From an uncultured Gemmatimonadales bacterium (GTDB taxonomy: Bacteria > Gemmatimonadota > Gemmatimonadetes > Longimicrobiales > RSA9): DNA of 64,000 nt. The translations under genes were made by a program, and so were the position numbers. Location: contig CAWAMW010000002.1 in NCBI GenBank assembly GCA_963783305.1, positions 576,001 through 640,000 of the forward strand, given 5' to 3'. Below are positions 1 through 64,000 of this stretch, in pieces; positions within the stretch are counted from its first letter, which is position 1; each line of letters begins with the position of its first letter. Below the pieces are notes generated by a model, which worked only from the letters and a program-made list of their open reading frames with translations, was not told where the DNA came from and did not search any database.

Positions 1-201
1 GTTCAGGAAGACCACGTCCAGGGCGAAGCACATTCCGAACATGTGCACCCCCTGGCACGGGCTCAGCAGGAGCCCTTCCCCGGGCTCCAGCCGAGCGGAG
101 AACAGCAGCCCGCGGGCCCGCGACCACACCCGGTCCGCGATCCGCACCTGCCCGCCGAGGACCGTTCCCCGCGTCCGGTTCACCACCTGGATGGGCGTCA
201 T
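1..201 (-). CDS. DUF192 family protein (3' end beyond window edge)
   Basis: Not in the ORF track. Manual translation from ATG 201 (TGATG overlap with the tadC stop): [33 protein letters not shown]...EGLLLSPCQGVHMFGMCFALDVVFLN, a DUF192-type pattern commonly found in tad loci. Confidence 0.8.
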   Translation of the reverse strand, partial: MTPIQVVNRTRGTVLGGQVRIADRVWSRARGLLFSARLEPGEGLLLSPCQGVHMFGMCFALDVVFLN

Positions 202-1133
202 CACCTGCCCAGCTCGGCGAAGGTCTCGAAGATCTGGATGAACCCGGGGCCGATCAGCACCACCATCAGCGCCGGGAAGATGAAAAGGACCAGTGGGAAG
301 ACCATCTTGATGGTGGTCTTCGCGGCGGCCTCCTCCGCCCGCTGCCGGCGCTTGTCGCGCACGGTCTCGGAGTGGACCCGGAGCGCGTGGGCAATGGAGG
401 TACCGAACCGGTCGGCCTGGATGAGCATCATGGAGAGCGCCCGGATGTCCTCCACGCCCGTGCGTGTGGCCAGGTTCCGGAGCGCCTCGTCCCGGGCTCC
501 GCCGGCCCGGATCTCCAGGTTGAGGAGGCGGAGCTCCTCGGCGGTGATGGGGCTCAGGGGCGCGCTCTCCTGCGCGATCCGGACGAACGCCTGGTTCAAT
601 GCCATCCCGCCCTCCACGCAGACCACCAGGAGGTCCAGCACGTCCGGCAGCGCCAGCGTGATCTCCTTCTGCCGCGCCCGGGCCTTCCTCCGGACCACCA
701 GGACCGGACCGTAGTAGCCGACAACGCCCAGGTAGAGGGCGATGATCGTGGCGGCGAAGGTGCCGGCGCCAAGAAGCGGGCTCGTGATGGCTGCGATTGT
801 GGCCAGGCCGAGGCCCAGGGTGGCGCGCAGCCCCCAGTACGTCGCCGGCGCCCCCGTCTTGCGGTAGCCCGCCTGAATCAGCAGTTCCCGGGCACCGTCC
901 GTGTCGGTCGGCTGCCCCCTGATCTGGCGCCCCACGCCCTCCAGCACCTCCTGCAGCCGGTCGCGCTGCCGCTTTCGGCGGCGGCGCTCCACCCGCGCAC
1001 TGCCCGCGTGCAGGGCCGCCACTTCCTCCACGCGCCGGGTGACCTCCGGAGACCGGGCCGGGACGAGCTCCACGATCAGGAGTACGGCGAGACCCGCGGC
1101 GACGGCGATGGCGACAGCGAAGAAGAGGGTCAT
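201..1133 (-). CDS. tadC: Tad pilus inner-membrane platform protein TadC (T2SS F family)
   Basis: [15 protein letters not shown]...[17 protein letters not shown]...[23 protein letters not shown]; lies directly after tadB. Confidence 0.93.
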
Positions 1134-1135
1134 GG

Positions 1136-2113
1136 TCAGATCTCGATGGCCACGATCTTACGGATCCACAGGTATCCGAAGATCTGCAGCGTGATGGCGG
1201 CGCCGAGCATCATCCGGCCCATGGGGTGCTCGAACAGAATCCGCATGTAGTCGGGATTCAGCGCATAGAAGAGGAGGCCGGCCACTATGGGCAGGGCGCC
1301 CACCGCCATGCCGGTCATTCGGCCCTGCGCGGTATAGGTCCGGAGCTGCCGCTGGATCTTGAACCGCGACCGCACCATGGCGGAGATGTTGTCCAGGATC
1401 TCCGCCAGGTTGCCGCCGACCTCCCGCTGGACCAGGAGCGCCGTGGTGAAGATCCTGACGTCCACCAGGTCGATACGATCCACCAGCCCCATGAGGACAT
1501 CGTGGAACGGCGAGCCGAAGCGGAGCTCCTCGAACATGCGACGGAACTCCGCACCCACCGGGTCGGGGATCTCCTGTCCCACCATCTGCATCCCCGCGGA
1601 CACCGGGTGTCCCGCCCGGATGGCGCGGCCCAGCATGTCCACCGCCTCGGGGAAGAGCTCCTCGAACCGCTGGAGCCGCCGCGTGCGCTTGCGGGCCACC
1701 ACCATGTACGGCACCGCGGCCGCAACGAGGGCCAGCAGGAGCGCGAACAACAACCCTCGGTCCAGGAGCAGCCCGGCCAGCAGCCCGGCCAGGGCGGCGC
1801 CCAGCGTGAGCAGGAGGAAGTTCCTGGCCGACCACGAGAGGCCCGCGTTCTCCAGCAACCGCGGCAGGTCCGCGAGCTGCGGGATCCGGGCCGCCACCGA
1901 CTCCAGCACCCCCGGTGCGCCATCGCGCGCTTCCCGGAACAATCCGGGTCGCTGCTCCGACGAGCTCTCGTCTCCGTCCACCAGCTCCGTCACCCGCTGC
2001 TGGACGCGACGCCGAGAGCTCCACCCCCGCAGATCCTCCAGGAGGATGAAGAGGGCCACGCTGCCGGCGGCGACCCCCACGAACACCAGGAGCGCCGAAA
2101 TCCAGGGCGTCAT
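1136..2113 (-). CDS. tadB: Tad pilus inner-membrane protein TadB
   Basis: [16 protein letters not shown]...[15 protein letters not shown]...TAQGRMTG; lies after the ATPase. Confidence 0.93.
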
Positions 2114-3534
2114 GGCCGCTCCTCCCGCCGACGCGGACCCGGCCGCGGCCCGAGGGCCAGGGGCACGAACTCCGCCTCATCGTCCAGCGGGTGCTCCTGG
2201 TTCGTGAACAGCAGCTCGCCCAGGTTGATCCCGTGGACCTTGAGCCGGTCGGCGAACTTCGGCCGGATCCCGGTGGAGCGGAATCGGCCCACCACGTACC
2301 CCTCCTCGTCGATCCCCTCCCGCTCGAACGTGAAGATCTCCTGCATGGTGATGACGTCGGCCTCCATCCCCACGATCTCCGAGATCGAGATGACCTTGCG
2401 CGTCCCGTCCGACAGCCGACTGACCTGGATCACCACGTCGATGGCGGACGCGACCTGCTGCCGCATGGCGCGCTCCGGCAGCCGGAGGTTGGCCATGGAA
2501 ATCATGGTCTCCAGCCGACTGAGGGCGTCACGGGGAGAGTTCGCGTGGAGGGTGGTGAGAGAGCCGTCATGGCCGGTGTTCATGGCCTGGAGCATGTCCA
2601 CAGCCTCGCCGCCCCGCACCTCGCCCACGATGATCCGGTCCGGCCGCATCCGCAGCGCGTTGATCAGCAGCAGCCGCTGCGTCACCTCGCCCCGACCCTC
2701 GATGTTCGCCGGCCGCGTCTCCAGCCGCACCACGTGCGGCTGCCGCATCTGAAGCTCGGCCGAGTCCTCGATGGTGATGATCCGCTCCGTCGGCGGGATG
2801 TACGAGCTGAGCACGTTCAGCAGCGTCGTCTTCCCGGCGCCCGTCCCGCCCGAGATAAGCACGTTGAGCCGCGCCTGCACGATCCCTCGCAGCAGCTCGA
2901 GCATCGGCTCCGTCACGCTGTCGTAGCGGAGCAGGTCGTCGCCCGAGAGCGTATCGCGCATGAACTTCCGGATGGACAGGTGGGGCCCATCGATGGCCAG
3001 CGGCGGGATGATGGCGTTCACCCGCGAGCCGTCGGGGAGGCGCGCGTCCACCATGGGCGAGGAGTCGTCGATGCGGCGGCCCACGGCGGACACGATGCGG
3101 TCGATGATCTGCATCAGGTGCTGGTCGTCCTTGAACCGGATCCGGGTGGGCTCGAGCCGTCCGTGCTTTTCCACCATGACCTGGTCGTACGCGTTCACCA
3201 GGATGTCGGCGACGTCCGGGTCCGCCATGAGCGGCTCCAGCGGTCCCAGCCCGAAGATCTCGTCCAGCACCTGCTGGGTCAGCTTCGTCCGCTCCTCCTG
3301 GTTGAGCGCCAGCCCCTCGCCCACCAGCAGGCTCTGGATCTCGGGGCGGATCGCCGCGGCGGCGTCATCCCGGCTGAGCCCGTCCAGGTTCGACAGGTTC
3401 AGCCGCTCCAGCAGCTTCCGGTGGATCCGACCCCGGACCTCCTCCATGCTCGGGCCCACGCCCGGCCCGGGATGGGAGCCGTTCTCCACGAGGGGTCGGA
3501 GAGCCTGCGGGTGGTCCTGACGCGTGTCTGTCAT
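2110..3534 (-). CDS. cpaF: Tad pilus assembly ATPase CpaF/TadA
   Basis: Walker [43 protein letters not shown]. Confidence 0.96.
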
Positions 3535-3550
3535 CGATCCGTCCTCTCCG

Positions 3551-4819
3551 TCACCGCGCCAGGCGCGTCTTGATCCGATCCAGGAGCCCGCTGGCCGGCT
3601 CGGCGGCCTCGGGGTCCACCGACTTCGCCAGCTCCAGCCCCAGGGCCTTCACGTCGTGGCTGTAGGGCGAGCGGCTGCCGTTCAGGACGATGGGCACCCC
3701 CACGTTCACCGAGTGCACCACCGGGTCCTCGTCCCGCCGCAGCGTGAACGCCACGGGCAGGTCCAGCGCTTTCCGCACGTCCTCCGTACCGATCTCCCCC
3801 GCGCCCACGAACCGGTTCAGCAGGAGCCGGAGCTCCGGCTCGCCCTGCGTCTCCATGGCGCTCCGGATGTGGGGCAGGATCCTGCGTGCGTTGCGAAGCG
3901 AGGGCAGGTCGGCGCCGAGGATCAGGAACAGCTCGTCGGCCTGCTCGACCACGGCACGGCCCACAGGTGAGAGGGGACGGGCAAGATCGACGACGGTCAG
4001 CGGGTAGTGCTGGCGGAGTAGGCGGAACACCGTCCGCATCTGCTCCGGCTGGACCGCGTCGGCTCCCGCCACCTCCAGTGGAGAGGGCAGCACGTGGAGG
4101 CCTGAGCTGTGCTTCGTGATGAGAGACGCCAGCAGGCTCTCGTCCAGTCGGTGCAGGTTCTCGATGAGGTCCAGCACGCTGTAGCGGGCCGAGACACCCG
4201 TGAGGACGGCCGCGCTTCCGCCGTCCAGGTCCATGTCCAGGAGCAGCACCCTGCGAGCGGTGACCCGCGCGGCGTGACCGGCGGCATTCACCGCCGCCGT
4301 GCTCACACCTGTCCCGCCCTTCGCGCCGGTGAACACCACCACCCGGCCGGCGGGTGCGCTCACGGGCCCGCGCCCCAGCTTCTTCCCCGCCCGTCGCAGC
4401 GCCTCTGACAGCTCGCGGGCGCCCACCGGCGTCGGCAGGTACTCGGAGATGCCTGCCCGCATGGCCTCCATGAGCAGCCCCTGCGCCAGCTCCGGCCCGC
4501 AGCCCACGAAGATCCGGGAAGGCCGGGCATCGGAGAGGAGCCGAAGGAACCGGAGCGCCGAGGCGGGGTCCGTGCCGAAGTCCGCGATGACCAGCTCCGG
4601 GTCCTTCTCATGGAGCAGCTCCAGAGCCTCGTCGTCGAGCCGGCCCGCCGGAGAGGGCACGTCAGCGACCACCGTGACCAATGCCGGCAGGTCCCGCAGC
4701 GCGTCGGCCACCGCCTCCCGGAGGTCCCGGTTTGCCGAGATCACCGCGGTCCTCACCTTCGGATCCATCATCTGCTTCCCATCCATTCCGGTCACCTCGG
4801 TGCTTGCCCCCGTCCCCAC
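3551..4819 (-). CDS. cpaE: CpaE/TadZ (receiver-like domain plus degenerate ParA/MinD ATPase)
   Basis: N-terminal receiver-like region ([10 protein letters not shown]) and deviant P-loop [10 protein letters not shown]; typical position in the locus. Start uncertain. Confidence 0.85.
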
Positions 4820-4826
4820 ATCACCG

Positions 4827-6098
4827 CTACTCGACCAGACGGAGCAGCTTCTGAAGGGTCCCCGCGCCCGGCCCGGGCGTCCCCGCCCCGTACTTGATCA
4901 GCCTGCCGGAGATCGGCAGCTTGAAGTTCTGGTTGCCCTGGTCGCCGTAGATATCCGTGGGATTCTCCAGGAACAGGGTGGCAATGTCCGCCACCCGCAT
5001 GGTGTGGCTGCTCCCCGAGCTGATGTCCCCGGGGTGCACGAGAAGCACCTGGAAGACCCTGGGGCTGTCCCAGATCGAACGGTGGGGCTCCTCGGGATAG
5101 TGAGGGATGCCGTTCGCCTCATCCCACTCGATGTCCCCATCCCCACCCTGCTCCGGATCCCAGAGCTGCTTGATGGCCTCGTATACGGGATTCCCGATGC
5201 TCCCCGTCTGCGGATCGGCTTCGACGACCGATCCCACCCCCAGAGTCTGCAGGTCAATGCAGCCCGCAATGGCATCCGTCAGGTCACTGGCCCCGCTGCT
5301 CCCGGGCATCTTCCAGTACTGGTACCAGCCCGGCGTGCCCGTCCCCTGCGCGCTCTGCGGCGTGATGAGGATCCGAGCCCCGTTGTCCCTGTTCTCTCCG
5401 TCGGCCCACGTGCTGCCCCAGCTCGTGGCGACCGCGGGGTCGGGCCAGGCCGGCGTCGTCCCCATCTCGTTCAGGGGCCGATACTGATCCACCCCCTCCT
5501 CGAAGGTCCAGATTTCGTTCGGGGAGCAGCCGCTGCCGTTGCACGGGATCTCGATGTTGAAATCCATGAGCTGGTCCCCGTTGTAGTCCTGCACCGGATC
5601 GGTGGAGCCCTCTTCCCACCGGTCGGGAATGGCGAACGGCTTGACGCACCGGCTCGAGGCGGCCGCGGAAGCCTCCGCGGCTGCCACGGCGCCCACCGTC
5701 ATCTCGTTGATCCCGAGGATACCAGCGAAGAAGGTGGGCAGCTCATCCCGCGTCACCGTGACCCGAACGCGCTGCTGGGCGTTGAGGACCTCGATCAGGA
5801 CGTCATCATCGGCCAGTATCCGCCCCCGGACCGCGTTCAGCGCCTGATACTCCCGGACCCGACTTATCGCTTCAGGTCCGAGGAGGGGATCCAGCGGGTC
5901 GGAATAGTCGAGGTACGCGCTGGCGCCGGCCAGCGAGAGCGCGTCGGCATACCGCTGGGCCTCCGCCTTCGCCGCGTACGCCATCCCCAGGTCCACCGTA
6001 AGCGCGGCGAAGCCCAGGAAGACCACCATCCCGAGCGCCACCAGCACGAGGACGGCGCCCTCGCGGTCGCTACGGATACGGCGGCGGATCGTGCGCAT
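4827..6098 (-). CDS. tadG: TadG-like pilus assembly protein
   Basis: Prepilin-like N-terminus DREGAVLVLVALGMVVFLGFAALTVDLG...AQRYADALSLAGA, followed by CVKPFAIPD. Confidence 0.8.
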   Translation of the reverse strand: MRTIRRRIRSDREGAVLVLVALGMVVFLGFAALTVDLGMAYAAKAEAQRYADALSLAGASAYLDYSDPLDPLLGPEAISRVREYQALNAVRGRILADDDVLIEVLNAQQRVRVTVTRDELPTFFAGILGINEMTVGAVAAAEASAAASSRCVKPFAIPDRWEEGSTDPVQDYNGDQLMDFNIEIPCNGSGCSPNEIWTFEEGVDQYRPLNEMGTTPAWPDPAVATSWGSTWADGENRDNGARILITPQSAQGTGTPGWYQYWKMPGSSGASDLTDAIAGCIDLQTLGVGSVVEADPQTGSIGNPVYEAIKQLWDPEQGGDGDIEWDEANGIPHYPEEPHRSIWDSPRVFQVLLVHPGDISSGSSHTMRVADIATLFLENPTDIYGDQGNQNFKLPISGRLIKYGAGTPGPGAGTLQKLLRLVE

Positions 6099-6102
6099 GG
6101 GC

Positions 6103-7509
6103 CTATCTCCCTCCCCCGGTCGGGGGCTCGACGATGCGGCGCCCGAGGGGCGGCCGCAGCATGGTGTCGTTCAGAACGTCCGGCCGCGGCCACGTTTCCG
6201 GCTCCCCGGTCGGGATCGCCGGCGCGCCGTCGGTCGGCTCGACGAGGTAGGGCGTGACCACCACCAGCAGCTCGGTCTGGCGGTCGGTCTGCTGCGTGTT
6301 GCTGAAGAAGGTCCCGATGATGGGCAGCTGCCCCAGCAGCGGGATCTGGTCCTTGCTGTAGTCCTGCTGGTTGTCCAGCAGCCCGGCGATGGCCAGGTGC
6401 TCCCCGGGCTTCAGCTCCACCTGCGTGGATGCCCGGCGAGTCAGGACCAACGGGATCCGGAACCCGGCGAACTCCAGACCGTTGCCGAAGTCCAGCGAGC
6501 TCACCTCGGGCGCCACGAGCAGCCGGATGCTGCCGTCGTTGGTGACGTGGGGCACGAAGTTCAGCTTGATCCCGAACTCCTTCCACGCGATGGTCACCTG
6601 ATTGCTCTGCCCGCCCTGGACGGTGGGGAAGGGGAACTCGCCACCGGCCAGGAAGCTGGCTTCCTCGCCTTCCATGGCCATGAGGTTCGGCTCGGCCAGG
6701 CTCTTGAAGTGGCCCCTGGAGCGGAGCGCGGTGAAGACCGCGTCGAGGGATGCGCCGTTGTCGCCCAGGAGGAAGAGCCGGACCAGACCGGAGGAGAGCG
6801 TCTCGATGTCCAGCGTGCCGATCTCCTCGACGTCCTGGTAGTCCTGGGGGTTGTGGAGGAACAGGTCGGACCCCAGCTCCTTCATCGCCGTACGGTTCAC
6901 CTCGGCGAAGCGCACGTGCAGCAGGATCTGGTGCGCCGACGGCGCGTTCATGTTGTTGATGACCGTGGCGCCCGTGGTCTGGACGATCTCCAGGATCCGG
7001 CGGGCCGTGGTGGCGTCCCGGATCGTTCCGCTCACCACAACCGACTCACCGGTGGCGGAGATGCGCACGTCCGCGGCCGGGAAGAGCGTCCGGATCTCCC
7101 GTTCCATCGCCGCGATATCCGGCGTCACTTCGATGGTGAAGAGGGACACCCGCTGCGCCTGGTCCCAGACGAAGAGGCTGGTGGTGCCGACGGTGAGCCC
7201 GTTCACCACGATCTCACGGGGCGAGATCACCACCGCGTCCGCCACCTCCGGATCCCCGAGGGACACCCGCTCGGCCGGCGCCCGCATGGTGATGAGCGCG
7301 GACGTGCCGCGTCCCACCGTCACCGTTCGCTCCGGCTGCGTCAGGACCTGCTGGGCGGTAGCGGACGCCGGCGCCAGCACCAGCAGGGCGCCCAGCAGCG
7401 TCGCCGCGCCCGCCATCCACGTCTTTACCATTCGAAGCCTCGTCGGTTTGGTTGAGCCTGGACCCGCGGGTCCCGGCGGCGTTCTCTCGCCCTGCCGTGA
7501 GTCGTTCAT
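6103..7509 (-). CDS. cpaC: Tad secretin CpaC/RcpA
   Basis: QILLHVRFAEVNR, LAEPNLMAMEGEEASFLAGGEFPFP, IPLLGQLPIIGTFF, TELLVVVTP. Confidence 0.93.
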   Translation of the reverse strand: MNDSRQGERTPPGPAGPGSTKPTRLRMVKTWMAGAATLLGALLVLAPASATAQQVLTQPERTVTVGRGTSALITMRAPAERVSLGDPEVADAVVISPREIVVNGLTVGTTSLFVWDQAQRVSLFTIEVTPDIAAMEREIRTLFPAADVRISATGESVVVSGTIRDATTARRILEIVQTTGATVINNMNAPSAHQILLHVRFAEVNRTAMKELGSDLFLHNPQDYQDVEEIGTLDIETLSSGLVRLFLLGDNGASLDAVFTALRSRGHFKSLAEPNLMAMEGEEASFLAGGEFPFPTVQGGQSNQVTIAWKEFGIKLNFVPHVTNDGSIRLLVAPEVSSLDFGNGLEFAGFRIPLVLTRRASTQVELKPGEHLAIAGLLDNQQDYSKDQIPLLGQLPIIGTFFSNTQQTDRQTELLVVVTPYLVEPTDGAPAIPTGEPETWPRPDVLNDTMLRPPLGRRIVEPPTGGGR

Positions 7510-8324
7510 CAGAAGCGCTGGATCGAGCGCGTGCCGCCGCGATAGACTTCCACCACGCCGGACGGCCGGGCGGCGGTCGCGGACGCCCGCGCCGGCGCCG
7601 CTCCGCTCCGGCGGGCGGTCCCCGCCCCCAGCAGCCCAGCCGTGCGCGCGCCCGGAGTATCCACCTCCTCCATGTCGAGCATGTTGCGGAGCGACAGCTG
7701 CACCCGCCCCCGCCGCGTGGCCAGCGAGAGCCGCTCGGCCTGCGCCGGGTCCAGCAGCAGCGTCACCACGTTCTCCAGGATCGGCTCACCCTCGTCCGTC
7801 CGCTGCGATACCTGCCCGGCCGTGAGAACGGTGATGTTCTGCAGGATCGTCTTCGTCACCGGGTCGGACCGGTCCTGCTCGAGCGTCAGGAGCACGTCCA
7901 CTCGCGTGCCCGGGATCACGAACCCCGCCACCCCCACTACCTGGTCCACCGAGATGCTCATGGCCCGCTTCCCTTCCGGGATCACGATGGGCAGCCCACC
8001 GCCCGACCCCGGCTCCGCCAGCCGCGTGGCCAGGAACGGCTCGTTCGTCCTCATGTCCCGGATCAACCCCCGGCCGATCACGTCCTCCGGATGGTTGAAG
8101 TAGCCGGCGGGCACGTCGCCGCCCGGCCACTCGATCAGCCGCACGTCCTCCACGCTCACCAGCGCGCCCACCGGCAGGTCCCGGGCGGCGACCGCCAGGA
8201 GGATCTTCCGGGTGGGCGCGGCCTCCGACACCGGCCGCGACGCGGCCAGTCGCAGAGTGGTGAAGCCCGCGGCTCCCGCCACGACCAGCGCGAGCACCAG
8301 GACGAAAAGTCGGTTTCTACGCAT
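7509..8324 (-). CDS. cpaB: Flp pilus assembly protein CpaB/RcpC
   Basis: SAF domain (VAARDLPVG) and IPEGKRAMSISVDQVVGVAGFVIPGTRVDV. Confidence 0.93.
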   Translation of the reverse strand: MRRNRLFVLVLALVVAGAAGFTTLRLAASRPVSEAAPTRKILLAVAARDLPVGALVSVEDVRLIEWPGGDVPAGYFNHPEDVIGRGLIRDMRTNEPFLATRLAEPGSGGGLPIVIPEGKRAMSISVDQVVGVAGFVIPGTRVDVLLTLEQDRSDPVTKTILQNITVLTAGQVSQRTDEGEPILENVVTLLLDPAQAERLSLATRRGRVQLSLRNMLDMEEVDTPGARTAGLLGAGTARRSGAAPARASATAARPSGVVEVYRGGTRSIQRF

Positions 8325-8348
8325 CGGTCATACAGCTCCCGGCCAAGC

Positions 8349-8795
8349 TCACTCGGCCCGCATGGTGTAGGTGCTCACCAGATTGATCTCTTCCATCCCT
8401 GCGGCCCAACCGAGCAGCGGACCGATGAAGAGGAAGTCGAACGTGTGGTCGAGCGTCACAGTCACAGGAGTCCCGCGGACCGGCTCGGTCATCGGCGAGA
8501 ACGCGATGGTCGTGGCTGTGGTGTCCACGCTTGCGGCCCACAAACGCTCCTGGATCACAAGGGTGGCTTCGGCGACGCCAATGTCCGGGTCGTGCACCAC
8601 CACCATCCGCAGCCCCTCCCGGGCCGCATCGGCCACGGCGTGGCTGGCCGACCACGCCCGGGCGAAATCGATCAGCCCGAAGACAATGATCAGCAGGAGC
8701 GGCAGGACCAGCGCGAATTCGACCAGCGACTGGCCGGAACGGCGGCCCGCGCCCGCCCGCAGTGGAAGCTCGCGCAGCCTGCCATGCCGGATCAT
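8349..8795 (-). CDS. tadE: TadE-family pseudopilin
   Basis: ATG 8795 overlaps the cpaA stop; GQSLVEFALVLPLLLIIVFGLIDFA...AAREGLR. Confidence 0.88.
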   Translation of the reverse strand: MIRHGRLRELPLRAGAGRRSGQSLVEFALVLPLLLIIVFGLIDFARAWSASHAVADAAREGLRMVVVHDPDIGVAEATLVIQERLWAASVDTTATTIAFSPMTEPVRGTPVTVTLDHTFDFLFIGPLLGWAAGMEEINLVSTYTMRAE

Positions 8796-9334
8796 GAGAG
8801 TATCCACTCCGCCCACGGCGTGAACTGCGTGGCGAGGGCACCAACGGCGATGGCCACGCCGTACGGCACCGTGATGCGTTCCGAGTCGCCCAGAGCTGCG
8901 CGATGGCCCTTTCGGCCCAGGGTGACCCCGTACTTCAGGAGCCCGCCCGTCATCACGGCGGCCTCCATGGACTGCCGCCGCCACAGGACCACCGTTATCG
9001 CCAGTACACCGCCGCCCACGGCCGCCGCGAGCAGGTAGGGCACCAGCTGCTCCAGCCCCACGAACGCACCGCCCACCATCAGGAACTTGGCGTCGCCGCC
9101 CCCGAACGCGCCGATGGCGAAACCGCCGAAGCCCAGAACGAACGCCGCACCTGCGGCGGCCAGCGACGCCAGGAGACCGCTCGCGCCTCCCGCCGCGAAG
9201 GCCGCGGACGCCGCCAGCACGAGCCCCGCCAGCACCAGCCGGTTCGGGATCCGGTTGCTCCACGCGTCGGTCGCCGCGCCCGCCAGCAGCAGCGCCGCGG
9301 CCGAGGCGGTCAGGACGAGAACGAGAACGGTCAT
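8792..9334 (-). CDS. cpaA: Prepilin peptidase CpaA/TadV (A24 family)
   Basis: TDAWSNRIPN, FGGGDAKFL and VPYGVAIA motifs; strongly hydrophobic. Confidence 0.9.
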   Translation of the reverse strand: MTVLVLVLTASAAALLLAGAATDAWSNRIPNRLVLAGLVLAASAAFAAGGASGLLASLAAAGAAFVLGFGGFAIGAFGGGDAKFLMVGGAFVGLEQLVPYLLAAAVGGGVLAITVVLWRRQSMEAAVMTGGLLKYGVTLGRKGHRAALGDSERITVPYGVAIAVGALATQFTPWAEWILS

Positions 9335-9342
9335 CTTCTTCC

Positions 9343-9504
9343 TCAGAAAGGCAGTCTCGCCACGATGTCCTGGTACACAGCCAGGAGGGCGTTGCCGAAC
9401 CCGCCCAGCGCCGCAACCAACGCCACGGCCATGAACGCCAGGATCACGGCGTATTCGGTGAGCCCCTGCCCTCGCTCATCCCGATACCAGTGTGGGATTA
9501 GGTT
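9343..9504 (-). pseudogene. Second Flp-family pilin lacking a canonical start codon
   Basis: Manual translation NLIPHWYRDERGQGLTEYAVILAFMAVALVAALGGFGNALLAVYQDIVARLPF*. The preceding in-frame codon is TAG (…GTCATAGAAC…), one base away from ATG AAC. Confidence 0.7.
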
Positions 9505-9544
9505 CTATGACCACGTCCGCTCCCGTTGGGGTGGCGGCGAAGAG

Positions 9545-9599
9545 GACGGTTCAGCCCGGCCACCCTTCCACACTGCGGGGGCGACCGGGGTGAACCGTC
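9545..9599 (-). terminator. Long stem-loop just downstream of the flp stop (terminator or mRNA-stabilising hairpin)
   Basis: Minus strand GACGGTTCA-C-CCCGGTCGCCC / GGGTGGCCGGG-C-TGAACCGTC: about 20 bp of stem with one mismatch, followed by a weak pyrimidine tail. Confidence 0.6.
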
Positions 9600-9605
9600 A
9601 CGCCA

Positions 9606-9785
9606 TCACGGGGTTGGGGCGTTGCCGAGTTCGGTCGTTGCGTTGGCGAAGGCGGTGGTGATGCCACCCTTGAGCGCTGTAAGGGCAACAACGAGTGCCA
9701 CGCTCACCAGCACGATGATCAGCGCGTACTCCACCAGCCCCTGGCCGGACTCGTCGTTCATGAACTGCTGGAAAAGCTCCTGCAT
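9606..9785 (-). CDS. flp: Flp family type IVb major pilin
   Basis: MQELFQQFMNDESG|QGLVEYALII (G-x4-EY Flp motif), with a GGAGG RBS. Confidence 0.95.
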   Translation of the reverse strand: MQELFQQFMNDESGQGLVEYALIIVLVSVALVVALTALKGGITTAFANATTELGNAPTP

Positions 9786-9953
9786 GGTTCCTCCCTGTCC
9801 CTGAGGGGACGTGAGTTGAGTTGGATCGTCCGGCGCGCCGGACTGAACGGAGACCATCCGTGCGGGGCCGATCGACCCCGACGAGGCAGGATTCTCTGCC
9901 CCTGGCTCACCTACCGTCGACTGCCCGATGGGTGGTACGCCGACCGTCCATCA

Positions 9954-9969
9954 TTCAACCCCCGTGCCC
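9954..9969 (-). promoter_or_regulatory. Candidate sigma-54 promoter of the flp-tad operon
   Basis: Minus strand GGGCACGGGGGTTGAA versus consensus TGGCACGNNNNTTGCW (GA instead of GC at -12); adjacent to a bEBP gene. Confidence 0.55.
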
Positions 9970-10044
9970 CAGGGTGCCACTGACACAAATCGTTGTGGCA
10001 CAATGGAATACGGCATATCTATGGCAGCAGGGAGGGGGTGTGGG

Positions 10045-10061
10045 TGTCGCACGGTGGGACA
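10045..10061. promoter_or_regulatory. Candidate enhancer (UAS) palindrome
   Basis: TGTCGCA-CGG-TGGGACA (TGT-N11-ACA), about 80-90 bp upstream of the -24 box. Confidence 0.4.
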
Positions 10062-10090
10062 GCCGCTGTTCCGCGGCAAACCGGCGGGGC

Positions 10091-11470
10091 TCAGCCGGCG
10101 GGGTCGACCAGGAGCTCGTGCTTCTCGATGATGCGGTCGAGGCGGCCGCGGCTGATGCCGAGGATCTCGGCGGTCCTGGACTTGTGGCCACCGGTCTCCA
10201 CGAGGATGTGCTGGACGTGGGCGCTCTCGGCGGCGTGCATCACGGCGTCGAGCTCTGTGCCGGCGTCGCTGTGGTCGCCGGGATGTTCTCCGTCGTGGAG
10301 TCGCTCGCCGGTGCCGAGCTCGAGGTGCTCGGGTCCGAGGGTGTCATCGGCGGCGAGGAGTACGGCGCGGGTGAGGGCGTTCTCGAGCTCCCGCACGTTG
10401 CCGGGCCAGTCGTACATCATCAGGCGCTTGAGGGCCTTGAGGGAGATGCGGGGCGGCCTGCGCTCCGCCACGGCGGCCGCGCGTGCGACGAGCTGCCGGG
10501 TGAGGAGGGGGATATCATCGCGCCGCTCGCGGAGGGGCGGGAGCACGATCTCGACGACGCGGAGCCGGAAATACAGGTCCTCTCGAAAGTGGCCCTGCCG
10601 GAGCAGGCGCTCGATGGGCTGGTGAGTGGCTGCCAGGACACGGGCCTCGGAGCGCCGGGGCTCCTCGCAGCCAACGGGATAGAACTCCTTCTCCTGGAGC
10701 ACGCGAAGCAGCTTGACCTGGAACGCCGGGCTGGTGTCGCCGATCTCGTCCAGGAAGATGGTGCCGGTCCCGGCCAGCTCGAAGCGACCCCTCCGGTCGT
10801 TCTGGGCGCCGGTGAACGCGCCTCTGACGTGACCGAACAGCTCCGACTCCAGGAGCGTTTCGGGGAGGGAGGCGCAGTTCACGGAGACGAAGGGCTGGGC
10901 GGCGCGGCGAGAGTTGTGGTGGATGGTGCGGGCGATCAGCTCCTTGCCCGTGCCCGTCTCGCCGCGGATGAGGATGGGCGCGCTGGACGCGGCGACGCGC
11001 CCGATGATCTTGAACACCTCGATCATCTTGCGGTTGTGCCCCACGAGCCCGTCGGGCGGCAGGATCTCCGGCTCCAGTGCGTCGGTGCTCTCGTTCGCCG
11101 TGCGCTTGTGGGCCTCCAGGCCGGAGCGGATGATCTCCTCGAGGCGGTCGAGGTCGAGGGGCTTCACCATGTAGTCGTAGGCGCCATCCTTCATGGCGTC
11201 GATGGCCGTCTGCATCTCATCGTAGGCGGTCATGAGGACCACCGTCGTATCGGGCGCGTCGGCGTGGAGCTTCCGAAGGAGCTCGAGGCCGTTCATCCCG
11301 GGCATGCGCAGGTCGCTCAGCACCAGGTCGGGCTGGAACCGGTGGAACGCGGCCAGGGCCCCCTCCCCGGACTCGCAGGCTTCCACCACGTAGCCGGAGC
11401 GGCTCAGGTGGCGGCGGAGGATCTCCAGGTGAGAGGGGTCGTCTTCGGCGATGAGTATGCGCGAGGGCAT
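10091..11470 (-). CDS. Sigma-54-dependent response regulator (NtrC/AtoC family)
   Basis: Receiver (ILIAEDD, DLRMPG), [32 protein letters not shown]-terminal Fis HTH. Start taken at MPSRIL. Confidence 0.95.
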
Positions 11471-11487
11471 TTCTTTAGGATCCCGGT

Positions 11488-13224
11488 TCAGTTCGGGAGC
11501 GCCGGCTCGAGGGCCGCCTCCTCGGGCGTGGTCGTCTCTGCCGGGTCGGACCCCGCCAGCTTGAGCCGGACCACGAAGACCGCGCCGCTCCCGGCGGCCA
11601 CGGGCTCGTACGTGATGGTCCCGCCCCATGGCTGCACGGTGCGCAGGGCCGTGGGCAGCCCGATCCCGTTGCCGCGCACCTTGGTGGTGAAGAAGGGCTC
11701 GAAGATGGAGTCGAGGATGTCCGGGGGCACGCCGGGTCCGTTGTCGGCGATCCGGACATGGAGCTCACCGCGGGCGGAGGGCGCCGTCCAGGTGGAGACG
11801 CGGATGCGTGCGTCGGGCACGTCCTTCAGGGCATCGAGGGCGTTCACCAGCAGGTTGACCCACACGCCCCGCAGCCCCTCCGCCTCGCCCCGCACCTGGT
11901 CGTCATCGGCCCGGGGCACGTACTCCAGCTCCACGCCCTGTGCCCGGATCTTCGGCTGGAGCACCTCCAGCGTGTCCGCCAGCCCTTCATGCACCGCGCA
12001 GATGCGCTCGCCGCCCTGCCCCTGCTGTCGCCCCATCTCCAGCACTGTCCGCATCACGCCGTCGAGCCGGTTCACCTCGTTCAGCGCGATCTCGATCACA
12101 CGGTCGGCGTCATCGGGGATGAAGCCGCTCCGCAGGTCACGGTGGAGGCTCTGCAGGCTCAGGCGGATGGAGCTCAGCGGGTTCCGGATCTCGTGCGACA
12201 GGTACGCAGCCAGTTCACCCACGGCCGCCAGCTTCTGACTCAGCTCCACCTGCCGGAGCGACTCCGAGAGCCGGTCGATCATGTTCCGGAACGCCAGCGT
12301 CAGGTGCCCTACCTCGTCGTCCCCGGGCGGTGGCAGCCACGGCGCCAGGTTGCCCACCCGGATCTCGTCCGCGGCCTCCGTCAGGGCGCCGAGGGATCGG
12401 AACTCCCGCCCGGCGAAGAGGAGGAACCCCAGTCCGGTGAGGAAGAGGAGGGCGATGGTAGCCATCAGGTAGCGGAGGCGGGTGGCCCGGAACGGCGCCA
12501 GGAACTCATCCTCGCTCGTATAGACCACCACGCCCACCTCCGGCCCGCTGGCGAACGCGACCGCCGCGTTCCAGGTGTGGCCGTCCACCGCTTGTGAGAG
12601 CGAGCGGGTGACGGACTGGCTGGATTCGCCGATCCGCCGCACCGCCTTTGCAATGGCGGCGGACGGCTGCTCCGACAGCCGATCGCAGCGGGAGTCGTAG
12701 ACGACCGATCCGCTGGACGGGCTCACCAGCTGGGTGTGGCTCTCGATCGCCGGCTTGGGACCCCCCGCCGCCGCCAGGAGCCGGTGGGCGGCGATCCGGC
12801 CCTCCAGCTCCAGCGCGCCCGGACCCGGGATACTGACCCGGACGGGCGTCAGCCCGGCTCCGCTCGAGCACGAGCTGTCGGCGGTCGACGGCAGCGGCAG
12901 CGCCCAGCTGAGCGCACCGCCCTGCAACAGCCGCAGCTCCTCGAACAGCCCCGGTTCTTCGGGGATCACCGACCGCGCGGCGGCGGCTGAGGAGAACGCG
13001 CCGTCCCGGGTGAGACGCTCCCCGATCCGGCTCAGCTCCGCCCGCGCCGCGTCGTAGCCGCGCTCCATCTCTCGCGCCGCCTGCCCCGCCAGCGCAGTGC
13101 CCCGCGCGTCCACCGCAACGCGCAGTGCCTGCATCGACTGCAGGTAGTCCCCCGCGCCGAGGACCGCCACCGGAAGGATGGCGAAAACGAGGAACAGGAC
13201 CAGGATACGGCGACGAAGCGACAC
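11488..13224 (-). CDS. Membrane sensor histidine kinase with HAMP domain
   Basis: Two TM segments, HAMP (DDEVGHLTLAFRNM), H-box SHEIRNPL, NLLVNA, DNGPG, FEPFFTTK, GIGL. Confidence 0.95.
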   Translation of the reverse strand: MSLRRRILVLFLVFAILPVAVLGAGDYLQSMQALRVAVDARGTALAGQAAREMERGYDAARAELSRIGERLTRDGAFSSAAAARSVIPEEPGLFEELRLLQGGALSWALPLPSTADSSCSSGAGLTPVRVSIPGPGALELEGRIAAHRLLAAAGGPKPAIESHTQLVSPSSGSVVYDSRCDRLSEQPSAAIAKAVRRIGESSQSVTRSLSQAVDGHTWNAAVAFASGPEVGVVVYTSEDEFLAPFRATRLRYLMATIALLFLTGLGFLLFAGREFRSLGALTEAADEIRVGNLAPWLPPPGDDEVGHLTLAFRNMIDRLSESLRQVELSQKLAAVGELAAYLSHEIRNPLSSIRLSLQSLHRDLRSGFIPDDADRVIEIALNEVNRLDGVMRTVLEMGRQQGQGGERICAVHEGLADTLEVLQPKIRAQGVELEYVPRADDDQVRGEAEGLRGVWVNLLVNALDALKDVPDARIRVSTWTAPSARGELHVRIADNGPGVPPDILDSIFEPFFTTKVRGNGIGLPTALRTVQPWGGTITYEPVAAGSGAVFVVRLKLAGSDPAETTTPEEAALEPALPN

Positions 13225-13523
13225 GTTTCCCCTTGGTCTTATGAGAGCCCGGACCGGACACGGGTGTGCTGCTCTGCTGCAGGAGAGCAGCGAGAATGGA
13301 TCTGTGGAGATCCGGTCGTGGCCGGTACTCTCATCGGTTTGCGCCGGGCATCGCGGCGAACACGTGCGTTCGCCGGCTAAGCCCGGAGCTTCAATGAAGC
13401 GAGTGGACGACGCGCGGTCAAGCTGCCTCCAACTCGGGGAGTATCGACTGCGCGCGACTCATCGATCCCGGCCCCTCCCCCACCACTGTTGACGCCGGCC
13501 CTGACAAGCATTAGCAAGTACCC

Positions 13524-13706
13524 ATGATGGATCGCGCCACTGACATCGCACGCGCCGGGATCCACGCTGCCGGAGAGCTGTTCGCCGGTATCGGCGCCCT
13601 GGTCCGCGACTGGATGCGAGGGGACGACCTCACGCTCCTGATCGGGCTGGGGGTCGTGGCCCTCGTGGCCCTCTTCGTTTTCCTGCCCGGCCGCCGGCGC
13701 TACTAG
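13524..13706 (+). CDS. Small single-pass membrane protein
   Basis: 60 aa with a C-terminal TM and basic tail; TTGACG-N17-TAGCAA ends 6 nt before the ATG. Confidence 0.6.
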   Translation: MMDRATDIARAGIHAAGELFAGIGALVRDWMRGDDLTLLIGLGVVALVALFVFLPGRRRY

Positions 13707-13738
13707 CCCGGCAGAAGGCCGCACGCGCAGGCGGGCCG

Positions 13739-14344
13739 TCATGGCCGCCTCACAAACGCGAACGCGCCCAGGAGCATGAGCCCGCTGGCCACCAGCAGGA
13801 GTGTGCCCGGCTCCGGGACCACCTCGGGTGGCGGATCTCGCGGGTCATCGGATTCTTCCGTCCTGACGGTCTCCGACAGCGCCAGCACGCCCACGGCGAC
13901 AGGGAGAAGGAACCACGGCCTCAGCTCGGCCGGGTACACCGCGGTACTGTGGGAACCCGGCAGGAAGTGGAGGAGCGCCTCCCTGTAGAGGGATGGCACG
14001 TCGAACGAGAGGCCCACCTGCGGCACCGGCAGGCTGAACTTCGTGGCTTCCGGCAGTTGCGGAAAGGGCCAGCCCGCGGCGGCCCTCGGCTCGGGGGCGC
14101 TCGACTCCGGGACGCGCGGCAGGGTCGGCGGGACCTCTCCCGCGCGACTGGGGGCATCGAAGAGAGGGAGGGGCTCGTCGGTGAGTAGCCCCGCGGCGGT
14201 CGCGTGATCCGGACCCTTCAGGAGCACCAACGCGATCACGCCGAGCACGGCCGCAAGGGCCAGCAGCACCGCCACCCGGATCGCTCTCCTGGTCCTTATC
14301 CTGGAAAGCTCCTCTTGGACCAGCACTTCTCCCCCTCGTCGCAA
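13739..14344 (-). CDS. PEP-CTERM sorting domain protein
   Basis: C-terminus VPEPGTLLLVASGLMLLGAFAFVRRP; N-terminal hydrophobic segment; Pro-rich body. The start may be GTG 14326. Confidence 0.85.
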   Translation of the reverse strand: MRRGGEVLVQEELSRIRTRRAIRVAVLLALAAVLGVIALVLLKGPDHATAAGLLTDEPLPLFDAPSRAGEVPPTLPRVPESSAPEPRAAAGWPFPQLPEATKFSLPVPQVGLSFDVPSLYREALLHFLPGSHSTAVYPAELRPWFLLPVAVGVLALSETVRTEESDDPRDPPPEVVPEPGTLLLVASGLMLLGAFAFVRRP

Positions 14345-14434
14345 GTGTGCCTGAATCCTCCACCCGCCGAGCGCGGCTCAGCGGATGGGCTGGTTTCGAA
14401 GCAGGCCGGGGAGAAAGTGGCCGACCGTAGCGAA

Positions 14435-14450
14435 AGCAACTCGCGTGCCC
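14435..14450 (-). promoter_or_regulatory. Sigma-54 promoter of the PEP-CTERM gene
   Basis: Minus strand GGGCACGCGAGTTGCT, near-consensus -24/-12. Confidence 0.75.
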
Positions 14451-14589
14451 CGCCTCACTCAAATGCTAAATGCTTTCCTTGCAGCCAGATAGGTGATTGC
14501 CGACCTGCCGGCGGCCGCTGCACCGGTGCAACATCTGTAGCGGTGTGGCACGCCCCCCCGTGGCACGAGCCCGATACCGCGAGCGGGCG

Positions 14590-15909
14590 TCAGGCGGCGC
14601 GGACCCAGCGCACGAGCTCGCCGAGGGACGGGCGCTTGCCGGTGGCCAGGATCCCGACGCGATAGATCTTGCCGGCGATCCAGGCCAGGACGATGGAGCT
14701 GAGGACGAGGAGGCCAAGGGAGAGGGTTACGGTGCCGGTGTCGGGAGGAGTGGCGCCCAGTCGCATGGGCATGGCGACGGGGGCGGTGAGCGGGAACAGC
14801 GAGAGGAAGGTGGAGAGTGACCCCTCGGGGTCGCTCGTGAGGGGCCCCAGGAAGAGGAGTGGCACGAAGAGTGGCAGCATGAGGACCATCTGGTAGGGCT
14901 GGGCCTCCTGCTCGGAGCTCATGGCGGCGCCCAGACCGGCGAAAAGGGCGGCGTAGAGGAGGAATCCGAGGATGAAGTAGAGGATGAGGATCACGCCGAT
15001 GGCGGGCTCCAGCGCGAGGGCGTCCATGGCGGTGGCGGAGACGCCGAAGTGCTCCTGGAGGGCCTCGGACTGGCTGACGGCCACTACGACCATGATGGCC
15101 CAGATGGCGACCTGGAGGAGCGCGGCGGCGCTGACGCCGGCGATCTTCCCCGCCATGAGGTGAGTGGCGCGCATGGTGGATACGAGGATCTCCGAAATGC
15201 GCGTCACCTTCTCCTGGATGACGCTGCGCATGACGGCGTGGCCGTACATGGCGATGACGAAGTAGGCGAGGAAGGCGAGGATATAGGCAACGAAGAACGT
15301 GCTCTGGGCGTCGCCGCCCTCCTCGCCGCCCTCGGTGATGCGGGCGCTGGTCACCTCCACGGGGGCCATGAGCTGCTGGATCGCGCTGGCGTCCACGCCG
15401 GCGCTGCCCAGGCGCGCGAACTGGAGCGCCGCCGTGGCGGCGAGACGGATGTCCCTGAACACGGCCTGATTGGTGATGTTGCGGGCCCGGTACTGCACCG
15501 CGCCGGTCGCCATGACGTCGGACGGCAGGACCACGTAGCCGTCGATCTCCTTCATCAGCACACGCTCGTTCAGAGCGGCGATGTCAGCGGGACCGGGAAC
15601 CACCTCCACCCGGTAGGGCGTCTCACCCTGGCTGGCCGCTTCCATGACGGCCTCGGCGTCCCCGCCGCCGATGTCGGCGTCCACCGTGGTGCCGGTGTTC
15701 TGGAGTGCCTGGACGAAGACCGCCGCCACGCCCTCGGGCGCGTCGTCGACGATAACGAGCCGGCGCTGCGCGTCATCACTCCCCACCAGCGCCGGGAGGA
15801 AGAAGATGGCGAACATGAAGACGGGGAACGCCAGCGTGCCGATGACGAAGCTCCGGGTTTGGACGCGTTCGCGGAACTCGCGCTCGATGATGATCCAGAT
15901 CTCATGCAC
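14590..15909 (-). CDS. ABC-2 type exporter permease (NatB/YhaP-like)
   Basis: IIIEREFRERV, SVIQEKVTRISEILVS, LMAGKI; multiple TMs. Confidence 0.88.
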   Translation of the reverse strand: MHEIWIIIEREFRERVQTRSFVIGTLAFPVFMFAIFFLPALVGSDDAQRRLVIVDDAPEGVAAVFVQALQNTGTTVDADIGGGDAEAVMEAASQGETPYRVEVVPGPADIAALNERVLMKEIDGYVVLPSDVMATGAVQYRARNITNQAVFRDIRLAATAALQFARLGSAGVDASAIQQLMAPVEVTSARITEGGEEGGDAQSTFFVAYILAFLAYFVIAMYGHAVMRSVIQEKVTRISEILVSTMRATHLMAGKIAGVSAAALLQVAIWAIMVVVAVSQSEALQEHFGVSATAMDALALEPAIGVILILYFILGFLLYAALFAGLGAAMSSEQEAQPYQMVLMLPLFVPLLFLGPLTSDPEGSLSTFLSLFPLTAPVAMPMRLGATPPDTGTVTLSLGLLVLSSIVLAWIAGKIYRVGILATGKRPSLGELVRWVRAA

Positions 15910-16861
15910 GGGCGGCCTCCTTCCGGCCGGCGCGGGGCGCGCTGGAGCCCACGTGCTGAAGGAAGATCTCGTGGAGTGTGGGCTCCACGTGCTCGAAGCG
16001 GGTGATGGGAAGGCGCTGGGCGGCCACGGCCTCCAGGAGCTCGGCCCGGCTGCGCCCCGGCGCCAGCTCCAGCTCCCACTCGTGGGCGTTGCGTCGGCTG
16101 GCGCTCCCGATCAGCCCGGTGCGCTGCAGGGGCGGGTCGTCGTCCTGGGCGCCGTTCTCCAGCGCGATGCGGAACCGGTTCGAGCGGTGGACGGTGCGCA
16201 GGTATCGCACCTCGCCTTCCAGCACCTTGCGGCCGGCCGCGATGAGGGTGACCTCGTCGCAGAGCTCCTCGGCCTGCGCCATGTTGTGGGTGCTGAGGAC
16301 CACCGTGCGGCCCTCGCTGCGGACGGCCCGTATCGTTTCGGCCAGCACCTCCTGGTTCACCGGGTCGAGACCGGACTGCGGCTCGTCCAGGATGAGGAGT
16401 TCCGGCCCGTGCAGGACCGTGGCTATGAACTGGGCCTTCTGCTGCATGCCTTTCGACAGCGACTCCACCCGCTCGTCCGCCCACTCGTCCAGCCCCAGCC
16501 GCTCGAGCCATCTCCGGCTCCGCTCCTTCGCCTCGGCCCGGCTCAGCCCCTTGAGCCGGCCGAAGAAGACGATGGTCTCCAGAACGGTCATCCTCTTGTA
16601 GAGCCCCCGCTCTTCCGGCAGGTAGCCCACCTGCCGGAGCACCTTTCGGTGCCGCTCCGGATCGTGACCCAGCACCTCCAGCCGGCCCTCATCGCGGAAG
16701 AGGATGTTCATGATCATCCGCAGAGTGCTGGACTTGCCGGCCCCGTTGGGGCCCAGGAGGCCGTGAATGGATCCCGGCCTGATGACGAGGTCGAGGTGGT
16801 CGACTGCGGTGTGTCCCGAGAAGTGCTTCGAGACGCCCTCGAGGAGCAGGGCTGGCTGCAT
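15902..16861 (-). CDS. ABC transporter ATP-binding protein (C-terminal DUF4162-like)
   Basis: GPNGAGKS, LSKGMQQK, LILDEP, STH. Confidence 0.93.
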   Translation of the reverse strand: MQPALLLEGVSKHFSGHTAVDHLDLVIRPGSIHGLLGPNGAGKSSTLRMIMNILFRDEGRLEVLGHDPERHRKVLRQVGYLPEERGLYKRMTVLETIVFFGRLKGLSRAEAKERSRRWLERLGLDEWADERVESLSKGMQQKAQFIATVLHGPELLILDEPQSGLDPVNQEVLAETIRAVRSEGRTVVLSTHNMAQAEELCDEVTLIAAGRKVLEGEVRYLRTVHRSNRFRIALENGAQDDDPPLQRTGLIGSASRRNAHEWELELAPGRSRAELLEAVAAQRLPITRFEHVEPTLHEIFLQHVGSSAPRAGRKEAARA

Positions 16862-16879
16862 ATTATTTCGGCTCTGGGT

Positions 16880-17194
16880 TCAGACGAGAATGACGGCCGC
16901 GAGGAGGGCCAGGACCAGGGCGCAGCCCCCCACCCACAGGCGGAGCTGGGGCGAGTCCACGACCCGCTCTCCGGTTTCCTTCTCCAGCACCGATACGAAA
17001 AGGCCGGTCAGGAGCGCGGCGAAGAAGATGGCGGCCGCCAGGTACAGCGCATAGGCGAGCCGTGACGAGATGAGTGCGGCGATAAGGATGAGTGCGAGGG
17101 CGATGCCGCCCGCCCAGAGCGCCTCGCGGACCAGGGGCCGCGCCTCCGGCGACCGCAGGTATTCCACGGCCGCTGTCAGATCGGGTTGCGACAT
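16880..17194 (-). CDS. Hypothetical membrane protein (about 3 TM)
   Basis: GAGGAG RBS, hydrophobic segments, co-oriented with the ABC genes. Confidence 0.7.
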   Translation of the reverse strand: MSQPDLTAAVEYLRSPEARPLVREALWAGGIALALILIAALISSRLAYALYLAAAIFFAALLTGLFVSVLEKETGERVVDSPQLRLWVGGCALVLALLAAVILV

Positions 17195-17239
17195 TGACTG
17201 CTCCTCATCGAGACGCGGAAGGCGGACATGGCGGCTAAC

Positions 17240-18952
17240 CTAGCGCGTGGATCGGTCCCGACCAATAGTCCCGGTGGCCGGCTCGGGTCGGCGCGTGGCC
17301 GGCCGCAATGGCAGGCTCGGCGGTCGGCCGAAGCCGACCAGCGCCCGGTCCAGCACGGCGAGGACGAGGTCCGCGATCCAGAGCAGGATCCAGGCGGCCA
17401 CGCCGAGCGCCGCGGTGATCAGCCCGGCGACCGCGGCGATGCCCTCCGGGAGCCGGATGGACGCCACGGCGGCGGTCAGGAGCAAGGCGTTGAGCCAGCC
17501 GGCGGCGAGCAGGGCCGAGTCCGCGGCCCCTCCCCCCGCGGCCAGCGGCCCCAGCGCGTACGCGAACCCCGCGGCGCCGAGACCCAGGAAGAAGACGGCG
17601 CCCGTCCGCCCGGGAGTGCCGAAGGGGCTGGACAGCGCGGTGACCAGGTACCGGAGGCCCGCCCCCGCCAGCAGGAGCGCGGCCGTGACCGCGAATGCGC
17701 CCGCCGTGAGCAGGGAAGACCCGCCGCGTGAGGCGGCTTCCTGGAGCGCTGGCGCCACCAGCCCCAGGCTGGCGCCGGCGGCCGCGAGCCAGACCATGAG
17801 CGAGCCGACGTCCAGCAGGATCCTGCCGGTCACCGCGGCGGGACGAGACGGCTGCGCCTCGATCCGTGTTGCCGGGCCGTTCCCCTCGAAGTCGGCCATC
17901 GCCCTGCGCAGCACGGCCAGGACGTGCTGGACGGATCGTCGATCGTCGGGGGCGAGCAGGAGCGCGCCTGCGGGCTCCGACGCCAGCGCCGCCACCTCCA
18001 TGCGCAGCGAGTCCGCGAAGGCGCGCATACGCTCGAGCGCGCCGCCCAGCTTCTCCGCCAGCTCGTCCTGGCGGATCACGGCCACGATGGCCGCCCGCCG
18101 CGCCCGCGCCGCTCGCCACCGCTCGAATCCCTCCACCGCAGCGTAGGCCAGCGCGGCGCCGAGCGGCGGGAGGAGCGCGGCCGTTCCGGCCAGCAGAGTG
18201 GCCGTCATGACACCACCCCACCAGGTGAGGTCGACCAGCGTCAGTGCCTCGAGAACGAAGACCACCGCGCCGGCCTCGAGTGCTGCCTGGGCCAGGACCA
18301 GAGCCACCGCCAGAACGGCCAGCATGTGGAAGCCCAGCGCCCTGCCCGCCACGCGGAGCCCGAAGTGGGCGAGCCCGAGGAGAAGCGACAGGAGCGCGAA
18401 GGCAGCGGGCACATAGGGCCCGTCGAGGGCGCCCACGTCGAGCGTCCCCATGGCCGGGAGCGACGGCAGGACATGGCGGTAGAGGACCCAGGCGTTTCCG
18501 GCGGCCACCACGAACGCGGCCACTCCCAGCAGCGACGGGATGACCCATCCGTGTCCCGGATTCCGCTGCTGTGCACGCCGGTGCACCGGCGTCCCGGGCT
18601 CGGTCCAGCTCACGGGGCCGACCTCCTCCAGCCGGTCCAGGCGCTGCCCCAGCTCACGCTGAGCCCGCACCACCCCGCGACCCGCCTCCGCCGCCCGGTC
18701 GAGGTGGTCGCCCACCCGCCGCACCTGGTCCGCAATGGATCGGCGCACCGGCCGCGTCCAGGACACGGCGACGAGGGCGGCCAGCCGGCTCATGCCGGGC
18801 CGCAGCGAGCGACGCCGGAACGCGCGGACTCGCCGGACACTCCGGCGCCGACCTGCGCGCCAGTCGCCGTCGCCCACCTGGTAGACACGTGCCGCCAGGA
18901 GCCCGACGAGGAGCAGGGCCATGCAGGAGAGAACGAGCACGAGGACCTCCAA
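17240..18952 (-). CDS. Hypothetical polytopic membrane protein with coiled-coil segments
   Basis: 570 aa (TTG start): two TM clusters separated by charged helical regions. No family recognised. Confidence 0.65.
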   Translation of the reverse strand: MEVLVLVLSCMALLLVGLLAARVYQVGDGDWRAGRRRSVRRVRAFRRRSLRPGMSRLAALVAVSWTRPVRRSIADQVRRVGDHLDRAAEAGRGVVRAQRELGQRLDRLEEVGPVSWTEPGTPVHRRAQQRNPGHGWVIPSLLGVAAFVVAAGNAWVLYRHVLPSLPAMGTLDVGALDGPYVPAAFALLSLLLGLAHFGLRVAGRALGFHMLAVLAVALVLAQAALEAGAVVFVLEALTLVDLTWWGGVMTATLLAGTAALLPPLGAALAYAAVEGFERWRAARARRAAIVAVIRQDELAEKLGGALERMRAFADSLRMEVAALASEPAGALLLAPDDRRSVQHVLAVLRRAMADFEGNGPATRIEAQPSRPAAVTGRILLDVGSLMVWLAAAGASLGLVAPALQEAASRGGSSLLTAGAFAVTAALLLAGAGLRYLVTALSSPFGTPGRTGAVFFLGLGAAGFAYALGPLAAGGGAADSALLAAGWLNALLLTAAVASIRLPEGIAAVAGLITAALGVAAWILLWIADLVLAVLDRALVGFGRPPSLPLRPATRRPEPATGTIGRDRSTR

Positions 18953-19304
18953 CCGAGGGTGCTGATTTCCGGCGCTTCTCCGGTTCCTTCACTCTCGAGG
19001 TGAAGGGGGAGCGTGTTGTTCGGCCCACGTACGGGCAGGTTCCGAGCCCGAATGTCGCGCCACGCCCGCTCCCCCCGGCAGCGCGGCTCGAGGCCGCCGC
19101 CGCTGTCGCGCCACAAGACGGAGGCTGTACCGCGGCGGTACAGCAGAACCACCCGGCTGCGGAACGTTCCCCCCGCAGAGCCGAGTCCTCCCGAACTGGC
19201 ATCCCCCCTGAACTCGGTAGACTCGAGGTCCCGCGCCCCGCTCTCACGCGGGACTGCGGGTGGGTGCATCGAACAAGCCCTCCAGGCACCCGGCCGCCGG
19301 TCGG

Positions 19305-20342
19305 TCACATACCGGTGCCGGTCGCCTTCCGCACCACCGGCGCCACCTCGGCCCCCAGCAGCTCGATGGATCGCAGCACGCTGGCGTGCGGCAGCGTCCC
19401 AACGATCTGCATCATGTAGCGCTGGTGTCCGAACAGCTCGTGCTGCCAGAGGATCTTCTCGATGACCTCCTGCGGGCTCCCGACGGCCAGGGCGCCGTGG
19501 AGGGTGCGATTCCCATCGAACTGCTGCCGGCTCATGGGCGGCCAGCCGCGCTCGCGCCCCACTCGGTCCATCATGGCGGCATAAGGCGGGAAGAGCTCGT
19601 CGGCCGCGGCGCCGCCGTCGGGGCCGACATGGCCGTGGGTGTTGATGCCGATGGCCAGGGTGGCGGGATCGTGCCCCGCGCGTTCGCCGGCCTCACGGTA
19701 GAGCTCGACGAGCGGCTTGAAGCGTTCGGGCGATCCGCCGAGTATGGCGATGGCCAGGGGGAGCCCGAGTGTGCCGGCGCGGACGGCGGAGCGGGGCGTG
19801 CCGCCGACGGCGATCCACACCGGTAGCTTCGGCTGGACGGGCCGAGGATAGACGCCAGCGTGGTCGAGCGGCGGACGGTGCTTTCCGCTCCAGGTGATCC
19901 GCTCGTTGTCGCGGAGCGCCAGCAGCAATTCGAGCTTCTCCTGGAACAGCTCATCGTAGTCGGACAGGTCCTGCCCGAAGAGGGGGAACGACTCGGTGAA
20001 GGAGCCGCGGCCGGCCATGATCTCGGCCCGGCCATTCGAGATCCCGTCGAGGGTGGCGAACTGCTGGAAAACGCGTACGGGGTCATCGGAGCTCAGCACG
20101 GTGACCGCGCTGGTGAGGCGGATGGTGTGCGTGCGTGCGGCGCCGGCGGCCAGCGCCACGGCGGGTGCGGACACGGCGAAATCGGGGCGGTGGTGCTCGC
20201 CGAGCCCGAACACGTCGAGTCCCACCTGGTCCGCCAGCTCGATGGCCTCGACCGTCTCCCGGAGCCGCCGGCCGGCCTCCACTCCCGCGCCGCCCCCTTG
20301 GTCGGGCCGGGTCTCGGCGAACGTGAAGACGCCGATCTCCAT
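19305..20342 (-). CDS. LLM-class flavin-dependent oxidoreductase
   Basis: [10 protein letters not shown]...[10 protein letters not shown]...[27 protein letters not shown] overlaps the upstream stop. Confidence 0.92.
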
Positions 20343-22540
20343 CAGGCGGCCCGGCGGCCGGCCCTCGAGACCGGCATCTTCTCCTCGTCGGCGGTCCCCC
20401 GCAGCCCAGGATAGGGTGTGCGGTTCACCCAGATGAGGGCGAGCGCGGCGACGAGCCCCACGACCGCGGTCGGGTAGAGCCAGCCGGGCAGGACCGTCTC
20501 CGGGTCCCACCAGCCGAGGTAGCTCGGTGCGAGCGCCACGGCATTGTTCAGCGCGTGCCAGAGCATGGCCGGGAAGATCGATCCGGTGGCGAGCGTAACG
20601 CCCGTGAGCACGATCCCGAGATAGCTGACGGGAACGATCCGGAAGAGGTCTACGTGGAAGAGGCCGAAGATGACGCCGGCCACCACCGCCAGCGCCGCTG
20701 GCCGGAACCGCCGCCGCAGTCCGTAGAGCAGTACACCGCGGAACGCGATCTCCTCGCAGATCCCCGGCAGCACCGCCAGGAACAGCAGGATCTGCCAGAG
20801 CGGGAGCTCTTCCGGCAGCATGAACTGCCCGAACGACTCCATCACCTGCTCGGGGATCGGGAAGATCCGCTGTGCCAGTTGCGCGATGCCGATCGCCACG
20901 ATGAAGGAGGACGGCGCGCCCAGCAGCACCCCGAGCCATACGGCCGGCCGGGGCATTCGGAGGGCGAGAGCGCGGCGCGGATCCAGTCGGTACCGTCGGA
21001 TCATCAGGATCGACGCGCCCATGAAGAGTCCCACCACGTTGAACAGCACCTGCCCCCGGATCTCCAGCTCGCTGGTGAACCAGAGGGCGGAGAGGAAGAA
21101 GACCACCCAGAGGACAGCGAACCAGCGGAGCACGCGGCGCGGGAAGAGCGCCGGTCCGCCGTGCAGGTCGGCCTCATCCAGCTCGGCAGCGCTGATGAGC
21201 TTCTCGGTGGAGAGGGTCCTCTCGGTCAGGGTCGCCAGCCATGCGGCCACCGCCGTGGTGCTGAGGATCGTTATGGCCAGGAATACCCAGTCGTACTGCC
21301 CCACCAGCACCTCCCGGACGGCCACGCTGATGTTGGCCAGCGGGAGCACCGAGATCACGGACGCCAGCTCCATCCCCGGCAACACGGCCGTCAGCGACGG
21401 GAGCAGGAAGAGGATCATGACGGGGAAGAAGTAGATCTGGTACTCCTTGTAGCTCTTGGAGTATCCGGACAGCATGAGCAGCACGCTCGACATCAGCACG
21501 GTGAGGGGCAGGAACAGCAGGAGCAGGATCACGACCGCCACGGGCGGCACGCTGATCACGAATCGCTCGGGCAGCTCGAAGAGGCCCAGCCCCAGGAACA
21601 ACCCGAGCTCCGCCACGTTGATGACCGTGATCGCGATCCCCACCGTGATGATCAGGAGCTGCTTGGCCTTGACGATGTCCGATCGGCGGACCGATGTCGT
21701 GAGCAGCGTCTCCAGCGTCCCGCGCTCCTTCTCACCCGAGATGGCGTCGGCGGCCACGACGGAGCCACCGCTGAGCATCATCATGATGAGGATGGGCGTA
21801 AGCCACAGCGCGAGCTGGGCCCCGCTCTCCCGCTCGGCGCTCGCGACGCCCACCGCCTCCACCGCCGCCACCGCCTCGGGCTCCACCGGGAGCCCCGCCT
21901 CGCGGTAGGCGGTATTACGGCGGTCCTCCCGCAGCGCTTCGAGCTGCCGCCTCAACGCGCTCGCCGCCTCCTGCGACGACTCCCTGTTCCCCCGGAACCG
22001 CAGCCGGATCATCGGGACGTCCGGGACCGTCGCGCTCTCGAGCTCCGACGACAACGCTGCCACGGCAGCCTCGCCGTCCAGTCCGCGTCCCGCGGCCTCT
22101 TCCCGCGCTTCCGCGAGCCGGGCGGCGCGTGCCGAGTCGCGCACCGACCGCGCCTCGGCGACGGAGAGCCCCTCCACTACGACCTCGATCTCCCCCGCCA
22201 TCAGCGCGGAGTCCGGCTCCGCCGGCTGCACCTCCGTGAACGTGTTCGCGGCGTCGGCACGGTTCCCGGGCACATCCCGCTCACCACCCGTGACGGGCAG
22301 CGACAGCGCCTCGCGGATCAGATCACGGGCCAGAGCCGGTTCGGATCCCACCACCGCGTACTCGTACGTCCGCTCCTCCCTCCGCTCCTCCGCCCGGCTC
22401 TCAGAGTAGCGCATGAGGAAGATGAAGGCGGGGATGATGAGCAGCGGCAGGATGATGGAGAAGAAGATCATCCGCTTGTCGCGGAGCAGCATCTTCAGCT
22501 CGTAGCGGTACAGCGTGCGGAGGGAGCTCGATCCGGCCAT
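20342..22540 (-). CDS. NatB-like ABC permease fused to a CPBP (Abi/CAAX) intramembrane protease
   Basis: [12 protein letters not shown] permease motif; C-terminal EEIAFRG, FGLFH and HALNN CPBP motifs. Confidence 0.88.
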
Positions 22541-22543
22541 GGG

Positions 22544-23326
22544 TCAGACGCTCGATCCCGGGGCGGCCACGCGATCCGGCTGGCCACCCACGTAGTGGAC
22601 GAAGATGTCTTCCAGGTAGTGCTCCTGGGTGTGGTCCCGGAGTCCCTGCAGCGTGTTCGAGGCCAGGATCCGGCCCCGGTGGATGATGGCGATCTGGTCG
22701 CAGAGCTTCTCGGCCTCGCTCATGATGTGGGTGGAGAAGATGATGGTCTTCCCGCTGTCCCTCAGCTCGCGGATCACCCGTTGCATCTCCAGCGCGGCCA
22801 TGACGTCCAGCCCCACGCTCGGCTCATCGAAGATCAGCACGGGCGGGTCGTGCGCGATGGTCCGCGCGATGGAGACCTTCTGCTTCATGCCGCTGGACAG
22901 CTTCTCCACGCGCGCGTCCGCGTACTCCGTGATCCCGAAGCGCTGGATCAGCTCTTCCACCCGCGCCCGCACCCGGTCCGGCGGGTAATGGTTGATCCGG
23001 GCGAAGAACTCGAGCGTCTCCCGGGCGGTGAGTCGTGGGTAGAGCGCGGTCGAAGCCGAGTAGAAGCCCAGGCTGCGCCGCACGGCCTCCGGCTCCTCCT
23101 CCACTCCGTGCCCCATGACGCGCGCGCTGCCAGTGCTCGGCTGGAGGATGGTGGCGAGGATCCGCAGCGTCGTCGTCTTCCCGGCGCCGTTCGCCCCCAG
23201 CAGCCCGAAGATCTCGCCCTCATGGCATTCGAAGCTGATGCCATCCACCGCCCTTACCTCCCCGCGCCCCTCGTCGTAGAAGAGCTTCGTGAGGTCTTCG
23301 ACCATTACTGGTCTGTCCATGATCAA
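22544..23326 (-). CDS. NatA-like ABC ATP-binding protein
   Basis: GANGAGKT, LSSGMKQK, FDEP, STHIMSE. Confidence 0.92.
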   Translation of the reverse strand: MIMDRPVMVEDLTKLFYDEGRGEVRAVDGISFECHEGEIFGLLGANGAGKTTTLRILATILQPSTGSARVMGHGVEEEPEAVRRSLGFYSASTALYPRLTARETLEFFARINHYPPDRVRARVEELIQRFGITEYADARVEKLSSGMKQKVSIARTIAHDPPVLIFDEPSVGLDVMAALEMQRVIRELRDSGKTIIFSTHIMSEAEKLCDQIAIIHRGRILASNTLQGLRDHTQEHYLEDIFVHYVGGQPDRVAAPGSSV

Positions 23327-23357
23327 CTCTCTCGCTCGATGCAGTACAGGAATGCCA

Positions 23358-24647
23358 TCACTTGCGGACCGCCCCTCGGGCTTCCCCCTTCTTCAGGACG
23401 CGCTCCTTGAAGAACTTCCAGAAATTGCCATCGTAGGATCCGACCAGCAGGTCCTCAAAGCTCAGGACATAGCGGGCGAGCGCGAGGCTCGCCGCAACCA
23501 GCGCCACCACGACCAGCAGCGTCTCCCCGATATAGAGCCACTGGTACGTGCCCTGGAACGCCTCCCGGATCATCATGATCACGTTGGCCACCGGGATGGC
23601 CGCGAGCTGTGCGTCCAGCTCCAGATCCGGCTGGTTGACCAGCAAGGTCGGCAGGAGCGCCAGGTAGTAGACGGGCACGACCATGGCCTGACCGTCCTTG
23701 AAGGTCTGGGCGAACGTCGCCAGGACCATCATCAGCGCGGCGAAGAGCAGCGCCAGCCCAATGGCGCCGATCATCATGACCGGGATCGCGGGTGCGGGGA
23801 TCGTAAACTCGACGCTCGCCGCACCGCCCATGAGCGGGCCCAGCAGCGCACCGATGGTGACCAGCATGGCCATCACGTTCAGGAGCCCCGCGGCAATGCC
23901 GAACGTGGCCACGTACAGGTACTTCGCCACGAGCACGCTGGTTCGTGACGCGGAGACGGTCATGAGGGTCTCCCACGTGGAGCGCTCGCGCTCACCCGCC
24001 GTGGAATCGACCGCCGGATAGAAGCAGCCCAGGGCCACCATGATCACCAGCAGCAGCGGGATCACGAGCGACAGGATGAAGCCCCCCATCTCGCTCTCCG
24101 ACGCCACGTTCTCGCGCCCCACGTCGAACTGGACCAGCCGCTCAGGGCTGATGTCCAGCGCGGCCACCTCCCGCTCCAGCCACTCCGCCCGGTATTCGCT
24201 CACCACGCCCTCGACCCGTTCCCGCGCCCGCCTGCTCCGATCCTCCGACTGGTCATAGGTGACGCGGGCGAGGAAGTTGCCCGGCAGCGCGGAAGCGGTC
24301 TCCGGCGCCGGCTCGAAGGAGACGACCGCGTCCAGGTCGCCCGCCCGCACCGCCTCCTCCGCCGCCTCGACCGTAGCCGGCGGATCCGCGATCAGCTGGA
24401 CGCTCTTCATCACCACGAGCGAATCCCGGATCGCCGCGTGCCGCGACTCGAGTCCGTACAGCGCCACCCGGGACGTGGACCCCTCCGACATCCCCTGCAC
24501 CAGCGTCATCGCGCTCAACGCAGCCCACATGAGCACCGGGTACAGCAGGATCGGCATGAGGATGCTGTTCACGACGATGGCGCGCTCGCGCAGCGCGCTC
24601 CGCAGCTCATGCCGGTAGAGGAGCCAGATCTCTCGTCGGTTCATCAA
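23358..24647 (-). CDS. NatB-like ABC permease
   Basis: AVDSTAGERERSTWETL...AKY; multiple TMs. Confidence 0.87.
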   Translation of the reverse strand: MMNRREIWLLYRHELRSALRERAIVVNSILMPILLYPVLMWAALSAMTLVQGMSEGSTSRVALYGLESRHAAIRDSLVVMKSVQLIADPPATVEAAEEAVRAGDLDAVVSFEPAPETASALPGNFLARVTYDQSEDRSRRARERVEGVVSEYRAEWLEREVAALDISPERLVQFDVGRENVASESEMGGFILSLVIPLLLVIMVALGCFYPAVDSTAGERERSTWETLMTVSASRTSVLVAKYLYVATFGIAAGLLNVMAMLVTIGALLGPLMGGAASVEFTIPAPAIPVMMIGAIGLALLFAALMMVLATFAQTFKDGQAMVVPVYYLALLPTLLVNQPDLELDAQLAAIPVANVIMMIREAFQGTYQWLYIGETLLVVVALVAASLALARYVLSFEDLLVGSYDGNFWKFFKERVLKKGEARGAVRK

Positions 24648-24921
24648 CGGGGTTCGGTCTCGGGAATCAGAGGGACGCTCGGTGTGCGTACGCCGGCCGC
24701 AGCCAATGGCTTCAAAGCTCGGACCTGCAAGGGTTTGGGGCGCGCCAGCCTCAAGCTATGTGCCGCGGCTGGCGCCGGGCAACCGGCATGTCGCGAGCCC
24801 GGTCCGGGCTGTCGCGAGGCGCGTCGCAGCGGGGACGGCCGCTCCCGGACGCCGAAACTCCGGCGGCCGACATGACGTACGTCCCCCAGCGGCACGTCCA
24901 TCGATCAGCGGGGTGAGCAAC

Positions 24922-26022
24922 ATGAAACGCAGGGGCAAGATCATCATGGGCACGACCCTCGGGCTGGTGGTCCTGGGGGGCGCCACCGTCGTGGCCCGGG
25001 GCGACAGCGGGAGCGAGAGCATGGCCCGCAGCGTAGTGGTGGAGCGGGGCACGGTGGTGGCCAAGGCGCTGGCGGTGGGCACCGTGGAGCCGGAGATCGA
25101 GATCACGGTCAAGTCCAAGGTCTCGGGCGTGGTGGCGCGGGCGTTCGCCGAAGAGGGCGACTTCGTGAGCGCGGGGGATCCGCTGCTGGAGATCCGACCG
25201 GACCCGACTCCGCTGGAGCTGGTGGAGGCGCGCCGGGCGCTGGAGCTCCGGGGCATTGCGGTGGACAACCTGCGGAAGGAGCGGGACCGCATGCGCACGC
25301 TGGTGGCTCGTGACCTGGTCTCGCGCCAGGACCTGGACACAGCGGAGCGTGCGTTCCGCGAGGCCGACCTCCAGCTCACCACGGCGCGTGACCGCCTCCA
25401 GCTCCTGGAGACCGGCAAGGTAACGAGCTCCGATGGCGCGGTTCAGAGCGTCGTCCGCTCACCCATCACCGGCTACATCCTCCAGAAGATGGTGGAGGTG
25501 GGCGACCCGGTGACTCCGCTGTCGACGTATCAGGAGGGCACCGTTCTCATGACCATGGCGGACATGAACCGGCTCGTCTTCCGCGGCACGGTGGACGAGA
25601 TCGACGTGGGTCGGCTACGGGAGGGGATGCCCGTGAGCATCAGCGTGGGCGCACTCCCCGGACACACCGTGGACGGCTTCCTCGCCCGGATCTCGCTCAA
25701 GGCGCGCACGGAGGAGAGCGCGACCGTGTTCCCGGTGGAAATCGGGATCCAGGTGCCGGAAGAGATCCAGCTGAGAGCCGGCTTCAGCGCCAACGCCGAC
25801 ATCCTCATGGAGGAGCGACTGGACGTGCTGGTGGTCCCGGAGCGTGTGGTGACGTTCGAGGGCGACTCGGCGTGGGTCGAGGTGCCCGGCAGCGGTGAAA
25901 GCCGCGTCCGGCGCGCGATCCGTACGGGGCTCAGCGACGCCATCACCGTCGAGGTGCTGGACGGCCTCGAGGAGGGCGAGGTCGTGCTGGAGAAGCCGCT
26001 CAAGACCGTCGCCGACGGCTGA
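24922..26022 (+). CDS. Periplasmic adaptor (MacA/HlyD-like MFP)
   Basis: VKSKVSGVV...EGDFV, VRSPITG, VDEIDVG; start at MKRRGK. Confidence 0.9.
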   Translation: MKRRGKIIMGTTLGLVVLGGATVVARGDSGSESMARSVVVERGTVVAKALAVGTVEPEIEITVKSKVSGVVARAFAEEGDFVSAGDPLLEIRPDPTPLELVEARRALELRGIAVDNLRKERDRMRTLVARDLVSRQDLDTAERAFREADLQLTTARDRLQLLETGKVTSSDGAVQSVVRSPITGYILQKMVEVGDPVTPLSTYQEGTVLMTMADMNRLVFRGTVDEIDVGRLREGMPVSISVGALPGHTVDGFLARISLKARTEESATVFPVEIGIQVPEEIQLRAGFSANADILMEERLDVLVVPERVVTFEGDSAWVEVPGSGESRVRRAIRTGLSDAITVEVLDGLEEGEVVLEKPLKTVADG

Positions 26023-26040
26023 GGCCGGAGCATCACGCGC

Positions 26041-27279
26041 ATGAGACTCGGCTCCCTCCTCGCCCAGCTCCTGGACGACCTCCGACGGCAGCGCCTGCGG
26101 ACCGCGCTCACCGTCCTGGGGATCACCTGGGGCACCACCGCGGTCATCACCCTGCTCGCGTTCGGCACCGGATTCCAGCGCCAGATGGTGGTGAACGCCC
26201 GCGGCATGGGCGACGGCATCGTCCTGGTGCGTGGCAACCGCACCACGCTTCCCTTCCGCGGCTTCCCGGAACGCCGCCGGATCGGTCTGGTGGAAGAGGA
26301 TGCAGAGCTGCTGGCCCGGGAGGTCCCGGAGATCGACCTCATCACGCCGGAGTACGGGACGTGGGGGCGTCGGATCAGCCGGAACGACAAGCGGACGGAG
26401 ATCTTCATGACGGGCGTCCACCCCGAGTACGGGGAGCTGAGGAACGTGTTCGCCGCGGACGGCGGGCGGTTCCTCAACGAGCAGGACGTGGCCGATCAGC
26501 GCCGGGTGCTGGTGCTCGGGGACGAGGTGAAGGAGCTGCTCTTCGGCGATGACGAGGCGGTGGGCGGCGAAGTGTTCCTGGGTCGTACGCCGTTCACGGT
26601 GGTGGGTGTGATGGCGCCGAAGTCACAGAACTCCTCGTACAACGCGCGCGACAAGGACCGGGTCTTCATTCCCATCACCACCTACCGGGCGATGGAGGGG
26701 AGCCGCAACGTCAGCTACCTGCTCTACCGTCCGGTGGATCCCGAGCTTTCGGGCGCCGCCAACACGGGGATCCGTGAGGTCCTGGGCCGCAAGTACGCCT
26801 TCGACCCAGCCGATGAGGACGCCCTCTCGATCTGGGACACCAACGAGATGATGAAGATGTTCAAATACCTCTTCATCGGCTTCAACCTCTTCCTGGGCAT
26901 CGTGGGCAGCTTTACGCTGGTGGTGGGCGGTGTGGGGGTGGCCAACATCATGTTCGTCGTCGTGCAGGAGCGGACCCGTGAGATCGGCATCCGCCGGAGC
27001 GTGGGCGCCCGTCGTCGTGACGTGCTCGCGCAGGTCCTGCTCGAGGCCTTTCTCATCGTGGTGGCCGGCGCCGCCATCGGCTTCGTCATCTCCGTGGGGA
27101 TCACGAAGGTGATCGCCCTCCTGCCCATCGAGGAGTTCGTCGGTGTGCCCACCATCTCGGCCCCCGTCACGCTGCTCACCGCCGGGCTCCTGGCCGTGGT
27201 GGCCCTGGCCGCCGGACTCATGCCGGCGCGCAGGGCCGCCGCCCTCGACCCGGCCGACGCGCTCCGCTGGAGCACCTGA
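26041..27279 (+). CDS. MacB/FtsX-type ABC permease (no NBD)
   Basis: RTALTVLGITWG, GRFLN, GVANIMFVVVQERTREIGIRRSVGA. Confidence 0.92.
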   Translation: MRLGSLLAQLLDDLRRQRLRTALTVLGITWGTTAVITLLAFGTGFQRQMVVNARGMGDGIVLVRGNRTTLPFRGFPERRRIGLVEEDAELLAREVPEIDLITPEYGTWGRRISRNDKRTEIFMTGVHPEYGELRNVFAADGGRFLNEQDVADQRRVLVLGDEVKELLFGDDEAVGGEVFLGRTPFTVVGVMAPKSQNSSYNARDKDRVFIPITTYRAMEGSRNVSYLLYRPVDPELSGAANTGIREVLGRKYAFDPADEDALSIWDTNEMMKMFKYLFIGFNLFLGIVGSFTLVVGGVGVANIMFVVVQERTREIGIRRSVGARRRDVLAQVLLEAFLIVVAGAAIGFVISVGITKVIALLPIEEFVGVPTISAPVTLLTAGLLAVVALAAGLMPARRAAALDPADALRWST

Positions 27280-27290
27280 GGGGGCCGGCC

Positions 27291-28535
27291 ATGTTTCGAC
27301 TGCTCATTGGCGAGTTCTGGGCCGACCTGAAGGTCCAGCGCACGCGCGCGCTGCTGACGCTGTTCGCGGTGTTCTGGGGGACGCTCACCATCGTGCTCCT
27401 GCTGGCGTTCGGCGAGGGTCTGAAGCGGGCCGTGGTGGAAGCCATGGTGGGGGCGGGGTCACGCATGTTCATGGTCTATGGCGGCGAGACCACCGAGCCG
27501 TTCCAGGGGCTCCCCGGCGGGCGGCGGATCGGCCTCGTGGAGGCGGATCTCGACCTGATCATGCGGAGCATCCCGCAGGTGGATGGTGGAAGCGTCTCCT
27601 ACGGCCGTGGCGGCACGCTCCTCGAGTCCAACGCCATCACCACCACCACGATGATGGAGGGGGTGCACCCCGATTTCGCCGAGCTCCGGTCCATGTTCCC
27701 GGTGGCGGGCGGGCGATTCCTGAACCAGCGCGACCTGGACGAGCGACGCCGCGTCCTCTTCCTCGGCGACTCCATCGCCAGCCGACTCTTCCCTGCGGGT
27801 GACGCAGTGGGAGGGATCGTGCGGATCGACGGGCTGCCGTTCACGGTGGTGGGCACCATGGCAAAGAAGGCGCAGAGCGGCATGAACAATGGCCCCGACG
27901 CGGACCGCGCCATCATCCCCGCGAGCACCCTCCGCACCATGTACGGCCCCACCCGTGTAAGCCACCTGCTGGTCAGACCCCGGGACGTCACCGAGGCGGC
28001 GCTGGTGAAGCGCCGGCTCTACGAGGTGCTCGGCTCGCGCTACTCCTTCGATCCCGACGACACGCGCGCCCTCTGGATGTGGGATTTCGTCGAGGACGAG
28101 CGCATGACCCGCAATATCGGCGTGGGCATCCAGATCTTCCTGGGCGCCGTGGGCGCGCTGACGCTCATTGTGGCGGGCGTGGGCGTGGCGAACATCATGT
28201 ACGTCGTGGTCCGCGACCGCACCCGGGAGATCGGCGTCAAGCTGGCCGTGGGCGCGCGGCGCCGGCATATCATGGCGCAATTCGTCTTCGAGGCCGTGCT
28301 CGTGTGCATGGCGGGCGGGCTGGCGGGTCTCGGGCTGGGGGCTGGCATCGTGGCCGCGGTCGCCAGTCTCCCCGATGGCAACGAGGCCATGTTCTACATC
28401 GCCAACCCGACGCTCTCGTGGCCCATCACTCTGGCCACCGTCGGGATCCTCGTGGCGATCGGCGTCCTCGCCGGCGTGTTCCCCGCCCGGAAAGCCGCCT
28501 CCCTCGACCCGGTGGAGTCCCTCCGTTACGAGTAG
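27291..28535 (+). CDS. MacB/FtsX-type ABC permease (no NBD)
   Basis: Paralogue of the preceding gene; RTREIGVKLAVGA, PARKAASLDPVESLRYE. Confidence 0.92.
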   Translation: MFRLLIGEFWADLKVQRTRALLTLFAVFWGTLTIVLLLAFGEGLKRAVVEAMVGAGSRMFMVYGGETTEPFQGLPGGRRIGLVEADLDLIMRSIPQVDGGSVSYGRGGTLLESNAITTTTMMEGVHPDFAELRSMFPVAGGRFLNQRDLDERRRVLFLGDSIASRLFPAGDAVGGIVRIDGLPFTVVGTMAKKAQSGMNNGPDADRAIIPASTLRTMYGPTRVSHLLVRPRDVTEAALVKRRLYEVLGSRYSFDPDDTRALWMWDFVEDERMTRNIGVGIQIFLGAVGALTLIVAGVGVANIMYVVVRDRTREIGVKLAVGARRRHIMAQFVFEAVLVCMAGGLAGLGLGAGIVAAVASLPDGNEAMFYIANPTLSWPITLATVGILVAIGVLAGVFPARKAASLDPVESLRYE

Positions 28536-28657
28536 CCGCCCTCACGTTGCTTCTCCCGGACGGGCGCTGGCGGGCCGGTTCCTGCACCGCCACACTACAA
28601 CGTCTTCCGGACGGGAGGCGTCTCGCTAGGGCACAGGAACCGAAAACGGAGGAAGCA

Positions 28658-29968
28658 GTGCACGAGGAGATCGCGTCGCATCGGCGCCGGCCGGTGGCGG
28701 CGTTCAGCATGTTCATCATCGGCGTCATGGCGCTGGTGCCGGTGCTCGTCATGCCCGCGGCCGCCGCGGGGCAGGAGGGGGCGCGGGTGCGGGTCTTCCT
28801 CGATTGCCAGATCCACGGCTGCCCCGGGGAGGAGTTCCGGACGGAGATCCAGTTCGTGGACTGGGTTCGGGAACCGACGGCGGCGGACCTCCACGTCATC
28901 CTCACCGGCCAGGGCACCAGCGCCGGGACGGAGTACGTCTTCGACCTGATCGGCCGGAACGATTTCGCCGACCACCCGCTCACGGCCACGGTCAATGTGT
29001 CGGCGACGGCCACCCGGGACGAACGGCTGGGCAGACTGACACGGACGTTCAAGGCGGCACTGGTGGGATACGTGGTGAGACGCGGATATGCAGACCGGAT
29101 CGCCATCACGGACCGGGAGACGGTGGAGGCCGCTTCGCCCCGCCTCGGTCCTGCCCAGGACCCCTGGCACATGTGGGTGTTCACGGTCGGGGCGTCGGGG
29201 CGCGCGGAGGGGGAAGAGCGGCAGCGGGAATACGAGGTGGGGGCCCGGGTAAGCGCGAACCGCACCACGCCCGACTGGAAGATCGACCTCGGTCTGGACG
29301 GTGAATACGTGTACGAGGAGTTCGAGCTGAGCGACGGTACGTTCATCAACCGCGTGGATGAATGGGAGCTGGACGCGCTGGCCGTTCGCAGCATTACGCC
29401 GCACGTATCGGCCGGTGGCGAGATGGAGATCAACAAGTCCACGGAGATCAATCGTCAGCTGGGAGGGAGGGCAGCGGCGGCCGTCGAGTGGAACTACTTC
29501 CCGTACGAGGAAGCCAATCGGCGCCAGCTCCTCGTTCACTACCAGCTCGGCTACTCCCTGGTCCGGTACATCGACGAGACGGTCCTGGGCAAGCTGGAGG
29601 AGAGCCTGTTCGATCAGCGGATTGCCACCGCCTGGCAGACGCGGGAGCCGTGGGGAGATGGCGCCGTCTACGCCCGATTCTCGAACTACCTGCACGACTG
29701 GTCGCAGTACCGGCTTTCGCTGGGCGCGGATATGAGCATCCGGCTTCTCCCCGGGCTCGACCTGGACCTCAACGGCGATTACAACGTGATCCGCGACCAG
29801 ATCTACCTGTCGGCCGAGGAGCTCGATGACGAGGAGATCGTCGCCGGCGGTCGGCAGCTGCCCACCGGCTACGAATATTTCGTCCGTATCGGCCTCAGCT
29901 ACCGATTCGGGTCCATCTTCAACAACGTGGTGAACAACCGGTTCCCGTCCATCACGCGCCGGTTCTAG
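28658..29968 (+). CDS. Hypothetical outer-membrane beta-barrel protein
   Basis: GGAGG plus GTG start, signal-like segment, VFLDC..C N-domain, amphipathic strands, ends [18 protein letters not shown]. Confidence 0.7.
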
Positions 29969-30308
29969 ACAGCATCGGGCCGAGGGGTCGCCCGCCCAGC
30001 AGGTGCATGTGGAGGTGGTAGACCTCCTGCCCGGCGTGATCGCGGGTGTTCACGATCAGTCGGAACCCGTCCGCCGCGATCCCCTCATCCTCGGCGATCC
30101 GCCGGGCCACCGTGAACAGGCGCCCGAGCGCGGCCTCGTGGCGCTCCTCCACGTCGGCCACCGTGGCGACCTCCTCGTTCGGGATGATCAGCACGTGCGT
30201 GGGCGCCTGCGCGTTGATGTCGCGGAACGCTGTCACGAGGTCGTCCTGATAAAGCACTTCGGCGTCGATCTCACCACGAACGATCCTGCCGAATATGGTG
30301 TCGGCCAT
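29952..30308 (-). CDS. Histidine triad nucleotide-binding protein (HinT-like)
   Basis: [14 protein letters not shown]...APTHVLIIP...[15 protein letters not shown]. Confidence 0.93.
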
Positions 30309-30379
30309 GCGGGTACTCCTTCCGATTGAATGGCGGCCTCCCCGGCCATGGCCGGGTCGACCGGTGCAGGGTCTCCTGC

Positions 30380-31570
<1,191 letters not shown>

Positions 31571-31658
31571 TGTCGTCCAAGCTAGGGCGTAGCTCCGCAC
31601 TCCGCACACCGCCCCGACGCTTGCACCGCCCGCACCGCCCGGCCTACGTTCGCCACCC

Positions 31659-32798
31659 ATGGACTGGAGCGAATGGCGCGGCGAGTTCCCGATCCTCGCC
31701 CAAACGACCTATCTCAACTCCTGTTCCCTCGGCGCTCTCTCGCGCCGGGCGGAGCAGCGGCTGCGGGATTTCCGAAACGAGTGGCACCAGTACGGCGCCT
31801 CCGCCTGGTACGAGACCTGGATGGGACGGCTCGCCGAGCTGCGCGGGCGAGTGGCGGGGATGCTGGCGGCGGACGAGGCCGAGATCGCCCTCGGCGCGTC
31901 GGTCTCCGCGGCGCTCTCTGTCATCGCGTCCGCCATCGACCACCGTCCGCCCCGTCACCGTGTGGTCGTGGCCGAGCTGGACTTCCCCACGCTCGCGTAC
32001 CAGTGGCTGGCGCGGCCGGACGTGGAGGTCGTGCGGGTCCCCAGTGATGACGGTATCGGCATCGACCCGCAGCGGTGGGCGGAGGCCATCGACGAGCGAA
32101 CGGCCGTCGTGGCGACGAGCCACGTGTTCTTCACGACGGGTGCCATCCAGGACCTCGCGTCCATCGCGAAGCTCGCGCACGACGCGGGCGCGCTCTTCAT
32201 CGTGGACGCCTACCAGAGCGCCGGGCAGATCCCCATCGACGTGAGCGCCACGGGTGCGGACGTGCTCATCGCCGGGCCTCTGAAGTGGCTCCTCGGCGGC
32301 CCCGGCCTCGCCTACACGTGGGTGCGACCCCAGCTCGTGGAGACACTCACGCCCACCATCGCGGGGTGGTGGGGCGCCGAGGACCAGTTCGATTTCGACA
32401 TCGGTCGGCTCGACTTCAAGCGCGATGCCCGACGGTTCGAGCTCGGCACCCCGGCGCTGCACACCGTCCACACCGCGCTCGGCGGCCAGCAGATCATCGA
32501 CGAGATCGGCGTGCCGTCGATCCGCGATCGGAACTGCGCCCTTACCGAGCGCCTGATCGCCCGCGCCCGCGACGCCGGGTTCGAGCTCCGGGTCGCCGAC
32601 CATCCCGACGACCGATCGGCCATCGTGATGATCGCGGCCGGGGACCCGCACGACGCCGTCGCGCACCTGGCGGAGGCCCGCATCATCGTGGATGCTCGTC
32701 CCGGCTACGTCCGTGTGTCACCGCACTTCTACAATACGGAGGAGGAGGTGGAGCGCGTGGTGGCGGAGCTCGCCGCCTGGCGAGAGGGACGGTCATGA
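31659..32798 (+). CDS. Class-V PLP enzyme (kynureninase-like)
   Basis: YLNSCSLG, VDAYQSAG, GPLKWLLGGPG, GWWG, RRFELGTP, RVSPHFYN. Confidence 0.85.
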   Translation: MDWSEWRGEFPILAQTTYLNSCSLGALSRRAEQRLRDFRNEWHQYGASAWYETWMGRLAELRGRVAGMLAADEAEIALGASVSAALSVIASAIDHRPPRHRVVVAELDFPTLAYQWLARPDVEVVRVPSDDGIGIDPQRWAEAIDERTAVVATSHVFFTTGAIQDLASIAKLAHDAGALFIVDAYQSAGQIPIDVSATGADVLIAGPLKWLLGGPGLAYTWVRPQLVETLTPTIAGWWGAEDQFDFDIGRLDFKRDARRFELGTPALHTVHTALGGQQIIDEIGVPSIRDRNCALTERLIARARDAGFELRVADHPDDRSAIVMIAAGDPHDAVAHLAEARIIVDARPGYVRVSPHFYNTEEEVERVVAELAAWREGRS

Positions 32799-33130
32799 GG
32801 GAGGGCGAGCTGACGCTGCGGGAGGCCCAGGCGGCCGTGGACCGCTGGATCTCGCGCTTCGAGGAGGGCTACTGGCCACCGCTGGCCAACCTGGCCCGCC
32901 TCACCGAGGAGGTGGGCGAGCTGGCGCGGGAGCTGAACCACCGGTACGGGTCCAAGCCCAAGAAGCCCGACGAGCCCCCCGCCGATCTCGCCCTGGAGCT
33001 CGCCGATGTCCTCTTCGTCCTCCTCACTCTCGCCAACGAGCAGGGGATCGACCTGGAGGACGCCTTCGCACGGGTGCTGGAGAAGTACGAGTCCCGCGAC
33101 GCCGATCGCTGGACGCCGAAGAAGGCGTAG
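32795..33130 (+). CDS. MazG-like nucleotide pyrophosphohydrolase (YpjD-like)
   Basis: LTEEVGELAR...ELADVLF...RDADRW; ATGA coupling to the upstream gene. Confidence 0.9.
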   Translation: MREGELTLREAQAAVDRWISRFEEGYWPPLANLARLTEEVGELARELNHRYGSKPKKPDEPPADLALELADVLFVLLTLANEQGIDLEDAFARVLEKYESRDADRWTPKKA

Positions 33131-33164
33131 CGAGCTTCGTCGAGGCGACGGCCGCCGGCGCGGC

Positions 33165-33815
33165 TCAGGCGGAGACCGACCGGCCGGTCTCCGAGCTCAC
33201 CCGCCGTCGGTAGAAATCCCAGGCGATAATGCCGTAGGCGTCGCGGAAGTCGCCGCACTCGATGAGCTCGTCGACCTCGTCGGGCTCCACGATCCGGGGC
33301 TGGATGTACTCGCGCTCGTCCTGATCCATCTCGCCGACGGGCTCGCAGTCGCGCAGCACCACGATGAAGAGCTCGTTGCTCTGGATCGCCGCATTGGGGT
33401 CGACGCGCCCGACGAGCTCGGCGGAGCCCGCGCGGTAGCCGGTCTCCTCTTCCAGCTCCCGCCGCGCGCACTCCACCGGGTTCTCCCCCGGCTCCACGAT
33501 CCCCGCCGGGAACTCGATGGTCACACGGCGAGTGCCGTGCCGGAACTGCTCCACCATGACGAATCGGCCGTCGGGCAGGAGTGCCACGATCTGGACCCAG
33601 TCGGGCGCGGCGAGAACGTAGAAGTCGGACAGCGACCCGTCCGGTGAGCGGGACCACTGCCGCGTCACGTCGAAGATCCGCGTCTCCTGGACCGTCTCCG
33701 TCCGCTCGTGAATCCACTCCAGGCCCCGGCGCGGGCCGGCCGGAGCCGCCGGCTCCGCCGCCCGATCCGGGTCCCGTTCCTGCGCAGCCTCCCTTTCTTC
33801 GGGGACGTCCGCCAT
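33165..33815 (-). CDS. NUDIX hydrolase (ADP-ribose pyrophosphatase-like)
   Basis: QFRHG...EFPAGIVEPGENPVECARRELEEETG Nudix box. Confidence 0.9.
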   Translation of the reverse strand: MADVPEEREAAQERDPDRAAEPAAPAGPRRGLEWIHERTETVQETRIFDVTRQWSRSPDGSLSDFYVLAAPDWVQIVALLPDGRFVMVEQFRHGTRRVTIEFPAGIVEPGENPVECARRELEEETGYRAGSAELVGRVDPNAAIQSNELFIVVLRDCEPVGEMDQDEREYIQPRIVEPDEVDELIECGDFRDAYGIIAWDFYRRRVSSETGRSVSA

Positions 33816-33827
33816 GTCAGCAGTTCG

Positions 33828-33971
33828 TCAGAAGATAAAGGCCAGCACCAGGATGACGATTCCGATGACCAGGATCAGCCATGCGGCGCTGCGCAACGCG
33901 GCCACGAGCCCGCTGAACCCGAGAAGGGCCACGAGGATCACGATGATGGCGATGATGACCAGGATATCCAT
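33828..33971 (-). CDS. Small hydrophobic 2-TM protein
   Basis: MDILVIIAIIVILVALLGFSGLVAALRSAAWLILVIGIVILVLAFIF; GGAGA RBS. Confidence 0.75.
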   Translation of the reverse strand: MDILVIIAIIVILVALLGFSGLVAALRSAAWLILVIGIVILVLAFIF

Positions 33972-34035
33972 ACCGTCTCCATGTCTCCGGCCCGATCCCG
34001 CAGCCTGTATAAGTGGATAGATCGCCGGTGAGAAT

Positions 34036-34051
34036 TGCAACTACCGGGCCG
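34036..34051 (-). promoter_or_regulatory. Candidate sigma-54 promoter
   Basis: Minus strand CGGCCCGGTAGTTGCA (GG-N10-GC with TTGC), about 65 nt upstream of the small membrane gene. Confidence 0.55.
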
Positions 34052-34062
34052 CTCCTCCTTTC

Positions 34063-35094
34063 TCAGGGCGTCAGGACGATGTTCCCGAAGGCGTCGGCCG
34101 ACTCCAGCCGCTCGTGGGCTTCCCGGGCGCGGTCCAGCGGCCAGACCACGTCCACCACGGGCTCCAGCTCTCCCCGGAAGACGCGATCCATGACCGCTCG
34201 GAACTCGTCCCGGCTCGACATGGTGGTACCCATGATCTCGATCTGACGCCAGAAGAGCAGCCTCAGGTCCACCACCCCGCGGGGCCCGGTGGTGGCACCA
34301 TACACCACCATCCTCCCCTTCTTCGCCAGTGCCCGGACATTTCTCTCGAACGTGGCCTCACCCACCGAGTCGAAGACCACGTCCACGCCACGTTTCCCGG
34401 TAGCGCTCCAGATCTCGCGGCCGTAGTCCTGGTCTTCCCGGCTCCGGTCGTAGACCGCGTCGGCCCCCAGCGCGGCGACCCGCTCGACCCAGGGCGTGGA
34501 CGTGACCGCGTGAACGGTTGCGCCCAGGTGCTTCGCGATCTGGACGGCGGCGGTGGCCACGCCCCCGGATGCGCCGGTGATCAGGACCGTATCGCCCGCC
34601 CCGAGCCGGCCCCGCGTGACCAGTCCGCGCCAGGCCGTGAGGAAGGCCAGCGGTGCGGCAGCGGCCTTCTCGAAGGCCACCCCATCGGGGATCACGTAGA
34701 GGTTCCGGGCGGGCACGGTGACGAACTCGGCGAAGCCTCCCTGGGTGTGCTCGCCGAGGATCCGGTACTCCTCGCACAGCGGCTCTTCGCCCTTCCTGCA
34801 CCATTCGCATTCACCGCACCAGAGGGACGGGTTCACGACGACCCGCTCGCCGCCGCTCCAGCCCTCGACCCCCGCGCCGATCGCGTCCACGGTTCCGGCC
34901 ACGTCGGACCCGCCGATGTGGGGCATGGTGGTCTCGATGGGCAGCCCGCGCCGGACCCAGAGGTCGAGATGGTTCATCCCGCTGGCGGCCACCCGGATCC
35001 GGACCTCGCCCCGGCCGGGCTCCGGTGTCTCCACTTCCCGGACGGACACCACTTCGGGCCCGCCATGCTCGTCGAAGATCGCTGCGCGCATCAT
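34063..35094 (-). CDS. Zinc-binding MDR dehydrogenase / quinone oxidoreductase-like
   Basis: NHLDLW, CGECEWC..C structural Zn site, ITGASGGVA. Confidence 0.9.
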   Translation of the reverse strand: MMRAAIFDEHGGPEVVSVREVETPEPGRGEVRIRVAASGMNHLDLWVRRGLPIETTMPHIGGSDVAGTVDAIGAGVEGWSGGERVVVNPSLWCGECEWCRKGEEPLCEEYRILGEHTQGGFAEFVTVPARNLYVIPDGVAFEKAAAAPLAFLTAWRGLVTRGRLGAGDTVLITGASGGVATAAVQIAKHLGATVHAVTSTPWVERVAALGADAVYDRSREDQDYGREIWSATGKRGVDVVFDSVGEATFERNVRALAKKGRMVVYGATTGPRGVVDLRLLFWRQIEIMGTTMSSRDEFRAVMDRVFRGELEPVVDVVWPLDRAREAHERLESADAFGNIVLTP

Positions 35095-35140
35095 CCTCTT
35101 CCCGTGGTTCTGTGTACCGTCAGCTTAATGGCCGACGGCT

Positions 35141-35626
35141 GTGAATTCCAATACCTTTGGCGGCATGCGAGAGGATGATCCGAAGGACATGCTGAACCGG
35201 CTGGAGCAGGCGGCGGTGCGAGACGCGGCGGAGCGATCCGCGGCGGAGGCGGAGGCCGTGCCGGACCTGGTGCGGGAGCTGGGCGGCGCGGGGGCGGAGG
35301 GTCCCGCTCCCGACATGACCTTTGCCGGCTATGTCGAGACCCACGATCGGGTCCCCGCCTACGAGGGCTCCGACGGTCAGCCGTACACGGTGGACATCGA
35401 CACGGAGGAGACGGGCGACCCGGCGCGGCCGTGGGCTGCGTTCCTGGTGTTCGTGCGGTGGGCGGCGACGGGTGCGGGAATCATGGGACACGTGACGAGC
35501 GAGAACGTCGCCTATGGGAAGGACGAGTACGAGGCGCGGGCGGCGGCGCTCGACCTTACGCTGTACGAACTCAAGTCTGCGCTCGACCGGGCGATCGCGC
35601 TGCGGGAAGAGCTGCTGGAGGAATAG
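35141..35626 (+). CDS. Hypothetical acidic protein
   Basis: Abuts the proline dehydrogenase start; protein-like composition. Confidence 0.7.
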   Translation: MNSNTFGGMREDDPKDMLNRLEQAAVRDAAERSAAEAEAVPDLVRELGGAGAEGPAPDMTFAGYVETHDRVPAYEGSDGQPYTVDIDTEETGDPARPWAAFLVFVRWAATGAGIMGHVTSENVAYGKDEYEARAAALDLTLYELKSALDRAIALREELLEE

Positions 35627-36541
35627 ATGCTGAGACCGCTTTTTCTGATGCTGAGCGAGAGCTCGCTGGCCCGGGGCTTCGTGACCCATGCTCCCTTCGC
35701 GGGGGCCGCGGCGCGCCGGTTCGTGGCGGGCGAGACCATCCCGGAGGCGATGGCGGCGGCGCGGGAGCTGAACGCGCGTGGCCTCACGGTCACCATGGAC
35801 TACCTGGGCGAGTCCGTGAGCGACCGCAGCGAGGCTCGGGCCGCCGCGGACACCTACATCGAGATCATCGACGCCATCGGCGCGAACGAGATCGATGGGA
35901 ACGTGTCGCTGAAGCTGACGCAGATGGGGCAGGACATCGACGAGGAGTTCCTCCGGTCGAACGTGAGCCGGGTCGTGGACCGCGCCCGGGCCGATGACAT
36001 GTTCGTTCGGTTCGACATGGAGTCCAGCGACTACACGCAACGGACGCTGGACTTCTTCGAGCGGATCTGGAACGAAGGAACGCGCAACATTGGCGTGGTG
36101 CTCCAGTCCATGCTGCGGCGCACGGAGTCGGATACGGAGTGGGCCAACCAGCTGGGCGCTCGCGTCCGCCTCTGCAAGGGCGCCTACATGGAGCCGGCGA
36201 GCGTAGCGTTCCAGGAGAAGTCGGAGGTGGACGCGAGCTACGTCCGCTGCATGAAGCTGCTGCTGAGCGAGGGGAACTACCCCGGCATCGCCACGCACGA
36301 CGAGGCCATGGTTCAGGCCACCATCGAGCACGCCCGCGCCAACGACATCGCGCCGGAGAAGTTCGAGTTCCAGATGCTGTACGGCATTCGCCGGGACCTG
36401 CAGGAGCAGCTGGTGCGGGACGGATGGCGGGTGCGGACGTACGTGGGGTTCGGTCGCGCCTGGTACCCATACTTCATGCGGCGGCTGGCGGAGCGGCCGG
36501 CGAACGTGATGTTCCTCGCCAGGCAGGTCCTGCGAGGATAG
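35627..36541 (+). CDS. Monofunctional proline dehydrogenase
   Basis: RFVAGE, SLKLTQMG, FDME, VRLCKGAY, IATHD, FQMLYG, YFMRRLAERPAN. Confidence 0.95.
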   Translation: MLRPLFLMLSESSLARGFVTHAPFAGAAARRFVAGETIPEAMAAARELNARGLTVTMDYLGESVSDRSEARAAADTYIEIIDAIGANEIDGNVSLKLTQMGQDIDEEFLRSNVSRVVDRARADDMFVRFDMESSDYTQRTLDFFERIWNEGTRNIGVVLQSMLRRTESDTEWANQLGARVRLCKGAYMEPASVAFQEKSEVDASYVRCMKLLLSEGNYPGIATHDEAMVQATIEHARANDIAPEKFEFQMLYGIRRDLQEQLVRDGWRVRTYVGFGRAWYPYFMRRLAERPANVMFLARQVLRG

Positions 36542-36552
36542 CGGCCCAACAC

Positions 36553-37218
36553 ATGTCCGAGTTCCTCCGCGTCACCGAGATCTTCCACAGCCTCCAGGGC
36601 GAGTCCACCTGGATCGGGCTGCCGTGCACCTTCGTGCGCCTCACCGGCTGTCCGCTCCGCTGCGTCTGGTGTGACACGGAGTACTCGTTCCACGGCGGTG
36701 AGAAGATGTCGCTGGACGCCATCGCCGCGCGGGTCGACGAGATCGGCGCGCCGCTGGTCGAGATCACGGGGGGCGAGCCGCTCGTGCACCGCAACGCCTT
36801 CACGCTGGCCGAGCGGCTCCTGGACGCCGGCTACACGGTGCTGGTGGAGACGTCGGGCGCGATCGACATCGCCCCGCTCGACCCGCGGGCCCACCGGATC
36901 ATGGATCTGAAGTGCCCGGGCTCGGGCGAGTCCGCGAAGAACCTGTGGTCGAACATGGACCACCTGACCGGGCGGGACGAGCTCAAGTTCGTGATCCGCG
37001 ATCGCCCGGATTACGAGTGGGCGCGGGACGTAGTCCGGGAGCGGCGTCTGGAGGAGCAGGTCGAGAATGGGAACCTCCGCGCCATCCTGTTCTCGCCGGT
37101 CTGGGGCGATCTGGAGTTCTCCGACCTTGCCGGGTGGATCCTCGAGGACGGGCTGCAGGTTCGCTATCAGCTCCAGCTCCACAAGCTCGTCTGGGGACCG
37201 GACGTGGCCGGGGTGTAG
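36553..37218 (+). CDS. queE: 7-carboxy-7-deazaguanine synthase-like radical SAM enzyme
   Basis: EIFHSLQGE, FVRLTGCPLRCVWCDT, TGGEP, ETSG, QLHK. Confidence 0.88.
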   Translation: MSEFLRVTEIFHSLQGESTWIGLPCTFVRLTGCPLRCVWCDTEYSFHGGEKMSLDAIAARVDEIGAPLVEITGGEPLVHRNAFTLAERLLDAGYTVLVETSGAIDIAPLDPRAHRIMDLKCPGSGESAKNLWSNMDHLTGRDELKFVIRDRPDYEWARDVVRERRLEEQVENGNLRAILFSPVWGDLEFSDLAGWILEDGLQVRYQLQLHKLVWGPDVAGV

Positions 37219-37253
37219 CTCCGCGGCGGCCGGTCGGGTTGGCGCCCCCGGGC

Positions 37254-39614
37254 TCAGCGCGTCAGGAAGGGCAGCGGGCCGCATTCTGCCGCGCTCGCCA
37301 CCGGTCCCATGTACAGCGACGCCATGTCGTACTGCCCGCCGGCGATCCTCTCCACGCGGTCGAGGAGCGTGGTGAGCATCTCGACCATGAATTCGTTGGG
37401 CGCAGGGTCCCGGCTCCGGCCTTCCATGCGGGCGGCCAGCCAGTCGCGGGCGTCGGCGCCGCCCAGCGCCACCGCGGCGTCCAGTGCCAGACCGCGCGCC
37501 CGCGCCTCGGTCACCAGCCCCACGAGGGTTCTCCGGGCGGAGGTCACGCCGTTCTGGTAGGCCACCACGCGACAGGCGCCATCCACCATGGCCAGGACCT
37601 CGTTGCGCGCCTCCTCGAGCCGGTCCAGGCGGGCCATGGCCAGGCTCAGGCGCGCCGGTCGGGGCTTGTCCAGGAGGTCGGAGCCCGGCTCTGATTCGGC
37701 AGAGTCCGCCAGCACGACCTCCAGCTCCGGCTCCGGGTCGGGAGCCCACTCCGCGTTCGGGTCGTCCAGCTGCGCTTCCACGAGCCGACGAGCCAGGTCC
37801 TGCGCGGTGGGAGCTCGCGAGCGGCCGTAGCTGCCAGCGAACCACCGACGGGTCTCGGGATAGACCGGAGCGACCTCGTCGAGCAGCGCCACGAGCGCCT
37901 GCCCCGCGCCACCGGTGATGTCCGGCGGACGCACGGTGCCATAGCCGGTCAGGACATCGTCCTGCACGGAAGACAGGTACCCGTTGATCCGGCCCTCCCG
38001 GGCCAGCGCCACCGCCACGAACCAGTCCATGCTCCGGGCGAAGACCTCCGCCGGCCGCGTGGCATGGGCGTCGTAGGTGGCCTCGTTCCCGTCGGCCAGC
38101 GATGCGGCCGTGAGTCCTCTCAGCACGCGCGACAGCTGGTCATCGGAGAGGCGCACCGCCCGATCCGTTCCGTAGTCGCCCCGGACGCGGTAGCGGCGGA
38201 GCGCCGTCTGCCAGTCGATGTCATGGGCCACCTCGTGGGCGATGGTGCCGGCACCGGTGCGCGCGGGAATGTAGATCGTGCGCGTCTTGGGGTCGTGCAC
38301 GGCCAGCGTGCCGGGGCTCCCCGCACGGGGCTCGAATCGCACCCTCAGCCCCCGCACATCCAGCGAGGGCAGCACGCGCCGGAGGTCCGAGAGCGAGGTC
38401 TCGAGCATCCGCCGATAGTACGGCCGCCATGGCGCCGGAACCGACTCCGGGAACGTGATGGAGCCGAGGCCGAAGCGGTCCTCCAGGTCGCGGCTGGTGG
38501 GCCCGCCGAACCCGGGGAACCACGGCCTCTCCTGGGCGTACGCTCGCATGCCCACCGCCGCGGCGAGCTGGGCCAGTCGGGCCGGCTGGTCCAGCGCGTC
38601 GCGCTGGGCCAGCAGCGTGTACTCCGCCGCCAGCCGCTCCTCGTTCACCGCGTTCTCGAAGAAGCGAGCTGCTCCCGGCCCCGGGTCGCGCACGAGCCGC
38701 CCGTACGTCTGGACCGCCAGCGCCACGGGTGTCTGGGGAGGCGCATCGTACTCTGCGGACGCGCGGGCCAGCTCCAGTGCGGCCGCCGCGCTCAGGACCG
38801 GCCGGTCCAGCGGCTCCCGCCGCAGGATCATGGGACCCCGCCTTGGCCGGTGGCGGATGTCGCGGATACTCTCCAGGAGCCGGGGTGCACGGGCGATGGC
38901 ATCACGCTCCACGGAGGCCGCGGCCGAGAGAATGGCCGGCCGCTCCACCTGGAAGCTCCGCTCGACGCGCCACACCGTGAGGAGCGAGAGCGGGTCGGTC
39001 TCGGACCCGGCGGCGCGCAGCAGGCGGCTGGCGTCCTGCTGGCTCTGGGCCCGGTCACGGATCAGCGCGGCCACCCGGAGCGCCCGGTCCTTGAGCGTGG
39101 ACGAGACGGTCCCCTCCGCGGCCGCCATGGTATACGCGAGCCGCACGGCCAGCATGCCCCCGTCCGGATCGGCCGACCCGCGGATGGCCCGCTCGATCAG
39201 GGCAAGGTGGCGACGGGCCACCTCGGAGTCCCGCTCATCCAGAGCTGCCGGATCGATATGGTAGCTCTCTCCCTTGAGGGTGTGGTCCAGGAGCGCCCAA
39301 GCCAGCCGTTCGCGGGAATCGTGCTCCATGCGCGGGTCCTGGAGCGCGTGCTCGATCAGCCGGAACGGACTGCCGAGGCCGAGCCGCAGTCGCTCGATGT
39401 AGCCGGCCGCGATCGCCTCCTGGGTGCTGGGCGTGATCGCGCTCTGGACGGCCAGGCGCTCCGCATGGGCGCGGCCCCGCTCGAGCTCGCGCTCCACGTC
39501 GGAGGCGATCCCGGAATCGTCGATCGGGCCGCAGGCCGCCACCGCCGCGGCCACGGCGACCAGCCACCCACAAAGTTGTATTCCCCGGCCCCTCATCGGG
39601 CTCCCGCCGTTCAT
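37254..39614 (-). CDS. Large putative lipoprotein with zincin HExxH motif
   Basis: Lipobox-like AVAAC; AHEVAHDID followed by PAEVFAR. The start may be 39596. Confidence 0.7.
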   Translation of the reverse strand: MNGGSPMRGRGIQLCGWLVAVAAAVAACGPIDDSGIASDVERELERGRAHAERLAVQSAITPSTQEAIAAGYIERLRLGLGSPFRLIEHALQDPRMEHDSRERLAWALLDHTLKGESYHIDPAALDERDSEVARRHLALIERAIRGSADPDGGMLAVRLAYTMAAAEGTVSSTLKDRALRVAALIRDRAQSQQDASRLLRAAGSETDPLSLLTVWRVERSFQVERPAILSAAASVERDAIARAPRLLESIRDIRHRPRRGPMILRREPLDRPVLSAAAALELARASAEYDAPPQTPVALAVQTYGRLVRDPGPGAARFFENAVNEERLAAEYTLLAQRDALDQPARLAQLAAAVGMRAYAQERPWFPGFGGPTSRDLEDRFGLGSITFPESVPAPWRPYYRRMLETSLSDLRRVLPSLDVRGLRVRFEPRAGSPGTLAVHDPKTRTIYIPARTGAGTIAHEVAHDIDWQTALRRYRVRGDYGTDRAVRLSDDQLSRVLRGLTAASLADGNEATYDAHATRPAEVFARSMDWFVAVALAREGRINGYLSSVQDDVLTGYGTVRPPDITGGAGQALVALLDEVAPVYPETRRWFAGSYGRSRAPTAQDLARRLVEAQLDDPNAEWAPDPEPELEVVLADSAESEPGSDLLDKPRPARLSLAMARLDRLEEARNEVLAMVDGACRVVAYQNGVTSARRTLVGLVTEARARGLALDAAVALGGADARDWLAARMEGRSRDPAPNEFMVEMLTTLLDRVERIAGGQYDMASLYMGPVASAAECGPLPFLTR

Positions 39615-39623
39615 AGGATCGTC

Positions 39624-39920
39624 CTAATCCACTTCTTCCACCGCCCGCCGCAGCCTCGGCCAGATCCAGCGCGCGTATCGGAGGAAGTTCGCCCTGTGCT
39701 CCGGCCGTGTGGCCAGAAAGGACCACGCCGCCCGCCCCGCCTTCTCCGCGTTGCACGCCCGGCAGCAGGCCACGAGGTTGCCGGTGGAATGGTCCCCGCC
39801 CTTCACTCTCGGCTGTACGTGGTCCACCGTGAGCTCCGCGATCTCGAACTGCTCCCCGCAGTAGACGCAACGGTTATCGTGCATCTCGAGGATCCGCCGT
39901 TTGCGCTTCGGGTTCGCCAT
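39624..39920 (-). CDS. HNH endonuclease
   Basis: CVYCG...TVDHVQPRVKGG...NLVACCRACNAEK. Confidence 0.9.
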   Translation of the reverse strand: MANPKRKRRILEMHDNRCVYCGEQFEIAELTVDHVQPRVKGGDHSTGNLVACCRACNAEKAGRAAWSFLATRPEHRANFLRYARWIWPRLRRAVEEVD

Positions 39921-40012
39921 CGCCGCTCCGTACGTACGTTCCTACTCTGATACCTCGTACACCGCGTTTTGCTCCGTTGCCGGCGCGACTCGACCGCGCC
40001 ACGTTGAGGATC

Positions 40013-40612
40013 ATGCCCGACCGCGACCCGCGCCTCAGCGCGCTCCGAACCGCTCTCGAGAAGAGGACCCCGCTCCGGGGGGAGCCGGACCCATCGCTCT
40101 CCCAGGCAGCCGTCCTCCTCATGCTCCGGCCCACGGACCCGCTGGAGCTGCTGCTGATCCAACGCGCGGAACAGGAGGGCGACCCATGGTCGGGGCACAT
40201 GGCCCTGCCCGGCGGCCGCCGGGAGACCCAGGACGGAGACCTGCTCTCCACCGCCCTGCGCGAGACGGAGGAGGAGGTGGGGATCATCGTCCCCGACACC
40301 CTGATCCTGGGGGCGCTCGACGAGCTCCGGCCCACATCGCGCCACCGGTTCCGGCTGACCATCGCGCCCTACGTGGCGGCCGTTCCGGTGGAGACCGCGC
40401 CGGTCCCGTCTCCGGCGGAGGTGGAGACGGCGGTGTGGATGCCGCTTCCGCACCTGGCGAACGACGAGGCGGTGGATGAGGTCCTGATCGAGCTCGAAGG
40501 GGAGTCGTTCTCGCTGCCCGCGCTGAACTACCAGGAGTACGTGATCTGGGGGCTCACGCACCGGATCCTGACCGACTTCATGGCTGTGGCGCGGGAGGCC
40601 GGGCTGGTCTGA
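40013..40612 (+). CDS. NUDIX CoA pyrophosphatase (NudL-like)
   Basis: AAVLL, WSGHMALPGG, ALRETEEEVG, IWGLT. Confidence 0.9.
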   Translation: MPDRDPRLSALRTALEKRTPLRGEPDPSLSQAAVLLMLRPTDPLELLLIQRAEQEGDPWSGHMALPGGRRETQDGDLLSTALRETEEEVGIIVPDTLILGALDELRPTSRHRFRLTIAPYVAAVPVETAPVPSPAEVETAVWMPLPHLANDEAVDEVLIELEGESFSLPALNYQEYVIWGLTHRILTDFMAVAREAGLV

Positions 40613-40627
40613 GCTCGAGCCCGCCGC

Positions 40628-41749
40628 CTACGCGTTGAGGCGCCAGGCGAAGCCCGGCTGACGCCCCTCGCTGAATCCCTCCAGCTCCGCCAGCTCCGGC
40701 GCGGGCAGCCACGCGTCCCGCTCCGCCCGCACCTTCTCGGCCGCCGACTCCACCTCCTCGGTCACCTCCGTCTCCACGGCCGCGAGACGACCCCGGTCCG
40801 TGCCCCTCGAGACCAGATACTCCTCGTACATCCCGATGGGATCCCGGGCGCCCCACTCCCGGAAGAGCTCCGCCGGGAACGTGCGGCGGGCCTCCGACTC
40901 GTCGTGCGTTGCGTGCCCCCCCATGCGGAACGTATCCACCACCATCAGCGTAGGCCCGCCGCCCTCCCGCGCCCGCTTCGCCGCCAGGCGAGTCGCCGCC
41001 CACACGTCCAGCACGTTGTTCCCGTCCGCGAAGGTTCCGGCGACCCCGTACATGGCCGGCCACTCACGGAACGAGCCACCCTGGTGCTGGTCCAGACGCG
41101 TGCCGAGCGCCACCTGGTTGTTCTGGACGATGAAGATGGCCGGCACCTTCTTGACCGCGGCGAGGTTGATGCCCTCGTGGAACGCCGAAGTCTTCGTGGA
41201 GCCGTCCCCCACCCAGGTGAGCGCCACCCGATCGTGACCGCGCTGCATGAACGCCATGGCCACACCGGCAATGACCGGGACCATGTCGCCCACGTGCGAG
41301 ATCGGCTGGATGACGCCGCGGTCCGGATCGCCGAAGTGGCCGTCCCTGCCCAGCGTGTTGCTGCGCGTGGTGGCGAACACGCCGTGGAACGCCTCCTCCA
41401 CGGGCATCCCCATCTCCATGAGCGCGCCCGCGTTCCGGATCATGGGGGCGACCACGTCGCGGCCGGGCTCCAGTGCGTGTACCGATCCGACCGTGACCGC
41501 CTCCTCTCCGGTCCCCAGCCACGCCTTGGACAGCGCCCCCTGCCGCACCCACCGCTTCAGCGTGATGTCGTGGAGGCGCGTCCGGACCAGGCCGGCGTAC
41601 AGCCGGAGGAGGAAGTCCTCGTCCAGCCCCCGCACCAGCTCCCACCGCTCTTCCTGGTCGCGCAGGCGCTGCGCGTATTCCGCCACGAGCTCGGGGTCCG
41701 GAGCCCAGTCCACGTACTCCGGCGGATCGAATGGGGGGTAACGTTTCAT
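40628..41749 (-). CDS. TPP-dependent 2-oxoacid dehydrogenase E1 alpha-like subunit
   Basis: GDGS...FHEGINLA...QNN TPP motif; RMGGHATHD; RDPI. Confidence 0.88.
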   Translation of the reverse strand: MKRYPPFDPPEYVDWAPDPELVAEYAQRLRDQEERWELVRGLDEDFLLRLYAGLVRTRLHDITLKRWVRQGALSKAWLGTGEEAVTVGSVHALEPGRDVVAPMIRNAGALMEMGMPVEEAFHGVFATTRSNTLGRDGHFGDPDRGVIQPISHVGDMVPVIAGVAMAFMQRGHDRVALTWVGDGSTKTSAFHEGINLAAVKKVPAIFIVQNNQVALGTRLDQHQGGSFREWPAMYGVAGTFADGNNVLDVWAATRLAAKRAREGGGPTLMVVDTFRMGGHATHDESEARRTFPAELFREWGARDPIGMYEEYLVSRGTDRGRLAAVETEVTEEVESAAEKVRAERDAWLPAPELAELEGFSEGRQPGFAWRLNA

Positions 41750-41758
41750 GTGGGAAAG

Positions 41759-42117
41759 CTAGCCGTGCGCGCCGCGATCAGCGAACGCATTCGTCTCCGG
41801 GGCCTGCTCCCTCATGTCGATGACGAACGTGGCGCTCAGGTCGTACGGGTGGGTGAGTAGATCCGCCACGAAACGGTAGGAGCCTGCCGGGGCCTGGCAC
41901 ATGTCGGCGCCCCCAACCGAAAGCGCCCAGCGCACCACGATGGGTTCACCGGGCTCGAGATCCCGATAGGAAAACGCGCTGGTACAGCTGTACTGAGTGG
42001 CGGGGAACGGAACCAGCCGGTCGTCGTGATAGACTGCGGCGAAGGAGAGCACCCCATGCTGCTGCCGAGCACCACCGTGTCGTCTCCCAGATTCTCATAC
42101 TTAAGCACGGCCACCAC
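41759..42117 (-). pseudogene. Frameshifted remnant of a small beta-sandwich protein
   Basis: VVAVLKYENLGDDTVVLGSSMGC continues in another frame as LSFAAVYHDDRLV...DLEPGEPIVVRW...AGSYRF; break near 42050; no intact 5' end. Confidence 0.5.
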
Positions 42118-42295
42118 CTCTCCCGGCGGCCGCGCGGCTCAATGAGCGCGTAAAGGTGTTGATCGCCCCCCCCCCGTCTGCCGCATGGTCCTGAGATCCG
42201 CCTGTCACTCGAATCTTGCCTGCGACTTCACCGTTGGAAAGGATCGCCTTTGCCGCACTTGCCTCCGCCCCACGGGGCCGCGGTCGCGTGCGCCC

Positions 42296-42742
42296 TCACT
42301 GCGTGGGGTCCGCGGAGCTCTGCGCCGCCCGCCCGATCCGGGCCGCCATCACGTTGAGCTGTGACCGCGACGGCACCGGCGCGTCCTCCTTGGGCAGCTG
42401 CAGGTCGAACACCTCCCCCTCCCGCACGGGGATGAGGTGGAGGTGGAAGTGGAGCACGTCCTGCCCGCCGGCCCTGCCGTTCGCACTGAACAGGTTGATC
42501 GCCGCCGCCCCCGTAGCGCGCCGGATCCCCGGCGCCAGCTCCTGCGCCACGGCGAGGCAGTGGGCGGCCAGGTCCTGCGGGGTGTCGAAGAGGTCGGCAT
42601 GGTGCTCGCGCGAGACGACCAGCACGTGTCCCGGACTGGCGGGCTGGATATCCATGAACGCCACGGCCCGATCGTCCTCGTGGACGATGCTCACGGTCTC
42701 TTCTCCGGCGATGATCCTGCAGAACACGCAGTGCTCGTTCAT
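42296..42742 (-). CDS. HIT family protein
   Basis: CVFCRII, MDIQPASPGHVLVV, GQDVLHFHLHLIP. Confidence 0.92.
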   Translation of the reverse strand: MNEHCVFCRIIAGEETVSIVHEDDRAVAFMDIQPASPGHVLVVSREHHADLFDTPQDLAAHCLAVAQELAPGIRRATGAAAINLFSANGRAGGQDVLHFHLHLIPVREGEVFDLQLPKEDAPVPSRSQLNVMAARIGRAAQSSADPTQ

Positions 42743-42777
42743 GGCGACCCGGCTCCCTGCTTCCTAGATTGGCGACA

Positions 42778-43446
42778 ATGACTGACCGTAGCCACGCTCC
42801 ACAAGAAGAAACGCGACCCTCGGATCGGGCGCAAGAACCGGACGACGGGTTCCGCGCGGATCTGCCGCTCGCGATCCTGGTATCCGTGCGCCAGCACGAT
42901 CGACCCGCCGAAGTCCTCGAGGACGAGGACCTCACCGCCAGCCTGCCACGCCGCCTGGGCCTGACCGGGGTGGTGGAGAGCCAGATCCATCGGTATCGGG
43001 TCGCGCGGAAACGACGCGAGCGGGTTCCGTTCGACGATGTCGCCAACCTGCTCCGCCTGGTGCTCCGGCGGCCCGACTCCGAGGCGATCCTGCGAGAGGC
43101 CGGGCACGACCTGGCACGTCATCACGGCCGCAAGATCTTCTATCGCCTCGCGGCCGTGGCCCAGCTGCTCCCCGACGCCCTCTCCTCCCGCATCGCCAAG
43201 CGGAGCGTGCGGCGGCTCATGCGCAGGATCGGCGGGGGCGTGCCGCTCCGCGTCACACGCTCACCGTTCCAGGTCGAGCTGAGGAGCCCCGTGACCGCCC
43301 GCGCCGACCGGTGGGGAGTGGCCTGCGTCCTGTACGGCGCCGCCATTGAGGAGGCCGTCCAGCACGCCATCGGGCGACGGCCCCACGTCCAGCACACCAG
43401 CTGCGAGGCCAAGGGGGACGAGCGCTGCGTCTGGACCGTGGACTGA
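42778..43446 (+). CDS. V4R-domain-like hypothetical protein
   Basis: C-terminal C..YGAA...HTSCEAKGDERCVW. Confidence 0.75.
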   Translation: MTDRSHAPQEETRPSDRAQEPDDGFRADLPLAILVSVRQHDRPAEVLEDEDLTASLPRRLGLTGVVESQIHRYRVARKRRERVPFDDVANLLRLVLRRPDSEAILREAGHDLARHHGRKIFYRLAAVAQLLPDALSSRIAKRSVRRLMRRIGGGVPLRVTRSPFQVELRSPVTARADRWGVACVLYGAAIEEAVQHAIGRRPHVQHTSCEAKGDERCVWTVD

Positions 43447-43459
43447 GCGCTGCCCCGGC

Positions 43460-44605
43460 CTAGTCCTCGTCCCCTTCCTCGATCCCCGCCGCCTTCAGCA
43501 GCTTCATCCGGATCTGTCGGTTGAACGTGTCCCACTTCAGCCGCATGTGATCCGGGTCCTGCGTTCCCTCCAGGAACCCGACCGGGATCTCGAAGCCGCC
43601 CGCGCGGTCGCGGCCCCCGCCGTAGTACCGGCCGCGGAAATCGCTCCCGAGCGAGCTCTTGAGGAACTGGTCGATATCCATGGTGACCTTGCTCGTCCGC
43701 ACACTGCCCACCACCAGCTCCCGCTCCCCCTCGCCCTGCACGATGCCGTAGACGATGGCCGTGTGGACGTTCTCCTCGGTGATGAGGAAGTCGGCCGCCT
43801 GCGGGACCGCGTCGCGGTCCGCGTGCCGCAGATAGCCCACCCCGGCGAGACTGAAGCCGCCCTTCACGAGCCGGTCCGAGAGCGCCGTCTCGATTACGTC
43901 CATGGTCCCGTGCGAACGCTGCACCCGCATGATCCGCTCGAGCAGCTCCGGGTCGAGTAGCCGACTGAGGTAGCTGGCCGCCAGCAGCTCGTCCGCGCCC
44001 GCCCGCACCAGCCCGTTCGTCTCCGTACGGAGCCCGTGCACCAGCGCGGTCGCCAGATTCACATGCGCCTGGTTGTCCGGGTCCAGCTCGAGCGTGTGCC
44101 CGCTCCGGAGGTAGTCCGTGAGGATCGTCGCGGCGGCCCCCACCGGACGGACATCGGTGAACTGCGGCTCCAGCACACCCTGCGGCGCGTGGTGATCGAT
44201 CACCGCCAACGCCGGAACGCCGTGCTCGCTCAGCCGGTCCGTGAGTCGGGTCGTCGTGCCCTGGTTGTCAATGAAGATGGCCCCATCGTACCGGTCCAGC
44301 GGGAGCGCCTCGGTGAATCGGATCAGGTTGATGGACAGGATATGGACCAGCGCCAGGTTCTCCTGGTGGCTGATCCGACCCTCGTAGACGATGTCCACCT
44401 CGATGCCATGCTCCGCCGCCAGCGTCCGGTACGCCATCGCCGACGAGATGGCGTCCGGGTCCGGGAAGTCCTGCACCGCCACGATGTGCACCTCGCCCCT
44501 GTGGCTCTCCAGGAACGCGGCGAACGCCCCCGCCCGCCGATCGTCTCCGAAGTGCGGCGCGAGGTCGAGCATGCTGCGTGTCGGTGTGTCCGTGGCTGAT
44601 ATCAT
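43460..44605 (-). CDS. DHH family phosphoesterase (NrnA-like)
   Basis: DPDAISS, IDHH, GSVRT, GGGRDRAGG. Start chosen downstream of the sigma-54 site. Confidence 0.88.
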   Translation of the reverse strand: MISATDTPTRSMLDLAPHFGDDRRAGAFAAFLESHRGEVHIVAVQDFPDPDAISSAMAYRTLAAEHGIEVDIVYEGRISHQENLALVHILSINLIRFTEALPLDRYDGAIFIDNQGTTTRLTDRLSEHGVPALAVIDHHAPQGVLEPQFTDVRPVGAAATILTDYLRSGHTLELDPDNQAHVNLATALVHGLRTETNGLVRAGADELLAASYLSRLLDPELLERIMRVQRSHGTMDVIETALSDRLVKGGFSLAGVGYLRHADRDAVPQAADFLITEENVHTAIVYGIVQGEGERELVVGSVRTSKVTMDIDQFLKSSLGSDFRGRYYGGGRDRAGGFEIPVGFLEGTQDPDHMRLKWDTFNRQIRMKLLKAAGIEEGDED

Positions 44606-44636
44606 GGTCCCTGCTACCCGGTTCGGTGGGATGGGT

Positions 44637-44652
44637 TGCGAAGGCCGTGCCA
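44637..44652 (-). promoter_or_regulatory. Candidate sigma-54 promoter of the DHH gene
   Basis: Minus strand TGGCACGGCCTTCGCA, about 30 nt upstream of ATG 44605. Confidence 0.65.
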
Positions 44653-44818
44653 TGGCACCGCTCGGAAGTACGCCTGAGGCGTGCTGTTCGGCCGGTCGGG
44701 CTTCGCTGTCCCTGGTGGGGGGCGGGTATGACGGGGTTGAACATCCCGCGCGGGGTAACGACCTCGCGGTCGGGGGCCCGGAGGGGCGGTCAGGGGGCCG
44801 CGGCCGCGTGACGTGGTC

Positions 44819-45246
44819 GCTTCCATGGGACGGGGGTCGGAGGTCCGGCGCGACCGCTCGATGCTCAGGAAGCGCCCCCGCGCAACGCTTCAGTGAGGCC
44901 GAGGCTCTGAGGCCGCCAGCCACGGCTCGTATATGACGGGAACCCCCGACAGCTCGGAGGTTCACGACGCCGAGGCTCGAAGGCCCACGCGTTGCTCACG
45001 GCCCTCGACGCGTGGGGGATAAGGCACGCCAATCGACGCGAGGCCCCCATCCGTCGCTCTCCGCCTCCGACGCGTGTGGGGTTGACGCTGCGCTTCGGCG
45101 GAAACGACATCGAGCCGTCCGACGGCGGGCGCATCCCGCTGCTTCAATGAGGTCGGAGCCCGAAGGCCCCGGAGACGCCGAGGAAATCATCCGGAAGCGG
45201 AAGCTTCACCCGCTACAATGACGCCGGGGCCCGGGGCCCGGAGGAC
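44819..45246 (-). CRISPR. Degenerate orphan CRISPR-like array (at least 5 repeats)
   Basis: Repeat-like units begin at 44819, 44887, 44959, 45141 and 45212, with 32-35 nt unique spacers between adjacent pairs. Best copy 45141-45176, reverse complement GTCTCCGGGGCCTTCGGGCTCCGACCTCATTGAAGC. Confidence 0.7.
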
Positions 45247-45322
45247 GCCGCCCTCCGGCAACCTCCGGGGCGCTGTACGCGGGGGAACGCGGGCGGGCGG
45301 GCCGCGGGGGCTGATCGGAGGT

Positions 45323-45426
45323 CCGTCCGCGGCGGATGATCCGCGGCTGTCCGTGGACGCGGTTCCGGGGCTGTCCGCGGCGGGGGGAGGGTGTCTGTCC
45401 GCGGAGGACGCAGATCCGCCTGTCGG
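45323..45426. repeat. Degenerate 24-bp tandem repeat
   Basis: C(T/C)GTCCG at 45323, 45347, 45371 and 45395, plus CTGTCGG at 45420. Confidence 0.65.
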
Positions 45427-45573
45427 CAGGGGCACGACCCGGCCCGTGGCCGACCGGCCGTCCCACCCCGCCATGGCCGTGCCCCGGCTGACCGGCCACT
45501 CTCCGTGCGGTAACCGGGCGGAACAACCTGCCTGGCCCCGGAGACGGGAAAGCCGATCGGGAGCAGGGAGGCC

Positions 45574-46497
45574 ATGGAACATCATTTGGAACAACGGATC
45601 TTTGCGCTGGCGCAGCGACAGCTTGGTGTGGTGTCGCGACAGCAACTCCTGGCCCTTGGTCTCCGACCTGGGGTGGTTCGGCGGCGCGTCGCTTCGGGAG
45701 CGTATCGTCGGCTCCACCGCGGGGTCTACCTCCTGGGTCCCATCGAACACACGTATTCCCGGGAAATGGCGGCGGTCCTCGCCTGTGGTCCTGATGCCGT
45801 GGCGAGCCACCGCAATGGCGCGTGGTTGTGGGACCTGGTCCCTTCACCGGCGACAGGGAGCGCGGTGGACATCTCCGTCGACGGACGCCACAATACCGAC
45901 CGCCCCGGCATCCGGGTGCGACGGAGGCGGCACCTCCATCCCTCGGAACGCACTGTCCACCACGGTGTTCCCGTCACCGCCCCCGGCCGGACGCTCCTGG
46001 ACCTGGCAACGGTCGCCGGTCCGGATGAGCTCGAGCGTGCGGTTGCCCGGGCCGAGCGCGAGCGACTCGTCGGGGCACGCGAGCTTTCGCGGATGATCAC
46101 GCGGTACCCGCGCAGAGCGGGCGTCCCTGCTCTTCGCGCCATCGTCGAACGGGCCGGCGGCCCGGCGTTGACACGGTCCGAAGCCGAGGCCCGTTTCCTC
46201 GCGCTCGTCCGGCGCGCCAGACTGGCCGCGCCGGAAGCCAATGTCCGGATCGCCGGCCGCGAGATCGACTTCTTCTGGCGCGCTGAGCGGGTGGCGGTGG
46301 AGGTGGACGGGTACCGGTATCACGGCACACGGGTTCGTTTCGAAGGCGACCATCGGCGCGGCGCACACCTCGCGGCTCACGGGATCCACGTCATCCCCGT
46401 CACCTGGCGTCAGATCGTCGAAGACGAGGTGGGAACCGCCGCCGACCTGGCCCGCGCCCTCGCGCACGCGCAGGTCGCCCGGGGGCACGGGGCCTGA
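45574..46497 (+). CDS. AbiEi-like N-terminal domain plus DUF559/Vsr-like PD-(D/E)XK nuclease domain protein
   Basis: ALAQRQLGVVSRQQL...RLHRGVY, ASHRNGAWLW, PVTAPGRTLLDLA, TRSEAE, EIDFFW...VAVEVDGYRYH. Confidence 0.87.
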   Translation: MEHHLEQRIFALAQRQLGVVSRQQLLALGLRPGVVRRRVASGAYRRLHRGVYLLGPIEHTYSREMAAVLACGPDAVASHRNGAWLWDLVPSPATGSAVDISVDGRHNTDRPGIRVRRRRHLHPSERTVHHGVPVTAPGRTLLDLATVAGPDELERAVARAERERLVGARELSRMITRYPRRAGVPALRAIVERAGGPALTRSEAEARFLALVRRARLAAPEANVRIAGREIDFFWRAERVAVEVDGYRYHGTRVRFEGDHRRGAHLAAHGIHVIPVTWRQIVEDEVGTAADLARALAHAQVARGHGA

Positions 46498-46605
46498 GAG
46501 GGCACCGTCAGGCGGTGGGGTCTTGCGGGTCGTAGGCCGCCCTGCCCGATGGCCCGCCTCCTACTCGCCGGCCGGGTGTTGAGTCCATACCCCGCCTGGG
46601 GCTCC

Positions 46606-46708
46606 ACTCGCCGAGGGGCGCGAAGCCGACGCCCGGACTCGCCGAGGGGCGCGAAGCCAGACGCCCGGACTCGCCGAGGGGCGCGAAGCCCGACGCCCGG
46701 ACTCGCCG
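46606..46708. repeat. 31/32-bp tandem repeat, about 3.3 copies
   Basis: ACTCGCCGAGGGGCGCGAAGCC(-/A/C)GACGCCCGG at 46606, 46637 and 46669, partial at 46701. Confidence 0.92.
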
Positions 46709-46720
46709 CTCCGGGTGACG

Positions 46721-46898
46721 CCCCCGACCCGCGGAACGTAAGGGCTCCAGGCGACGCAACCCCCCACGGTCCCGGCCTCTCCCCCGTCGGGTGGGGTGTA
46801 AACGGCTCCAGGCGACGCAAACTCCTCAGAGGCCCGGGCTCTCCCCCGACCCGTGGGGCGTACGGGCTTCAGGGCGACGCATACTCCCCGCGGGCCCG
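46721..46898. repeat. Imperfect ~61-bp tandem repeat, 3 copies
   Basis: CCCCCG...GTA...GGCT(C/T)CAGG(G)CGACGCA...CCCG units at about 46721, 46781 and 46843. Confidence 0.8.
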
Positions 46899-46964
46899 CC
46901 GGCCCGCCGACGCGTGAGCATCTCGGGCCCGGGGAGGTGCCGCGCCGCGACCCAACAGCGAGCG

Positions 46965-48953
46965 TCAGCGAGCGTTCCCGCCGTGCCCGACGTCCGGCCG
47001 CTCCTCGTCGGCCGGCTGCTCGACCGGTGTGCCCATGATCTCGCGCAGCTCCTCGCGGGTGACGACCTCGTTTTCGAGGAGGGCCTCGGCGACGCGCTCG
47101 ATGAGGTCGCGATCGGCGGTGAGGATCTGGCGGGTGCGCTCCCGCGACTCGCTCACCATCCGGCGAACCTCTTCATCGATGGTGCGGGCGGTGTCTTCGC
47201 TGTAGCTCCGCTGCTGGGGCCAGCCCCCCTCGCCGTTGCCGAGGAAGGTCTGCCGCTGCTTCTCGTAACCCACGGCGCCCAGCGCATCGGACATGCCGTA
47301 CTGCCGCACCATGTTGCGAGCCAGCTCACCCACTCGCTCCAGGTCATTGCTGGCGCCCGTGGAGATCTCTTCGAAGACGATCTCTTCGGCCACGCGGCCG
47401 CCGAGCAGAACGGCCATACGGTCCAGCAGCTCCTGCCGCTGGAGCAGGTAGCGCTCGTCCTCCGGGAGCTGCTGTGTGTAGCCCAGCGCGCCCACGCCAC
47501 GGGGGATGATGCTGATCTTGTGAACGGGATCGGCGTGGTCCACACGCTCGGCGACGATGGCGTGGCCGGCCTCGTGGTACGCCACGATCCGGCGCTCCTT
47601 CTCGTTCACCAGCCGGTTCTTCTTCTCGAGGCCGGCGACCACGCGGTCGATGGCGGCGTCCAGGTCCACCATGGCCACTTCGGTCTTGTCCTTCCGCGCG
47701 GCCAGCAGCGCTCCCTCGTTGAGCAGGTTGGCCAGGTCGGCGCCCACGAAGCCGGGTGTGCGGCGGGCGAGGACGTCGAGGTCCACGTCCCGGGCGAGCT
47801 TGATGTTCTTGGCGTGGACCCGGAGGATCGCTTCCCGACCCTTCCGGTCCGGGCGGTCCACGACCACCTGGCGGTCGAAGCGGCCGGGGCGAAGCAGCGC
47901 CGGGTCGAGGATCTCGGGGCGGTTGGTGGCGGCCATGATGATGACGCCCGTCTGCGGATCGAAGCCGTCCATCTCCACCAGCAGCTGATTGAGCGTCTGC
48001 TCCCGCTCGTCGTTGCCGCCCATGGGGCCGCCAGCCCCGCGCGCCTTGCCGAGCGCATCCAGCTCATCGATGAAGACGATGCAGGGGGCGTTGGCCTTCG
48101 CCTGCTCGAACAGGTCCCGCACCCGCGACGCGCCCACGCCCACGAACATCTCCACGAACTCCGAGCCGTTCATGGAGAAGAAGGTCACGCCCGCCTCGCC
48201 CGCCACGGCCCGGGCCAGCAGCGTCTTGCCGGTGCCGGGCGCCCCCGCCAGCATGACACCCTTGGGGATCCGGGCGCCCACGCGGTGGAACTTCTCCGGC
48301 TCCTGGAGGAACTCCACGATCTCCACCAGCTCCTGCTTCGCCTCGTCGGCGCCGGCGACATCGTCGAAATCGACGCCGGTCCCTTCCTCCCCCACGATCT
48401 TCGCGCGGTTCTTCCCAACCTTCATCACGCCCGACGCGGGGTTCATCCGGCGCAGCATCCAGACCCAGAAGAGGACCATGAGCCCCAGCGGCAGGAGCCA
48501 GAACAGGGCCTGGCCGAGCCAGCTCTCCCGGGCCGCCTCGATGACCACGTCGTGCTCTTCGAGCAGCGGAACGAGATCCTCGTCGCCCTCCACCCGCACC
48601 GTGGACCACGCGTCCGGCACATCCTCACGCCCCTCGGCCCAGCTGCTGTCCGGAGTCGCGGTGATGGACTGGCCGCGGAACTGGACCCGCTCGACCTGGC
48701 CCGCCTCCGCCCGCTTCTTCAGCTCCGTGTACGAGATCTGCTCGGTCTCGGGGCCGCCGAGCAGGACGTTCAGGCCGATCAGGAGCAGGAACGCCAACAG
48801 GAAGTAGAAAATGGAGAAGCGGGTGCGACGGCTGTTCATGCCGCGCCGCCGGTCGGATTTGCCACCGCGACGGTCCGGCCCGCCCGGGCGTCCCCGGTCC
48901 TTGTCCCGGCGGTCGTTCGGCCCGTTTCTCCGGTCCCTTCTGGAAGGTGTCAT
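46965..48953 (-). CDS. ftsH: ATP-dependent zinc metalloprotease FtsH
   Basis: Two TMs, [27 protein letters not shown]. Start is 48953 or 48839. Confidence 0.96.
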
Positions 48954-49120
48954 GGCGGGCGGCCGGAGGGGCAAGGAACGTACCGTGCCCGGCCCCGTCT
49001 GGACCGGCCGCCGCCCGCGCGGTCGTTGCTCGCAGGCGGAGCCGTTCCTACCTTGCCGTTCGTCCAACCCGGGCGCGCGCGACCCGCGCCCGCACCGATC
49101 CGGGACCACCGGCAGGGGCC

Positions 49121-50323
49121 GTGCGCGCCATCCGATTCCACTACCGACCGCTCCGCTACATGCTGACCCGCGCGGCCTCCCGCAGGCTGCCGGGGACAGG
49201 GGCGGGACCGTTCGGCTTCGTCCGGCTGGACGATGTCGAGCCGCCATCGCTCCCCGGCCCGGACTGGATACGGCTGGAGAGCCGCCTGAGCGGGATCTGT
49301 GGCAGCGACCTGGGTGTGATCACGGCCCACGACTCGTTCGCGCTGGAGCCCTACAGCGCCTACCCGTTCACCTTCGGCCATGAGATCGTGGCCACAGTGA
49401 TCGGCGCTGGACCCGCGGTCACCCGCTGGTCGGAGGGCGATCGGGTGATCGTGAACCCCATGTTGAGCTGCCTCCAGAAGGGGCTCGAGCCGTGCCCGGC
49501 CTGCACGCGCGGCGACTACGGCGTGTGCCGCCGCGCCACGGACGGCCTCGGCCACATCACCGGCTTCAGCCCCCTGACCGGCGGCGGCTGGGGAGATCAC
49601 CTGGTGGCGCACGAGTCGCAGCTCTGGCCGCAGGGAGACCTGTCGGACGAAGTGGCGCTCCTCACCGACCCGTTCGCCTCCGCCGCCAAGGGCGTGTACC
49701 TGGAGCCGCCGGAGTCGGACGACGTGGTGCTGGTGTTGGGCGCCGGCACCATCGGCCTCCTCACCGTCCGGGCGCTCCGGCTCACCGGGTGGGAGGGCAC
49801 CATTGCGGTCTCGGCTCGCTACGGGTTCCAGGCGCGGAAAGCCCGGGAGGCCGGCGCCGACGAGGTGCTGGAGTCGAGTCGGGCGCTGTACGACTGGGCG
49901 TCGTCGCTCCCGGGTGCGACCGCTTTCAAGCCCACTCTCGCGCCCAGACTGGTGGAGGGCGGGCCATCGCTGGTCTTCGATACCGTGGGCTCGGAGCGGA
50001 CGCTGTCGGACGCGCTGGCGCTCACACGGGAGGCGGGCCGGATCGTGGTCCCCGGCGCGGCCGCCACGGCGAAGCTGGATCTCACGCGCTTCTGGCACCG
50101 GCAGCTCCGGGCGACGGGAGTGATGGTCTATGGCCCGGTCGAGCAGGATGGCCGCACACGCGACATATTCGATACCACGCTCGAGCTTATGAGGTCGACG
50201 GACCTGGCCACGCTCGGGATGGTCACGCACACGTTCGAGCTGGAGGAGTATCGTGACGCCCTCAGGGTCGCCCTCGGGAAGGACGCCCACGACGCCATCA
50301 AGGTCGCGTTCCGTGTCCGCTGA
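49121..50323 (+). CDS. Zn-dependent MDR dehydrogenase (threonine dehydrogenase-like)
   Basis: GICGSD, GHE, C..C..C..C cluster, GAGTIG; GTG start inferred. Confidence 0.87.
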
Positions 50324-51590
50324 GTCGCTCCGCGAGTATACTCGCGATCCGTTCCAGGGCTTCTTCCAGGGTCGGGCCACCGACCCGCTGGTGGAGCCGG
50401 GGTCGCTGCTCGACACGGACGGCGTGCGCCAGTGGTTCACGCTCTTCGAGCGCGGCCTCCCCCACTCCCTCTACACCTACCAGCTCCCGCTCGGGCGCGC
50501 CCCCGGCCCGGAGTCCGCCGCGTTCGACGACCCGTTCGTCATGTTCTCGTCGTACAGCTACCTGGGCCTCATCGACGACCCGCGGATCGCCGAGCCGGTC
50601 AAGGAAGCGGTCGACCGCTACGGCACGTCCACGGGCGGGGTTCGACTCCTCACCGGCACCCTGGAGCTGCACCACGAGCTGGAGCGCGAGCTCGCCGATT
50701 TCCTCGGGACCGAGGCCGCGGCCGTCTTCAGCTCCGGCTATGACGCCAACGTCGGCGTCATCACATCGCTCTTCGGCGCCGACGACTGGGCGATCCTCGA
50801 CCAGTACGCGCACCGCAGCATCCAGGACGGCTGCCGCATGGCCGGGTGCGGGATCCGGCCGTTCCGGCACAATGACATGGAGGACCTGGAACGTCGGCTC
50901 CGACAGGCGCGGAACCGGGGCGTGAAGCGGGTCCTGGTGGCGGTGGACGGCGTCTTCAGCATGGACGGCGACCAGGCCCCGCTCAAGGACATCATCGCTC
51001 TGAAGGAGGAGTACGGCGCCTTTCTCCTCGTGGACGAGGCCCACGCGCTGGGAGCCATCGGCGAGACCGGTCGGGGGACCTGCGAGGCACAGGACGTCGA
51101 CCCGTCCAGCATTGACATCCTGACCGGCTCGCTGTCGAAGGGGATCCCCTCCTCCGGCGGGTTCGTGGCCGGGTCCATGCCCCTCAAGATCTACGTCCAG
51201 CACGGCTCCGCGCCCTACATGTTCAGCGCCGCGCTGACACCAGCGAACGCGGCCGCCGCACTGGCGGGGATACGGACGCTGCGGTCGGAGCCGCTCCTGA
51301 TGGAACGGCTCCGGGTGAACACCGAGCGGCTCCAGAGGGGGGTGGCGGAGCGCGGCCTCGGCACCGGCGCCAGCACCTCGCCCGTGGTCCCACTCATCCT
51401 GGGCGACGAGTGGCGCGCCTATACCTGGGCCCGTGGCATGCTCGAAGACGGCGTGTTCGTATCGGCCGTGGTCTTCCCCGCCGTCACCCGTGGAATGGCG
51501 CGGCTCCGGCTCTGCGCCACGTCCGCTCACGAGGAGCGCCACTTCGAGCGTCTCTTCGAGGCGATCGACAACCGGCTGGCGGAGGAGTAG
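50313..51590 (+). CDS. PLP alpha-oxoamine synthase (BioF/KBL/SPT family)
   Basis: SYLGL, FSSGYDAN, AHRSI, FRHND, GVFSMDGD, DEAH, GSLSK; overlaps the upstream stop. Confidence 0.9.
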   Translation: MSAESLREYTRDPFQGFFQGRATDPLVEPGSLLDTDGVRQWFTLFERGLPHSLYTYQLPLGRAPGPESAAFDDPFVMFSSYSYLGLIDDPRIAEPVKEAVDRYGTSTGGVRLLTGTLELHHELERELADFLGTEAAAVFSSGYDANVGVITSLFGADDWAILDQYAHRSIQDGCRMAGCGIRPFRHNDMEDLERRLRQARNRGVKRVLVAVDGVFSMDGDQAPLKDIIALKEEYGAFLLVDEAHALGAIGETGRGTCEAQDVDPSSIDILTGSLSKGIPSSGGFVAGSMPLKIYVQHGSAPYMFSAALTPANAAAALAGIRTLRSEPLLMERLRVNTERLQRGVAERGLGTGASTSPVVPLILGDEWRAYTWARGMLEDGVFVSAVVFPAVTRGMARLRLCATSAHEERHFERLFEAIDNRLAEE

Positions 51591-51658
51591 GAGTAGGAGT
51601 AGGAGTCCTACTCCTGCCTCCTGCCTCCTGCCTCCTGCCTCCTGCCTCCTGCCTCCTA
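51584..51658. repeat. (GGAGTA)x~4 plus (CTCCTGC)x6 simple repeats between convergent genes
   Basis: Read directly from the sequence; AGGAGTAGG pairs with CCTACTCCT. Confidence 0.92.
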
Positions 51659-53161
51659 CCTTCCCAGCACGGCCAGCAGCGCCCGCGCCTTCGCCAGCGT
51701 CTCCTCGTACTCCCGCCCCGGGTCCGAGTCCGCCACGATGCCGGCGCCCGCCTGCACGTGGGCCCGGCCGTGGGCCGCCACCAGCGTGCGAATCGCGATG
51801 GCGGCATCCATGCTCTTTGCGCCGTACGCGAAGTAGCCCACTGCGCCCGCGTACGGGCCGCGCCGCTCGGGCTCCAGCTCGTCGATGATCTCCATGGCCC
51901 GCACCTTCGGCGCGCCCGACACGGTACCCGCCGGGAACGAGGCGCGGAACGCGTCGAAGGCGTCCAGCCCTTCGCGCAGCCGACCCGTGACCTGGCTCAC
52001 CATGTGGAGGACGTGGCTGTAGCGCTCGATCCCCATGAGCTCGGGCACGGCCACGGTGCCGTAGCGCGCCACGCGCCCTACGTCGTTGCGGCCCAGGTCC
52101 ACGAGCATCAGGTGCTCCGCCCGCTCCTTCGGGTCCGCCAGGAGCTCCTCCTCGAGCCGCCGGTCCTCCGCCTCCGTCGCGCCCCGGGGTCGGGTGCCCG
52201 CGATCGGCCGGACCGTCACCTCATCGTCCTCCACCCGCACCAGCACCTCCGGCGACGCGCCCACCACCGAGACCCCGTCGAGCTCCAGGAAGTACATGTA
52301 CGGCGACGGGTTCAGCGATCGCAGCGCGCGGTAGACCTCGAACGGCGACCGCCGCAGCTCCACGTCCAGCCGCTGGCTCAGGACCACCTGGAAGGCGTCG
52401 CCCGCGCCAATGTACTCCTGCACCCGCCGCACCGCGTCCTCGAACGGCTCGCGGCCGAAGCTGCTGCGGAACGACGCCAGCTCCCGCGACCCCGGGGCGA
52501 CCGCGTCGCGCGGCTCACGCACCGGCGGCGGCGGGAGCGCGGAGTCGAGCCGGTCCACGAGCGCGTCGATCCGGGCGATCCCCTCGGCGTAGGCGCGGCG
52601 CAGTGCGGGGACGTCTCCCGCGGCCCCCGCCACGTCGACAGTGGCGATGACCTGCGCGCGGTCGTACACATTGTCGATGGCCACCACCAGGTCGGTGAAG
52701 GCGAGCACCGCCTCGGGCAGCCCCAGGGTGTCGGGCGGCGCGTGGGGCAGCGTCTCGATGTGGCGCACCACGTCGTATCCCAGGTACCCTACGGCGCCAC
52801 CGAAGAAGCGCGGGATCCCTTCGGCCACGACGGGAGAGCTGGATCGAAGGCGTCGGGCGAGATCCTCCAGGGGGTCGTCGACCGCGACCGGGTCGTCCCA
52901 TCCGCGCGCGGGCGTCCAGCACTGGACGCGGCCATCGCCGAGGGCGCGCCAGGCTTCCCGGGGGCTGGACCCCAGGAAGGTCCAGCGGGCCCAGCGCTCG
53001 CCGCCGGTGACGGACTCGAGCAGGAAGCCGAACGGCGGCTCGAAGAGCTTGCCGTAGGCGGTGACGGCGGTCTCGGTGTCGAACGGGATCTCGCGCGAGA
53101 TCGCGATGAGGTCACCGCCGTCGGCCAGCGCCGCGAACGTATCGAAGTCGGGTCGGATCAT
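51656..53161 (-). CDS. trpE: Anthranilate synthase component I
   Basis: FLLES, GDAFQVVLSQR, NPSPYM, ASPE, PIAGTRPRG, AEHLMLVDLGRND, GTVSGAPK, QAGAGIVADS. Confidence 0.93.
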   Translation of the reverse strand: MIRPDFDTFAALADGGDLIAISREIPFDTETAVTAYGKLFEPPFGFLLESVTGGERWARWTFLGSSPREAWRALGDGRVQCWTPARGWDDPVAVDDPLEDLARRLRSSSPVVAEGIPRFFGGAVGYLGYDVVRHIETLPHAPPDTLGLPEAVLAFTDLVVAIDNVYDRAQVIATVDVAGAAGDVPALRRAYAEGIARIDALVDRLDSALPPPPVREPRDAVAPGSRELASFRSSFGREPFEDAVRRVQEYIGAGDAFQVVLSQRLDVELRRSPFEVYRALRSLNPSPYMYFLELDGVSVVGASPEVLVRVEDDEVTVRPIAGTRPRGATEAEDRRLEEELLADPKERAEHLMLVDLGRNDVGRVARYGTVAVPELMGIERYSHVLHMVSQVTGRLREGLDAFDAFRASFPAGTVSGAPKVRAMEIIDELEPERRGPYAGAVGYFAYGAKSMDAAIAIRTLVAAHGRAHVQAGAGIVADSDPGREYEETLAKARALLAVLGR

Positions 53162-53170
53162 GGAGCCGCG

Positions 53171-53199
53171 AATGTCACGACAGGGCAGCGAGGTGTCAA
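53171..53199 (-). promoter_or_regulatory. Sigma-70-type promoter for trpE
   Basis: TTGACA-N17-GACATT ending 9 nt before the trpE ATG. Confidence 0.55.
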
Positions 53200-55238
53200 T
53201 CATCGCCGTGGACACCGGCGGGACGTTCACCGACGTGGTCGCGCTCCGCGGCGGTCGGCTGACCGTGCTGAAGGTGCCGTCCACCCCGGACGACCCCGCG
53301 CGCGCGGTTCTCGCCGGCGTGCGGCAGATGCTCGGCGACGCGGAGGACGCCGCCGCCCTGTCGTTCACGCTGGTCCACGGCTCCACGGTGGCGACCAATA
53401 CGCTCCTGGAGGGGACGGGCGCGCGCGTGGCGCTGGTGACCAACCGCGGCTTTGAGGACGTGATCGAGATCGGGCGCCAGAACCGACCACAGCTCTACGC
53501 CCTGGTCGGCCACCGGCCACCGCCGCTCGTGGCCCGCGACGACCGCCATGGCGTATCGGGACGGCTTGGGCCGGACGGCCTCGAGGAAGAGCCGCTGGAT
53601 GACGAGGAGCTGCGCGACCTGCCCGGGCGCCTCGCGGGCGCCGAGTCCATCGCCATCTGCCTGCTCCACAGCTACGCCGATGCCCGGCACGAGGAGCGGA
53701 TCGCGGAATCGCTGGCCGCGCTCGACCTGCCGCTCTCCGTGTCCTCACGGCTGCTGCCGGAGTACCGGGAGTACGAGCGCACGGCCACGACCGTGGTGAA
53801 CGCCTACGTGGCGCCGCGCATGGACCGCTACCTGGGCCGGCTGGCGCAGGAGAGCGGTGCGGATCGGGTGCGGATCATGGGCTCCGGCGGCGGCTCGATC
53901 CCGGTGGAGCGGGCGCGGCGCGAGGCCGTCCATACCGTGCTGAGCGGGCCGGCCGGCGGCGTGGCCGGCGCCCTCAGCGTAGCCGCCGACGCGGGCATGA
54001 ACGACATCATCACGTTCGACATGGGGGGGACCTCTACCGACGTCTCCCTGTGCCCGGGCGCGCCCATGCACACCCGGGAGCTGAGCATTGCCGGCGTGCC
54101 TGTGGCGATCCCCGTCATCGACATCCACACCGTCGGCGCCGGCGGCGGGTCCATCGCCGGTGTGGACGCCGGCGGCGCGCTGCGGGTCGGGCCCCGCAGC
54201 GCCGGCGCGGACCCCGGTCCCATCTGCTACGGCCGCGGCGGCCGCCGTGTCACCGTGACGGACGCCCACGTCTGGCTCGGACGCCTTCCCCCCGACGCGT
54301 TCCTCGGCGGCGACCTCGCGCTGGAGCGGTCGGAGATCGAGGCGCCCCTCGCCGCGCTCGCCAGCGCCCTCGGCGGCTCGCTCGAGGACGCGGCGGAAGG
54401 GATCCTCGAGGTCGCGAACACGGCAATGGAGGGCGCGCTCCGCGTCATCAGCGTGGAGCGCGGGTACGACCCCGCCGACTTCGCCCTCGTCCCGTTCGGC
54501 GGCGCCGCGGGGCTCCACGCCATCGAGCTCGCCGAGCGGCTGGGGATCGGTCGCCTCCTGGTGCCGCCCGATCCCGGCGTCCTGTCGGCCTTCGGGATGC
54601 TCGTATCGCCCGTGCGGAAGGACCTGTCCCGCACGCTCCTGGCGGACGCGGACGCGGCGGACCGCATCGATGACGCGTTCGGCGAGCTGGAGCGCGAAGC
54701 CCGATCCGCGATGGAGGCGGAAGGCGTGCGGCAGGATGAGGTCACAGTCCGGCGCCTGGCGGACGTCCGCTACGTCGGCCAGAGCTTCGAGCTCCGCGTG
54801 CCCGCGGAGGACTGGACGAACGCCTTCCACGACGCCCACGACGCGCGCTACGGCTTCAGCCGCCGCGCCGATCGCGTCGAGCTGGTGACTGCCCGGGTGG
54901 AGGCCGTGGGCCCCTCCACGCGGACCCCACCCCGCTCCCGGCCGACGCCCGCCGGCGAGGCCGATGGCTCACTTCGACGGGTGCCGGTGTACCACCGCGG
55001 GCAGACCGTAGAGGCCGCCCTCGCGCCGCGGTCGTCGCTCGCACCGGGCGACCGGCTCGTGGGACCCGCGGTCGTGCACGAGTACAGCGCGACCTTGTGG
55101 CTGCCGGACGGCTGGATCGCGACCGCGCTCGACGCAGGCGGGCTCATGCTCGTGGCGCAGGAGGTGCAGCGAGGGCAGCCCGGCGCGGATCAGAGACGAT
55201 CCCCGCCAACGATTACTCCAATGGAGGACTCCACATGA
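53172..55238 (+). CDS. Hydantoinase/5-oxoprolinase subunit A (HyuA-like)
   Basis: VDTGGTFTD, HGSTVATN, REYERTATT, LSGPAGG, DMGGTSTD, GAGGGSI. Start is 53172 or GTG 53193. Confidence 0.92.
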   Translation: MSRQGSEVSIIAVDTGGTFTDVVALRGGRLTVLKVPSTPDDPARAVLAGVRQMLGDAEDAAALSFTLVHGSTVATNTLLEGTGARVALVTNRGFEDVIEIGRQNRPQLYALVGHRPPPLVARDDRHGVSGRLGPDGLEEEPLDDEELRDLPGRLAGAESIAICLLHSYADARHEERIAESLAALDLPLSVSSRLLPEYREYERTATTVVNAYVAPRMDRYLGRLAQESGADRVRIMGSGGGSIPVERARREAVHTVLSGPAGGVAGALSVAADAGMNDIITFDMGGTSTDVSLCPGAPMHTRELSIAGVPVAIPVIDIHTVGAGGGSIAGVDAGGALRVGPRSAGADPGPICYGRGGRRVTVTDAHVWLGRLPPDAFLGGDLALERSEIEAPLAALASALGGSLEDAAEGILEVANTAMEGALRVISVERGYDPADFALVPFGGAAGLHAIELAERLGIGRLLVPPDPGVLSAFGMLVSPVRKDLSRTLLADADAADRIDDAFGELEREARSAMEAEGVRQDEVTVRRLADVRYVGQSFELRVPAEDWTNAFHDAHDARYGFSRRADRVELVTARVEAVGPSTRTPPRSRPTPAGEADGSLRRVPVYHRGQTVEAALAPRSSLAPGDRLVGPAVVHEYSATLWLPDGWIATALDAGGLMLVAQEVQRGQPGADQRRSPPTITPMEDST

Positions 55239-55882
55239 AGATTGTTCTTTCGTCCGCGATCATCGCGGCCACGCTCTTCGGCATGGCCGCCCCCGCAGCC
55301 GCGCAGGCGCCGGGCATCGACTTCAGGCTCAATCCGCGTATCGGCCTCTATGAGCCTCTCTCCAACCTCGGCGACGCACCCGACGCGGTGTCCACCGCCG
55401 CCAGCGAGCTGGGGGGCAGCCTGGCGCTCGGGCTCGGGGTCGAGATCGGCGTCGCCGCGCTCCCCGTGGGGCTCCGCCTCAACCTCGACTACGCCACCGG
55501 CTCCGAGGTGAAGTACGATAACGGCTTCGAGACGGAATCCGGGTACGAGACCACCGTCCTGGCGCTCGCGGCCGACCTCATGTTCCGCCCGATCCCGAAG
55601 CTCATCATTGCTCAGCCCTACTTCTTCGCCGGCGGCGGGCTCAAGCAGTACGACTTCGAGCCCACGAGCACCGACCCCGTCGGCACGTTCGAGGACACGA
55701 GCGACTTCACCGCGCATCTCGGCGGCGGTCTGGACGTGGGCTTCGGTCCTCTCTCCCTGAACGCCGAGGTCGGCGACTACATCAGCTGGTGGGAGAGCCA
55801 GAACCCGCTGGACGTGGATGCCGACTCGGAGATCCAGCACGATCTGTTCGTGACCATCGGCTTCGTAATCGGCCTCCTCTGA
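55235..55882 (+). CDS. Small outer-membrane beta-barrel protein
   Basis: Signal peptide MKIVLSSAIIAATLFGMAAPAAAQ, QPYFFAGGG, HLGGGLDVG; GGAGG RBS. Confidence 0.8.
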   Translation: MKIVLSSAIIAATLFGMAAPAAAQAPGIDFRLNPRIGLYEPLSNLGDAPDAVSTAASELGGSLALGLGVEIGVAALPVGLRLNLDYATGSEVKYDNGFETESGYETTVLALAADLMFRPIPKLIIAQPYFFAGGGLKQYDFEPTSTDPVGTFEDTSDFTAHLGGGLDVGFGPLSLNAEVGDYISWWESQNPLDVDADSEIQHDLFVTIGFVIGLL

Positions 55883-55894
55883 GCGGATCGGATC

Positions 55895-55923
55895 GGTGCG
55901 GCCGGGAACGCCCCGGCCGCACC
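55895..55923 (+). terminator. 12-bp GC hairpin after the OMP gene
   Basis: GGTGCGGCCGGG-AACGC-CCCGGCCGCACC; no U-tract. Confidence 0.45.
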
Positions 55924-56015
55924 TCCCCCGCAGCCGCGCTTGAACCCCACCACACCGGCGCGTTAGCTTTCCGCCCTGTTCCGTAGCACCCGACCCTCTG
56001 AAGTCTGGCATCCGG

Positions 56016-58391
56016 ATGACCGATACAGTGACGACGCAGGGCGCGTCGGCCCGCGCTCCCATGGAGAGCGGCTATCACCCGCCCTACCTCGCCGCGGCCA
56101 TCGCGGCCGCCCTGGTCTGGCTCCTCTACGCCATCACGCTCGCCCCCGCCACCGCGTTCTGGGACACGAGCGAGTACATCGCCACCGCCCACATCATGGG
56201 CGTGCCCCACCCGCCCGGGAACCCGACCTTCGTAGTCCTCGCCCGCGCCTGGGAGCTGCTCCTGGCACCGTTCGGTCTCTCCGTGGCCGTGCGCATCAAC
56301 CTGTTCAGCGCCACCATGGGCGCCCTCGCCCACGGCTGCTGGTTCCTCGTCGCGCACCGGGTCCTCGCCTGGTTCACCACCGACCGCACCCAGCGGATGA
56401 TCGGCGCTTCCCTCTCGGTCATGGTCAGCGCCACCGCCTTCACCGTCTGGAGCCAGTCGAACGTCAACGAGAAGGTCTATACCGTCTCCCTCTTCACCAT
56501 CGCGCTGCTCAGCTGGCTCGCGTTCCTGTGGCGGGACAACATCGGGAAAGGGAAGGATGACAACCTCATCCTCCTCATGGTTTTCATCCTGGCGCTGAGC
56601 GTCGGCAACCACCTCATGGCGTTCCTGGCCGCCCCGGCCATCCTCGTCTTCATACTCGTGGTGGAGTCGAAGACGCTCATGAACTGGAAACTCTACCTGT
56701 TCGCGGCGGCCGTGGCGGTGCTCGGGCTCTCCATCCACCTGTTTCTCCCACTCCGCGCCGCTCTCGACCCGGTCATCAACGAGGCCGACCCCAGCACGCT
56801 CACGGCGCTGTGGGAGTCGCTCGCCCGCAAGCAGTACGACAAGCCGGGGATCATGTCCGACCCCACCGATCCATCGCTGCCGCGCACGCTCGGCCTCGTG
56901 GTGTCGCAGATCGGCAACTACTTGCAGTACTTCGACTGGCAGTGGGGCCGAACGCTGAACGCCACGCAGTCGCTCTTCGGCGGCATGGGCGCGTCCGGCG
57001 CCGGGTTCCCGATCCGGCCGGTCCTCACGCTCGTCTTCGGGTCGCTGGGCGTTTACGGCGCGTACGAGCACTACCACCGCGACCGCACGAGCTGGTGGTA
57101 CATGGCGATCCTCTTCGCCACCGTCTCCATCGGTCTGGTGGGCTATCTCAACTTCCGCTACGGCTACACGTTCCCCCAGCCGGGCGGCGGGTACGACATG
57201 GAGCTCCACGAGGTCCGCGAGCGCGACTATTTCTTCATCGTAAGCTTCAGCATGTGGGGCCTGTGGGCGGGAATGGGGATCTTCACGCTCTGGCAGCGGC
57301 TGGCCGCGAACATGGCGTCGTCTCCGACCCCGGCCACTTCGAGTCGAAGCTACGCGCTGGCGTCTCCGATCCTGCTCCTGGCCCTCCTCCCCCTCGCGCT
57401 CAACTGGCAGCGCGCGGACCGCTCCAGCGACTACGCGGCGCGCGACTGGGCGTACAACCTGCTCATGAGCACGGAGCCGTACGCCGTCCTCTTCACCAAC
57501 GGCGACAACGACACCTTCCCGCTCTGGTACCTGCAGGAGGTGGAGGGCATCCGCAGGGACGTGACGGTCATCGTCATGAGCTACCTGAACACGCCCTGGT
57601 ACGTGAAGCAGATCCAGCAGCTGACGGCACCGTGCGAGCCGGGCCAGGACCCGCTGGAGGATCCCACACGCATCACCTGCCAGCGGCCCTTCCAGCCGGA
57701 GATGCGGGCGGAGCTGTACGCCGCGCCCCCGTCCCTGCCCGACCAGGGCGGTGTCCCCGTGGAAGGTGTCGCCCCCGACTCCGGCTGGGGTACGCCCGAG
57801 CGCTCCATCCTGGGAATGTCGCAGGCGCGCATCGACTCCATTCCGCAGATCTACGCGGCGAACCCCTACAACTTCCTCATCGAGGAGCCGATGAGCATGG
57901 AGGTGGGAGAGCTGGAGTTCACGCTCCCCGGAAACCGGATCCTGCTCCCGGCCGACGTGTTCCTGTTGAACATCGTGCAGAACGCGCTGGGTGATCGACC
58001 CATCTACTTCGCCACCACGACGCAGGCGTACGACCGAATCGGACTCGGCGACAAGGTCCTCCGGCAGGGCATCGCGCTCCGCCTCATGGAGCGCCCCATC
58101 CAGGTCGACTCCGCCCGCGGCATCTTCCAGCTACCGGAGAGCATCGGCATCCCGGGACGCTATATCGATCTGCCGCGCACCGACACGCTCCTCTGGGACG
58201 TCTTCGTTCACCGCGGCGGCATCCCCGACGAGTGGGCATTCTGGCCGGAGCCGTCCACCCGGAACATTCCGCTCTACTACCTCTACGCGCACTACGCGTC
58301 GTACGCCGCCCACAGCCTGATGGGCGAGGAAGAGCAGGCGGAGCGGCATCTGGAGCGCGTGGAGGCGTGGAGGGCTCTGGCGGAGCGGTGA
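56016..58391 (+). CDS. DUF2723 (TMEM260-like) GT-C membrane glycosyltransferase
   Basis: FWDTSEYI...HPPGNP, HEVRERDYFF, LFTNGDNDTFPLWYLQEVEG. Confidence 0.88.
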   Translation: MTDTVTTQGASARAPMESGYHPPYLAAAIAAALVWLLYAITLAPATAFWDTSEYIATAHIMGVPHPPGNPTFVVLARAWELLLAPFGLSVAVRINLFSATMGALAHGCWFLVAHRVLAWFTTDRTQRMIGASLSVMVSATAFTVWSQSNVNEKVYTVSLFTIALLSWLAFLWRDNIGKGKDDNLILLMVFILALSVGNHLMAFLAAPAILVFILVVESKTLMNWKLYLFAAAVAVLGLSIHLFLPLRAALDPVINEADPSTLTALWESLARKQYDKPGIMSDPTDPSLPRTLGLVVSQIGNYLQYFDWQWGRTLNATQSLFGGMGASGAGFPIRPVLTLVFGSLGVYGAYEHYHRDRTSWWYMAILFATVSIGLVGYLNFRYGYTFPQPGGGYDMELHEVRERDYFFIVSFSMWGLWAGMGIFTLWQRLAANMASSPTPATSSRSYALASPILLLALLPLALNWQRADRSSDYAARDWAYNLLMSTEPYAVLFTNGDNDTFPLWYLQEVEGIRRDVTVIVMSYLNTPWYVKQIQQLTAPCEPGQDPLEDPTRITCQRPFQPEMRAELYAAPPSLPDQGGVPVEGVAPDSGWGTPERSILGMSQARIDSIPQIYAANPYNFLIEEPMSMEVGELEFTLPGNRILLPADVFLLNIVQNALGDRPIYFATTTQAYDRIGLGDKVLRQGIALRLMERPIQVDSARGIFQLPESIGIPGRYIDLPRTDTLLWDVFVHRGGIPDEWAFWPEPSTRNIPLYYLYAHYASYAAHSLMGEEEQAERHLERVEAWRALAER

Positions 58392-59287
58392 GCCGGCCGC
58401 TCGTCGGCGCGCTCATGGTCATCGGGGCTGCCTCACTCTGGGGCAGCCTCGGCCTTTTCGGACGACTGGCTTTCGCGGACGGCGTCACCCCTCTCCAGGT
58501 CGCTTCCGTGCGGGCGGCCCTGGCCTTCGTGGGCGTGCTCCCCATCGCCGCCCTGCGCTACCGCCAACTCCGGCTCCACCGCGCCCACGTCCCGCTCGTG
58601 ATCGGCTACGGCGCCATTGGTGTGGGTCTCTTCTACTACATCTACCTCGTGGCGGTGGAGCAGCTCCCGCTCGCCGTGGCCGCCGCCCTCCTCTACACGG
58701 CGCCGGCCTTCACCGTGGCCCTCTCCTGGGTGCTGCGCTGGGAGCCGATCCGGCCCGCGCGGCTCCTGCCGCTCGGCCTGGTGCTGGTGGGGGCGTTCCT
58801 CGTCACCGGCGCTTTCCGGAAGCTGGGCATGGCGGAGCTGCCCCCACTGGGAATCGCCGCCGGCGTGGCCAGCGGACTGGTGTACGCGCTCTATACCGTC
58901 CTCGGCAAGCGGATCCGGGCGCACTACGACGTGGTGACCACGATCTTCTACGCCTACGGGATCGGGGCTCTGGTGCTGGCGCTGGTGGAGCCGCCCTGGA
59001 CGGTGCTGGGCGGGCACCCGGAGACGGTCCCGGTCCTGCTCCTCATGGGGCTGGGGCCCACGCTCCTGGCGGCGCTCCTGTTCTACGGCGGGATCCGCTT
59101 CATCGATGCCAGCACGGCAAGCATGCTGGCTACGATCGAGCCGGTGGTGGCCGCCCTCATCGGCTTCGCCTGGCTGAGCGAAGAAATCTCTGGCTCCACC
59201 GTGGCGGGGACGGCGCTGATCCTGGCCGCGGCGGTGCTGCTCCGGCCCCGGCGCTCCCCGACCCCGGTCCCTGCGGTCAGGCGCTGA
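58388..59287 (+). CDS. EamA/DMT family transporter
   Basis: About 10 TM, AASLWG, LLYTAP, ATIEPVVA; GTGA overlap with the upstream gene. Confidence 0.9.
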   Translation: MSRPLVGALMVIGAASLWGSLGLFGRLAFADGVTPLQVASVRAALAFVGVLPIAALRYRQLRLHRAHVPLVIGYGAIGVGLFYYIYLVAVEQLPLAVAAALLYTAPAFTVALSWVLRWEPIRPARLLPLGLVLVGAFLVTGAFRKLGMAELPPLGIAAGVASGLVYALYTVLGKRIRAHYDVVTTIFYAYGIGALVLALVEPPWTVLGGHPETVPVLLLMGLGPTLLAALLFYGGIRFIDASTASMLATIEPVVAALIGFAWLSEEISGSTVAGTALILAAAVLLRPRRSPTPVPAVRR

Positions 59288-61679
59288 CGGACTCCACCCG
59301 GCTCGATCCCGTCCGTTCGTCGAAGCTACAGCGGATGACGTGGTCGAGTCCCTCGCGCACGCCCTCGATGTGGGTGATGAGGATGACCTGCTCGAACCGG
59401 CCCGTCAGGCCGTGGAGAAGCTGGATCACGTTGTCGCGGCGCTCCACGTCCAGCGAGCCGAAGACCTCGTCGAGGACGAGGACGTTCAGCGGGTGGCCGG
59501 CGCGCTCCGCGATCATCTGGCTGATGGCCAGGCGCAGCACCAGGTTCGCGATGTCCTCCTCGCCGCCACTGATCACCGGCTTCTCCTCCCCCTCGTCCAG
59601 CACCAGCACGTTGTAGCCCTCGTCGATCTCCAGCGCCGTGTACCGGCCGGCGGTGATCTCCGAGAGGAACCCGCTGGCGAGCTCGCTCAGCTCCGGACGG
59701 ACCCGCGCGTTGAGCTCTACGCGCAGGCTGTTGAACGCCGTGTCCAGCTCCGCGTTGTGGCGCCGCTCCGACTCCATCTCCGACAGCAGCCCCTTCTTCT
59801 CCAACAGCTCGGACTCCGCCTTTTCCGCCGCCGCCACCGCCTCCGTCGCCGCGTCCAGACGGCCCCGGACCTCGGTGAGGCGCAGCTCCGCCCGCCGCAC
59901 ACCGTCCGCAGCCCGCTCCTGCTCCGACTTCAGCTCCTGGAATCGGGACCGGTCGAATTCCAGCGACTCGAGCTCCTCCCGCACGCTGGAGCCTCGCGCG
60001 GTGGCCCCCTCGCGCCGCGCCGCGGCCTCCTGCCGCTCCGCCTCGAGGCGCTCCCGCCGCGCCACCGCTTCCTCGAGACGCGTCGCCTGCCGCTCTACGG
60101 AGCGCAGCCGATCCAGCCGCGCTTCGGCCTCCCGGTGCTTCGTCGCGTCGTAGCCGGTCGGGACCTCCGCCAGCTCCTTCTCCTGCGCCCCCATCTTCTC
60201 GCGCTTCGCCGCCACCTCACGGTCCAGGTCCTTCCGCTCCTCCACCGCCCGCTCGCTCCGGCTCAGCTTCTCCGCGCGGTTCTCCAGCGCCGCCTTCAAC
60301 CGGTCCCGGCGGTGCTCCGCCTCTGCGAGCGTCTGCGGCTTGGTCTCGAGCTGGCTCTCCCGCTTCTTGAGCCATTTCCCGTCCTGGACCAGGCTCTCCC
60401 ACTCGTCCTCCAGCGTCTGGACGACCTGCTCATAGTGGTCGTAGAGGGGCCGATCGCACGTGGGGCACGTGCCCTCCGGGCCCGCCTCCCGTAGCTGGTC
60501 CAACTGCTGCTGGAGCTCGGCCGTGCGGTCCTTGTAGGTCTGGAGCCGCGTCCAGACCTCCTGGCGACCCTGCTGCCAGGCGTCCCGCTCGGATTCCACC
60601 GCGGACTCCGCCTCCTGAAGCTCCCCCTTCAGGCCCTGGATCTCCGCCCTGAACCGCTCCGCGTACCCGGGCGCCTGGGCCAGCGTCTCCAGCCGCTTCT
60701 CCCCGGCGCCCACCTCCGACCGGAGCGACTCCACCGTCTCCGCCAGCACCTGCCGCCGCTCGTCCAGCCGCGCCAGCTCGCTCAGCCGCTCGCACTCCTC
60801 CACCAGGGCCGGGAGCGGCGCCAGCTCGTCCTTGAGCACAGTGAGCGTTCCGGCGGCCTTCGTCACCGCCTCCAGCTCTTCCTCTGCCCGCGTCACCGCC
60901 CGCGACGCGTCGCGGAACTCCTGCGCCGCCATCTCGCGCTCGTGCTCGAGCTCGCCCGCCCGCTCCTGCGACGCCTGCCCCGCTTCCCAGCGGGGCGTCA
61001 CTTCCGCCAGTGTCGACCGGGCCGACTCCAGCACCGACCGCGCGGCGTCCAGCGCCTTCTGCTCTTCCGCCCGTCGGCCGCGGGCGCCTTCGAGCTCCGC
61101 CCGGAGCGCCACGGGGTCGCTCATCCCGGCACGGAGCCCGTCGATCTCGTGCCGGAGGTCATTTCGGCGCGCCCGCGCCCGCTCCTGGGCGAGCCGAAGC
61201 CGCTCGTAGCCGAGCACCTGCGCCAGGAACCGGCCCCGCTCCGTGGGCCCCATCTGCGCCAGGAACTGCAGCTCCTTCTGGCCGGTGAAGTAGGTATTGA
61301 AGAACTCGTCCCGGGTCATCCCGAGGCGCTGCTGGAGGTAATCGGACGCGCCGCGGATCGTGGTTGCCACGGCTCGCTCGTCGCCATCCACGTAGACGTC
61401 CGCGCCGCTCAGCGTCCGGGCGACCCGGTAGTCGTGGCCGGCCAGGCCGAACTCCAGCTCGACGCGGACGGGGCTCCGGGGCTCCGCCCGGGCGAACCGG
61501 ATCGTCTCGTTGGTGCCCCGGGCCGCCGGCGCGCCGTAGATCGCCCACGCGATGGCCTCCAGGAGCGTGCTCTTTCCGGCGCCGTTCGGGCCGATGATCC
61601 CGGTGACGCCCGACCGCAGCTCGATCTCGGTATCGGCGTGCTGCCGGAAGTTGCGGAGGCGGAGACGGTCGAGCCTCAC
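59277..61679 (-). CDS. sbcC: SbcC/Rad50 SMC-family ATPase
   Basis: LRNFRQH, GPNGAGKS, coiled coils, CPTC zinc hook, ISGGE, LDEVFGSLD, ITH. Confidence 0.92.
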   Translation of the reverse strand: MRLDRLRLRNFRQHADTEIELRSGVTGIIGPNGAGKSTLLEAIAWAIYGAPAARGTNETIRFARAEPRSPVRVELEFGLAGHDYRVARTLSGADVYVDGDERAVATTIRGASDYLQQRLGMTRDEFFNTYFTGQKELQFLAQMGPTERGRFLAQVLGYERLRLAQERARARRNDLRHEIDGLRAGMSDPVALRAELEGARGRRAEEQKALDAARSVLESARSTLAEVTPRWEAGQASQERAGELEHEREMAAQEFRDASRAVTRAEEELEAVTKAAGTLTVLKDELAPLPALVEECERLSELARLDERRQVLAETVESLRSEVGAGEKRLETLAQAPGYAERFRAEIQGLKGELQEAESAVESERDAWQQGRQEVWTRLQTYKDRTAELQQQLDQLREAGPEGTCPTCDRPLYDHYEQVVQTLEDEWESLVQDGKWLKKRESQLETKPQTLAEAEHRRDRLKAALENRAEKLSRSERAVEERKDLDREVAAKREKMGAQEKELAEVPTGYDATKHREAEARLDRLRSVERQATRLEEAVARRERLEAERQEAAARREGATARGSSVREELESLEFDRSRFQELKSEQERAADGVRRAELRLTEVRGRLDAATEAVAAAEKAESELLEKKGLLSEMESERRHNAELDTAFNSLRVELNARVRPELSELASGFLSEITAGRYTALEIDEGYNVLVLDEGEEKPVISGGEEDIANLVLRLAISQMIAERAGHPLNVLVLDEVFGSLDVERRDNVIQLLHGLTGRFEQVILITHIEGVREGLDHVIRCSFDERTGSSRVESVSA

Positions 61680-62932
61680 TCGCCGCCCTCCTCTCCGTCC
61701 GCGTCCCCGCCCACCTCGAGGCCGAGCTCCAGCTCCGTGTCCCGCCAGTCCTCCGTGGCGGCCAGGTACGCGGCGCCAAGGGTCAGCAGCCGCTCCCGGT
61801 CCACCCCCGGCGTGGACGGCTCCCAGCCCGCCAGGAACAGCTCCACCTCCTCTTCCAGCGTGCGCCGCTGCGGCTCGTCGCTCGCCGCGCGCCGGCGCGT
61901 TTCCGGACGCCGCGCGTCCAGCTGGAAATGGAGCGCCTCGGCCTTCAGCGCGCGGATCTGCCCGTGGTCCAGCTCTCGGAAGAGCTCTCGGGGCATATCG
62001 GTGATGACCAGCCGCACCACCTTCCCATCCACCCCGCCCGGCAGCTCCGCCACCGCGCTCCGGATCCGCTCGTCGATCTCCTCGGCGGTCAGCCACTCGT
62101 CCACCACCGCGCCGCTCTCATCGGCGACCGGCCGACGAGCGCTGAAGCGGGGCAGGTCCACCACCTCCCGCGTCTTCACGTCCCGGAACTCGCCCGTCCG
62201 GGTCTCGGTGTCGTAGAGCACCCAACCCTTCCGCGTGTCGGCCTCCGCCCAGATGTTCGTGGCCGTGCGCTCGGTGGCGCCCGCGTACCAGAAGTTGGAC
62301 GCGATCCGCGTCGCGTTGTGGTAGTGGCCGAGCGCCACGTAGTCCCACGCCTCCTCATCGAGCGCTGAGCGCTCCAGGTGGGCGCCGCCATACTCCACCA
62401 TCCGGAGCAGCTGCTCGTCCACGCCCGTGCCGGAGACCGTACCATGGAGCATGAGCACGTTCGTGCCGGATTCCGGGTCCGGACGGAGGGCGGGCGGATC
62501 ATCGCCGACGAGCGCCGCGTGGGGCAGGCAGAAGACGGAGACATCGGGCTCCGTCAGGCGCACGGCGCGCGCCACGTCGTCCACCACGTGGATGTCCGGG
62601 ATCTCCGCAAGCAGTCTCAGGATGCTGCCCGCATCGATCGAGCGGGGAGAGTCGTGGTTGCCCGCGATCATCACCACCGGCACACCCGGGAGCCCCGCCC
62701 GGAGCCGCAGGAAGAGCCGGAACCCGTCCATGATGGCGCTGTTCGACGGCCGCACGGTGTGGAACACGTCCCCGGCCACCAGTACCAGGTCGGGGCGCAT
62801 CTCGATGACCTGCTCGATGGCGCGGCCGAGCGCCTCCGAGACGTCCCGCTCCCGCTGGTTCACTCCGCCCGGCGCCAGGCGGTGGTAGGCGCGGTACCCC
62901 AGGTGCAGGTCCGCGAGGTGCGCGATCAGCAC
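61676..62932 (-). CDS. sbcD: SbcD/Mre11 nuclease
   Basis: ADLHLG, AGDVFH, GNHD, HG, ALGHYH. Confidence 0.92.
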   Translation of the reverse strand: MLIAHLADLHLGYRAYHRLAPGGVNQRERDVSEALGRAIEQVIEMRPDLVLVAGDVFHTVRPSNSAIMDGFRLFLRLRAGLPGVPVVMIAGNHDSPRSIDAGSILRLLAEIPDIHVVDDVARAVRLTEPDVSVFCLPHAALVGDDPPALRPDPESGTNVLMLHGTVSGTGVDEQLLRMVEYGGAHLERSALDEEAWDYVALGHYHNATRIASNFWYAGATERTATNIWAEADTRKGWVLYDTETRTGEFRDVKTREVVDLPRFSARRPVADESGAVVDEWLTAEEIDERIRSAVAELPGGVDGKVVRLVITDMPRELFRELDHGQIRALKAEALHFQLDARRPETRRRAASDEPQRRTLEEEVELFLAGWEPSTPGVDRERLLTLGAAYLAATEDWRDTELELGLEVGGDADGEEGGE

Positions 62933-62933
62933 G

Positions 62934-63635
62934 TCATACCCCGCGTCCCAGAACGCTCACGGTTTCCCCATTGATGCCGGACGCGGCGGGGCTCGACAGG
63001 TACAGCGCCACCTCCACGACCTCATCCACGGCCACCCAGTCCGACCGGTCGGCGTCGGGCATGGAGGCACGGTTCTGCGGGGTGTCCAGGAGACCGGGCG
63101 CAATGGCGTTCACCCGCACGCCCGTCCCCTTCTCCTCCTTCGCAAGCGCTCGCGTCAGCGCCACCACGGCGGATTTCCCGGCGCTGTACGCCGCCATCCG
63201 CGCCACTGCCCGCTCGCCCGCCGGGGACGCGAAGTTGACGATCGCTCCGCGGGACTCCCGCAGCAGCGGCAGCGCGGCCCGGCTCACCAGGAACGCTGTC
63301 GTGGCGTTGGCATCCAGCTCGCTCTCCCACTCCTCCGGTGAGGTCTCCGCCACCGGCTTCACCACGTGCAGCCCGCCCGCCACATTCACGAGCACATCCA
63401 AGCGGCCCCAACGGTCGCGGGCTGCGGCCACCGCCCTCGCGGCCCCATCGGCCGTGGCCAGATCGGCCGCGACCCCCACCACGTCGCTCCCCAGCGCGCG
63501 GGCACGCTCCTCGATCCCCGCGCTTCGTCCGACCACCACGACCCGCGCGTTCTGCGCCGCGAACCTCCGCGCGATGGCGTGACCCACCTGCCCCTCGGAC
63601 CCCACACCCGTCACCAGCACCACCCGCTCCGACAT
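62934..63635 (-). CDS. SDR family oxidoreductase
   Basis: VLVTGVGSEGQVG, LVNVAG, YSAGK, VNAIAPG; GAGGAGG RBS before ATG 63635. Confidence 0.9.
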   Translation of the reverse strand: MSERVVLVTGVGSEGQVGHAIARRFAAQNARVVVVGRSAGIEERARALGSDVVGVAADLATADGAARAVAAARDRWGRLDVLVNVAGGLHVVKPVAETSPEEWESELDANATTAFLVSRAALPLLRESRGAIVNFASPAGERAVARMAAYSAGKSAVVALTRALAKEEKGTGVRVNAIAPGLLDTPQNRASMPDADRSDWVAVDEVVEVALYLSSPAASGINGETVSVLGRGV

Positions 63636-64000
63636 TGTCGCCTCCTCGGGGTCGCCCGGAATCCCCATTTCCAGTGACCCGGCCGTGGTGAGTATCAACG
63701 CCAGCCCCAGGAACACCGGGCCCGGCGGGAACGTCGGGACGAGCCACGCCCCCGCGAGCATGGCCCCGGCCGCCGCACCTGCCAGCGCCGGAACCACCAC
63801 ACCGGCCACACCGGCCGACCGGCCGAGTGCGCCAGCCGACGGGCCCTCCCTGCGTCTTACCCCCAGCCGTGCCAGCACAGCGCCGATCGCGTACGCCGGC
63901 TCCGCCAGCAGGAATACCATCGCCAGGGGGCCGCCCCACCGCGTGGTCTGCGCGGCCGGTGAGCGGAGCCAGAAGGTGGCCACGAAGGACGCGACTACGA
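63636..64000 (-). CDS. Membrane protein C-terminal part, in frame with the SDR with no intervening stop (5' end beyond window)
   Basis: Hydrophobic frame open from the window edge into the SDR. Confidence 0.55.

Follow-up and report, generated by a model that had tools for sequence, protein, structure and literature searches.

Two stacked, degenerate type I-G CRISPR array-and-leader units between a DHH-family gene and ftsH, a probable relic of a lost CRISPR-Cas locus in an uncultured Gemmatimonadales bacterium

The 2.3-kb stretch between the start of a DHH-family gene and the end of ftsH, both on the minus strand, holds five mutually different repeats in a genome where no type I-G cas genes are found. 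The question is whether these repeats are a CRISPR array and, if so, whether they still have a function. An earlier, sequence-only reading proposed a hidden, highly diverged CRISPR-like array, either a decaying relic or a mini-array repurposed to make regulatory guides for a Cas complex encoded elsewhere. The first of these two possibilities is supported and the second is not. As judged by sequence comparison, the locus is most likely the inactive scar of a lost I-G CRISPR-Cas system at the DHH-ftsH site and comprises two tandem decayed units of array plus leader. The source genome (G000) is a 4.35-Mb assembly in 17 contigs, 96% complete, and the window, the whole 64,000 nt analysed, is G000:C2:576001-640000. 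The features of the region are collected in Table 1. Elsewhere in the window, a small stand-alone HNH endonuclease gene (98 aa) is found at 39624-39920.

Table 1. Features between and including the flanking host genes, with positions in the window
Feature	Positions	Strand	Basis
DHH-family gene, left host flank	43460-44605	-	adjoins ftsH in 27/30 family loci
R1, degenerate I-G repeat, leader-distal end of array A, hairpin lost	44819-44854	-	26/36 to Nitratireductor repeat
S1, spacer, 32 nt	44855-44886	-	between R1 and R2
R2, degenerate I-G repeat	44887-44923	-	28/36; CRISPR-DR16 E 0.2; repeat-HMM rank 2 in genome
S2, spacer, 34-35 nt	44924-44958	-	between R2 and R3
R3, degenerate, leader-proximal repeat of array A, ends approximate	44959-44994	-	28/36 with gaps
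L1, decayed full-length I-G leader of array A, far end abuts R4	44995-45140	-	alignment with G005 leader
R4, best-kept, leader-distal repeat of array B; 7-bp stem, UUCG loop	45141-45176	-	33/36 to Nitratireductor repeat
S4, spacer, 35 nt	45177-45211	-	between R4 and R5
R5, degenerate, leader-proximal repeat of array B	45212-45246	-	30/36; CRISPR-DR16 E 0.059
L2, repeat-proximal ~60 nt of second I-G leader	45247-45306	-	leader comparison
AbiEi-antitoxin-like/DUF559 gene	45574-46497	+	Pfam AbiEi_4 and DUF559
ftsH, right host flank, start codon approximate	46965-48950	-	annotation and family locus comparison

All five repeat sequences reported earlier are present at the positions given for them. 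The start-to-start distances are 68, 72, 182 and 71 nt, and the adjacent units R1-R2, R2-R3 and R4-R5 are accordingly spaced at the 68-72 nt described before. The computed fold of R4 on the minus strand has the 7-bp stem and UUCG loop that had been claimed for the best copy, and its 8-nt handle is intact; R1 folds at -5.1 kcal/mol, worse than shuffles. Comparison with Rfam gave matches to the family CRISPR-DR16 for R4 (E 2.2e-4, 28.9 bits), R5 and R2, all three under the gathering score of 35 bits. The independent reference repeat was that of an intact Nitratireductor I-G array (L191), in which 58 of 59 copies are identical, and the identities to it in Table 1 come from gapped alignment. This array lies beside cas2, cas4/1 and csb2, and the match of R4 to its repeat supports the resemblance to type I-G noted earlier; the other four copies reach 26-30 of 36 identities. 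R4 is also identical to the repeat of a member of the same genus, G005, at 32 of 36 positions. The 36-nt hairpin repeat with an 8-nt handle is the form known from I-G, where Csb2 is described as cutting the repeat 4 nt past the hairpin and leaving that handle (PMC9638904).

The similarity of the repeats is beyond chance. A scan of 8.7 million positions of the source genome, with one indel allowed and a cut-off score of 23, found 154 positions with a score of at least 23. All five pairs in the genome with a spacing of 64-80 nt fall in this locus, against 0.046 expected by chance; they represent three distinct pairs and two off-register echoes. Similarity no better than that of shuffled sequence had been named as grounds for discarding the array, and the only array-spaced pairs of the genome are those found here. 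By themselves R1 and R3 (score 23) would be too weak; it is their spacing that qualifies them. A repeat HMM trained on ten other arrays placed R4 first and R2 second in the genome, if only with E 0.058 and 0.11. The five repeats are real. No two copies are identical, as had been observed, unlike the near-identical repeats of an active system, and a simple exact-word array finder run on the source genome gave five tandem repeats and no CRISPR-like arrays. A contig of run X1 spans 44825-45162 with no differences, and no X1 contig lies over 45171-45337; this agreement is not independent because X1 may be the source sample.

The irregular gap at 44995-45140 of the sequence-only reading is not a plain gap; it is a decayed leader that had been overlooked. 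Intact arrays of the family have a leader of about 170 nt, with three recurring motifs, that separates cas2 from the repeat read last on this strand. The 146 nt of L1 contain the three recurring leader motifs in order, and end-to-end alignment with the G005 leader gave 102 identities in 135 aligned columns, with 48 gap positions. The score of this alignment was equalled by none of 10,000 random genome segments and by one of 1,000 shuffles, and that of the distal half of L1 alone by none of 3,000 random segments. Joint comparison with the 18 non-G005 leaders was not significant, 280 of 1,000 random segments being as good, and a leader HMM from ten other leaders missed L1 in the source genome. 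The evidence for L1 is therefore specific homology to the G005 leader. The top genome match of the HMM, C2:665119, falls within a coding gene and was discounted as a chance match. Because the gap is a leader, the part at 45106-45140, formerly listed as a spacer, is not a spacer; it is the far end of L1.

The mean score of L2 against the 18 leaders was equalled by none of 1,000 random genome segments and, in a separate leader test in which seven segments were tested, its score was equalled by 2 of 3,000. L2 resembles the leaders of G043, G045, G042 and one G063 locus (none of 500 random segments as good in each case) and is unlike L1, since 620 of 3,000 random segments score as well. The leader expected beside the first repeat of an I-G array is thus found here in the form of two remnants. 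On the minus strand the layout, as read from these alignments, is (R1 S1 R2 S2 R3 L1)(R4 S4 R5 L2), two stacked array-plus-leader units. L1 and L2 are dissimilar and therefore not recent tandem copies; with spacers that are also unlike, a recent tandem duplication of one unit was rejected.

The proposed search of the genome for I-G cas genes found none in the 96%-complete assembly, including the csb2, cas7/csb1, cas8g and cas3 of an active I-G system. Family searches of the source genome for Cas1, Cas2, Cas3 HD, Csb1, RAMP and two Cas7 families were empty. These searches covered the named families, and positive controls worked in all but one, for which the matches in 13 of 73 family genomes serve. 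With tblastn, six I-G proteins of G043 gave nothing in the source genome at E 0.1, and 33 Cas ORFs from nine further loci gave nothing at E 0.001; PADLOC confirmed that the query proteins are of type I-G. One ORF without a Cas label, from the cas region of G019, matches the source genome over 54 residues (E 1e-6). A relaxed tblastn search for Cas remnants in 44601-47000 returned noise, the best among the matches listed having E 0.013 over 17 residues. Neither cas1 nor csb1 was found in any of the six genus genomes. A cas operon can be present but unassembled, and the fact that cas loci are sometimes missing from assemblies such as this one, with 17 contigs and 96% completeness, counts against the relic explanation.

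The number of differences per copy does not vary significantly across the five (chi-square p 0.29), and the 3 differences of R4 versus 6-10 in the others are borderline (Fisher p 0.063). Among the 40 stem pairings of the five copies, 13 are broken and 27 still pair, with one double change. Covariation in the stems is at shuffle level (124 of 500), and no copy folds clearly better than its own shuffles, the best z being -1.25 (R4). The repeats have decayed without compensation. No sigma-70 promoter or terminator was found at the locus.

The three spacers are dissimilar to one another and have the unique sequences and the length of about 32-38 nt that characterize I-G. The comparison with phages, plasmids and the host that had been suggested for them gave no target above chance. 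Against phage and plasmid records nothing was better than E 0.2, and parts of 20-23 nt of S1, S2 and S4 (20 nt for S1, 23 nt for S4) had no exact matches in viral contigs, an exact search being one that would miss decayed spacers. S1 has no match in the host genome above shuffles. The best host match of S4 has 26 of 35 positions, with a shuffle best of 23-24. A 25/35 match of S4, in a gene that is presumably lepA as judged from its translation, is at shuffle level and was rejected as a target. A search of the window from 42 to 50 kb for seed matches with the TTN PAM described for type I-G targeting (PMC9638904) gave none above shuffles, and the G043 mini-array, intended as a control, likewise gave none. 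None of the spacers is conserved across the 72 family genomes compared, the closest of which belong to other species. Searches at the DNA level in 41 and in 73 genomes gave repeat matches and scattered short spacer matches, and no conserved repeat-spacer unit.

These results bear on the proposal that R5-S4-R4 is a regulatory crRNA-like mini-array (of the CreA, scaRNA or crlRNA kind), guiding an I-G Cascade, unassembled or visiting, to a promoter that it would repress through partial pairing. Such elements share with this locus a short run of mismatched repeats and one two-repeat unit (PMC10120712, PMC9458426), and R4 has kept its stem and its 8-nt handle. According to PMC10120712, 4% of I-G loci have mini-arrays; regulatory mini-arrays are located within cas loci or close to them, frequently target a promoter, combine an intact upstream with a degraded downstream repeat and are thought to lack an acquisition leader. 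The locus differs in each of the respects that can be compared: no cognate effector genes were found in the source genome, the upstream R5 (30/36) is more damaged than R4 (33/36), the opposite of the published pattern, the leader remnant L2 precedes R5, and S4 is not conserved. A regulatory role of this kind is therefore very unlikely. The family genomes G042 and G043 do have a conserved two-repeat element upstream of cas3, which speaks for the existence of such elements in the family. This degenerate I-G mini-array (L077:11430-11540 in G043:C104; L031 in G042, C328:470-578) has a nearly conserved spacer and lies about 100 nt upstream of cas3, with a complete I-G operon behind it in G043. Its spacer matches the DNA just upstream of the cas3 start at 16 of 35 positions ungapped, and this spacer did not pass the seed test. 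The element looks like a regulatory crRNA-like one and, as a candidate for a functional I-G crlRNA, is stronger than the locus in the source genome.

The same site was examined in 30 of the 47 DHH loci of the family. In 27 of these the match to ftsH ends 15-211 nt from the DHH start, that is, the site is empty; the exceptions are the source genome, G005 and one contig that ends too soon. From the DHH side, the order in G005 is DHH, one other gene, a single and near-perfect repeat, a leader, part of cas2, a nucleotidyltransferase gene and the end of csb2. Residues 46-96 of cas2 are joined, in frame, to a piece of a frameshifted HEPN gene (a call from weak Pfam matches, E 0.02-0.04), and residues 490-524 of csb2 are at the contig edge. 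The nucleotidyltransferase and HEPN genes form a toxin-antitoxin-like pair between csb2 and the half cas2, in a locus (L024:1-1129, G005:C391) where the array is one repeat. The ftsH of G005 is on a different contig, followed by a SEC-C gene, and the link on the ftsH side is thus not established. With the same DHH-side position and a leader homologous to L1, G005 is read as carrying an I-G locus at an earlier stage of decay. A sister relation of G000 and G005 is not resolved by the DHH tree, and one shared insertion is accordingly proposed from position and leader homology. In the genus members G003 (L187) and G001 (L188) the DHH gene is absent at the site and a V4R-domain gene directly follows ftsH.

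Just upstream of the DHH gene, at 44636-44652 (minus), is a sigma-54-like -24/-12 motif, 31 nt before the start codon. It is identical in nine genomes, the source genome among them, whose DHH genes are the closest, and similarity to relatives stops just past it. Because this motif is conserved, the DHH gene is likely to be transcribed from a promoter of its own.

A pattern scan of GTDB for the repeat gave six loci, with long arrays in Nitratireductor and a Paracoccaceae genome beside cas2 and cas4/1 (in L191 also csb2) and single matches in the family members G022 and G005. The pattern had no matches in metagenome contigs or in viral contigs. Among the leftovers elsewhere in the family, G022 has two repeats and a cas2 fragment beside gene debris (L025:2446-2700, G022:C23), near a gene that is presumed from its sequence to carry a SEC-C motif, as does the gene beside ftsH in G005, and G068 has one repeat and a weak leader trace beside gene debris (L085:6856-7700, G068:C96). 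The 13 metagenome DHH loci are distant or incomplete, with one weak repeat-HMM match (L129, E 0.13).

The likeness of L1 to the G005 leader and of L2 to those of G043, G045, G042 and G063, with L1 unlike L2, and the changes that R2 and R3 share and that are missing from R4 and R5, would fit a history in which old repeats served as a recombination landing site and a further I-G locus, represented by array B and L2, was taken up next to the first relic and then lost. This idea has been proposed for V-A remnants in Francisella (PMC10120712). However, a single original locus whose cas operon had arrays at both ends would look the same after one deletion, decay does not differ significantly between the units, and no re-captured intact locus was found at the site among the 30 family loci. 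Capture of a second locus is improbable on this evidence. The wider notion of the ftsH-DHH junction as a CRISPR landing site that can be used again, the stacked fossils recording successive gain and loss of CRISPR immunity, is likewise improbable. If true, it would give a concrete case of scars guiding the re-acquisition of CRISPR-Cas, as PMC10120712 proposes for the V-A remnants.

The AbiEi/DUF559 gene fills the place expected for the cas genes and is probably an unrelated insertion. The source genome has four further full-length paralogues, with 41-49% identity, none of them near a repeat-HMM or repeat-scan match. Short tandem repeats with units of 24 nt, ~32 nt and ~62 nt flank the gene (window 45320-45405, 46605-46710 and 46720-46900), and unrelated tandem repeats also flank several of the paralogues. 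At G000:C7:253035 an AbiEi-family gene with a probable partner gene lies directly after the apparent 3' end of a structural RNA gene, a position that suggests an integrated island. It could be supposed that the repeats arrived with the AbiEi/DUF559 gene on a mobile element, acting now or earlier as RNA anti-CRISPRs (Racr solitary repeats) or as a viral mini-array. In favour, the 2.3 kb are inserted as a whole when compared with 27 of 30 loci, and R4 is a single repeat that is almost perfect. Against this, the phage and plasmid searches and the scan of viral contigs were negative as given above, the paralogues are without such repeats, and the leaders, together with the cas fragments in G005, point to a chromosomal cas locus. 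Phage or plasmid carriage, typical of Racr and viral arrays, is not seen; the locus lies between two core chromosomal genes. Arrival in this way is exceedingly unlikely.

An inactive scar rather than a regulatory RNA is most likely, because no cas genes were detected and a relative has broken cas genes at the same site. In this explanation an I-G CRISPR-Cas locus would once have been inserted between DHH and ftsH, and deletions would then have taken out most spacers together with the cas operon and left the far end of L1 next to array B. With Csb2 no longer processing RNA and Cas4/1-Cas2 no longer renewing the array, the repeats and leaders would drift; a leader-end repeat is not recopied in the absence of Cas4/1-Cas2. 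The AbiEi/DUF559 gene likely arrived separately. Without Csb2 and Cascade a guide would be neither made nor used, and the element would now do nothing. The leader and cas fragments of G005 suggest an intermediate stage of decay, which supports the relic. The near-intact R4, which could be explained by selection or by later arrival, counts against it.

The intact I-G arrays, those of Thioalkalivibrio sulfidiphilus as described in PMC9638904 and L191-L194, have in common with this locus the 36-nt repeat with a 7-8-bp hairpin and 8-nt handle, unique spacers of 32-35 nt and the same leader motifs. They differ in that here there are only five copies with 3-10 differences each, the leaders are decayed, and csb2, cas7/csb1, cas8g, cas3, cas4/1 and cas2 were not found in the genome. 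The closest precedent, described in PMC10120712, is the degenerate repeat left after loss of a V-A locus in Francisella hispaniensis, where degenerate repeats likewise occupy the syntenic site of a relative's present or former cas locus; the present case differs in being type I-G, with two array-plus-leader units head to tail and leaders that are still recognisable. In the literature searched, which took in few subscription papers and excluded supplements, no item combined type I-G with CRISPR and Gemmatimonadota, and stacked I-G array-leader relics were not found described.

The locus is an ordinary CRISPR fossil, and its mildly unusual trait is the two stacked array-leader units. Leader homology can in this way reveal how an array is laid out even when its decay puts it beyond standard finders. 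The erosion of I-G loci in the family is illustrated by a recent stage in G005, an older stage here and the one- and two-repeat leftovers in G068 and G022. As a relic the locus has little consequence; it shows that the lineage once had type I-G immunity.
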